Below, piece after piece: positions 1-64,000 of a DNA stretch of 64,000 nt; position 1 is the stretch's first letter, and each line of letters opens with the position of its first letter. Source of the stretch: Trichoplax adhaerens (lineage: Eukaryota > Animalia > Placozoa). Location: positions 2,348,180 to 2,412,179 of the forward strand of contig NW_002060948.1 in assembly GCF_000150275.1 (NCBI RefSeq), written 5' to 3'. Below the pieces are notes generated by a model that did not search any database, was not told where the DNA came from, and worked only from the letters and a program-made list of their open reading frames with translations. The translations under genes were made by a program, and so were the position numbers.

Positions 1-699
1 TGTGGTTATTGAGTACAGGAGTAGCGATGGATCTCGATCGCACCCTAGATAGAATATGGATCCAATTTCAAAATTACTCTACTATTACAATAAACGACGA
101 ACATTGTGTATAGCGAGTAACTTATTTCAAAGATTTATCAAGTTGACTACGGTCAAAAGTAATTATGGAGCATGATGCAATGGCTAAGCATATTGAATTT
201 AATCGTCGACGCTACAAGGCGTAGTAGTGCTACGATGGTACCTATTATCGTTATAATTGAAGTCCTTTTTGTAAAATTTTAGTCTCTTTTACCGTCGTTA
301 AAAGTAATGTATCATTTATGAAAGATATTTTATGAAGAATTGGATCAATATCAAAACGTTCAATCAAAGTATAGTGGCATAGACTAAATTATAGAGGCAT
401 ATTCTCGATGCATGGGAAATTTGCAATGACATCATCAACAGTACAAGTATCTGGCCTATCGACTCGATATCTTATTGCATAACGCCTAACAGACATTATC
501 TTAAGATCAGTACTCTACCTGCAGGTATAGGTGCATAATCTATACATTCGATTGGATCGATGTCACCAATTGAGCAGTGAATGATCAAGTTGTAAAAGCA
601 AGAAAGAATAAGGTCAGTGCCTTCCCTGAAAGCACCAAGATGGAGGTCGTTAACCGAAAAGTCTCCAGTTTATCTAACAGTCAAGTCGAAGAGTTGTTA

Positions 700-945
700 T
701 GGTGCAGTACAGTGTACAGTACAAAGTGAACCAAAGTGTACTGTACTGTACTGTACGTACTGTACGGAATACACGGACTGCACTGTACGGACTATACGGA
801 CTGTACTGTACAGTACAAACCGCGTGGACAGTACGGACTACAGTACTGTATACTGTACAGTACTGTACCGTGCCGTACTGTACTGTACTGTACAGTACAG
901 TGCCTTCCAAAATACTGTACTGTACAGTGTACACTGTACACTGTA
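700..945. repeat. Low-complexity tract of TACAG/CTGTA pentamers in mixed orientation (rich in TGTACA/AGTACT palindromes)
   Basis: Runs such as gtactgtactgtactgtacagtacagt seen directly. The tract produces the overlapping Y/C/T/V-rich ORFs at 617-1074. Confidence 0.9.
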
Positions 946-3440
946 AATCTACAGCTGGACGGGACGGGAATTCCCTACCCATGGTACTTTACAGGTACGG
1001 TACGGCATAGTATATGGCTAATATTGGTCAGTAGACCAGCCATCGACAGGCCATGGATTTCTAGAAGTAGCTAGAAGTCCATCGCTGAGTGGAAACCTTG
1101 TCAAAATATCGTCAGGCCATCATTTAAAACTTGCGATATTAATTTGTTCATTCTGTGTTTACCTGACTTTAAAACTAGCAAATAAACGATGCTGTACGTC
1201 CTAATGTCCCTAAAATACTTTTATTGTAAAAATCGATAGTGAATGATTAACGTCAGCCCCGGAGGATTGCCAGTTGCAAATGAAACCACTGAAACCAATT
1301 TTCCTCTTCTTGTCATATTAAATGACTATACTATGATGTCATTGCCCATAAGTAGCGAAAGCCTTTACCCTACCTCTAAGCTTAAGCACTTAACCAGGCT
1401 TCAAAAGTACGAGTTGTCTATCACTTTTAAAATTGTCTTGTGTCATGCACAGGCGGGATAAGATATTTTTCTCAAGTACTACATCGATCTGATGCACTTT
1501 ACTTTAGGTACAAGATATTTTGCATAGATTAGCCTCACTGGATGGTATAAGACATTTTTTCCATCAAAATGGATGTGTGTATATTACATATTACAGCATT
1601 CTCTTTTAGCAACAAGACAAAAAAAGAAGTCAAAAGTAAAGTGTCTACTTGCTAGTAACATTCTGATGAGTGCTTTTGTAGTTTAGTTATCTCACTGTTG
1701 AGTTACTACGGTATATACGGGTGGGTTGATTATATTATACTGCACACTCTGTACTATATTAATAGTACTGTATAGTATAAAAATATCTTATAATAGATCA
1801 GTTACTGATATTCTTCAACCAATGGATAGTGTAAAAATATCAGAATCATTCATTTTAGAAATAATTAACCAATAGACCATTTATTGATTCATTAACATTT
1901 TACACAGGATTATTATGATAGGCTTATTCAATATGTAAACGTTCTAGTGGTAGGTGAGTTATGATCGCCTATGCGGTATCGTTATAGATTTGCAGTTATA
2001 AGTTATTCTTACTACGCATATATTATATTTTCATCAGTGTATCCGAATGGCATTATTAAGAGCATTTATGAGCTACCAGCCGGTCACAGATGAAAATGAA
2101 GTTTAATCATGAAAATTAAAGATCCTATCTACCAAATGGACTGCAACCTATGCATGAGTATATTCGACAATTACCTCGTATGATCATGACTTTGACTTGC
2201 ATGAATAAGCTACCGAACAGCTATGCGCAGTGAAAGCAAGCCAGTTAATTTGTTCTTAGCTTTGGAGATAGATAAAGATTTTAAGTACTTCAATCAAGAT
2301 ACTGCATATCCGTTCAACTCTGTAGTATGGTAACATGAAATCAAAGCCATTTGTTCTTTCGATTACAATTGCTCAGACTAATCAATCCATCTAAATAACA
2401 TGAAGACCGATGATAATCTAAACGTATATGGTGCTATAGATAGGTTACTAGGCACATACGCTTAATAACGATTAGCTTATTTTTCCTGCTCAATTTCAGT
2501 ATCTAGTTTACTATTTATATATAATTAGTAATGCATATATATATATGTACAAATACTAATTGGTTTAACTGCTACAAATAAGGAGACCGATAGCAAACTA
2601 AATAAACGTGTATATAGTATTGATGATTTCTTCGTTAGTACGGTGACTTATTAAATTTACTATACATTACTGCGATTTGCAAATAAAGGCAAATCTGAAA
2701 CATTATGGCAGCGTCCTTAACTTCTTTCGACTTCGTGAGAAAATAATGCTTTTTGAATATATTCTTCTGGACAATAAGGTAACGCCACAGCATTTTGTAC
2801 CTTCCGTAAAGTTGATAAATAGTTATGATATTGTAGATATTTTTGAAGAAATATGCCGTAAAATTTGAGCTCTGAAATACTTTGAATTGTACGGGTATGT
2901 GAATAGGGTAATTTTTATATATACTGTATATATATGTTGCTTTGTAAATAAAGTGTGCGGTACACAAGCGGGAACGAAAATCTATAATAATTGTATGCCG
3001 ATTCAATAACTAAAGGGATAGATATTGAAATCACTAACAGTCCACTAGCTAGCGTTTATGCATAATTCTATCAAAATATTCAACCATTTGGAATTCACTA
3101 ATTCTAGAAAGTACAGCTATTCTTTATCTGGTATCCATTATAAGTTCCCTATTGGCTGGATCGTTGTATTGATAGAGTAACTTTTATTTACGGTATTTTA
3201 CAATAATCAAGTGTTAATGTATGCTTATAAATTTGTTAACCGAATCTGTTATGAGAGATAATCATTCCCTAGATGCTTTATTGATTTAATATTGCAGAGT
3301 ATAGTACTTACCGTTATGTCAGTTGACATTGTGCTTTTTATGGCGGTAGCTGTTTAAAATGACGGGAATAAAATTATGATGCAATAAAGGTTTTAATTTG
3401 GCTATATGATGAATAGTATTTATAAGCTTCCGGTATGATA

Positions 3441-6400
3441 TTACAAATACTTCAAATTTGGTAGTGATTTAGATAATATATTGATTGAGAATGGTAAAGA
3501 AGTCTTTGCTATACCTCTAGATTGGTTGGCAATACGAATGTCATCATTATCGCTTGATTTTAGAATAGATGAAGGGTTTGTCTTTCGTTTCTGCGGCGAA
3601 AGTAAAGTTTTATTGATTGAGAAGTGATGTATGAAATATAAAAAATTAATTATGAATTAATTTATCATATGTTATTTAATTTCAACGCAACGAGCTAGGA
3701 AAAAAATTACTCCGCCGCAATTTCATTACTAATTAACAAATTGATCAACCTTTCTGCTGTTAGCTTTCCATACTGAGCTATTCAAATGACTGTTTGTTGC
3801 ATTTTTTTGCCGAAAGCTCTTCAATTTAGCTCGAACCTGATATATATGTAAACTGCAGTTAGAATATTATAGCTCAAGGTATAAATTTTATCGATAGTTA
3901 AAAAAAATTCAAATTTTTCGTTAAGCGGTTTACTTCTCCGTTAAAAACACAGTGAAAGAGGAAAATGAATAAACCCTATCATTAAAAGAGTGATAATATG
4001 AAAGGTGATTAATATACAGCTTAGCAATTGATTAAGTATTTGTAGCAATAGCACGCTAATTTAAACTTCTAGGTTGAATTTTTAGTTAAAAACGTTACAC
4101 ACCTGAAGAGAATTAAAAATTACAAAGAGATAGGAAAAAGCAATGGTATCCTCATCAAAGGACAATACTCCAAACACCCAAGTTAACCCTAGTAGTGGCA
4201 GCAGAATTACGCTAGCTTTCGTAGAAGACCTAAAAAAGTATCTATTAAAAAAATTAATCCTTTCTTAGCAGATAAATTGATACTAAGACAAGGGTACCGA
4301 CCATATGTTGGTTATTTCCAATCTACCGGCGTCTGTTGCGTTCCCAGTTACTTTAGCTGTTGCTGAATGTAAGACAATCCTGACCACCATAAGTAATATA
4401 ATGGTATTAAACTACACCAGCAGTGGATCAGATAAGATTGACGATAGATCAGTAAATTTTTTAATGCACGATAGCAACATAAATGTTAGTCTTCTTGTTT
4501 AGCAGTTTTTTATCAATTCGCTGATAACCTACCGAGATGATGAAAATTGCTGGTCCTATAAATGCCCATATAAGCCCACTAGTAATAGACAGCCAACACC
4601 TGAGAAACATTAATAACAGTAAAAGTAAGGTTAGGGGCGTTACCGCTGGATTTGATAAAATAAATATTGAACGCACTATAGAATGAAAATGAAGTAAAGA
4701 TTCGCCGTACTTTGGTATCTTACAAATAATATATCACATCATTGCCTTACGAGTTTACTCCATAGTCTTGAAATTTAACTGCTACGGAGACACCGACAAC
4801 TATTAATGGCAAGCCTATTTATAAAGAATAAGTTTAATTTGAATCTTAGAAAATATGCAGTTCAAGTCATCACCATATAATTAAAGTTGAACGGTATAAA
4901 TGACTACAAGTTCGAAGAAAATATAAAATACTTCATTGTTTGTTATGAATTACCGTACCAATGATCACTCTATGGTTCTTTATGCTAGCTACTTACCCCA
5001 ACCGATACCATAATATATCGCAGTCATACTCTTTCCAGCATTAAAAACACGAATAATCATAAAGTACAGATTGATCCCTTCTACTAACATCCAGGAAAAT
5101 GCAGCCAAATAGAGATAGTGCAAGCTGATAGCAAAGATTTTACACCTTATACTGTCCTATTAAGTGTCAATAATTAAAAGATAATTTAAATGTTAAAAGA
5201 TATATGAAATGTTTCCATGAATATGACATTAGTAGACTGCCATATCGAAGGTACAAGTACTACAAAAAAATCTGATGGAATATAGTAGGTTTAACAATAA
5301 AATCATTTTAGATGGTTACAATGTCACAAAATTAATATTTAAATAACGCTTAACATCATGCTAAGACTACTCACTGCGGCATCGTAATCGGACTGCATAC
5401 TAGCAATATGAATGATTTGAGCAAGTGCTAAAGCAGCGATTAGATTTTTATGTATTTCAAATCGTTCTGATCTTAATGCTCTGTAATAATAGTTAAAATG
5501 GAATTAGTTTTGATTGTAGAATAATGCTATACATTAATTATCAAATATTTAACGATAAAAAATTGAGATTTATAATCTATAAGGGACACATTCAATAGGA
5601 GGTAGCTCAATAGCTATAAATCTCAACTATTGACTATCGCTAAAATATTCTTACCTAAATATTGTAAACAAAGTAAATGCAATCACCATTGCTACCAATG
5701 ATATACCAAATCCAATGTAAGTTAAAATACTTAAAATTTGTTGATGCTTATCACTTATCTACACAATTCGGTGGAACAGTTATATCGTAAGACGCACAGT
5801 ATAGCTTCACAATCTTTTAAATAACTAAATGTAAATACGTTTCATGATTCACATCTAATTCTATTTATTTTATACCGTAGCATTTGTAACTCGCATCATT
5901 ATCGCGAAATGGGTCAAATGATTACATCGGCAGCTGGTATATGAGTAACGCGATCGGATTACTTGACAGCCATTGCTTAACCAGCGCCTATAAATAAACA
6001 TTTAGCATGTATTTATTTAATAAACTCAATTTCATATGTAACGGATATAATAAATAAAAAAAAATGTAGAGATGGATGTTATAGTTATTTACTGACTTAG
6101 AAGTGAAGTTCCAGTAGACACATTCTACATTAGATAGTTCTTCTTTTTGCTAGATGTTGTGATCGCAATATTGAAATATTGAATTATTACTTTAGCGCAT
6201 CGAGATTCATATTACCAGAACATTGTTTGCATATAATGGCAGTACTACGAAAATAAGGCTATCGTATATAGAATTACGCGGTGTTTTATGAAGATCTAAC
6301 TATTACGATTCTTAACACTATATCAATTGACTCTATAGTATCTGGCATGAATCAATTACAACGGTTTTAAATGAGTTGGTCAAAATAATAATCCAACCAT

Positions 6401-9400
6401 CTTATGTCCTAAGGAAAATTGATAATCAATGGATAAATTGGTTTCAGCTGTTGCAATCGCGCACGATAGAATATGCGTATTAACGGAAATATCGGCGTTA
6501 GTTTTAATATCTTCCGTTAATCTATGGCAACATTGAATATAAGAAAGAATGAATTTCGTTAGTTTATCACCGGTTAGTAAAAGTTGTATGTTAATATTTA
6601 TTCTACTATAACCGTTATAGTTTGGTGTAGTACATCAATTCTTACCCAATTTCTTTATATAAAACCTTGACAATTGGTATAAGTTGTCGCTGAAGTTGGT
6701 TAGTTGGATCGCCAACTTGCATCCAATCATAGCTGCGATATCCGAGATTTAACTTTGTATTGTAAACTACTTCTTTTTCGTTAGGGACTTTTATTTCCAA
6801 TTCTATTTCATTTAAAAAATCAGTCAGTTAGCCGTGTAACAGCTTTCTAAAGCTATATCGTTTACGCCGGATTTATATTGAATGAAGCAAGTTATTTTGA
6901 ATTTTATTACTATAAACCAAAATACGACATTTTAACAAGATCATTCTGCCTGATCTACAATGTTATATCTATATCTTGGAATAATTTGCATCTATTTATT
7001 AGATTACCGATCTAATAGGCTATATCTTATATATAGAGAAGATGATGATAATAATAACTTCGATCTCGTTAAAACTTTTCGGTAAATGAGCTAATTCAAT
7101 CAACACATATGTTACTAGAAATTTATATTGAATATAGTCATCAATTTTGATTATATATGTTTGTAAATAGCTTACCGATATTCTTTGTGACGACATTAAT
7201 GGTATGAGATAAACCTGCTTGACCAATTTTTAATGCAAAATTTTCCATCCCACCAATCATATCTACAATATGACTTGAATCCTGTGACGTATAGAAAATT
7301 AAGTTATTAATAGTCGTTAACAGCTGGTTATCTAGTAAAATTCGGTCAAATCGATGTCCGATTAAGTAACTGTTAAATGAATAAAAAGTAATTGTTTTTA
7401 AAGATAATGTCCTTTGATTTATAGTATTATTTCCCCCTGCTGGTATAGGGCTTGTTAAGCTCACTTGATAACTATCAGCTTCCCATTCTTCTGCATTTAG
7501 GGGATCCAATAGGATATTTGCTGCATTTATCATAGACTGAAAAGAAATAATTACAGTATCAGTAAAAACAGAGAAACCCATTCGCATTGATTACTTCAGT
7601 ATCGCTCTGAGAGTATCTACTGAGATTTGAAATATGTGGGCTTCGTGTTTGAAAAAAACACTGAGTAATAGCTGTGCATAATGATACATATATTCCTACT
7701 TATAAAATCATTACATCTTGCAGCATGCTATAGTCTAAGCACTTGTAAGCATTTATCTCTATCTAGGTATTCAAAGTAAATCATGATATTCCTCAGAAGG
7801 GTATGTCTAGTATTGAAGACATTTAGATGCATGACCAGAATTGAATCGCCACTACATATTGTAGTGCTTGTGTATTATGAAATTATAGCTATGGCAGAAT
7901 AAATATCAATATAACCTACGATTATATTCTTTCAATGAACTAGCTTGCTTAGTATTTTACTGTTTTGATGTTATACTATGGTTAAAGTAAGAGAAATATT
8001 ATCCATACGTTGGTTTGTAAATTAAGATATTCTTTAGAAGATAAAAAATTTTGTATAATTAATGGTCATAATCTACATCAGTAATTAATCTAGCTACAAG
8101 AGTACTGTGAGAATGAAATAGTCAAAATTATTCTTCGAAACTGGTTGGACTTTTTTTATCTAACTATATGCTTCTAGATTTGAAGGTGTTAAAATCGTAT
8201 ATTTTGCCCTAATTTTATCTTTCGACCTCTATATTGTATTACCTCTATCATGTTCTCATTTTCTAGTTCTGAGCTCAAATAAGCGTCATAATTATTTGCA
8301 ATAAAAAAGAAATTAGATGCATAGTTTTTCAATGCAGCTGAATTCAACGATATATTGCTTGTTGTATTTTTCTGAAGTAAAGTATTCAATGCATGGACTT
8401 GATTTTTTATGGTCTTCGGCGTTGGTGTTTTCGGAGTAGGTTCGTTTGTTTTCTGCTATGGATAGAACGAATAGGACACTTGATTAAATAATGTTAAATC
8501 TACGCATATCATAATCAATTTCTGATTATGTTAAGAACATCACGCGTATATCATGTTGGTAGCATATTCAGTAAAATGAGCTGAGATAACAATTCTTAAC
8601 AGTCTCCATGAACATATTCTTGTAAAATCAGCTTACGTCATAATAGGAATGATAAACCGTAGATTTTTTTACTGGAGATGCAGTAATTATATGTTCTGTT
8701 TCATTACCTGGAGGAAAAGAAGAAATAAAATTGGTAGTTTTACTTTAATCCTGATATGGAAATTGATATTACCATTCGATATTTTAATTTTATGACTATT
8801 ATTGTCATATAATTAGTTAATAAAGTAGGCCTTACGTTATGAATATTTGTGAAGTATCTAAATATCTTCTACACTAAGAGTAATCTTATATCGGAATAAT
8901 AACTGAACTGCAGACCTTAAATCTTTTGTAACTGTTAAACTACTCTATAATAGGCTGGATATAGAACTTACTTGTTGGAGATGAAGGATTATAAGTAAAT
9001 TTCCATGTATTGGACGATTTATTAGAATTCACTGTATAGTCTGTGATTGTTTCTGATAAGAAATTAAAATCATTTTAGGTGACCTGATGATATTTATTGA
9101 CGTGTTAAAAAATGCGACTCTCTAGTACAAATATTACTATATACCCTACTGAAATATCAATACACCCTTATTAAAAGATTCAAGGTGAATATAAGTTGCT
9201 TATAATTCAATTACCTTCACTGGTCACGAAATATGTGATATCAGCACTATTTGAGAAGAGATCGAAATTACTCGATGGAAATGAATCCTCTATCAAAGAA
9301 AATAAAATTTATATGTTAAAAATGCCTACTATGGTAAATGAATTCTTTAGTTATGTAGATTCGAAATTCTGCTTTCGAGCCAGCAGGTTAAAAATGTTAA

Positions 9401-11860
9401 TAGCTACATCTTACCATCACTATAAAAAAAGTCCTCCAAAATGTCATTTCCAATTGACTTTGATGATTGCATAAAATTATCAGTGAATAATGCAACGGTT
9501 TGCAATGGGAATTGCTCATTTAACATAGTCTTAGAGGAATAAATTGATAAGCTAAGAGAACTTTCTCGTGATTGGGATATAGTGTTATGTAAGTTTTCAA
9601 ACAATGATATAATTGAATGATTCAATTGCTGGATAGGCAGCGCTGTCAATAATTGAAGAGAACTATCAATAATAGATGTCATAGTAATTTCAGATATTCC
9701 TTTAGAGGCCAAATCAGCTGATAAGCTATCAGATGATGATTTCGATGAAGTATTTATTTCTGTTTAATTAGAGTAAGGATTCGTATTAAAACATTTTAAT
9801 ATCAACATTATTATTATTACACAATACAATATTAAATAGCATATATATATATAATTGATTGGGAAGAGGCTTTTATATAATAATATCGAATAGCTAAGTA
9901 TTTTGGAATATCAGAATTATGTCATTAAAATGGAACGATCGAGGGCACATTTAAAAAAGAAAGTATGACAGTTAGTTTTTAATATATTAATTGGTTAATT
10001 AATGAATATATGTATAACAAATATATGACGTGATGTCGAAGTACTGCGGTAAAGACTCAGGTAAGAAGTAATACTTCTGTAATCTTTACAAGTTACGTTT
10101 ATTAACTTCTATCCAAATAGAATTAGAATTACTCTGAGCAATGTAAGAGGTTATATACCTCTAATATTCTCCATAATAGATACCTCAAGAACTTCGCTAC
10201 TTAGAGTGTATCTCCTGACACTAGAATCTTTGAATGACTGATTGCACGATATGCACAGTTATAAGTATTTAGTCTTTCGGCTACTGGTTGGTTACACAGG
10301 ACATAACAGGACTGGACATAGTTCTCTTATGATAAAAAGTACCAATACAGTTATCCTATCTTATGTTATACGGTAGGATGATATCCGTGCGTATTCGTAA
10401 AAGTACTAATTTAGAGGATACAACATATACAGTACAGTATATAATACCAAATTACAACAATAGTACCTTTTTGGCAGAGAAATCGATGGAATAGAACGCA
10501 ATCATAGTCGTACCACAAGTAATTCAGATCAGAACGTTTTAAAGCTACGCAACGATCGTTTAAAGTGTCTGGTTGACCTGATGCCCAGTAGTTGTTATTG
10601 TACGAAATATAATGATACGGAGGTACTTTCCATCTATAATCAAGTAAATTATTAATTCCTCTAGTATCGGTCAACCCTATCCAGATTGGGACAGTATAAA
10701 ATGTTGCGGCTATGCTTAAATATTTTGTTAAATTTTGATGAAAATTCGCTGGAGAATCCATAACTAAATGCCCATTAAGCGATTGGCATTGCTGGTCAGC
10801 TGAGGCGAACTTGGCTTCAGAATTCGATAACCAAACACACCGGTCTTCTATTTGAACCCAGGGCGTATCGCAGGTTGAAGAAATATCTTTAATGTATACC
10901 ATAAGATATTGAATCAGATATGAGAGAGAAAGACTTTGATAGCAAGAACTAAGTGTCATAATCAAGGATTAATAAAGAGATGGCTGCACGAAATAACATG
11001 TAAAGACTATTAATAATCGTACGTATTAGTTATATGTACAGTATATGAAAATGTTGTCATAGATAAGTACAATATATATTCCCGGATATTTTGCTATTAG
11101 TAATTAGTTCCATCGCATTTAGTAATCGCATACGAAGTCCACTGAATAGTATGTCGTATATTTGAAACTGATGGGCCTGAAGAGGACGGAATTATGTGCT
11201 TTATTAATTAACCCTATTATATTTATGAGTTCAGTTGCATTTAGAAATAGTACATGAAGTCCATGAAATAGTATATCGTATATTTGAAATTGGTAGGCCT
11301 TCAGAATACGGAACTGTATGTATTCTAATTCTAGCATTGTATGCTAGTAATAGTAAGTTCCAAGCGTATTAAAACTATCAGACTACATAGGATATTTACA
11401 AATATACTCATAGAACTTCAAGTACATAGAACTAGTAAACTATATTTTATATTAGTATTGATAAACTCTATTACATTTATGAAAAGAAAATGAATATATA
11501 GGATCTTAGACTGCATATGAAATTGACATTCTAGAAAGTTCAGTGCGTTTACTCATACAACTTTCTATTTACGCGCTCGTGCGATTGATATATTATCAAA
11601 AAATTGACGTATTTCTCCGATATAATTAATTGATTAATTAATTAATATATATAAATTTTCAATTTCAATTACTGTTCTATTGCTAAATTTATTACAATTA
11701 CGATTAATTAGACGTTTAATAAATTCCTTTAATCAGTGCTTATAACTTGGCCTCCACTGAATTTTCAAATACCTCGGGCTCCACTTTCAGAGCTTGCACC
11801 AGCTTCGTTCTCAGAGCCCCCTATAGATACGCTTCCAGACATTGCCATTCCAAAGTAGAT
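3441..11860 (-). CDS. Adhesion GPCR (class B2) with C-type lectin domain, Ser/Thr-rich stalk, GAIN/GPS and 7TM; multi-exon, 5' end unresolved
   Basis: Phase-compatible GT-AG exons: CTLD 10467-10886; stalk 9415-9759, 9215-9289, ~8972-9052, ~8636-8707, ~8243-8455; GAIN exons ~7464-7537 down to ~6097; GPS exon 5876-5987 (CRCNHLTHFAIMM). 7TM motifs: IHKNL, HYLYLAAFSWMLVEG, CWLS..GLIWAFIGP, LLPLLGLTWVFG, NSLQGLFIFLFHC. The stop at 3441 assumes read-through of the last clear exon; further 3' exons are possible. The 5' exon 11773-11860 is tentative. Confidence 0.9.
10467..10886 (-). other. C-type lectin domain exon of adhesion GPCR 1 (QPD motif)
   Basis: CDTPW..CVW..A..QCQ..GHLV..WIGL..WASGQPD..CVAL..WYDYDC..FLCQ; phase 1/1 exon. 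Confidence 0.92.
11134..11320 (-). repeat. Tandem duplicated small exon-like unit (two ~65-bp copies, ~122-bp period)
   Basis: gaagtccactgaatagtatgtcgtatatttgaaactgatgggcctgaagaggacggaa at 11134 versus gaagtccatgaaatagtatatcgtatatttgaaattggtaggccttcagaatacggaa at 11256. Confidence 0.8.
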
Positions 11861-14800
11861 CTACAGAAGAATTAACAAATTTTACATAAACTGGAATTTC
11901 ATAAGGAATAAAGTCTGTTAAATTCATACCAAATGCCTATATTTTCGAAAATTGTATTGATATCCTTAATAATATGTTTCAAATGATGATTGCAATCAGA
12001 AATATGTAAGCTGTTTCAATCGTAAGATACGGTAACTAATATGACAGCTGAGACATTTTATGATAAGAAACAGATAGATTTGCTTAAGCAGTGAAAAACT
12101 ATATCAGTAACCCTTCTCTTATGAATATCATTGTATATATAACTATAGATGATAAAAAGTTAAGATTGCGATCGTTGAAATACTGAACGATATAGCATGC
12201 ACCATCAGTGTCAGTAAATTAATATTAATATTGTAGTTAAAAATTTTATAATGGAAGACTTATATGCATACTGCATCTTATCCGAGACCCAAAATATTAC
12301 TAACGGTAAAATTATGAAGCCTAATTGTTAATATCTTTAAATAAATTTTGATAAACTAAGTCTAAACGGTAAGAAGCTATCTCAAATTAAATTATAGGAT
12401 ACTTGCTCATAGTACATAGCGTAATGTACGATTACAAAACAAATTTGAGAAACCATAGTAGAATACAATGCTAGGAAACATTATAGAATAGTAAATTAAC
12501 TATGAAATTCAAGTAGATGGCTTATTCTTATTTCCAGTTTAGTAAGAGATAGTACTTATGAATTAAAAATTCGAATTTTAAGAATTGATTACTTGTAGTA
12601 CTTGGTTCAGGTATCAGTTTTGTCATATTCTATGAGAGTTCACTGCATTAAATACTGTGCTAGACTGCAGGATACCATATCGCTTAACTAGCTACTATTT
12701 ACTGCTTTATCAATCAGACAAGTATTATTGACTACTTTTAAATTCATTCAGCGTCTTTGGAAGAAGAAGTATGTTTTTCACGTATTGAAGTAATATAAGA
12801 GTTAGCATTTTAGTATTGAGAATGCCAGAAAATAATTTTTTTATGATGATATCATATTGATTAGATTTTATACTGCAGCTACACATCTCATAAATACTGG
12901 TAGCATAAAATGAAAAATAGGCAGTTCATCAATGAATTTAATGAAACTGCTTGATATGTGAGTTAATTAAGTTGAGTTAGATTGATCTATAAAATTATAT
13001 CTTAGGGCGTGAGGCACAAACTACCATTATTGAGGTTAATTAGCTCATCATTTAACTTAATTTGAGCAGTAATCACGTTTAGATTATGTTAGATGGTATT
13101 TTATTGCATTAAGGAAGAATTAGATGATAGCTTCTGATCTTACGAATTGACTTGTAAACAACATGATTCGGATACAAGCCATAAAATATTCTGTAATGGT
13201 ATCACAGTTTTGAGCGATATATCTGTATCTTATACTGCTTCTTTAATTTGTGATAAAGAAAAAAACTGATTAATTTGCTATCTAGTCGCAACGGCTATAT
13301 TGGCTTTATACATAATCTCAACGATCGATGTTAAATAAGAGATGAGGGAATAAATACTAGTTATCTTTGATTTAGGGTATGAATTTAAATCCTGTAGATA
13401 GATTTATCTACCATCTGTCAATTTGATAACATATTTTGATAAAAAGTGCTATTAATAAATAATATTGCTAATAATGATGATTATCAGAAACTCGAAATTT
13501 CAGTGCTAATCATAACTAATTTGTACTTCCCATGACGAAATTGAAACTTCACTTTATGTTGCTTTCTAATCGATTCTAATATTTGATTGCCTTTACTATA
13601 TACACATCTGCTTTAAAATTTCACTAACTTATTTAGATCTTGATAAATACAGGAATCGATAGTTAGTGTAAGATAATAATACGTGAAACTAGTAGATAGG
13701 GAAGGTAATACGTTACCAGATTGACTCAGAAAGAGAAATTAGCGGATAGAGCGATCTGATTTATAAATACCGAAAAAGTCTGAACCAAATCAGGATCATT
13801 GCATATTGCTTAGAAAAATTTTTAGTAACAGTTTAGGTTTTCAGATAGCTAATAAGATTGGACTGAAGTATAATTGGTAACGATAAAGATGCCTTGATTT
13901 ACAAGAAAATATGCTACTACGAGTACAATCTAAAGTCTGTTTACCTTAATAAGAAATATTTTGAACTTACCGTTGTCATAAATATAAGCCCAATCGTGTG
14001 TAAATACTTGTACTCTCTAGTCAAATAGTACATTGTTCTGATGGTTAGTTAATTTTCAAGTTTATTATATGTTCGACTGGATATTATAAGATATCGGTGG
14101 CGCTTGCAGTTATTATGAAACAGATATCCAGATAAGAAATACCTAGATCATTATTTATTACCCTCTTGTAACTTGAATAAACAGAATACTATTTAATAAA
14201 TTAGCAATGAATATTCAATCTCAAATTGGACTATATAAAACCAGAAAAAGGGTTGATGATATCTTTTTGTCAAAGAGACTGATTTTTTCCCCTACTTGCT
14301 ATACATTTATATTATTGTATTAGAAAATCTAACAATACGTAGATTTAGGAGTATTAATCAAGTTTTTATGGTAATCAATTCTGTGATATAAAAGTAATAG
14401 TAGAATCATAATTTTAATTTTATTTTATTTTCACGACTTTCATTACGATATAGTAATTGTATAAAAAGGAGAAAAGTTACTTCAGCGTAGTATCCAATTT
14501 ATTAAATTCTATTACAATTTAACAGCGCCCTTGAGAACAACAAAGATCGCAATAGCAGCTGGCCTGTTTAATGTTATTGACATAAAATAAATTATAAAAG
14601 TGGATAATTACATACAATTAAGAATGTTTTTTTAGAGCAAAATACATAAGTATCTATTCGATAATTTAATTTATGATTGTATCAATAAACCAATTGTAAA
14701 AGGATGATATTGTAGACTTGCCACGATATCAACAGAATGTTGATTTAACTCTGGTGATAACGCTTGAAAGATGACTTAATGGTAATAGTTTCTATTGTTA

Positions 14801-16936
14801 GCTACTGATAAACTTTCATGCTCGACTTTATATTAGTAGCCTACTAACTGATAATTTTCTTACGGAAAATGATTTGTTGAATTTATTTAATTGCAGAGTA
14901 GATTAGTTTTCCTCGATTGAAATATAAATATATCTATTTTAACTGCCTTTGTTATCAGAGTTGATTTAGCAAACTTGCAGCCAATACCTTCTGCAAATAA
15001 TGATTTAAAGATTTTGCATAATTAATGACTTGCATTAGCCAATTACTCTAGAAATTAATGCAAATATAAGTGGCATAATTATAGTAAAATGAATATTCTA
15101 TAATCAGACTAGCAGCAGCCATTATACTCATTGTCTATAATTAGTGAAGTGATTTATAAACCATTTGCAATTAAATAACTGTACAATCTTAAAATTTGAT
15201 ACAAATTAATATAACATGCTATAATTACCGGTAATATAATCCATTGTACGATATATGGAATCATAATTAATTTAAGAAACGCTATTTCTATTTCTGTGCA
15301 AGGAAATGCTTGACGATAAAATAATTCTGTTCTTCAATTATAAGATTTTATTATGACTTTAAATTTATACTTGAAAGACTTATTGTAAGAAAATGGGATA
15401 AAAGACAATTAGAAAATTAAATCTAATACATAAGATTATTAAGATTGACGAATCGATCTTAGTAACTTCTTTGGAGAATGTTCACACTGAGAGATATGTT
15501 TAAAGGATCAGATTACACCTGTAATAATCATGATCAAGTCAAGCAATTATATACGTCAAGAATAAAAAGAAGAATTTAAAGACAATTCTTTTTAAAAATT
15601 TGTCAATTATTACTTGATAAAAGAATAAGTACTTTAATATGTTATCCTGCTATAGACTTATTGTTACAAAATTAGGTAATTTATGAAGATAGTTTAGTAT
15701 GTTGCAAGTTTTTAATGTTCTGGTAATAGCTTTCACTTATTGAAGAGATAATTAATGTGTAAGTAATCTTCCAAAATGTGGAACTTAGAAATAGGTTACA
15801 GTCATGTAGAATAAATACAATGTTTACAGCAATAAGTTAAAATATTTCAATCGGGTTATTATTTAATTATACTTTAACAGAAAAAATTAGTTCATTGCGA
15901 GCAAAACTAACTTGGTTGAGGATATTTTAAATTTATAAGTGTTACAACGAGAAGACAAAATTGTATTACTAGTTTGATTTACATAAACGAAACTCGTAAA
16001 GGATAAAATTTAAATATTTCAATCAGAAAATAATTTATTTCCTCTCTAAAGGTCGAATAAATAGATAATCGAGAGTTACACAATACGATAATTGTTATTC
16101 TATGAGCTAAGTAAATGTATTGAAATAAAGAAAATAATTTTCGGCATCGTTTATTCTCATCAACTATATTGAGGACTATTTAATATTTTTTGACTGAGCT
16201 GTACAGATATTCAGTAAAAACATGCGTATATACAATGATATAAAACGAAGTAGCAAAGATAGCAAACTACAAATGTCACGTTTGGATTTTCATACTTGTC
16301 AACTGTATCAGTGTTATGTACTGTATTAGAGTACAAATATCTATGTTAGGATAATTCTGTTAGCCTATCCTTATTTAGTTAACTTCTAATTTGGATATAC
16401 TGTGTTTTAATATAGCACTGACTTTTTATGACAGTGACACTTATACACATACTGAAATTAATAGTTATAATAGGGAATGCTAATCATCTACTTACAGTTC
16501 AAATCATTGTGATTGTAATTTACTTATGGTAGATTGTAAATTATCATGGAAATGTTCCGTGATAGGACATATCGTAATCTGACTATTCTGTATTAGTCAT
16601 TACATGTCTATGTTCGTAAATACTGTTGTCTACATTAAGGGAGCAGTAGCTATAATTAATATCTAGTTCAGTAAATGATTCCGATGTTAATTGTATTAAA
16701 TATGACTCATGAACTATTGAGGAATAGTATATCAATGCAGTATATCGTGAAATAAAGTAGATTCTCAAACTTAGTGTTTAATGTAAAATACGAGGCGTCT
16801 AAGTCTTTGTGTAGTCTGCTAGTAGAGCAAAAGTGTTTCTGATAGTGCAGACATCGTTCTTTGATACGTGGTTCAAGGAATTGACTTATTGATCGTACAT
16901 TACGTTATCTTGTTGCAAAGCTGTTTTGTGGCATTA

Positions 16937-17376
16937 TGTCACGGTACGAACTACCGTGAAGAAATAGTTATCTAAATTTGGTAAATATAATATAGTGATA
17001 TCATATTATAACTAGTTACTTACAATACGAATTACTCTAATTATAAATGTGTTACAGTAAATTTAATGCTGTGCTGTAATGTGCACTGAAATGATTCTGT
17101 GAATGGACATATTGTAGTCCGACTGTGAAAAATTAGTTAGTAGATGTTCTCACCTAAGTATTTTTATAAGATAACTCATGAATGTTAGCTGCTGTAGAAG
17201 GGTATATAAGCCCGTCAGATAGTTGAATAAAGTAGTTCTCAATTGTATAGTTGTTTTAACTAGAATCAAAGGCGTCTAAATTCTTGTGAGGTAGTTAAGT
17301 GATACTGAATCCCGGAGACTATAGTAATTTAGAGGTTTGTTTTACGTTATCCTTGTCATGAAGCTGGTTTGTGACA
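16937..17376 (+). mobile_element. Solo LTR of an LTR retrotransposon, copy 1
   Basis: 440 bp with TGTCAC...GTGACA termini and an internal TATATAAG followed by AATAAA. Near-identical to the copies at 36377 and 45664. No clean TSD (catta/acata). Confidence 0.85.
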
Positions 17377-20300
17377 ACATATCAACATAACAAATACTAG
17401 CTCTATTTCTGCCACTTTGTCGTTAATCCATAATTTTAGATTAGGCAACTTCCTGCTAAAGATAATGGCCCATAAATATACATTTATTATTCGTAGTCAT
17501 TAATGTATCACTGATGTACTTTTATACTGCAATTTTTGTCTCTCTCTACTAGTAGAAAACGCTATTTACTGCAATAAATTATGAGATTAATGCAATAATA
17601 GTATATAATCAATGTTATAGAAATGATAATTGATGTTATAAACAAGCCTGATATACGCATTACACAATTGAAGCATTACATCTGCGTTTTCGAGAGAATT
17701 TTTTTAAAGGTGATAATAAACTCAATAATTTACGTGAGCGATAATTGGAATAAGCCCTAACATGAGATCTTAGTTACTATTGCTGGCCAGAGATTTTTAA
17801 TTATGAACAAATATCAGACGCTATATGTTTCCTCCCATGGCAAATATTATGATGCATAATGATACAAGTAATGTTAGCATGAAAAAATTTTTCTTACTCT
17901 TTAATAATATAAAATTAAAGTCACATTAAGCTCACAAAATTACATGTATAGTAAGTAATACAAGCAGTATACCTGACTCAAATCTTTATATATAATTAAT
18001 CATAAAATTGTATTATGTCTTTAATTTTATCTTATTCTACAATAGCTATTATTACCGGAACTGAAAGAACATTCAAAGGAAGAGCAATTGTAGGAATAAG
18101 TGATCGTAAAGTAAAAGCTACCTTGATTTGCTTATTTTTTGTAGAATCGTAGTTATCATATTTCCCTTGCTAACACCTTTTTGGCACTTTTAGTTCGTAA
18201 ATATATAAACTAGTCTGTTATATCAAACTTCACTTCACATAGTAGTGATTACAATATAAAGTTTGTTTTAATAAGCTGTAAAAATTTTGTTCATGCTTTA
18301 TAATGTATTTTCACCTCTACTACAGATTTGTGCTTTTTAATTACTATGAGGTTGATGCTTCAGCAGTAATGCAAAACTAGTAAAGATGGCAATGAAATTT
18401 GGTAAATTGTTATTTTTATTACTGATGTCATAATTTTTGTTATTAAACACTAGTATTTTGACTAAATTAATTACTTGAAAATATTTTTAATTATTTTGAT
18501 TGTTCTTTTACGTTTGAGTGTTCCTTCATTTTTTACAAATATTTATTTTAAATCTAATTTCGTTGCTAAGTAAAGTATATCGCCTAATTTTGATGGATTA
18601 ATTCACAAATAAATCAATTCCTAAATTCTATGCATGTTGTTGTTTATGTTATATATTTACTGATAGATTATATCATGTGAGAGAGGAAACTTTGTCTCGC
18701 CCTTAAGAAAGGAGTGATATAGACTGGATTATGATTAGTTTATTAAATATTTAATACAATTGGACGTAATTTGAATACGATAAATATATCACTAAGAAAT
18801 TTTACTAAAACTTAAGGTATGGCATTGTAAGACTGCTTAACCTTTCATATTAGTACGTGCTGGATTTTTATACTGGTTGTAAATCAATGTTGATAAAAAT
18901 TAGGTATGATATAGGATCAGATATCTCTAGAGCGGAATGCTTTGGCTATATTAGCTATTACTGATAAATTGTGTAATAAATATTCCTGTAATTATGAAAT
19001 TGAAAATTTTTAGCTAAATAATTATGCAATAATAGTTATGATGACGCAAATCATAAAAATTTCGGTATTTTAATTGATTATAATGGCAACAATATCATAT
19101 GTATACTTGTATCCAGTATTCCAATAAAAGATATCTTTAAGCTTAAAGCTTGAAATATGGTATACTGCATGTACGCAGGTCAGAATCTCAGATCTTTCGC
19201 TTTCCTCTTGTAGTGGTTTTAGCTAATTACAGTAGTAATGTATTTTGCAGATGAATAAGTAATATGAAGTAAAACACTAAATGACGTAGAATAATTGATT
19301 GTTCTTAATTAAGTAATCAAAAACGCGGGCTGATACAACGGCTTTTATTTCAGCGCGATGACGAATAAGCTTTCTCTCATGGAAGGAATAAATTCATTTT
19401 TGAGTCAAGGTACCAACTGTCAAGCAGCCCCAAAATTGGTTAAAGATAAAAATTATAAGATTGTACGAAAATAGCTAAAGTTTTTCATACAATATAAATA
19501 TAAGCTTGATTGAGTCTCTATTTATTGAGGATATTCACAGCATGTATTGTAATCCTTCTACAACGGTGGTCATATTAGAACTTTTGTAATTGTATGTATA
19601 CGTTGTAGACAGGCCATTAAAAGTAGATAGTCTTTGGTATTATTAGAAGAACTACATCTTATGCGATAGAGTGAAATTTACCACTAACAACAGTTCTTGT
19701 TTTGATAGTTTGAAGATGCCGTATCACAACTACACATTAATGCGATGTCTTATATGAAAATTAAACTACGCGCTATGGTAGCGCATATTAATATTATGAA
19801 AATGAAATGTATCAAATAGAAAATTTGAATACTTATCCCCGTATTTTATATAATTATCGAATAGACATAAGTAGGCTAATTTCATATTTGGTTGGTACAC
19901 GCCAAATCGTAGAATTGTCAATAACGCGTCGATAAGACCAGTAAGTGTCGGTCTACAGGTCTAAAATTCGTGAGGTCCAGATAAGCTGACGAATCTTAGT
20001 TAAATGCAAGATATGAAATTTTGTTTTAATTATTCCTGAAAGATATCCAGAATATTATATGATCTATTTGTGAGTGGTAAAAGGAATTAAAGTCTCGTAA
20101 ATCACACAGTACATATAACTGCTAGTTAATCTAGCGTTCTAGGCCGCACATTGAAATAAGAGATTGCCCTGCATTCAAATGATCTCGTCATACATTTAAC
20201 TGACAGATGAATATCTCTAACAGCTCTAGCATTTTATTTTGCATACTGGAAATAGGATCGCATACTAAACTTTCATTTGTACAGTGAGGATTTTAAGCAA

Positions 20301-21929
20301 AATTTGTGTTATTCTCTCGATGCTAGTGGCTTTGCTTAAAAATTGCTGAGTGCAATTGAAGCTAATGTGGCAGATCCGAACCCAGCCTACTAGTAAAAAG
20401 GAAGACTATAGTTTGGCTTGTAGTGGTATTGTGTCTGTATTTTTAGACTGATTGCGAATAAGTTATAGATTGCCTTTTTTATTAACGCTAAAGCAATATT
20501 TAGATACGGAAAAGGATAGTTTAAATAGCTATGTTTTTTCTATTTTTGTCTTAATCAAATCCAAACATATTTATAAATTCTATTGTTTAGAGATTGAAAT
20601 ACTGATTCAGTTTATCCAGATTCTGGAACAGTTGAGTTATGAACTGAAATATACTCACTAAAAATTAACCTTAGAGTGACATGTAAGAATAAGAGTAATT
20701 ATTGTGTTTTAAAACATCAATTTTTAAATTTTATTGCTGCACTTATGGTATAGCTACAAATTTTGTTATACTCCCGTGCTCTTTTATATATTCTTAAAGA
20801 CCAAGTTCAATTGTCAGAATTGATTTGTAATTAAATAAAATGCAAGAATATGAATATTAATTAATGAATCACAAAGCCGAGTTCCTGATAAAGAATAGCA
20901 GATTGTAAACGTTTAAGAATGACCCAACTAAACAGCACTAGAAAATTTTGCAACCGTGGATATTATTTTAATCCATTACAACGCATCATAGCATTCTTCT
21001 ACATTTAGAGCATATGCCTCTTGGCGGGCTTTCTCTTGATATGCATAGAAATAGGTAAATACATTTAGCAGTAAAATTTACTATATTGAAATAAGGACGA
21101 TAAAATAACGAAATATTTTCATGCGTATGCCGAAAAGCTATGGTCATATCTCTTTTCGTTAAGCTTTCCTTCTATAAGAGATATCCAATCTTCAAAAAAT
21201 AAAATCTACTTCATTTCTGTAGTAGTCTGATACCGAAAACTAAAGTATTTGTTATCTTATGTTGAATTGGATGCTTAGATATTTAACGTAAAAGCTGATA
21301 AATTATGACATTTAATAGAAGAGTTTGTAAAAATTCGAACTTTATTTAATCACTGTACGAAATTGTTTATTCATTACAAAATAAAAAATTGAATTAATAG
21401 CAGATGAAATATCTGTTAATGCCATAGTAATTAGTCGAATGTCTGGATGTCTTTATGGCCAAACAGATCCTTCAGCTAAATTACTGTCACTAAAGCAAAA
21501 TTGACCAAGAAAATGACTACCTGTGTAAAGCTTACCCAAATCGAATAATACAAGAAAGAGAACTTTCATTATTAATTATCTTCTCACCCGATGCTACTCC
21601 TTTAATCTATAAATGTCAAGGGTCATACTTGTTTGCTGACTTTGTAATATGGACGTAAATTAGTTGGCATATGTACTTAATAAACATGTTACGATATTTT
21701 TATATGTACTGTACTTAAACATTTACGATAGCATTCAAGTCGGACTCCGTAGAATGATACGATTTTTTGGTTACAAATATGAAGTATTAAAAATAAAATG
21801 AGCAATAGTGCACTAACTAAGAATATATTTCGTCACTATGGACATTTTTGCTGTTAATCTTATATTAAATTGACTTGTAAAACTAAGCCTTTCTAATATG
21901 TTGAAATTAGTCAGTAAAAATATAATGTA

Positions 21930-23240
21930 TCATAAATAGAAAGAAAAGATACATTAGGTTGGTTTACACACGATGTGAAGGTTAATCAGAATTTTAGTAA
22001 GCACTGCTAAAGGTTTTATAGTATAGAGCAAAAGCATCAAATGCAAGATAATTTAAAAGACCAATTTTTACTAGTAACATAAGCAACAATTTTCGAAGAT
22101 AAATTGCGGATTGTATCTCTAGTTAATTAAAATAAAACTCATCAGAGAGTAGAAAAAGAATGCGATACTTCGCTAAGAAGATAAAATTTACATCATTCAC
22201 ATAACCTCAACAATACTGATCTAAATATAATTTCTACTATACAAAATAGGAATCGAAACCATCTGACTTTTTTTTGCTTTAGAAGCCACCATTGCAAGCT
22301 TATGGCTGTGTTGCATATTTAATAATGTAGTTGAACTGATACAAATTGAAAGCTGTATTCCAATAATTACGAAGGATATAATTGTGGATATAGTGGCTGG
22401 CCAGAAATGGATATTCTCCCAAATGATACTCGGTATATCCAGATAGTGGACAATTTGTAAAGTAGATGGATCGATTGTATAGTGAGCGCTATCAACCTAA
22501 CATAAAGAAAAGTCAGTAAAAGAGTAAGTATGATTTTAATTTATTAAATTAAAGTATTACAGTGTATTGAGAATTTAAAATTTCGTATATTGAATAAATA
22601 AAAATGGTTTTAAGTTGAGTAGCAGTAGTCCGAACAATTGCAAACGAAATTATTTTACATCAGACAACTAGAATTTATTTAGCCTAATTCAAGCAATGTA
22701 ATTTAAAGGATATTATTTTTAGAAGGAATGATAATAAACTAAATAATCTAAGATATACTTAAAAGAAATAATATATTAACGTATGATAGCGCGGTAGATA
22801 TTGCGATGGATATCGAGATCACATCGAAGTAATGCCTTGAATTATCCATGTTGATATCCAAAATGCGATGAGTATATAACGCTAATTAGCTAGCCTTTTA
22901 CGATGACATAGTGCATATGATTGAAGATACCGAACTCTTTGAACAGCCAAATATCTCTCAAATGCTAATAATTTAAAGTTAAAGCACACAATTACTGTGC
23001 AATCTACGGTTACCCTTTTATAAATGTTACATGGCTTATAGTGTTGATTTTTGGGTAATAAAACGTTCAGAATCAACATTAAAACAGAAATGATACAATT
23101 AACTTTACTAGCTAATACCACAAGCTGCAAAAGTTGAAAATGAATTTTAGCAAAGTTAGGGCGTCTTGGCATTAATTTGGCGAATGAAAGGAATGCTATT
23201 ATATTATCAATGAAACCAGTAGCACTAACGATAGTAGTTC
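21930..23240 (-). pseudogene. Decayed rhodopsin-class GPCR (spliced remnants)
   Basis: Minus-strand fragments: TM1-like TIVSATGFIDNIIAFL, TM3 FERYLAV followed by in-frame stops (RLAN*RYILIAFWISTWII..SM*), TM5-like FWPATISTIISFVIIGIQL, and TM7-like FTSCVNQ in a shifted frame. Confidence 0.6.
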
Positions 23241-24345
23241 ATGGCTCAGTAGCTTGTAAAAGTCGATTACGGCCAAAACAATCGATGTAGCAATTAAATA
23301 GAATAAAATAAAGATTATATATTAGTATTTCATAGTCTTCATGTTGCTAATAAAGTTTCAATACAGCAGTTAATATGAATAATTGATATCCGTGGGCAAC
23401 AGCTAGTCGTACCATAAATTATTTTTATACTGAATAGACATTTAGGCAAATATATATTACATTCATCAGCAATATTCATGTCAATGCTGCGATTAAACTG
23501 CATTCCAGTGCCATACTGTGGGCTCTTAACTTAATTGTGATGCTCACCGTGGCTTTTAAGCGGCCATAAAAGCTATAGATTTATTATATTGCAATAGAGA
23601 CGCGTATTCCAATTGCAAATTTTTAATTAAAATTTGAATATTTTTGTATCACGAATGTCTTTGCGAGCTAGACGATTTAGGCCTAACGGATTGCTTATAA
23701 TAAAACGCACTTTCAATATTTCGTATAGCACTATTCACTTAAGAGAATTATAAAAGAAAGGAAGAATGGAGCTATACGCGTATTATAGTATTTATATGTT
23801 TTCTTTGTCAAATTCGTAACAGTTTGTAATGTAAATGAAGATTTAATTGTTATTGTAGTACTTATAAGTATAGTATACTCTAGAAAACTTTAAGAAATTC
23901 AAAGCAACCGATTTAATCCCTTGGGTCCTTAACCGTCACGATTTACCAGAACTGATGTTAGGCTATGTTCAGATGGGAAAATAACGATAATTTTTCAATT
24001 CTTTAATCTGTTTTACAACGCCGATTTTAACCTTAATTCTATTACGCCGTTATCACTACCTTTTGCGATAATGGCAAGTTTTTCGATCCGTAGTTTAATT
24101 GCAACAGAGCCATGAAAATAATAATTTTTGTCATCATCTATATGGCGGATTAGATTTGGATAGAATATTAATCTAAAACATAGCATTTGGGTTTATTCGC
24201 TTGGACCGAAGCTAATAAAAAAGTTGCTATAGAAAATTAATTTCAACGTTAACTTATTCTCAAGAAAAAGGGTGTTAATCCATAATTGAATATACTATAC
24301 TATAATAGATATTCTATCACCAATCACTGCTATAAAACCTGTTAA

Positions 24346-27300
24346 ATGACAAGAATGGCTTCCGAAACTAAGTATTACCTGCTAAAATCAGAAGAGCATG
24401 AACAAACAGCAAGCAAGAAAAACGATCACCCTAGTGTCGATTATTTCTGTGTTCGTCAACAAGTTATACGAAAAGAAATCTGTTGCATGCTTGTTTGTAT
24501 GGCGATTTTTTCAATGGTTTTGATAGGGTTATTTATTACTGCTGCTATTCAGCATAGAAAATCGCAATTTATTCCATCTCAGAAAGATAATGAATCTGAG
24601 AATAATAGTATGATCTTATCACCGTCATCAGCTAAATCATTTCCTTATCATGGTTACAGATTACCACTCCATATTTATCCGAACTATTATGCAATTCATC
24701 TTCACCCAAAATATGATCAGTTAATCACTCATGGTAGCATGATCATTGTCGTGACTTGCCAAGAAAAAACTGATTTCATTATTTTACATAAGAAACAAAT
24801 AGTAATTAGTACTATTTCAATAAGCAGTGTTAACAACGGAAATGACAGTATTAAAGTGATTAAAACTGTAGAAAAATCTAAATATAACTTTTACTACCTT
24901 CAGTTAGAAGATTATTTACAACCTAATTATCAGTATATCATTCATATGAAATTTACTAGTTACATTAGAACTAAAATTCTGAATGGATTCTATCGATCTC
25001 ATTACAAGACCACTAATGGAACGACTAGGTTAGCCAATTTTAAGTCTAGTATTTAAAGATATGTTTTGTGAAGAATAGATTTGTAGTTAATGAAGGTAAT
25101 ATTAGAAATAATAAGTCTTGAAAGATTTCTTACTTACCTTAAGCTTTTTTACATATCATTTTATTTTGGTAAGACAGTCATAATAAAAGTTTCTGCCTGA
25201 GATGCTGAAATTAATTCACAGTTAAATTTTCCATTATCATTAGTTAAAATAATTCCAATTTAAGAACGGAGTCTTATCGGAAAGTCTTTACCTTGCGTAA
25301 TGATATTCATTTACTATCATATAATTCATATCCCACAGTATGGCAACTGGTGTTAATATAGTAATATTAAGATAGTATCAGTAGTATATACCAGTAGTAC
25401 AATTTAAGTAAAATTAATATTTATCAGTTTGGTGTACTGTAGCAATTAATGTACATACTAGATAAAATAGAATAGATATTGAATTCACTCAGTCTGTTTT
25501 CTTTTCAGTAATTTGAAACTGACTAATATATAAGAATGTAGTACATATAAAATTCAGTAAATTTTATCTCATCCTTAAACAGTTAATACAAGAAACGCAA
25601 TACTCATAATTTGACTGATTAGTAACTCTTTTTTCACTACAGTATAAACACAATATTTATATATAGCATCTGAAAGCTATTTTATTAAAATATAATTTAT
25701 CTTTGTTATATCTTCATTCTATGATAGATATTTTTATAGCACTCTCTTCGAGTCAACACACGCTAGAGCTGTATTTCCTTGCTTTGATGAACCTGTAATG
25801 AAAGCAATTTTTTCCATAAGTATTACTGTCCCAAATGGCTACTCTGCTCTCTCCAATACTCGTTTATATTTAACAAAAAGACTTTCTAATCAGAAAGTTT
25901 TCTATAAGTTTCGTCCTTCACCAAAAATGAGTGTATATTTAGTCGCACTTGTAGTGTCTGACTTTAAACATCTCGAAGGAAAGACTACTTCTAATATAAG
26001 TGTAAGTTAGCAATTTTTATACAATGAAATGATATGCCTAAGTAGATATTATCGGACTAATAAAATTCATTTTCTTCGCTTTAGAACCATAACATATAAT
26101 TCTTGTCAATGCTATCTATATTTTTGTCATCTAGATAAATAATAGTGTAATTGTATCCCATAAATTATCTCCTATTCATTCTATAATCAGGTTCGAACAT
26201 GGGCAAATCCGCGCCTTTGTCAACATACAAAATACTCATTGAATATCGCCATAAAAATTATACCATTCTACGAAAGAATTTATGGTATTGCTTATCCTTT
26301 ATCTAAGATGGGTAATTATCAATTGAAGATGATCTGTTTGATATATCGATTCTTTCCTATTCAAAATCTTACCTGTGACGATAACATAAATAGATAGATT
26401 GAGAAATGAATTGATATAACTCTTTTATACGAGCAGATATGGTCGTAGTACCCCAGTTCGCTGATGGAGCCATGGAAAATTGGGGATTAATTACTTACAG
26501 AGAGACATCGATGATATATAATAAACTCACTGATGCATTGCATACTAAGCAGATAGTTGCACTCACTGTTGCACACGAAATAGCCCATCAGGTGTGTAGC
26601 ATGAAGTTGCAAAAGGAACAATAAAGATAATATTACAGATATTATATACACTTAAGTTTAATATTAAGAAAGAGCTCAGTCTTTATTCATATTTAAAGAA
26701 TGATATATTAGTCATTAGAACTTGACTAAATGCAATTTAATGGTTATAGTGGAAGTTAGCATATTAATTATAGTAATTTTATTAGTGGTTTGGAGACTTA
26801 GTAACGATGAGATGGTGGAACGATGTCTGGTTAAATGAAGGTTTCGCTTCCTATATGGAAAATGTTGGTGCAAATTTTGTTGCTCCGGAATTGAAATTGG
26901 TATAATGATGATTAAAATTGTTTTGTGAATTAGTTGACTAATTTAAACTATTATATCGAAATATGAATTACTTTACTCAGATGAATTATAGTATAATTTT
27001 TTTGAATGACTAGATGAAGCAGTTTCTGTTTACCAATTATGCTCCGGCACAAGATCAAGATGCCCTACCTACAATTCACCCTATTGTAACACATGCAGCA
27101 ACAGCTGATCAAATCGATTACTTATTTGACGATATTTCTTACCTAAAGGTACGGCAAAGTAATTCTACTTTTCATGAAATGCGTCCTATACCCCATTATT
27201 ACAGAAATAAAGCATAAATTACCATAGTTTCAAGAAAGAAATGCTTCTAAAATTAACATGATTCATTATATGTGAAATAGGGAGGCTGCATTCTTCGAAT

Positions 27301-30300
27301 GTTGGAGAGTTTTCTAGGAACTGAAACATTCTATCGTGGAATATATCATTACTTATCACAACATAAGTATAAAACTGCAACGCATCAGGATTTATGGAGA
27401 GCTTTACAATGGGTATGTAGACTACTTTGTTAGAAGAAACGAAAGGTCTTATTAACAAGGTTATTTAAGGGAAATCTTGGTTTTAATTAATACTGCTTTC
27501 GTAATGCTGCCAATCCACCTTACTATAAAATTGTTATATATATCTTACCAAGCAATGATTACATTTATATATTTATATCTACCTCAATAAATAGTAGTGC
27601 AATCGAGCACACACCATTAGTATCAGTATGCAGTATAGTTTAAAATGAGAATTTAGTATGGTATAGCGATCAGCTTATAGTTCCGTAAAGCCGCTATAAA
27701 TATTCAAACGATACGGTCAAATCAGTAGTTTCCCTTCTTTATCAATTTTTTTCGTTATTAGCGTGTACAGTTTGTTAAATGCTATGTATTTTAATTTATT
27801 GCAATTGTATGCAAAATTAGGCCCTAAATAACTAGCAATGATTATTATATCCTATATCTCTTATTTGATGTAAAGATATTTAAAATTTTTCCATTTCATA
27901 GGCAACAGATGCTAAGTTAAATGTACCTACTATGATGAATACCTGGACTCTACAGCCTGGATTTCCAGTGCTGACTCTAGAAAATCGTTCTAATAATACG
28001 GCATTTATTAGGCAATATCGGTACCTAATTGGTCAAAATTCTTCTTCGAAGACTGATAAATCTCTTCATAAGTTAGTGTAATTGTTATGTTCTAAGTAAT
28101 TGCGCTATCGTTAAAAATTGAAACTATCTCGTGTATGCATAGATTAGTTTAATCTGTAATCCATTTATACCTTGCTTTATAGCAATTATTAAAAGAACAT
28201 TAAACTTAGATAAATTGACTTTGGGCTATTTTTTGAGTGTTAATATTGACAGGTGATTTAACTTGCTACTTCGATGTTAGATCTGTATGGCATATCCCTA
28301 TCTTCCTAGCCACAGAGCACGGTGGACTGAGGAACTTTACGTTATATAAGAAATCTGGTATGATACTATATATAGCATTAATTTCATGTATATACATGTA
28401 ATAAATAGTTTCCAATAGATTATGTACATCGCACAAAAATTTAAATAGATGTTATGTAAGTAATGTCGTATACAATGAAAAGTAAATGACAATTACGATT
28501 AATTTACAACAGATACATCACATAATTTTTTGATTACAGTAGCCTGTAGCCGATCATTGTACTAAAATCTCATTGTTTTACTATGTTGTATAAATGTTTA
28601 AGATATTTTACCATGGAAAAAATCAGACGGATGGGTAAAGCTAAATATCAATCAAACTGGCTATTATTGTACAAATTATGATCTCAAAAATTGGAATGCA
28701 TTGATTGATCAATTAAAGAAAAATTATTCGGTTCGTTGCATATCCTAGAATCATAATACGGATATAACGTGTAGATATAATTTGCATCATATTTTTGTCC
28801 CTAGCGTTAAATGTTATATAGTAATAGAAGAGAATAGACGCAGAGATTGAGAAGTAGAAAAAGTGATTTCGATTATTTACTTCTAGTAGAGATTTTATAT
28901 ATAAATCACATGTTCGTATGACATAATTGGCATTTTGATGATAATTCAGTAGTACCGATAATTAAAGGACGTTGTTAATTTAAGAATGTTCGTGAGAATA
29001 CGAAAATGATTATTAATAGGTTAGTCGTATAAATTTAAATTGTTACAAGATAATTAATCGAAAGATATGTATCATTAGGTTTTTAATGAGCTAGATCGCC
29101 ACCAATTATTATATGATTCATATATGCTGACCAAGTGAGTTGATTGTTATAATTTAATATATCTGCTATTTTGACGTTATATTATTATTTAATCATTCTC
29201 AAAATATCTTACATATTTATAACATCATAGGCCTAATCTACTAACGGTTTCAGTCTTTCTAAACATGACCACCTACTTGGAAAAGGAGAGAAATTATTTA
29301 CCTCTGCGCGAATCTTTAGAAAATTTGGCTGAGATTGAGTATTTGATACATGATGAATCGGCACGTCAAAAACTCAAAGTAAATGCCTTAATCTTATTCT
29401 ATATATTATAAAATAATTTTATTCGTTTTTGCCTGCGTATATATGTACTGAAGACTTCAATATTTTTTCCGCAATGTCAATACCTTGATACTTTTAAATA
29501 CTACAATTTTATTTTTCCAGTTATCTCTATCAATAATATGATGCTTAATTAAGCTGAAGATAATGTAATATATAATATAAGTGAATCAGATCATAAAATA
29601 TCATCGCGTAAGAAATACCATAGAGTTATAATGATTACTTACATCTTAGTGAACTTAATATTTATGAAATCGTCATTCTGACTGTCAGGTGCTGCCTATC
29701 TTTTATAATTCTGGCTATATAATAGCACCTAGACATTTCTCTTAATGCAATTCTAGTCTATACTCCATGAAGTTAAGAATAGTTTCTGATTTAATTTAAT
29801 TTAATACACAATTGAATTAGAGCAAAATTCCGGGTAGAGGTGTTAATATTTAGAGAAGATATTGTAAATACGCGATATTATTTGCCATTCAATTCAAAAT
29901 AGGTCGTTCTAAAATTAATGTCAACTAAATTATATTATGTTAGAATTACATACTGAAAATTATTCGACCTCAAATTCAGATTCTTGGATGGAAAAAAAAC
30001 ACAACATTTATGAAAAGGTATTAATTAAAATAACATATCAATAGATATTGTAATGGAGAAAACGAAGATTTTTAAAGTATTTTCAAGCAATTATAAATGT
30101 TGTTAAATTGTTTCACTTAGCAAACAACAGCAGTTGGTACTAACTAAAGCAGCCAGATATGATGCTGCTTCTGTCATATCACATTCTCTTTCGGCTTACA
30201 ACAGATGGATTCACAATCAAACCAGGTAGATACTTTCTTACTTTCTAAGAAGATCAGCTACTGTCGTTTATAGTATGAGATTTAGTGAGAGATTATATCG

Positions 30301-31904
30301 TAAGATATAATCAAATGTTATACTCTAATGAACACGTCTTTTCTATGACTAAATCAAGTTATTAAATGTGAGTCAAGATGAGACGCGATGCCCGCTTTAT
30401 TTATACTTTTAATATGCACTCGAGTACTCTATGATTTTATTGCCCTACTGTCAACCTTCATCTAGACTTCCGAACAAGATTAATGCACGCAGAAATTTTT
30501 CAGTAGTTCCTAATATAATCTTTTTTGTTATTTACTGTCAATCTCTTAATGAGTATCTGAAGTTTTCTTTGCTTACCTATGCATTCTCTTTAGATTTCCG
30601 ATCAAATTTCGGGATATTATATTATCGGTTGCTATAAATCATGGGGGGATATCCGTAGAGAAGAAGCTTTTATGGGAATATTATCATGCTAACTCAACTT
30701 CATTGAGACAGGTCTATTTCAAAGCATTAGCATCTTCAAGAAATATCAAACTATTAAATAGGTATTGTGCCTCAATAGTTTTGATTTAATGATAGTTATT
30801 ATCGATAAAGTCTATAAATAACCATAATTTATTCTGAAACATAAATAGTGTTAATAAGGAATACTTTTATTAAAAATCATTGCTAGTAATATCAATTCCC
30901 TTGATATAACTTGAATATAAATTCAAGCTATTTTAACTTATTCAATCTTCGTCTGATTACGGCATTTAAGGTTGCTAAATATGATGTTGAATTTAAAAGA
31001 AGTCAAAATTGATGAAACTGGATCATTCCTGAAGTTGATATCAAAGAATCAAGTTGCATCTGAACCTCTTTGGAATTATTTTAAAAGCCATTATGCACTT
31101 TTCTATCAAAGGTTAGTTACAAAGATAAGCTTTTCAAATTGATCTTCTTAATTTCTTATTACAAAATACCTACATCCTTATAATTATAGAAGTACATTAT
31201 GCTATATTGCAATATGGCTACGTTTCAATCCTAATTGCCTACCATTTTATACAGTACTATTGTCATAGATAATTATATAAGTCATTTTTAAGTTGCTGCT
31301 TACAAATTAATGTAATTTTGATTAGGTTGCAATAGATGAACATATGTGATTATATTTCGGGCGTAGATTACATTACGTAACTCCGATGATGGTATGCTAA
31401 ATTATGTTGTTATTTATGATATTATGCCATAGGTATAAATTGGACACGGCTACTCTGGCTGATATTTTAAAAGAACTGGTCACTTATTTTAGTACTGAAG
31501 CTCAATACGATGATGTAAGCTGCAATAGAATCCAGTTTAATCTTTCACTGCATATTAGACTCAATGGTTTGAGGAATACAATTAGTATATTGCTTATAGC
31601 ATCGTTTAGTCACTGAAACTTTACTATAATTGCAATTTAGACCTAAAATACCCTATTTTGATAAATAGGTCAGAGTAAGGAATAAATTGTTAGCAAATGC
31701 TACGTGCTTGTACGTTATGTCGCTTATAAAATCTTGCACTTCTAAACGTAATTTTAGGTTGCGAATTTTTTTCGTTTACATAATGACATTGGAAGTGCGA
31801 AGTCTACTATTCCGCTTATTTTATCGAAAATCCGAGCACGTATTCAGTGGAAAAAATTTAACGAAATTACCGTGAAAAATTGGCTGAATGAGCGCGTATT
31901 ATAA
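24346..31904 (+). CDS. M1 family zinc aminopeptidase (aminopeptidase N/ERAP/APA-like), type II membrane anchored, ~18 exons
   Basis: N-terminal signal-anchor helix; [51 protein letters not shown]|[53 protein letters not shown]. The last exon ends [10 protein letters not shown] with TAA at 31902-31904. Confidence 0.95.
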
Positions 31905-33700
31905 AATAAACTGTACTTATGTTACTAGGATATTATTTATTACTTTCAGATACCTTCGAGGCGGTTACGATGGTTGATTCCAGTTGATTAATATTTATAA
32001 ATGAATAAAATGATCATAGTTAAAGCATTGCGATTTTATGTCTTGTAATAGCTGTATTGGCTATAACCTACAACAATAATTGTCTTTTTATAATTATTCT
32101 AAAGATTTATTTAATTGCTTTCGTAAATTTCCATAAGCAGTAGGAGAAGTTAAAAATGTAGAAATATTCGTTGATTGATTATAATATCAATTAATACTTA
32201 CGGACGGATATTGTTATCTCATTATGAGACAATTATAAAGATTGGATAAAACTAAAAATTCTATACAAAGATCAGAAAATATCATCAAAGATGTTATTTC
32301 CGATGATTAATTTTGTAACTGTTCGTTTGCAGGTATTTATTCATATATACCTTACTTCTTTCTTGTGTAAAAGTTGAGGAGCTTGCAAGCAGAAGGTTTA
32401 ATGTAACGGCAATAACAACTAGAGGCTTTATCTTTATTTATCTTATTCTAAGTATTTTTGTTAACGTATGGTTAAACATCTTTGTTTGCAAACTATCATT
32501 TTTATTCGTATTTACAAAAGCAATCCTGCGGACAAATCAAGTTTCAATAAATACTTTGAAATTGACTTTTTGGGGCTATGCAAGAGTATCCGGATATAGC
32601 TAATGCAGGTCGGTATTTTTAACTAGTTAATAGTCAAAAGATAACCATCTTGCAACAGCAATATACTGAGTAAATTCTGAATTGTTAAGCCCGCGTTTAA
32701 CCAGTTTGATGCCCCCATATTGTGATAATATTAAATCAAGTAGTTTTCAGATTTGAGGGTCAAATACTACTAAGCTTGCCTCAAAACTTAAATTGTTGTT
32801 AAAATATGATTCAAATACATACAGTATAATGATCCATATTAATCAGGAGTATGTATAGAACACTTATTTTCGTTTTTTAGTATAATATTTGCTGTTAGAT
32901 TTTAATAACCTTAAAAAACAAAAGACATAATGGTATTTTCGGATAGACACTTTAAGTAGATTATAACTTTACTAGAGTTAACAGATTGTTGATCAATAGT
33001 TAATGACATAATCATAATTTACTGTTAATGCTAATACTACAAATATTTGCAGCGTAGTTACGTCTAGCATGGCTAGTACTCAATAGCAATATCGATCTAT
33101 AAAATTGTTTGTCTTGAAGCAGTTCAAACTTGCTGACGAAATATTTGCCAAATTGAAAACTTATGATCACGGTTCAATTGTTACTGTACATTAAATCTTA
33201 TAGTGATGACAGCACTATTACAATGGTTTTTAATAGACAATATGTCAATTGACATACGTGAATATCTTCACAACTTTCGATTAAATTGACAATGAACTTT
33301 TCTTATTTACAAAATGACGCTTGCTAGCAATAATAAAGAGCAATTTCTATCTCTTATCGATTTAAATACCCACTAGGTAGAGCGAAAATGAGCTTCTATC
33401 TTATACGAAGATGACATCACCGGTAATAATTATATCCAAACTTAAAATGAGCTTTTATACTAAAGTAGCAATACTTCATTATTTATAACGAAGAAATATC
33501 GTATATTATCTTCGTTTTTGCTTCTGTGATAATTAATTTAACTATTAACAGTGCTGTGGATTACGCCAATCAATTCAAGATAGTTACACTTATTCCTAAA
33601 TTATAAGGGTAAACCGTCATTAATCAGGATCCTTGAAATGATACATATATATATATATATATGTATATGTCTATGTTTATGTCTGTCTACGAAATTAAAA

Positions 33701-36045
33701 TTACGATGTTACTTCCGTTAGCTCTTCTTCATGTGAGGTTTCCTAGAGTAGTAAATATTTATAGACAAGATATAATTACATATCAAGTAAATAGAACAAA
33801 ACTTTGAAATCAATTTGTAGTTAAATCTAAATACATATATTTACATCTTCCAACGATTGACAGCAACATACGTTGGCTGTTCGACTGATGCGAATAGCCG
33901 CATACAAGGATATAAAAAATCCAGGTACTAATATAGCGAAATATACGATTAGCATTGCTAACGCGGTTGAATAATGTAGGACAGCATTTTTGCTTATGTA
34001 CTCTACATAATCCCAGATAGCCAAAGGAAGGTTACACAAGCAACAACAACATGCAACCACTGACATAACCATGTGACAAGAAATCTAAAGGATAGAGCAA
34101 GCAATAGTTATCTATCTATCACCTATTGCGTCATAGATGTAATATATATATATATATATCACAAAGAATTAACAAAAAATATATTACCGTTTCTTCTTGT
34201 TGTTGATACATGGCATTAAGACCAATTTGACCAGTCGAGAGTAGCTAGTGAAACGTAATTTAAATACACGCAGCTTAGGCGTAAATAAATAATAAAAAAA
34301 AGTAGCAGAGTCATTAAAGTCATATAACAGGGCTACTTACAATACAACCGGTTACAAATGTCAAAAATGTGGAAGTGAGAGCAGAAAGTAAAGGCATTGA
34401 GATAAATCCAGCAGCAATTCCTAAACAGCCGTATATTGCCTGAGTCACTCCAGTTACTTTATGAATTCTGACTAAGCTATTCAATGTCAGGTATCTACTA
34501 AGTTGCAATGGAAAGAATAATGTTCCAGTTTCTTTACCGCGGCCAAAAGAAATTAGACTTGCGCAACTAAGGTTAACTAGTGCTAAAAGTAACGATCCTA
34601 GAAACATAACAAAGTTGATAGCTGTTCTTGTATATTGTGAAGTTGAATAGAAACTGTAGCAGATCATGCTAATGCTGCATAGGCACAGAAAGATATTTAG
34701 TCTGCCATAGATTAGTTGCCAGAATTTCTGTAAGATAAAAATAGAGGTCAAAAATGATTCCAGATTTCATCCACGCGGCTGTGCTGATCTAACATTAAGG
34801 TGGCTGTTAATACAGACGTAACCTATTGTACTTTAAAATATATCGTTGGATCGTCAAAACAAGTAGAATAATTATCTGTAAAGAAGGCTATCAATTAAAT
34901 CTTACAATATAAGAGACATTAGGTATCGTATAGACTAGTCTTCCTAAGGCACCCATAACTATGACCTATCCGAAAAAAAATCTAAATGAGAAGGATATTA
35001 TTCCATGATAGTAGATTGAAGTAACTTTGTAAGTTTTATCCCTTACCAAAGCACCAGAATAGTAGTTTGCCAGGGTATAATGGCGCTTAAAAAATATCAT
35101 GCCACCGACTCCCAAGATAACAGTAAAACAACCTGACAGAATGGCAACTAAACTCACAGCGTAGATATTGAACCAGTTAGGAGTTATATTAGGGCTGGAT
35201 GTATCGGATGAATTTTGATTGTTATCATCAGTGACATCTTGAATATTGATGATTAACAGCTTATGATAAAAGAAAATAAGTAGCAAAGATAGGCTAAGAC
35301 CAATAAACGATACGGCGACAATAATAGCGAACAGAATCGACTTGGGGTTAACGCTGACAACATGGGAAGCGCCAAAAACGTAGCTAACTTTGAATAAATT
35401 GATAAGACCTGCAAGGAATGCTGTACCCGATATAGCAATAATAGGGACAATCTACGTAAGGCATGATATAAAACAATAGCAATAAATCGATATTATTGTG
35501 TTGATAAGTCATTTATGTTATATTTACAGCTATAATTATTCTCAATCGGCACTACAAGTGTACAGTATCTATTTGATATCCTCGTATATTTATAAATGAA
35601 ATACGGTAGACTAGTCGAATTATATATGTATTGCAGACAGAAACTGTTACTGTTTCCGAAAACTAGATTAATAACAGACACAATAGTAGATTGCAATGTA
35701 AAACATCCCGACGAAAATAAAAGCAACTTGGTATGGAAATTCAGTTGTTATCGCAAATATCGAAGAGAAGGTTTAAATAATGCTATGACTTGAGATATAA
35801 AGCATAGCGATATGTGACAAGCATCGACTTACCAGGGCGGTCATCTGTCCATTGCGATTTAATATTAAGAGAATTCCTACAGAAATAAACTAAATAAACA
35901 AAAAGAGTAAATTGATTTTCAATCTGATTACTGTACTTGTGAGTAATTTAATTTAGTTTATCTTCCATTCGAAATTTAACTGCATACACAAACAGCAAAT
36001 GCGAAACAACGATCAATATTGTACGTTACCAATGATCGCGTATAT
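33701..36045 (-). CDS. Multi-pass membrane protein with tandem MS4A/CD20-like four-TM modules (two complete, one 5'-partial)
   Basis: Exons 35833-35876, 35047-35451, 34775-34822, 34341-34727, 34188-34244, 33845-34084 and 33701-33742 splice in frame and give at least 10 hydrophobic helices. MS4A-like TM1 (GVTQAIYGCLGIAAG), TM3 (MVMSVVACC) and TM4 with a Cys-rich tail (FISLYAAI..VCCC). The family assignment is by eye and the 5' end is unresolved. Confidence 0.7.
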
Positions 36046-36376
36046 TTCTCTGTTATACAGTACATACGGATTGAGTATTAAAAATATTTTTTTAATTTAT
36101 TTGATAATGGCAATGCAGTCTGTCTTATTCTTTCGCTATAAGTTACATTTTTCGACTCCATACACCACATACACTTGACTGCTATTCAAAATAGACATTT
36201 TGACGTTTAAAATTTGAAGAGATAGTAAATTTGTACGCGTATATGCTAGAACGTGTGCTCTTTAAGCTATATACAGTACTAGATATTGTACTTTCCATAA
36301 TTAATATTATTATTAATTGTGATTCAATCAGTAATTAATCAATTCGTTAACAAGATAGCGCCGCACCGTAAGATCC

Positions 36377-36817
36377 TGTCACGGTACGAACTACCGTGAA
36401 GAAATAGCTATCTAAATTTGGTTAATATAATATAGTGATAATATATTACAACTAGTTACTTACAATACGAATTACTCTAATTATAAATGTATTACAGTAA
36501 ATTAATTGCTGTGCTGTAATGTGCTCTGAAATGATTCTGTAAATAGACATATTGTAGTCCGACTGTGAAAAATTAGTTAGTAGATGTTCTCACCTAAGTA
36601 TTTTTATAAGATGACTCATGAATGTTAACTGCTGTAGAAGGGTATATAAGCCCGTCAGATAGTTGAATAAAGTAGTTCTCAATTGTATAGTTATTTTAAC
36701 GTAGAAGGAAAGGCGTCTAAATTCTTGTGAGGTAGTTAAGGGATACTGAATCCCGGAGACTATAGTAATTTGGATATTTGTTTTACGTTATCCTGATCAC
36801 GAAGCTGGTTTGTGACA
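36377..36817 (+). mobile_element. Solo LTR copy 2 with perfect 5-bp TSD (GATCC)
   Basis: GATCC|TGTCACGG...TTTGTGACA|GATCC; 441 bp; TATA box and AATAAA inside. Confidence 0.92.
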
Positions 36818-37661
36818 GATCCGTATAGCGATTTACTGCTAGTTATGATTTCTGTTGACTAATAGAGTATAATCGATATGTTTTGAAAGTAATCGAGCCT
36901 GATTTCGACATAAGCACGGATACTAGGCTATTCGATTGTTTTAGTTTACATCTTACGGATCAGTGTTGTCTTTTATTGTATGATGTTTTACGAATCTCCA
37001 GAATGTGTGCATTCAGCAAAAGAATAAATTCATCGAATGATTCATTAAACTGTAGAAATTGCAACGACGATGGTGCAATAGCAGTAGAGCTAAATCACAG
37101 TAGCCGTCGATTTAGCAAATAGAAATTTATCATTACACGATGATTAATATGGATGATACTTGAGTTGCTTGATAATTTTCTGATGCAGTAAGTTTTGGAA
37201 TGAATCAATCTACTGTATCAGTTACTGTACATAACAAAATTGTGCATCACTATTACTGATTAAGATATAATGAGAAGATGATTGGCTTTTATTGAAGAAT
37301 ATCACTCTACGCGTACGAGTACATTATAATCCAGTAAAGTGTCTCCGGTGCATTAAATTATATTAATTATCAGGATCATGATAACGATCCTTTCTAATGT
37401 TCTGTGATGATAGAGGAGGGGCGTATATGCTAGTCTACCTACTCTTTAAACCGGTACACAATCAGATAGGCTGAGGGTAAAATTAGCTATCGATTTCAAA
37501 TGACGCATTTTACAACTTTTCAAGGTAATGACATGAAGAAGTGTGATTGTGATGTTCTATTACGATAAGCAAACTACTGCATTGATTTGGACTATCAGCC
37601 ATGACTATGCTGATGGCATCCCAAAGTGTTATTTTATTAACATGTGGCACTTGTACAAAGA

Positions 37662-37734
37662 NNNNNNNNNNNNNNNNNNNNNNNNNNNNNNNNNNNNNNN
37701 NNNNNNNNNNNNNNNNNNNNNNNNNNNNNNNNNN
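37662..37734. other. Assembly gap (73 N)
   Basis: Run of n characters. Confidence 1.
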
Positions 37735-39756
37735 TGTTGATTATTTTCTAGTCATTGAACTTAGATAAGGTAATTTAATTTCAAAACGATCGACTTTATG
37801 AATTGATTGAAGATTGGTAGCTACCAATTTATAAAGCACTGTTGATAATATAACTAATCAGTACTCAGAACAAAGGTTCAATATCGCTCTCTCTTAATGC
37901 CATTTCAGTTTCTAGTAACGTTAGCCGTCAAGATCAGTTAGGTAGCTCTGACATGTCAATGACAGAAGTATCATGTTTTGAAGAGATGGACAAAAAAATG
38001 ACAACAATATGCTTATTGCAAGAAGGCATAATGCAGTAGGTGCATTGGAATAGAAGTCGGCTACAATATGATACAGTCTATTCAGCGATGGATGATAGGG
38101 AAGGATCGATTCGAGTAGGATTGAAATAATTGTACTTACTCGTTAGACTATAGAAGGAAATGATTGATTTGTATTGTACAGTACATCCATATTACAGGAA
38201 TAAGCTAGGAATCATTTTTAAGACAAAGTGATGGTATTCAATCTAGATATGATGTAGTGGCCATTAAAGTTTTATTATTGCTGGCATTGTCTCTATCATT
38301 TGCAATGATCATTTTCATCTTGTAGAGTGTTTCACTGCATACAGAATACTACAGTATACACTGCCTGTACATCATGATCAATATCAGCGCAATGTCAAGC
38401 CTTTTCCTGATTCACACTGCTCTTCCTAGCAGTACTCACTTCATGACATATGAACATGGTTGTCAAATAGGTGACGGGCGACTGATACAGTGCAGCACAA
38501 CGTCTACTCGTCTGTTGATCGAATATCAACTGTAATTCAATGAAGTTCTATTATATCGACAATATCAAACACTATTTTTAGGCTTATTTACAAACCAGTA
38601 TGGCTGGTATCGCTGGACCAAGAAAGAGAATATAAAACGATGATGTATCGTTGAAGACAATCCAACCAGCCACAGCTAAGCATGCATAGGTAATACCCAG
38701 AAGAATATTACCAATACTATATTTCAGATGAATTGACGCCATTTTGAAAACAAAGGGGATGAAAATTTCTCAGCACACTCTCACGTAGAGGCAATAGTTA
38801 GATAATGAGTTCTTTTAAAAGCGATGGCCATCGATGATGAACCCAATGTGATGTTCACCTCTCACTTACAAGCTGTGTAGACTATCCCTACCAACGAAAA
38901 CTCTTTCAATAATTAAGCTAATAAGAATGGTTGGGACTTTTTCTACCTGCCTAACTCCCAATGACGAACGCCTTGCAAGGTAAACATGAAGAGACCGCCG
39001 CCGTTTTCATCACACAGAAGATTCCATACTGAGCTTACAGTCGTACAGGGGGTGTACAGTACTCCCAAGTTTGGACATACAGTACGTACAACGAGACAGT
39101 GCGCACTGCGCAGTACCGTGAAAGCACCACCGGTCATGTGAACCGTTAACAGTGAACGTACTGTACCGTTGTAAACAGGTTTAGTATGCGTACACTGCGC
39201 AGTGCACATACTGTATGACGTATGGCATAGGTCATACCATGCACCTGGAAGGTCAATTCGCTCTACTGTACCAAGTCTAGATGGTACGGTACAGTCTGCA
39301 GTATTGTACTGTGCACTGTACAGTTGGCTTGGCAGGTGCTCCATCTGTCAGAGTTGATACAGTCATGGGTCACTAGAAATAAAATGTGGGCAGTATTTCT
39401 AGTGGTCCCTAATAGTAGTATAGAGTACTACCAGCTTATTTTTGGGGTGCTTTTTCGTCCATTATTTCCCCAATAATGACCTCGTTTTCCCCAGAGGAAA
39501 AGTAGAAAATGAGCTGCTAGCAGACCGTGGTACAGTGAACACTCACTGTACACTGTACTGTACAGTAAATCTGGATAAGGCAGCCAAAGAAAATGACTAC
39601 TGAGTCATGCAATCAGACGGACGGACACACTACAGTAAATTGAGGCAATTTCAACTGAGTTCAACTGGCCGGATCCCATCCTGTACAGTACCGTATAGTG
39701 TGTTGCAAATGTTTCCATACTGTACACGCTACACTGATATACAGTACCGTACAGTA

Positions 39757-40808
39757 TTTATACATCAGTACTATCTAAAAAAATGGAAAAATGTGACTTC
39801 AACCGATGTATAAATTACACTACTTAAATGTGACTTAAACCGATGTATAAATACACTACTTTATATCATCATCATCATGTCAAATTTATACATTCAGTAC
39901 TGTCTAAAAAAATGGAAAAAAATGTGACTTCAACCAATGCATAAATACACTACTTAAATGTGACTTAAACCGACGTATAAATACGCTACTTTATATCATC
40001 ATCATCATATCAAATTTTTACATTCAGTACTGTCTAAAAAAATGGAAAAATGTGACTTCAACCGATGTATAAATACGCTACTTTATATCATCATCATCAT
40101 CATGTCAAATTTATACATTCAGTACTGTCTAAAAAAATGGAAAAAAAGTGACTTCAACCAATGTATAAATACACTACTTAAATGTGACTTAAACCGATGT
40201 ATGAATACGCTACTTTATATCATCATCATCATATCAAATTTATACATTCAGTACTGTCTAAAAAAATGGAAAAAAATGTGACTTCAACCGATGTATAAAT
40301 ACACTACTTTATATCATCATCATCATGTCAAATTTATACATTCAGTACTGTCTAAAAATATGGAAAAATGTGACTTCAACCAATGTATAAATACACTACT
40401 TAAATGTGACTTAAACCGATGTATAAATACGCTACTTTATATCATCATCATTATGTCAAATTTATACATTCAGTACTGTCTAAAAAAATGGAAAAAAATG
40501 TGACTTCAACCAATGCATAAATACACTACTTAAATGTGACTTAAACCGATGTATAAATACGCTACTTTATATCATCATCATCATGTCAAATTTATACATT
40601 CAGTACTGTCTAAAAAATGGAAAAAAAGTGACTTCAACCAATGCATAAATACACTACTTAAATGTGACTTAAACCGATGTATAAATACACTACTTTATAT
40701 AGTCATCATCATGTCAAATGTATACATTCAGTACTATCTAAAAATATGGAAAAATGTGACTTCAACCGATGTATAAATACACTACTTCATATCATCATGT
40801 CAAATTTA
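39757..40808. repeat. Composite minisatellite, ~9 units of ~128 bp or ~95 bp
   Basis: Units start near 39767, 39895, 40024, 40120, 40249, 40343, 40471, 40601 and 40729. Each is cagtactgtctaaaaaaatgg, then one or two ~34-bp aaatgtgactt(c/a)aacc(g/a)atgtataaatacactactt subunits, then (ATC)n and gtcaaatttatacatt. Confidence 0.95.
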
Positions 40809-43800
40809 CGGCCATACAGTACATAGCTACAACTATTTACTGTACTTTCAGTAAGCATACAGCACATTTTGTCCCAGAACTTTTTCCCGAAAAATTTTTG
40901 TCGATTTTCAATAAAATACATATCAGTCGATAGAAGAAGAGTTCAATTATAAGAATCCATTGGTACATACTGTACAGTAGTAAAGTCTACAGTACTATAG
41001 AGACTTAGTAAGCACACCGTACTCTACACTGTACACTGTACTATACTAGAGTACTTTTATGGTTAGACGGGCACCAACATCGAGTGCGATTGAGTATCCA
41101 TGGATATTCGGTAATAAATTTACTTGAAGCTCAAAGATATTGCTAAGACTTCTATATATATGACATATCTAGCTGTATATACAGTATATACAGCTAGGCG
41201 AAATGAAGATTTTCCTCTGTAAAATGGTTTTAGTCGGTGAACTGTATACCAGTACCTTGTGCAATGTTATGTATTTCAGATCGAAAAGCATGTCTGTCGA
41301 TTGAAGAGGATAGAAGTAGATTTATTCAAGAATCACAAACAAAACATCAGCTGATGTTGTTACCAAGATAGAGAGAGATACATCATCATTAAAAAGAGTA
41401 GATCAAGATTGCTCTTAATAAGTAAATGCATATGATGATATAGGTAGTGACATACTGTAGATCAAGACATATGAATGCACTCACTGCACCGATTCTATTA
41501 TACTGTACAATAGTCAAATGCGAGGTGGCTGTCATGACGAAGACGATATAATGAACTAATAGTAATAATATTACATACTGGACAGTATTTTACTATAAAG
41601 AAAAAAATGTGCTTATAGGACAACATACTCTACGCCCGCAGATGTTTCACAAATCAATCACTGGCGGGTATACTCGTAGTTGCGCAAAATAAAGCCTTTC
41701 CTATGTAAAATGCTTGTTGGACAGTAATATATCGTATACGCAGTCTACGTACATGTACTCGTACATGATTGGCCATATTACAATGGACACGCAGGATTAT
41801 TTCATAAATGAATTACTGCGTATACTGCTGCGCAAAATGAAAATTTTCATCTGTTCAATAATTAATTATTAGACGGTGTATTATGCCAAGTATATCGCGA
41901 CTGTTTTAGCTGCCAGTTACGTAAAAAACCATTGACGATATCAAACTTGAACAATACTGACGGATGCTAAGACTAATAATTACAAGAAGGAGTGACCAAT
42001 GACAATCCTATATCCAACTACAGTCACCTAGTCAAGTTCGAACTCGTCTGCTGGTTGTCATTAACTGGTCCGCCAATGTATAAATTAACCTATCTTTCGA
42101 TTAGTTTATAAACTGCAAAGGCGATTTATTCAGTTTACTTCAACTTAAAATTCACTGTACCATAGATCATATGGTTCCTATGATTTACCGGCTAATTGTA
42201 CTGATCTAGAAGTAGCTCAGAAAGCGTAGGGAATACGGAAATTTTTCTATTGCGTGTACGGTGGTATCCAATTGATCAGATTGTGTATTTAGGAGCTGAG
42301 GGTTAAAAATATTAAACCATCATTTCTAGCTATAATGAGCTTGCAAAACGTATATATGTATCCGCGTATAAATCAACAATTTTTAGCCATACTAAAGTGA
42401 TAAAGGTAAAGTATAAGATAAAATATTCGATAATACTCATTTGAAAGCGCTTTAATTTGTGGAGTTAATAAGCAAGAGTCTATCCTGTCAAGCGCTATAG
42501 AAACTAATCGGCCTCATTATAATTATCACATATAGTCCTAGGTGCCGTTCTCTATCGTAGTAAATTTAATTTTGATTAAATTTTAAGATCCAACATCAAT
42601 AACCAATGCTTTTGTTCTGTAATACTGAATTACTTCTATTCGATTCGAATGTTCTGATTATTTATAATTTATGATTAAGATTAATTAATCCCCCATTACC
42701 CACTAGATATCCGACAATAAATGATAGGACGACATTACTCTCAAAAACTTAGCATATCAGCAAGATCCACTACAGATTCCTGTTTCTATACCTTTATGCC
42801 AGTAAAATGGATATTGACCTTGCTATATTGTTGGACAGTTTATACTTTCATAGAACAAAAAGGGGATGAGCTTAGGGTACAATCCCGTAACTTCTTCGCA
42901 GTTATTTATTAAGTCAAAGAAATAGGAAGTGAGGACCTTGGAAATGGCTTTCAATTGGCATCATAACTCATGATCTATCTTTAGTTACACCTAATTTCTT
43001 CAATAAAATATTCATAAAGTAATTAATAATACTCAAATTGAATAAGATCTCACGAATCAGTCACTACTATAGGAATCGATACATGCAAATGCTTTCTGTT
43101 TATGTTAAAGCCAGAAAGTCGGTGCATCATTTTAATTTTACATCAGATATGAAAATATAAAGATTTAGAATATTTACCTACATTATTGTAGAATACGCAG
43201 ATTTAATATTAGACTCGGTGATACCTTAAAGTCTTTCTATCTATAAAAATGTATCACTGACAGTATTAAGTAATAAACATTAAATTATAAATTGATGGCT
43301 AAAGTTTTACTGATCATAATCGTACCATTCGGATAGTTGACGTTACAATATAGTGTTTTGGGCCATAATTTTTATCAAATTTATATATTAGTAAAGAGAA
43401 ATTATTCTAATACCAGTTACAAGGCAAATGTTTAATTGTAGTTGCTACTAAATAATTTACATGCAAATGAGATTTAACTATCAATGCAAATTCGGAATTT
43501 CTTTTTACGGCCAAGAGTTGACATACTAGCTGATTCATGAGAAATTAATTTATTGTAGAATCAAGGCTACATTGGTATTGTATCAATAAGTATTGATTCA
43601 TTTGATATGAAAAAGTTAGTGATACTACCTTATTCATTTAATAAATTTCATAGCTGTTAGAAAATATTACGATCAATCGGTTATTGTGACAAGAGTACTT
43701 TTAGATTCGAATTTTATAGGCATAAAATTTTAAATAAGCAGTAGCGCCATTTCGTGACTTGTAGATAAAATCATAAGGTAATGTCACAACTGTCTTAATA

Positions 43801-45663
43801 TCTAGGAGGATATTAAAAGCAAAATACAAGTAGAAATTATAAACGTTCTCATAGCGGTATAAAATTAATTTAATTAACCTTAAAAATATCATGAATATTC
43901 CTATATTTGTAATAGGTTAGGTACAATGCTTCCGCTCTCAAGCATAAAGGCACTATATTTGCTTTTAAAGAGTGAATTCCCCAAGATCTTGAAATAATTC
44001 AACTTATGTGAAGTAGGGCAATATCACTAATAATACTTTTATCGATTTATAATTCGTAGAAGATTAAAACATGAAATATTATTGGTTTCTTATTCACGTG
44101 GCTGTTGATCATATCAGCTGAACCGTATATGGTACATGAAATAAGAATAAATAATTCATTCTTAAATCTTTTCCGTCAAGCTGTTTATTCAAGTGTACCG
44201 ATTTATTTTGATAATTCTTCATGTTATAATCCTATCTTTAATTCTCCTAAAAGTTACTGACACAATGTTCAATTAACCTTTATTTATTTTTACTAAATAT
44301 ATATAAAACATGCTCATTTAAGAAATTCTACACAACTATTTAATGAAATTCACTATTATTGGTTTCTTTAACTGTAGATAAAGCTTTGTATTGCAAAATA
44401 ATTTTAATCATCATGTTTGAATATGCATACAAGTATCTTTGTAATTTATATATCTATATCAGAAACAATATAAATTATTTAACTGCCTTCGCGTTAAGTA
44501 AACAGTCTAATGGACGCAAGAAGTAGCAATTTTTAATTTGACCGGTTAAAATTTACTATTCTATAAAATATCAATCTAAGATACAATACGAATTCATTTT
44601 CAAGTTATTAATATAAAGGATCTAAATTTGATGTCAATCATTTACGTAATGATTTATTTAATAAAAAGTTACGCAATGAAACTACATAAAAATAGTATGA
44701 TGAACATCTATCATTTAATCGGTAAGAGTATTTTATATAAATTGGTAATTAAATCGCATGGACAGGATACAATATTTGACAAGCACCCTAAATTGTCGTA
44801 AGTACACTATATGGCTAGGATATATAGATCGTAAATAAGAATTTATTAGAACAAAATACTTGCTATTTTCTATAATTTAAGTAATCTAAATTTGATCAAC
44901 ATATTACGCAAAAGCAAGAAATAACGATTGTATTGCTTTTCATCCTAAGGAGCCTATCAGCAAGTCCATCATGGAATTAATATTCGCTAAATAATGAAAA
45001 AATTTTCGGTAACAATACTTTTTGCGTCATAGCTTACTTTAAAAGAAAATCGGATTTTCATACGTTTCGAATTCAAATCAGAAAACATTATTATGATGAG
45101 AGAGTTTAAGAATTCTTAGTTAAGTTCTAATATTCATTACAAGTATTTTTCACAATCAAAACAGGTCAGGGAAAACTTGAAACTCTCTTATTAAAGTAAA
45201 AATTAAAATAAATAGTTCTTGACAAGATGAGGAGCGTTCTTTCAGCTGGTGCAGAACTTATTTTAATCATGGTAAGTTAAAAAATATGTCAAGATCGGAT
45301 ATCTTAATTTTACTGATTTCCATCTTGATTTATGGAGTATCTTATGATGAATTATGTTGCACTTTGATGCGCTTATTTATAAAAGAATTCAAATTATCTA
45401 CCTGTGAAAATAATTCTCTAACAGTATCAAGTATAATAAAGTTTTACTTCGACTGATGATATACGCATATTTTTACGACAGCGACAGCAAATGCTTTAAA
45501 AATTTAAAAATCTATCTTCTAACTATGAAGTAGTTGATCGTATACAATTTTCAATTATACTCAGCATTGGATTATGGCTTTTAATAACTGTATAACTGGT
45601 AGAACTACATGAAAAGAAAGGTGATCTTGCGATAATTTAAAGCACTTTATTTTAGATGCACTC

Positions 45664-46105
45664 TGTCACAAACCAGCTTCGTGACCAAGATAACGTAAAA
45701 CAAATCTCTAAATTACTATAGTCTCCGGGATTCAGTATCCCTTAACTATCTCACAAGAATTTAGACGCCTTTGATTCCACGTTAAACTCAACTAGACAAT
45801 TGAGAACTACTTTATTCAACTATTTGACGGGCTTATATACCCTTCTACAGCAGTTAACATTCGCGAGTCATCGTATAAAAATACTTAGGTGAGAACATCT
45901 ACTAACTAATTTTTCACATTCAGACTACAATATGTCCATTCACAGAATCATTTCAGTGCACATTACAACGCAGCATTAGATTTACTGTAACACATTTATA
46001 ATTAGAGTAATTCGTATTGTAAGTAACTAGTAGTAATATATTATCACTATATTATATTCACCAAATTTAGACAGCTATTTCTTCACGGTAGTTCGTACCG
46101 TGACA
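45664..46105 (-). mobile_element. Solo LTR copy 3 (inverted), TSD CACTC/GACTC
   Basis: Reverse complement of copies 1 and 2; 442 bp; flanks match at 4 of 5 bp. Confidence 0.9.
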
Positions 46106-46986
46106 GACTCGTACTTCATTTTGTCACTAATAGGCATCAATCTATTAAGGAATATAGATTTCAATATCGATCCGTCTTTGAAAAGTTTAAGGATAACATA
46201 ATTTTTTACATCGATAAAATTTCACTGTGCAGTGCTATTTGTTATCGCTTTATTATTTGAGACTAGTGCAAGTATGCAAGTATAAACATCCATAAATTAA
46301 TTCGATTCATGTCGATAATTTAGATATAAGGGCACCACCAATTAATATATTATATGGATAAATACTTAGATTAAAATTGAAGGCATAATAAGGTAATGCA
46401 TTATAAGGTAACTAAATAGAAAATGTAATCTTGAGGATATCAATCATATCAGAAAATTTACTATCATATGATTGTGATCATATTGTCCGGATAGCAGATA
46501 CTGTATTATCAATCCTAATGAGTTAATCTTACTTATATGCAATTAAATATCAAGAACATTTCTATCACACCTTAGATCATTCCTTAAATTTGTCTTATGT
46601 CAGAGTATACATGCGCATGAATCAACCCCTAGATATAACTAAAATGCAAGCAGTAAAAAAATTATTGACTAAGCAATTGAATGTAAGCGAATTACTAAAA
46701 TTTGTAGAATTAATGGAAGAGATTGATGTGTTATAATGAATTGTCAGGGGGAATAGAACATAAAATTACAAATTTATCGTCCTCTGATACATTAAGCATT
46801 ACAAGATGCAGTTGCAGCAATGGTTAATGCATCTAATGATTCTCTAAAAGTTAGTTTTTATCATAAAAATTATGACAAACAAGAATTATGTACATCTGTC
46901 GCTTTTATCTCATGAAATTAGTGCTACTATCTATAAAACTGTGTCTTCTATCAAACTTTCATGAGACGTAAATATTGTTTCTTTAG

Positions 46987-49900
46987 ATATATTTTATGCA
47001 TTGACTTTACTCTGCCATGTTCAGGTATAAAGCTTATTAAAATGATTAATTACCATATTATACTTTATATTCTGTAACTAAAGGCTTTTGTTATAATCAA
47101 CAAATTTGACGAGGGAAAAAATATAAGTACTAATCATGTTTATTCATCAACTATTTAATTCATTAGCTGTCTACTTTGATTCTTAAGACCTATGCCTCAT
47201 CGTATTTACGTGAGTTAATGTTCCTTAATGAAGTGTTTATTTCACTCATAAGGAAAAATCAAAATTTATGATAGTGATTTACTGATTTTCTGTATTAAAT
47301 ATTAAATTGATTTATTTGTTTCCTTTAAAAAATTGCTTCTCTTATTATTGTGAACTTACGGAATATTTTCAGCGTGCCCATCAAATTGGACTACCATCCA
47401 AAATGGCACCAAATGTATACAAATATTCTTTGCTCCTAATAATGTATTCCGCTATAATTATTATGAATCGCTCGATATATGTAGTTCACATAATGCGAGC
47501 CTTCTAGTAGTAAAAAATGCAAGCGTATGGAATGAAACCTCATGGTTACTATCCTTACCAACGATGCAATATCACGGTTTATGGATTGGTTTAAGGTCGC
47601 AACACTCATTCAATAACATAAGTAATTATGCTTACAAATGGATTGATGGCTCGAATACCAGTTTATTCCATAACTGGCTAACTACCCCTTTAGTGGGCTC
47701 AATTTCAACAGAGTTGTGTGTTGCAACACTTAGACCTTTAGGATGGAAATGGTTTCAGTATAATTGTAATACAACCTTTCTTGATGGATTTATATGTGAA
47801 AAATGTGAGTTGCATGTAGAATTATTGACAGCAGGATTTAAGACTCCTGTTAATTTAAAGGATCTAATTCCAACATACAAATAAATAGATTTTATAGATC
47901 ATTTTAAATATTAGACTACTTTGCATAAATTTAATTACTTCAGAATTGCCAATGTAATAGTGCATTTAATATATATTTATTTCGAACGTAAGCAGAATTG
48001 GAAAATATTCTTTCTGTAAATAAAACTTGCTTCTAGATGTACTCGTAGTCTTAATACAAAGGTATCAATATAAATTATATCATGTTACAATTGGATATAT
48101 GGATTCAGCTACTGCATTTACTACATTTGCAATAAGCGAGTATACTATCCTGCTATGATCAAGCAATTACTTACTGGATTTCGTTTTATTTATTAAAGTT
48201 AGCTGCAAATTCTATATCGAATTGAGGCTGAAAATACGGTATCACTACTTTCCAAGTTGACCTTTAGAAAATTTTTTTCTAAATAGATTTGGTTGTCACT
48301 ATTATATAAGCACAAATTTTTAAAGTTCTGATAGGAACTCCTGTTCACTTTTGCTAAAATTGAATACAGAAAGTAGTTCTCCACAATAGCAATTTGCATC
48401 ATGCCTTACGATTCATACGTATGGAACCTATACTTAATTAGGAGATTAGAATTTTAAATTTATTTCCGTCATAAACTGAAGTAACTCTGAAAGTAACAAA
48501 AATGTTTATATGGATCATTTACCTAAAAGCTGTTATATATTTAAGATAGTTGAAAGTGCTATGAACACACAATATTATATAGAATTTGCGTTCGTACTGA
48601 TATTCTATTTTATTTATTATTTTAGTCGCGATACCCGTGAAGATTTCGCCTGAGGTATTATAAATATATTTCCATACGGCAAAGCAGTACTACTTACACG
48701 TACAACCTCTTCCATCATATACAGTGTATAATATCTTACCAGATCCATCTTTAAACTATTCTGTCCCTTATGATCATGTATGATAAATTGAAATACATCA
48801 TGTATAACTTTGATGCTTGCCAAATATACAACGATAGACTATAGTTGATACTGCTCTAAGAATATCTTCCTAATCTTTAATTTAAATTCAATTTAGAAAC
48901 ATCTGCAATATGTATCTAATACCATTAGAAATCAAATCTATGCCAATGAGACCAGTGATAAAAGTATTGGCCAGCTGGAGGCTGCTAGTCAGCTTTTGAG
49001 TAGAACATGGGAAAATATTGCCATCAGTCGCAAAAATGATACTCTTAAATTCATTGTATTAAATGTAATTTATTAAAGATTTCTTTATAATATGTTAAAT
49101 GAACAAATTAAAGGCATCCTCAACTTTATCATTATACTGATAACTGTTAATATTAACCAAATTTTATAAATCTCATGCTTTTAGGAATCTATTGAAATAA
49201 CTCAAGTTCTGTTTAATAAAGCTGAAACTTTAATAAGGGCTGGATGGAAGAATGTAATTATATTGATTTTAAATCGATTTTTCTGCAATTATTGTTTCCT
49301 TTTTTTTCTAAAAGCCATTAGAATCTTTAATAAAATTCCAACTGTACCTATATCTATAAAGGATATTAGATCAGAATAAGCTCTCACCCATTAATTTTAT
49401 TTAATTAGGCGTTAGATCCTATCCTGGCTACCATGAAGAATCTAGAAAAGTTAACAGTTCGGGTTGCTGGTACTCCATTAAGGAATCCGATTGTAATCCA
49501 AACAACTCGAATGGGTGAGGAAAATTCAAATAAAAGTTAATATAGCCAGTATAGGAAATCTGTTGTTATTGCGTTACAATAATTGAAGTGAATTGTCTAG
49601 TATTTTTTTCGAGAAAAAGATTTAAGTACATTAATGCAGTACTTTGCACTCTTACAAGAGTGTGCATATGTCAAATCATGAGAGAATAGCTGATTTTAAC
49701 GGTTATTAAAATGATCGTAAGCAAAGATGATAATATTTTTTTGCGTTTATAGGATGTTAAAGTTGTAGTTTTACAGTATATCCTAGTACGATCCTTTATT
49801 AGATTATATTCAAAATGCAGAGCAGAAGCAGTAATCTCTGCTTCTACAATTTCTGAGTAATTAATTAATAAGTAATTTATGTATAGCTGTACTTATAATT

Positions 49901-52900
49901 TTTATTAAATGCTTTCAAAGGCACATAGAAAGTGTCAGCTACCAACAACTGAAGTAGGCTCTGCAATCTACTTGTTACTAAATTTAAATCAAGCAATTAA
50001 GTCGAAATTATCGAGATTTTATAATCTTCTTATTCTTGGCATTAAAGTCTTAAATTTTTTATCTTTATTTTCTTATAAAATTTAGAATTAAGAATGGAAA
50101 AAATAGACACGCCATATTCTACCTACATCGGCCTTCAAACCACTACAAATAACTGGCTTCAATTACATTATGATACGAATTTAGGTAAATATAGAATCAT
50201 TAACTTCATAAATTACATTGCCGTACATGAAATTATTATAATTTCTTTATAATGATATTTAAAACCTAATATTAAATACAAGTACAAGATAATAATTTAA
50301 CCTATTCCTATATTATACTGATCTTTCTAGTTAATAAGTCCAATGTCGTTGTAATTATTTACAAGAACTACAGGTAAAATCGAATGTACTCATATAATTT
50401 GTTATTTCATAGTGTTCTGGATAAGTGGCTACTATAAGCGTGTAATTTGCATTACTTGATCTGTTGCAATGAAAATTTGATTATATTCGGATCAGTGCCA
50501 CGAATATTAATATAATACGTAATTTAGAATTCCTACTTTATTATTTTCTAAACGCTATTTTGGAAAATTAATAATTATGTTTACTTTTTGCAATGAAAAT
50601 TACAGATTGTTCTCAGAGTTACCTTCGGAATCTAGCTTAGACGTCAATACCAATATCGTTTCGTGCTCTTTAGTTTCAACGATTAATTCTTCGAAGATTC
50701 AGCCTACTGAATTTCAATATCTGCTTAGTAATTACAAAGTAAGTAGTTTCCTCTTCTTAAAATATCAAAAAGCCATAAAATATATATTGGTGAATACTCT
50801 TATACAGTATCAAAGCTGTATGGATATAATAATATGAAAGTATTGTATCATCCAGTAAGTGCTGTTTAATTTCATGTTAATAAAAATAGGAACGAGTAGC
50901 TTTGAGCGACATTCAGTGTTCATATTGGAATTTTAATCAAAGGTAAGTCTTATAACTGGAAGAAACTCTTATCCGTAATATTCTGCTCTGTTAACCCACT
51001 TGTAATATTATAATATGGAGATTAATTACAGTAGCCGTTCTTTTTTTCACTTAATCCAATACTTTAATTTCAGTAATTGGTCAACATCTGGTTGCAACTT
51101 TGTTCGCCAATACTACGGAAGAACCCATTGTAGATGTAACCATTTAACCCATTTTGCTGCGTTAATGATCGTAACCAACACAACGGTACGGGTTAATCTT
51201 AGCGTAAAGAATATGTTCAAGTTATACAAACACAGCGTTATCATCTCTGATTTAATTGTTTATATGACTTTCTACAACCAACGGTAGGTTAACCAGTATC
51301 ACTCGAAAATTTTGGGAACTATTGGGATTGCGGGTGTAGTAACATCAGCCGTTTTTTTACTCTTCACTCTGATTATCTTGGTGTCATTAAGGTAAAATTC
51401 TACCATTAATTCCATTATATTATGACACTTTGCATTATGTGTAGCAATTTCAGTTTTTCGAAGTGAAAATCAATCCTTTAGAATTATTTATTGTAATTGA
51501 TTTGCTAGGAATCTACGATCAGATCGTTTTTTTATACACAAAAATCTGTGTTTAGCATTACTACTAGCCAACGTTAGCGCTGTCATTACATCGCAAGCTT
51601 ATCTTCATCATGTAAGTATTAACATTTTTATGGTAAATGACGATTGCTTAATCGAATTATTGAGACTTGAGATTGAAACATTGATGATATTTATGGCGAC
51701 CTCATAAAGCCGTTTTTTAGATTATTACCGCAATCTAGCTAGATTACGCACTTATAAATTCGTCTTGGGCTGTGAATTTTTCTCAAAATTTTGATATTTC
51801 GATGCGATAAAATTAAAAACCCCGTACTAAAGATTTTGTTGAACTATATGAGTTTCTTCACTAAATTTGTCATCAAAAAATTACTTCCTTTTGATCTGAT
51901 ACTATTAATAATTCTTGTTCCTTAAGGTCAAAACAATCGTCGTTCTACTTCGCATACTGTCTAAAATTGTTGTAAATCAAATTTTTTGTTGTTTATTATG
52001 GTGTAATATAAATTAAAATTTTCTTATATATGTTGCTTTCACATTATGATACGTCATATTCGATTTTGAATAGATAGTTTAAATTTTATTTTCATAGGCG
52101 GTATAACAGATTTTGTTGAATTAAAACGGAATATTTAAAAATACTAGTATATTACCAAGTATCAACTGTATGAATTATAACTAATTTTAAGGTTAACGTT
52201 TCGATAGACTGCATGCAAAGTAAGTGCTATTATTCAACATTTCCTATTTACCGCTGCCTTTACATGGATGCTGGTAGAAGGTCTCCACCTTTACTTATTA
52301 ATGGTCAAAGTTTTTACTTCGGGACGCAGTAAAACGTTCCTATACGTGTTCGTCGGTTGGGGTATGTTATAAGTACTATATGATCTATCTACATATAAAT
52401 GTCGACCTAGCTAGCTTATTTAAACTTAAGTTTACTCACTAAGAGCTCTATGATAAATTACTAAAGTAGTTTTGCAATGGATTCGATCAGCTGATATTTT
52501 TCATTTCGATGTTTTCTTAACAGAAAATTTCATTTTAATCATTTAAAACTAATTTCAGGCATTCCAGTAATTATAGTCGCAACATCTATAGCCATTCGCT
52601 TTAATGATTATGGCTCCAATCGAATGTAAGATAAATCAATATGTATTCTCAATCAAAGATAGGGATTAAATATAGTATACGCTCAAACTACCTCTACGCT
52701 TCATGATCTGTTGATTTAGCTGCTGGTTATCGATAAAAAATGGATTGATATGGGCTTTTGTTGGGCCTGTAATTGCTATCATAACGGTAATTAAATCGAA
52801 TGACAACTTCTTGAGTCATTTATTTTTGTTTACATCGTAAATGAGGCACCATTGAACGCAAATTTTTTTATCTATATTTAACTTTTCTGCAGATCAATTT

Positions 52901-54134
52901 TGTGATATTTATCCTAGTTGCCAGAATAATATGTCGGTCTTCATCTCCCGTTGCAATTGAGCAGAAAACAGCCGATTTTGCGACTATAAAGTAGTTTTTC
53001 AAGTCAATTTCACATAGAATAATTATTTGGAAGAATACAATTCCTTTTATAAAGAAAATGATACCATATTATCGATATATAGGTCAACTTTGCGAGGTGC
53101 CGTCATACTGGTTCCAATCCTTGGATTAACGTGGATTTTCGGTGTACTTACCATTAATGAGCAGACGCTATTCTTTGATTATATCTTCGTAATAACTAAC
53201 TCACTTCAGGTAATCACAGCACTTTTATCAAATCAAATCTATATAAATAAGGCTAAATCTGTAGACGGTGCTCTATTGTTCATAATAGCTCCTCCCTCCC
53301 TATAGTTTGATATCTTGTAACTTCTTTATTTATGAACTATCATTATGTTAATTTCTAATAGAACTGATGTAATCAGTAATCTATATAACTTGCATCTTTC
53401 AGGGCTTCTTCATCTTTCTGTTTCATTGCGCCTTAAACAGCGAGGTTATCTTATTATATTGCTTTTATGGCGTCGTTTAATTTCAGTTTATCTTTTTTAC
53501 GCAGATTCTTCTTATATTAGATCGTCTTTTGATTATTACATTGAATACTGTTGCATATCCGTAAAAAGGGCAAATAAACGTCTTACATTCTATAAATTTC
53601 AGGTTCAAAATGCATTAAAAAACAGAATTGGACAATATGATGCTGTCAAGCAGTTAAATAATAGCCCTCAAAATAATTCAAACGGCAAGCAAGGGAAAAA
53701 TACCGGCAATAACGTGGTAATTAAGTCGTACTTAGCACTAGTACATGTTAAATGTTTTAGAGCTAAGGAATGATAAAAGTAAAAGTATTTCATTTATGTA
53801 TACTCTCGAGTGCTTCTTCGTAATTAATACAGTTAAATTCAATTCATTATTTGTAATTATACTAAAAATTAGCACAGTTTAAGATATTTATTAATTACTA
53901 ATTCAGAAATTAATTTTAGTTCTTAGTACATATGCTAGTCATTGGGTAGCATTTTACCTTTCGTCTATCATTGATTAAAAAATAAAGATTTTGGTATTTT
54001 AATGAATTTAGGAATCATGGAATGGACATCATTCGAGTACACTCAATAAATTTAAATCAGAATTTTATCAAAATAATACCGGTAATCATGATGACTTAGT
54101 AGTCGTAAGAAAATCATTTGAAAGTAAATCTTAG
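46987..54134 (+). CDS. Adhesion GPCR (class B2) with C-type lectin domain, GAIN/GPS and 7TM; paralog of the minus-strand gene; 5' end unresolved
   Basis: CTLD exon 47373-47804 (CPSNW..C..WIGL..CV..W..C..FICE); GAIN exons; GPS exon 51074-51185 (CRCNHLTHFAALM). 7TM motifs: IHKNL, FTWMLVEG, CWLSIKNGLIWAFVGP, VPILGLTWIFG, NSLQGFFIFLFHC. Ends KSFESKS* with TAG at 54132-54134. Confidence 0.92.
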
Positions 54135-55799
54135 ATCGGTTCATTAAAAGTAACTGCTTTAGGCACCGTAAATGGGCTGTAATAGCCATATTTTGAGTAT
54201 AGTTAGCCTATCGATTAATAAAAGGTATGGCAACAGCGTTTGAAGATGAAGAATTACTTCTAAAAATCTAAGCTTCTACTAGCATATTCTGAAATAGCTT
54301 GTGGATATTAAAGGTGAATAGACCCTGAGGCTATACAAGGTATTCTGTTAAGCTGAATAAGGCTTTGAGAGTATCAACAAACAAGTTCGCAAAAATAACT
54401 GTTGTACTGATAAAATAGGTTCACAAACTGAAATGAAGCGTTATCAGATTCGAATTAATTTTTCCATTAGATTAATAAATGCTGTAATTATTGATAACAT
54501 TTTTTCCATCAGTAAGTAATCGAATAACCTTTTTTCATGGTTATGAATTCGGTTTCGTGCACAAACATTATTGCCACCCTCACCCCTATCGTGAACTTTT
54601 TCACTATTATCAATTTACTAAAATCGTGAGATTTTGTATCGTAAGTGATTACTACAATTGTTATTGTAACTACAGTGATTCATTCCTTCTGCCTTAATTA
54701 ATTTCATTAAATTACCGTACCATGATAGTAAACTTTAATATTTGTGAACAATCTTAAGACAATCACTTGTTCATAAAGATAAAATTAATATACTACTAAT
54801 AATAAACGCAAACATTGCCTATACGTAACACCACGAAGGTATTACTTTAGAAATAGCTTACAGATAAAATTACGCGAGAAATTTTTGCCTATGATGTATT
54901 ATAACTTTAATTTTGATATTAATTAAATATTAAATGATGAATAAAGAAGATAAGATAAAAATACTAGTAAATTAAAGTACTGTACGTGGGTATTGATTAT
55001 ATGATACTCTGTTCCACCAGAATGATTACGCTCATTCATATCTAGAAATTTATTAAACCTTTGAGCGAAATTAAAAGCGATTTTCGAATAAACACTATCC
55101 TATATATTTAAGGATAGGCATCAAAAGTGTGAATTAAATGTGGGAGATAAAAGCTTTGATTTATGGTCTTTAAGCGCTTCGATAAAGTCCGTCTAATAAT
55201 TAATTAAAATTTTCATTTGTTATGGATTGCGAATTAACATATAATTTTTAGTCGTTCTTATAACCATAAATTTATAGTAAAGAACGCTACCCATAATTTC
55301 TACATAGTCAGGTTAGTGGCATTTTAATAAGGTGAATGATAGATGTCTTTACTAAATAGCGAGCCTTTATGAAATTTAGTAAATTGGAATTTAGATAATT
55401 TGCGAGCATATATAAGCAAAGATATAGGGTGCAAGCATATAAAACATCGCTGCTGTATTGTAATGAAAATTATATCTATATAAATAGTGTTAAAATAATG
55501 TAATTCGATTTCTTTTGCCTTCTAAGTTAGCTTATTGAATGTATTTAAACAACCTATTCACGACTAATTTTTTGTTTATAATGCTGGATTTTTAAGGCTT
55601 TGTTAATCTAACTATTATATTGCAAAATTTATGATTGTCATAGGATTAATTAACCGCGATATATACCAGTATTTCATTACCGACCTAAAGCTATGCACTG
55701 AACGTTCTCTAATTTCTGTCTTTGCCTTTAAAAAATTCCAGTTCAATTAATGATTCGTGGATTCTTTATCTAGTTCTTGTTGATATAATCGATGCAGAA

Positions 55800-57250
55800 T
55801 GTACACGTAGAAAAAATCAAGCAGAAATCATTAATCAAGTGTAATCAAGCATGAAACTATTATTCTAGTTATTGACTAAATAAATTTCAACTTACCCAAA
55901 CACGTACCGGATACGCAATGTGCCAAGTTATATTCAGGCGATCGATTTGCTCATCCTAGACATGTAACGAAAATCTTTCATTAGTCTTATCGAAAGATAA
56001 TCTTGGAAGAATGAGTCATTTTGGTAAACTAACTTAGCTAACATAGGGATAACGTATCACTTACTATTCTTGAATTTCTTTACTGTTTTAATCAAGGCGA
56101 TTTTAGATAGAATTGTAGCTTCAAGGTCCATCGGAGTTATGACCATAACAGTTCCCAAATTCTTTCAATAACAGATGGTAGTTGTAACGAAATAGCAATC
56201 TCATGGTCATGGTAAGCTCTATTTCACTAGTATGTACGCATGTAGATTGTACATGTAGCATCTAAACAATATCTAGAAATTATTTTGTTTTTAGCTAATC
56301 TGATATTGATTATAATTACTGTATAAAGTTTTCCTAGGCCTAAGAATTTGATAATCCATTGATATTTGGATAAAGTAGTTGGTAAAATGGCATGCCATCC
56401 ATCAGCAGCTTACTTAACGTCAGTATTTGGTTTCATGAAGAGTAACAGATATTTTTAATAGTGCGAAAAGGATACGCCAGCACCTAGCAGTTTAAATTGT
56501 TTACTAGTTAAAATTACAGTGCCTAATCTTCCTGCGAACATTCGGTGAAATAATATAATTGTCTTACTTTGACTAGTTGAGTACGTTATTATTATTTTAT
56601 CTGAATAGCGTAGGCATAATATAAAAGATACCGATTGGCGGCAAGTTAAGAAGCGTCTTGAATGAAAAGCCGACTAATGACTTCCTTTCAATAACATTTC
56701 TCATCATATCCTATTTTCGAAATCTATTTTAATCAATCGGCAAGGCTTCAGCCATTTCTTTCTGAAGCTCGAATATCAATTTTTACAAGTCTTTGGCTAC
56801 TGCTAGAATATAAACTTCTAGCATAGTTATCAATCCGTATTTTCTTGTTATTCGATAATTATTTTGATATTTTCTATTTACAAGCGACTTGAATTCGGCG
56901 TATCCGTTACAATTGGCAAAAGTTAGAAATAAATAAACTTTGCCTATATCTATAATTTCCCTTAAAGTTCGATAAATGGAAACAATAAGCAGCAGTGAAG
57001 GGTGCAATACTTGCAACATGCTTTAATTCTGTAATTTAGGAACTTTATCACTAATCTCATTCTAATTTTATGGACATCTCAAAACATCTAAACTGAGCAT
57101 TTTCTCATTCTATTAAATTCTCAAACAATTTAATACCATATAGTGACATCAGTACTTTAACTTATGAATTTTTTACTTCATAGTAACAATGTCTTTCAAT
57201 AGTGAAATTCTTAAGTAATTTATCGCTGTTTAGTGACTTGTGATAAAATC
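55800..57250 (-). pseudogene. Probable decayed leucine-rich-repeat gene remnant
   Basis: Broken frames with LRR-like pieces (NQILTLSKLLMDGMP, INGLSN, VPKLQN, TLLNLP). Boundaries are approximate. Confidence 0.35.
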
Positions 57251-57265
57251 CGATCACGAATGTTC

Positions 57266-57665
57266 TAATTAGAATTGCCAGTTTACTAGCAAAGCGATAG
57301 ATATTGATGGATTTTTAGAATTGACTTTTATGTTTGTCTACTTTCCATCTGTTGCGGAGAATGTTATACGGAGAATTACCGTACTGATTTCATTCAATCA
57401 GGCTTAATAATGTATCAACACGATAGATAATCAAAATAGAGCTTTGCCGTTGTAATGTAACTTAGTAATTAGAATTGCCGGTTTACTAGCAAAGCGATAG
57501 ATATTGATGGATTTTTAAAATTGACTTTTATGTTTGTCTACTTTCCATCTGTTGCAGAGAATATTATACGGAGAATTGCCGTACTGATTTCATTCAATCA
57601 GGCTTAATAATGCATCAGCACGATAGATAATCAAAATAGAGCTTTGCCGTTGTAATGTAACTTAG
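57266..57665. repeat. Head-to-tail duplication of exactly 200 bp
   Basis: 57266-57465 versus 57466-57665; I count 7 substitutions and no indels. Confidence 0.97.
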
Positions 57666-57712
57666 TATTGTGATTGTAGACTGTTAGCCATGTTTAGTAT
57701 AATGTACGGTAG

Positions 57713-58083
57713 ATATTTATCCTAGGAGACGTTTGGTAGCCATAAATATGGACTGTAGTGGTATAGACTCTATGCTAGAGTACAGATGACTATATACTGT
57801 ACAATAAGGTGTTGCGTTACTAATAAGGTCATAGGTAAAAATAGAACTGTAAATCATATATTAGGATATGGTTAATTCATTATACTTTGGCTGGTATGAA
57901 TAATGTCTACGTAAATACTGTAGTCGCATCCATATCGGATTAATGATGGTCCGCAGTGGAATAGTGTTACTAAGAGTAATTTTACTATGTGTAAAATAAG
58001 GTAAAAGGTTGCCATGCGGATTGTAGCTGCGAATGCTACGAAAAGTCTAAAAGCATACAACTTTAGATTATTCTGTTAGTTCG
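57713..58083 (-). repeat. Diverged ~370-bp repeat, inverted partner of 63610-63976
   Basis: The reverse complement aligns to 63610-63976, and the ORF-track peptides 57872-58060 and 63632-63820 are colinear homologs. Confidence 0.85.
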
Positions 58084-58599
58084 CTAGGTCTATCAAATGG
58101 TAATACTATCTGTTAAATGAGCACATTATCGTAAACCGTCAGCAAAGCGACGGGAGTTTGTATTAGTTTTTCTAAAATTTGGAATTTCGTGATTGGTATA
58201 TATCACAGCCGTATACAGTAATCTTTTCACATATTGTACCGTAACTAACTGATCATTCATAAATGGAATTTCAGTTCTGTTAACCAGGTAATCGGGTTAC
58301 AATAGATAAAGAAGCCTATCTTGTAATGATATTCCGATATAAATAACGTAAAGTATAGTTGATGTGCTTTATGTTTCTATTTTGTTGCAAATGCTGTAAT
58401 CGTTTTGTTATTATAATCATGCTGTAAAGTAGGTAAATTAATTTCCCCTTAATATAATAAAAGGAATATAGTAATTGCAAGTCTCCTGCAGTTGTTTGAT
58501 ATTGCAATCATGTTATGAAGCAGGTAAGTTAATTTTCTTTCAACCTAATAGGAGGAACATAGTTATTGCAAGTTCAAATTTTAAACTTTATTAATAATT

Positions 58600-60220
58600 C
58601 CACAAATAATTCAACAATCTATAAGGTAGTATGTCTAATAGTGTAATGCCTCAGAACTATATCGGTTGTCATAGATTAGCTATATGGATATTGATATGAT
58701 GGACGCAAAATTTTTCTAGTTATTAGCATATCACGTATATATAGCATTCGCATTATCTTAACTTAGATCACTTTAACCAAATAATCTTGAACTAATCTTG
58801 GTATAGATGAAAAGACATAATCGTCAATCTATAAACAGAAAGACTGGCATATATAATATTTTGTTTTAATACTGTCATATGCTAGTCATTTTGCATTTAG
58901 AAGTAACTAATTTGCTACTTAATGTTGGTTCCTAGACATTAATAAGTGAAGAGAGTTAGAAACAAAACATATCATGATTATTTAACTAAAGGAATAGCAT
59001 ACAAATAATTCAACAATTAAACATTTCAATATCGGCTTTAAGTAGTTTGATGGAAGTACTATCAAGAGGTAAATATTAATATTATATCTATATAAGTAAT
59101 CGTCAAAATTTGATTGCCATATAATGCATCATTTATTTATAAATATAATATTTAGAGATTCTTTGTAATATTAACTTTGGTGGTTGCTTAATTATAATCT
59201 TTTTAATCAAGCTTAGAAATTGTATTATGAAATCAGTAGTGTTCTAAACGTTTCCTTTGGGCACGGCAACTTCTCATAGATCACATTTAAAACTTATTGG
59301 ATTAATAAGTCGACAGGATTTGAATAAACGCAAGTGAATATGACAGCCTCAGTTTTACGGTATTAACAGCTGGTTGGATCTAATATTATTAACATCACCG
59401 TAGTAATATTTAAATTAGTAATGGAAATTGGAAATCCCCACAAGTTTGTTAAGGCTAGAAATAAATTCCTTCCTATTACTTTAAAAGCTCACGGTTGATC
59501 CATCTCCTAGTATCAGAGTATCGTTTGCTTCATTAAACGATCCTAGAATTCTTCCATATAACTTTTATACTAACTGATTATCTTGAAACGTTGTTAGTTC
59601 TAGAATTCAGTGGATTTGAATAGTTTATTATCCATGATCTAAGATTTAGACCTTGTTCAACTATGTCGACGAGAGGAGAATCGAATAGAATATTGAATTG
59701 GATAATTTTAATTTTGCCTGTCTAGCCATTTAAACTTCCTGCCTACGGCATCAGCCGATACAAATTTGTCCAATTTGGCCGAGGAAATGATCAGTTTACA
59801 TACGATAAATATGTATAGTCGAAATCTCATAGTAACAAGTAGAAGTTTAAAGAATGTGATTGAACCAGCAAATTTTACTTTGCCTACACGAAACCTATAA
59901 CAGACATTTTGCTAAGGCGTTGCTAACATTTATATGTTTCCCTGCAGGTTAGAAAAATCGTCCAATCCGTGTGTATTTCTTTCATTTCTAGATTCTTGAT
60001 ATTTGTTACAAATTACTTTAACTCGAATACTTTCCACTGGATATTGCCTGAGGCAATGTTGTCTATTTATACCTAAACGATGGAAGTGATATTTATTATC
60101 CATTGTTAAGATCTTTAAACAGGCAAAATTTATCGATGTATTTAGCCCAGTTATTTCTTCTCCTTTAATCTCATAACGGAGTTATATACTCGTATTACAT
60201 TAAGCCTGCAGATTATATAA
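58600..60220 (-). pseudogene. Probable decayed leucine-rich-repeat gene remnant
   Basis: Fragments LYGNQILTI, IDDYVFSSIPRLVQ and DNQLV among stops and frameshifts. Boundaries are approximate. Confidence 0.4.
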
Positions 60221-60354
60221 GATTAAGATTAATGAATTCGAATTAAAAAGGTCTAATAAAGTTCTCTATGCATAAAATGTTCTATATCGATAGATATAGT
60301 ATTTAATAACGACATATGTGATGCACAATTTAAAACTACCACCACGACAAAACC

Positions 60355-61410
60355 TTACAGATCAGTTAGAATAGGCTTTTTTTTGCCTAATGGACATGTT
60401 GATGAAGATTTTGAAAAGCGACTATCAAAACTAGCTTTGGATAGAGACAACTGTGTTGATGATCTTGCTGATTTAATAGTTAATCTTTTGATATCATCAC
60501 GCATCTTTGTACTAAATAATCCATAAATAATAGGATTAACACAAGAATGCATGTTGATTATAAAACGTAATATAGCAGCTACAAAAACTGCACTTCGATA
60601 ATCAATACCGATATTGGGGAATAAAACGATGACATAAAATATTTGATAGGGGAAGTAGCAAAGAATAAAGAATACAGCCACTAAAGCAAGCATTTTAATG
60701 ACTCGTTGCCGATGTGTAGCAGCAGCCTGTAATGTCTGATCTTCTATTAGCTTGTTAAAATGAGTGGCAATTTTGGCATGGCAAACGACTATAAATATTA
60801 AAGGGATAACGGATAAAATAACGAATAAACAGATGATATAAGTAGTACGATAGGTGTCTATAGGCCAGTCTTCTTGGCAGTAATCCAAGCCATCAAACTT
60901 ATTGACTGTTAAATGCATCCACTGAGGTATAACAACGCCAATGCTGATTAACCAAATCAGTAGGATTAACAAATTAATAGTAAATGATGACATACCTTGC
61001 CAACGTTTACCAACAAGAGCTCGATAACGATCATAACTAATTAATGCTAATATTAGCATAGATACACGTAACCCTAAATGGCTCAAGCCAAAAGTAAGTT
61101 TGCACATCAGCATTCCAAAGATGAAATGGCCCATTAATGTGGAGGCCACATAAAATGGCATAGTAACAGTTATCAGTAAATCAGCCAAGGATAGATTGAG
61201 TAACAATTTATATATGTTAGATTTTTGAACTCCTCTATTAATGATTACAGCACATATGATACTATTGCCAATAAGGGAAAGTAAGCAAACAGCTCCATAC
61301 AAAGCACTTAGAACCATAATAAACACATTAGGCTTGTTATCAATGACCGTCTCAGCCGTTGCGTTCATAGATGGCCATGATGTTGTATAATTTTTAATAG
61401 AACCTTCCAT
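60355..61410 (-). CDS. Intronless rhodopsin-class (class A) GPCR, neuropeptide-receptor-like, 351 aa
   Basis: GN in TM1, NLSLADLL, CK in TM3, DRY, W in TM4, YCQEDWP in ECL2, FFILCYFPY, SCVNPIIY. First ATG at 61410 (MEGSIKNYT..NAT, with N-glycosylation sites). Confidence 0.95.
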   Translation of the reverse strand: MEGSIKNYTTSWPSMNATAETVIDNKPNVFIMVLSALYGAVCLLSLIGNSIICAVIINRGVQKSNIYKLLLNLSLADLLITVTMPFYVASTLMGHFIFGMLMCKLTFGLSHLGLRVSMLILALISYDRYRALVGKRWQGMSSFTINLLILLIWLISIGVVIPQWMHLTVNKFDGLDYCQEDWPIDTYRTTYIICLFVILSVIPLIFIVVCHAKIATHFNKLIEDQTLQAAATHRQRVIKMLALVAVFFILCYFPYQIFYVIVLFPNIGIDYRSAVFVAAILRFIINMHSCVNPIIYGLFSTKMRDDIKRLTIKSARSSTQLSLSKASFDSRFSKSSSTCPLGKKKPILTDL

Positions 61411-62090
61411 GGCTATTTTAAAAATTAATTCAATAAGTAATATTAATAATTTGTGAATTAAAAGTGTATTAATAGCAAGTTCAGTAAAATTCAATAAAGA
61501 GCTAGGAAAAAGTACAGTAAATAATATGATAATAGCGTTATTAATATTGATATGATTTTAACTCGAAGTTTTACGCATAAACTTAGTTTAAAAAAATTAA
61601 AAAGGATGATAACAGGAATCACAAGAAACATGGAAATTAAGAAATATCCAAAAAATTGAAGCATTAATTCACATCCCACAGTAACATAAATTTATCAATG
61701 AAGGATAATCGAGTAAGGTTGAGCAATTTAAGATACAAGAGTTTCAAATAATGAGCATGAGTAATTACCCCTTTATCCTAAATTGACCTGAAGATATGTT
61801 GAGTAATAGGTTATATTTAGTTTGAATGAATAAAGAATAGAAAGCTCATTTTGGCAGATGAATAAGTCAATTTCATTCTTTAAACTTCCTATAGACTTGA
61901 ATCAAGCGTTTTACAGTAAACAACTTTGTTGACAAAAAAATCGACGGATTGATCTGTTAACTATTCATTTCTTTAAAATTAAAAAATGTACTTCTCTTAT
62001 AGTTTCACTTAATTACAATTATTGTTTTTATTCTTTGGCCAAGATATTCAAAGTCTTTCAAGTTTAGAAAGGTAATAAAGTTCCCATTAG

Positions 62091-62895
62091 GAAGCTGGAT
62101 TTAGTATCGTCAAAAATCCAGTTATCAATTACAGTATATCGGATTGATAAGCAACTTATAGTGTAAATAATATGTCATTAAAGTCGTCAGATTACACTTG
62201 GATAATCTCTTATCAATAATTCCGCTAATAAAATTTAAAATAGTGAATAAGCAACGGTTCATTAGCTGTCAGTATGCTAGATAACATTATTTCAAACAGG
62301 GATCACAAATATAGTTAAAAAAAAGCCCCTACTATTTAGTTATTCTCAACTGTCTAAAACTTCTTTCTAAATTAGATAGGCCGTTAATCTTCATATTTTT
62401 ACGAAAGATAGTTCAATGCCTAATTAAGCCGATTTATATGGCCACTTTTATGAATTTTTGATCATATCCATATTAAACCCTATCTATTAAGTCTTTCATA
62501 TTTGAAGTTGGATTTAGTATAGTTAAAAAGCCAGCTATCAATTACAATTTATCAGATTGATAGGCAATTTGTCGTTGTAACAATGTACTGTATCATCAAA
62601 GCCAACAGCATGGATAATTTCTAGTCATAATAATCTGCTAATGAAATCCCAAATAGCGGATAGGATTGAGTTTTGAGCTGTTAGTATACTAAATAAAATT
62701 ATACCAAACAGGGATCACAAGTATAGTTAAAGGTGGTTTTATTATTTAGTAATTCTTTCAACTATCTTAAACTTTCTAAATTAGGTAGGCCATTAATCTT
62801 CATGCTTTATTTTTACGAAAGATAATTCAGGGCCTAATTAAGCCGAATATGCGACTGCTTCCATGAATTTTTGATCGTATCAGTATCGAACCTAT
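62091..62895. repeat. Diverged tandem duplication (~413-bp period) within a probable LRR remnant
   Basis: gaagctggatttagtatcgtcaaaaatccagttatcaattac at 62091 versus gaagttggatttagtatagttaaaaagccagctatcaattac at 62504. Both share aaacagggatcacaa and cctaattaagccga. The minus strand reads INGLPNLESL and INGLSNLE. Confidence 0.85.
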
Positions 62896-63609
62896 CATTC
62901 AATCAATACAAAAATCTTGGATAATCACAACAGAAATTTAGGAGATCTGCTATACAACATACCGTATCGATAACATTGTTTGCTATTACTATATAAAGAA
63001 GGATTGAAGTTTTCTATTCGCAATTATCGCTCTCTGTAAGCAAATAGCGGAGGTTTTCAAAAGTTACGTTAACATCGATGATTAAATTCATACCGTACGC
63101 AGAACGTACGGAATCAACAATAGGATTGTATGAAGCACTTGTCAAAAGTGGATCCCCCAATTTTTCTGATGCAATGGTGTGACTTACGGTAACTAAAGTA
63201 GTTTATAAATCCATAAGCGATCATTGAAAGGTACTGATCAAGTGTCATGTCTTTAATAAAGGAGAGTAATATTCATATAGAGTCTAACTCTTTCGAAAGG
63301 ACAAACCCACGAAAAAATTGTATACCAATTAAACCTTACGTTTGTTACAAACTGCCAAGAATCTACGGGCTAATCAGTAATCGATCAATCAATGCAGGAA
63401 ATGTGGTATGGACAGATAGATTATTCAATTATAATGTCAAATAAAATGCTTGATGATTATCAAATTTAGACCAGATCGGCTGTTGAGATAAAATTCGATC
63501 ACGAATATTCCAAGTTGTGGAAAATTAGAACTTGATCAGATCTGATATAAAGACTAGCTACGCACAGCTCTACTCTAGCCGAATACAACTACCGAAAGAC
63601 TTGTAGAAA

Positions 63610-63976
63610 GAACTGACTGAACAATCTAAAGTTGCCAACTTATATATATTTCGTAGCAGTCATAGCCACAATCAGTATAGCAACATTCTACCTTAATTTA
63701 CACTTATTCAAATTATTATTAGTAGCAACATTTTACAGCGGACCATCATTCATCCGATATGGAAACAACCGTAGTATTTCCGTAGATATTATTCTTAGCA
63801 GTCAAAGTACGGTAAACTAAGTATATCTTAATATATGATTTACAGATCTGTTTTTACCTCTAGCCTTAATAGTAACTGGACATCTTACTATATATATAGT
63901 CATCTGTACTATAGCATAGAATCTAGCATTACAGTCGACAGTAGCGAGCTTTCAAGTACGTCTTAAGATAAATATA
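63610..63976 (+). repeat. Diverged ~370-bp repeat, inverted partner of 57713-58083
   Basis: Same alignment as the partner copy; shared gcggaccatcatt(c/a)atccgatatgga and tatatgatttacag. Confidence 0.85.
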
Positions 63977-64000
63977 GAAAGTTACGCTCCCGTACATCTT

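What the first reader, a model, noticed from the sequence alone, without database searches (positions are those of the whole stretch)
33701..36045. Concatenated triple MS4A/CD20-like protein (predicted ~12 TM) built from a repeated exon cassette
Seen: the exons splice in frame with a repeating pattern. A short exon finishes TM2 (GILLILNRNGQMTAL; VTSVLTATLMLDQHSR; LLSTGQIGLNAMYQQQEET), then a long phase-0 exon carries TM3-TM4 and, in two cases, a linker plus TM1-TM2 of the next module. The last module ends in a CCC tail. Known: MS4A/CD20 proteins are normally single 4-TM units that oligomerise, and some are implicated in Ca2+ influx and chemosensation. Inference: this is a covalently pre-assembled hetero-trimer, a candidate channel or chemoreceptor architecture inside a receptor-rich region. 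The ORF track only shows it as disconnected fragments.
Basis: partly seen in the sequence, partly recalled or inferred. Interest (0 to 1): 0.8.

Follow-up and report, generated by a model that had tools for sequence, protein, structure and literature searches.

The report
Placozoan triple four-helix membrane protein
This Trichoplax gene is spliced into one message for a 464-residue protein with twelve predicted membrane helices, arranged as three four-helix units that likely descend from the CD20/sarcospan kind of membrane organiser; a channel or receptor role is untested.

Summary
It is the annotated, uncharacterised Trichoplax adhaerens gene TRIADDRAFT_57361. RNA contigs from 4 of 8 runs laid (4 studies) show the splice joints, and one contig spans all 8 exons. 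The missing 5' exon lies at 38962-38596. The 464-aa product has 12 hydrophobic peaks in a 4+4+4 pattern. All 7 introns are phase 0, and a 57/60/57-nt exon recurs at the same place in each unit. A 24%-identical Trichoplax paralogue keeps the full length. CD20 kinship is likely but unproven: Pfam CD20 does not hit, language-model neighbours are MLC1 and CD20 clusters (0.85-0.87, lead only), and unit 1 matched a sarcospan-like chain (Z 14.6) in one of two low-confidence models. Nothing supports a pore: there is no acidic residue in the helix cores. Tandem MS4A genes (2 or 6 units) are already predicted in chicken, opossum and platypus, and this scan noted a similar triple pair at another Trichoplax locus. 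Verdict: new three-unit variant, most likely a membrane scaffold or accessory subunit.

The parts
38596..38962 (-). Exon 1: 5' UTR plus CDS from ATG at 38742 (aa 1-49; helix 1 and first half of helix 2 of unit 1).
   Evidence: RNA contigs X5, X11, X14, X4; in-frame stops upstream of the ATG
35890..38595 (-). Intron 1, 2706 nt, phase 0; holds a high-copy 442-bp element and a 73-N assembly gap
   Evidence: joint 35889/38596 in 4 runs; GT..AG; N run 37662-37734
35833..35889 (-). Exon 2: 57-nt phase 0-0 short exon (aa 50-68; second half of helix 2 and the 2-3 loop, unit 1)
35047..35451 (-). Exon 3: 405 nt (aa 69-203; helices 3-4 of unit 1, linker, helix 1 and half of helix 2 of unit 2), so the unit 1-2 fusion lies inside one exon
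   Evidence: 100% match to P0001
34906..34965 (-). Exon 4: 60-nt phase 0-0 short exon (aa 204-223, unit 2).
   Evidence: joints 34963/35045 (cut +2) and 34727/34906 in X5, X11, X14, X4
34341..34727 (-). Exon 5: 387 nt (aa 224-352; helices 3-4 of unit 2, linker, helix 1 and half of helix 2 of unit 3)
34188..34244 (-). Exon 6: 57-nt phase 0-0 short exon (aa 353-371, unit 3)
33845..34084 (-). Exon 7: 240 nt (aa 372-451; helices 3-4 of unit 3 and the CCC motif at aa 444-446, a likely palmitoylation site)
   Evidence: joint 33743/33846 in X5, X14, X4; CCC kept in the related fragment P0005; the H1 gene model P0001 lacks these 9 residues
33000..33742 (-). Exon 8: last 13 codons (stop ends at 33701) and a long 3' UTR that runs past 33000
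   Evidence: X14 record 6 has 70 more letters beyond 33000; stop position

Best explanation
One spliced gene encodes a 464-residue protein of twelve predicted helices in three tandem four-helix units, likely made by triplication of a CD20/sarcospan-like exon cassette and likely working as a non-conducting membrane scaffold or accessory subunit. Shown: the single transcript, the exon layout, the hydrophobicity pattern, and a full-length paralogue in both Trichoplax genomes. Inferred: the units arose by old tandem duplication of a cassette (helix 1 plus half of helix 2 | short phase-0 exon | helices 3-4), with the intron between units lost. Predicted: both ends and the two long linkers face the cytoplasm, the outer loops are short, and the CCC after helix 12 is palmitoylated. 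Inferred function: like CD20, FcERI-beta, sarcospan and MLC1, each bundle would bind partner membrane proteins through its helices. Fusing three divergent bundles would fix their stoichiometry and order, so one chain could chaperone, cluster or tune a receptor, channel or adhesion complex without itself conducting ions.
For: RNA joints in 4 studies. 7 of 7 introns are phase 0 (chance 0.4-0.8% if the phase-0 share is 45-50%, an assumed value). Short exons of 57/60/57 nt start at aa 50/204/353, each mid-helix 2 of a unit. Long loops (39 and 31 aa; paralogue 65 and 30) follow helices 4 and 8 only, and the helix 6-7 loop is 7 aa. The paralogue aligns over 6-438 (E 2.4e-6; 112/474 identical). ESM Atlas top hits are MLC1 (0.87, 181 shared features) and CD20-bearing clusters (0.85); unit 2 of the paralogue gives the same families. 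VIA on model 2: residues 5-144 match dystrophin-glycoprotein-complex chains 8yt8_S (Z 14.6, rmsd 2.8, 138 aligned) and 9c3c_n (Z 14.1), then 8k7t_B (Z 11.7) and CD20 6y92_A (Z 10.6). That the first two chains are sarcospan and 8k7t_B is FcERI-beta is recalled, not printed. The MS4A motif FIISGSLS (PMC11663944) scores rank 3, 1 and 12 of 457 positions at the three short-exon starts, and the paralogue's three-motif chain beats 299 of 300 local shuffles. CD20 intron 5 is phase 0 after 'SRKCL' (PMC4774009 Table 1); that this is the end of the helix 2-3 loop is recalled. No D/E in the 12 helix cores. K+R near the membrane is 10 vs 6 and 11 vs 4 in favour of N-in (weak).
Against: No Pfam CD20 hit for P0001, the paralogue, the fragments or single exons. 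Unit-to-unit similarity is at the noise level: against local shuffles only the global unit 1-2 pairing stood out (p 0.018; the other five tests p 0.10-0.90), and hhalign probability is at most 1.3%, with reversed unit 3 scoring as high against unit 2. The motif chain in this protein itself is no better than shuffles (221 of 300 reach it). Both models are low confidence (pLDDT 46.2 and 41.6). Model 1 gave only generic bundles (best Z 9.9). In model 2, Z of 11-12 also came from MARVEL, tetraspanin and designed bundles, and units 2-3 matched unrelated helical bundles. Atlas scores under 0.9 are leads only. No homologue outside Trichoplax and three unnamed fragments was found. No partner or function was tested.
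Confidence: 0.5

Rival explanations
1. The three units pack with pseudo-three-fold symmetry round a central pore and form an ion channel, or a ligand-gated chemosensor like the necklace MS4As.
For: Three units in one chain. MS4A and TMEM176 proteins are reported as channels or chemosensors (PMC11663944 passages). MLC1, the top Atlas neighbour, is reported as a homotrimer (PMC8633789 Discussion). An Asn in helix 8 (N275) is kept in the paralogue.
Against: No acidic residue in the helix cores; the paralogue's two glutamates are not shared. CD20 is solved as a homodimer (bioRxiv 10.64898/2026.08.19.745820 passage), and its channel role is called unclear (PMC7271567). Known tandem MS4As have 2 or 6 units, read by their authors as dimers or multiples of dimers. 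The outer loops are short (3-25 aa).
Confidence: 0.17
2. The protein is three four-helix units, but of another tetraspan lineage (MARVEL, tetraspanin or claudin-like) or of a placozoan-only family, and the CD20 likeness is convergent.
For: No Pfam or phmmer link to CD20. Synaptophysin (Z 12.1), uroplakin (11.9) and a designed maquette (12.4) lie within about 2-3 Z of the top hit. PMC2826416 judged invertebrate MS4A-like similarity to be unspecific.
Against: Two Atlas queries return only MLC1/CD20-type families among the named rows shown. The top two fold rows are sarcospan-like. The FIISGSLS-like stretch sits exactly at the short-exon starts. No large cysteine-rich outer loop as in tetraspanins.
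Confidence: 0.23
3. It is a 12-helix solute transporter (MFS-like 6+6) and the three-fold exon pattern is accidental.
For: 12 helices; the best Foldseek rows for model 2 were POT, LacY and SUR transporters, at E 0.05-0.3.
Against: None reached E 0.001, and rmsd was 11-31 A. The helix 6-7 loop is 7 aa in both paralogues, where MFS has a long central loop (recalled), while long loops follow helices 4 and 8. No transporter Pfam or NCBIfam hit.
Confidence: 0.07
4. The long protein is an artefact of joining three neighbouring small genes.
For: The scan noted an array of single-unit CD20-like genes elsewhere in Trichoplax (e1-7319304, unchecked). Short-read contigs are not single molecules. A few low-depth unspliced pieces exist.
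Against: Both unit-to-unit junctions lie inside single exons with an open frame. One contig spans all exons. Two independent genome annotations give the same long protein, and the paralogue has the same length and layout.
Confidence: 0.03

Closest known systems
MS4A/CD20 family (Pfam PF04103; CD20, FcERI-beta)
   Same: Predicted four-helix unit with short loops; FIISGSLS-like stretch in helix 2; phase-0 intron at the end of the helix 2-3 loop as for CD20 intron 5 (its position on the helices is recalled); cysteine(s) just after the last helix (CD20 C220 is palmitoylated); fold rows Z 10.6-11.7 for unit 1.
   Different: Three units per chain; no Pfam CD20 hit; no cysteine pair in the second outer loops; no ITAM; no intron inside the helix 3-4 stretch, whereas CD20 has intron 6 at nt 573.
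Tandem MS4A genes of chicken, opossum and platypus (PMC2826416, section read)
   Same: Several MS4A-type units fused in one predicted polypeptide.
   Different: Those have 2 or 6 units that are recognisably MS4A and rest on genomic clones. Here there are 3 units, diverged to the noise level, supported by RNA, in a non-bilaterian that the paper's survey would class as lacking MS4A.
Sarcospan (chains 8yt8_S, 9c3c_n; name recalled)
   Same: Best structural match to unit 1 in one model (Z 14.6, rmsd 2.8, 138 aligned); an accessory tetraspan of a membrane complex.
   Different: Single unit; 8-9% identity; the match rests on a pLDDT ~45 model and did not recur in the other model.
MLC1 (Pfam PF27925)
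   Same: Top ESM Atlas neighbour (0.87); multi-unit-length helical membrane protein with both ends inside and a long serine-rich loop after helix 4; one Atlas cluster carries both PF27925 and PF04103.
   Different: 8 helices, not 12; a homotrimer of chains; the clusters shown are mostly chordate; no alignment-level test was possible. That MLC1 is two CD20-like units is my inference.
Trichoplax paralogue TRIADDRAFT_55052 / TrispH2_005743
   Same: Same 12-helix, 4+4+4 layout over the whole length, 24% identical.
   Different: Longer first linker and tail; clearer MS4A-like motifs in unit 2; its intron positions were not checked.

Membership tests
MS4A / CD20-like (PF04103) | Match to the Pfam CD20 profile | tested here: not met
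   0 families for P0001 at E<=10; no CD20 row for four exon translations or for P0003-P0006. HMMER filters drop weak matches.
MS4A / CD20-like (PF04103) | Four membrane helices per unit, ends inside, short loops | tested here: met
   12 hydropathy peaks and 12 long helices in both models; loops grouped 4+4+4; weak positive-inside bias. Predicted, not measured.
MS4A / CD20-like (PF04103) | Motifs LGAXQI, GYPFWG, FIISGSLS in order (as listed in PMC11663944) | tested here: inconclusive
   This protein: 221 of 300 shuffles reach the best chain. Paralogue: 11 of 300 (best unit) and 1 of 300 (sum of three). FIISGSLS-like score ranks 3, 1, 12 of 457 at the short-exon starts.
MS4A / CD20-like (PF04103) | CD20/FcERI-beta/sarcospan bundle fold | tested here: inconclusive
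   Unit 1 Z 14.6 to a sarcospan-like chain and 10.6 to CD20 in model 2; not in model 1; no Foldseek hit at E<=0.001; units 2-3 were not folded alone.
MS4A / CD20-like (PF04103) | Shared gene structure: short phase 0-0 exon for the end of helix 2 and the 2-3 loop | tested here: inconclusive
   Here 57/60/57 nt. CD20 introns 3, 5 and 6 are phase 0 at nt 160, 337 and 573. The position of CD20 intron 4 (a 57-nt exon 5) is recalled; searches did not find it in print.
MS4A / CD20-like (PF04103) | Cysteine pair in the second outer loop (most, not all, members) | tested here: not met
   No cysteine in loops 86-110, 247-263 or 395-412.
MLC1 (PF27925) | Eight helices and match to the MLC1 profile | tested here: inconclusive
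   12 helices, not 8; Atlas score 0.85-0.87 is a lead; no MLC1 row in the Pfam copy scanned, which may predate that model.
Calcium-selective or ligand-gated channel | Conserved acidic or polar pore-lining residues; symmetric packing round a pore | tested here: inconclusive
   0 D/E in the 12 helix cores; packing cannot be read from models with pTM 0.29-0.32; conductance is not testable here.
MFS transporter | 6+6 helices with a long central loop; MFS profile match | tested here: not met
   Helix 6-7 loop 7 aa in both paralogues; no Pfam or NCBIfam hit.

The most novel reading that the evidence does not exclude
Placozoans carry a small family of covalent hetero-trimers of the MS4A/sarcospan/MLC1 superfamily that still keep the vertebrate MS4A exon layout (a ~57-nt phase-0 exon in helix 2). 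This would push that gene structure back before the placozoan-bilaterian split. The three unlike bundles close round a common axis to make a channel or chemosensor in an animal without neurons, a single-chain model for how MS4A/MLC1 oligomers conduct or sense.
Probability: 0.13. Interest if true: 0.78.

Novelty: new variant of a known kind. Interest (0 to 1): 0.45.

Why it matters
If the CD20 link holds, this is an RNA-supported three-unit concatemer of a family whose oligomeric state and channel role are long disputed. Predicted natural tandems so far have 2 or 6 units, so an odd count argues that dimers are not the only working form. It would also place the family's exon layout in a non-bilaterian, against the published view that invertebrates lack MS4A-like genes (PMC2826416), although a later survey already lists CD20-like proteins as expanded across metazoans (PMC5620054). 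A single chain with fixed stoichiometry is a convenient object for cryo-EM and electrophysiology. The corrected exon structure also fixes the H1 gene model, which drops the conserved CCC.

Tried and rejected
The H1 annotation's earlier donor in exon 7: rejected by the joint in X5, X14 and X4. Complex prediction of unit 2 with unit 3: no answer (score 0.00; alignments were not used), no evidence either way. Foldseek against PDB for both models: nothing at E<=0.001. Sequence search of PDB with the family profile: only prostanoid receptors at E 0.05-0.3 on a two-helix stretch, taken as chance. Homologue searches: A1 profile, 5 hits among 7998 candidates, all already known; paralogue unit 2 against shorter proteins, 0 of 38; metagenome contigs, 0 of 43 pattern matches confirmed. 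P0007 (repetitive, 732 aa) came up and was dropped as a spurious repeat match before alignment A1. Aligning exon 3 to exon 5 gave no sensible register. No DNA-level repeat remains between the units; no Rfam hit. N-glycosylation sequons in linker 1 could suggest an outside location, but their number is at chance (P 0.36, 0.36, 0.71). A second VIA look at Foldseek's top chains was not obtained. No genome was held, so family size and the paralogue's introns were not checked. Runs X9, X15 and X18 were too thin to show joints.

Full report
Identity. The window is AT-rich eukaryotic DNA. Exon 35451-35047 matches Trichoplax adhaerens TRIADDRAFT_57361 at 100% (P0001, 455 aa); its cluster also holds TrispH2_005094 of Trichoplax sp. 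H2 (P0002, 464 aa). Both are annotated as uncharacterised. No whole genome was held for this window.

Gene structure. I laid contigs of 8 of the 20 runs listed. X5, X14 and X4 show all seven joints and X11 shows six; these are four studies. X14 record 6 (2386 nt) runs through every exon and has no depth in intron 1 outside a repeat. X1 behaves as DNA (flat depth, none of the seven joints); X9, X15 and X18 gave only thin unspliced pieces. With ends set to GT..AG, the coding exons on the minus strand are 38742-38596, 35889-35833, 35451-35047, 34965-34906, 34727-34341, 34244-34188, 34084-33845 and 33742-33701. They give a 464-aa frame with stops upstream of the ATG, differing from P0002 at 2 residues. 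The H1 model drops nine residues including the CCC, which RNA and the related fragment P0005 keep. These are short-read contigs, not single molecules. However, both unit-to-unit junctions lie inside single exons, so the fusion does not depend on phasing.

Architecture. Hydropathy gives 12 peaks, and both AlphaFold models show 12 long helices. All seven introns are phase 0. Short exons of 57, 60 and 57 nt start at residues 50, 204 and 353, each in the middle of the second helix of a unit, and end just before the third. Long loops follow helices 4 and 8 only (39 and 31 aa; 65 and 30 in the paralogue), while the helix 6-7 loop is 7 aa, which fits 4+4+4 and not 6+6. Against this, the units have almost no sequence likeness left. 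Pairwise scores are near shuffle level except for a weak unit 1-2 signal, and profile comparison gives probabilities of at most 1.3%, matched by a reversed control. The triplication is therefore inferred mainly from gene structure and loop pattern.

Relatives. A search of 1.84 billion representatives gave 5 hits: three unnamed fragments 68-75% identical, one full-length Trichoplax paralogue (TrispH2_005743 / TRIADDRAFT_55052; E 2.4e-6), and one repetitive protein that I dropped. The paralogue aligns across all three units at 24%. Further searches found nothing new. Only one copy lies in this window. The scan's earlier notes describe a tandem pair of similar triple proteins (e1-7319878) and an array of eight single-unit genes (e1-7319304) on other Trichoplax DNA. 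I could not check these, and sequence look-ups with P0002 and P0009 returned nothing.

Is it CD20-like? Pfam CD20 does not hit, so I do not file it as an MS4A member. Four weaker lines point the same way. (i) ESM Atlas: MLC1 clusters at 0.86-0.87 and CD20-bearing clusters at 0.85 for the whole protein, and the same families for unit 2 of the paralogue; all are below 0.9 and so leads. (ii) Fold: in the alignment-based model, unit 1 matches 8yt8_S (Z 14.6, rmsd 2.8, 138 aligned) and 9c3c_n (Z 14.1), which I recall as sarcospan, with IgE-receptor chains at 10.8-11.7 and CD20 at 10.6. Synaptophysin, uroplakin and a designed bundle score 11.9-12.4, and the model has pLDDT 41.6. The single-sequence model gave only generic bundles. 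(iii) Motifs listed in PMC11663944 (passages): the helix-2 motif scores rank 3, 1 and 12 of 457 at the three short-exon starts, and the paralogue's chain beats 299 of 300 shuffles, but this protein's own chain does not beat shuffles. (iv) Introns: CD20 has phase-0 introns at nt 160, 337 and 573 (PMC4774009, passages with Table 1). I recall that nt 337 falls at the end of the helix 2-3 loop, as here, and that CD20 exon 5 is 57 nt; I could not find the latter in print. Taken together I put CD20-superfamily ancestry near 0.7.

How it likely works. The helix cores hold no aspartate or glutamate and only two arginines, at helix ends; the outer loops are 3-25 aa with no cysteine pair; there is no ITAM. 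Lysine and arginine weakly favour both ends inside, and the linker sequons are at chance. A CCC follows the last helix, where CD20 has a palmitoylated cysteine (PMC13226681, passage). This anatomy fits a lipid-anchored scaffold or accessory subunit best, as for FcERI-beta, which traffics its receptor through helix 1 (PMC8776166, passages). Fusing three divergent bundles would fix their ratio and order. All functional steps are inferred. The channel or chemosensor reading stays open, since MS4A and TMEM176 currents and chemosensing are reported and MLC1 is a trimer (PMC8633789, Discussion). But CD20 is solved as a dimer (bioRxiv 10.64898/2026.08.19.745820, passages), its channel role is called unclear (PMC7271567, passages), and my models cannot show packing.

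Novelty. Tandem MS4A genes with 2 or 6 units were predicted in chicken, opossum and platypus, and the same paper concluded that invertebrates lack MS4A-like genes (PMC2826416, passages and section 13). A later survey lists the CD20-like family among expansions found throughout metazoans (PMC5620054, passages). I saw no paper on a three-unit form or on this gene. One search gave one unrelated listing. One search listed 15 of 2,381 papers, none naming the gene identifiers, which is a weak check. Searches showed no listing that links MLC1 to the MS4A fold, and bioRxiv 10.1101/2025.10.08.681078 (passages) does not mention MS4A or CD20. Subscription papers and supplementary gene tables of placozoan atlases were not searched and may bear on this. 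Verdict: a real, expressed, already annotated but uncharacterised gene; a new three-unit variant of a known kind; interest 0.45.

Noticed in passing
window:36376-36817: A 442-bp interspersed element in intron 1 with short inverted ends (TGTCAC..GTGACA) and GATC on both flanks. Two more copies lie at 16937-17376 and 46106-45664 (93-95% identical), and its depth is about 1000 times the single-copy level in the DNA-like run X1. Likely a solo LTR or MITE of very high copy number.
   Followed up: partly
window:33845-33871: The H1 gene model (P0001) lacks these nine codons, including the CCC; RNA joints in three runs and the H2 model keep them.
   Followed up: yes
window:24346-32869: An M1 aminopeptidase gene on the + strand (Peptidase_M1_N, weak ERAP1_C). 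A contig of X4 covers 31758-32869, so its 3' end likely lies tail to tail with this gene's 3' UTR.
   Followed up: partly
window:4461-10968 (-) and 47354-53305 (+): Two adhesion-GPCR-like genes with C-type lectin domains; GPS and 7tm_2 hits in the second, a weak 7tm_2 hit in the first. Exon structures were not built.
   Followed up: partly
window:60355-61557 (-): A rhodopsin-class GPCR in one long open frame (7tm_1, E 3e-44).
   Followed up: no
window:37735-38625: A 1070-nt contig at depth 39 in RNA run X5 covers the 5' part of intron 1 and overlaps exon 1. It may be retained intron, pre-mRNA or DNA; X14 has no cover there.
   Followed up: no
window:39025-40500 and 596-1074: Low-complexity TACAG/CTGTA-rich and tandem-like repeats upstream of the gene and at the window's start give long spurious ORFs and raised depth in X1.
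   Followed up: no
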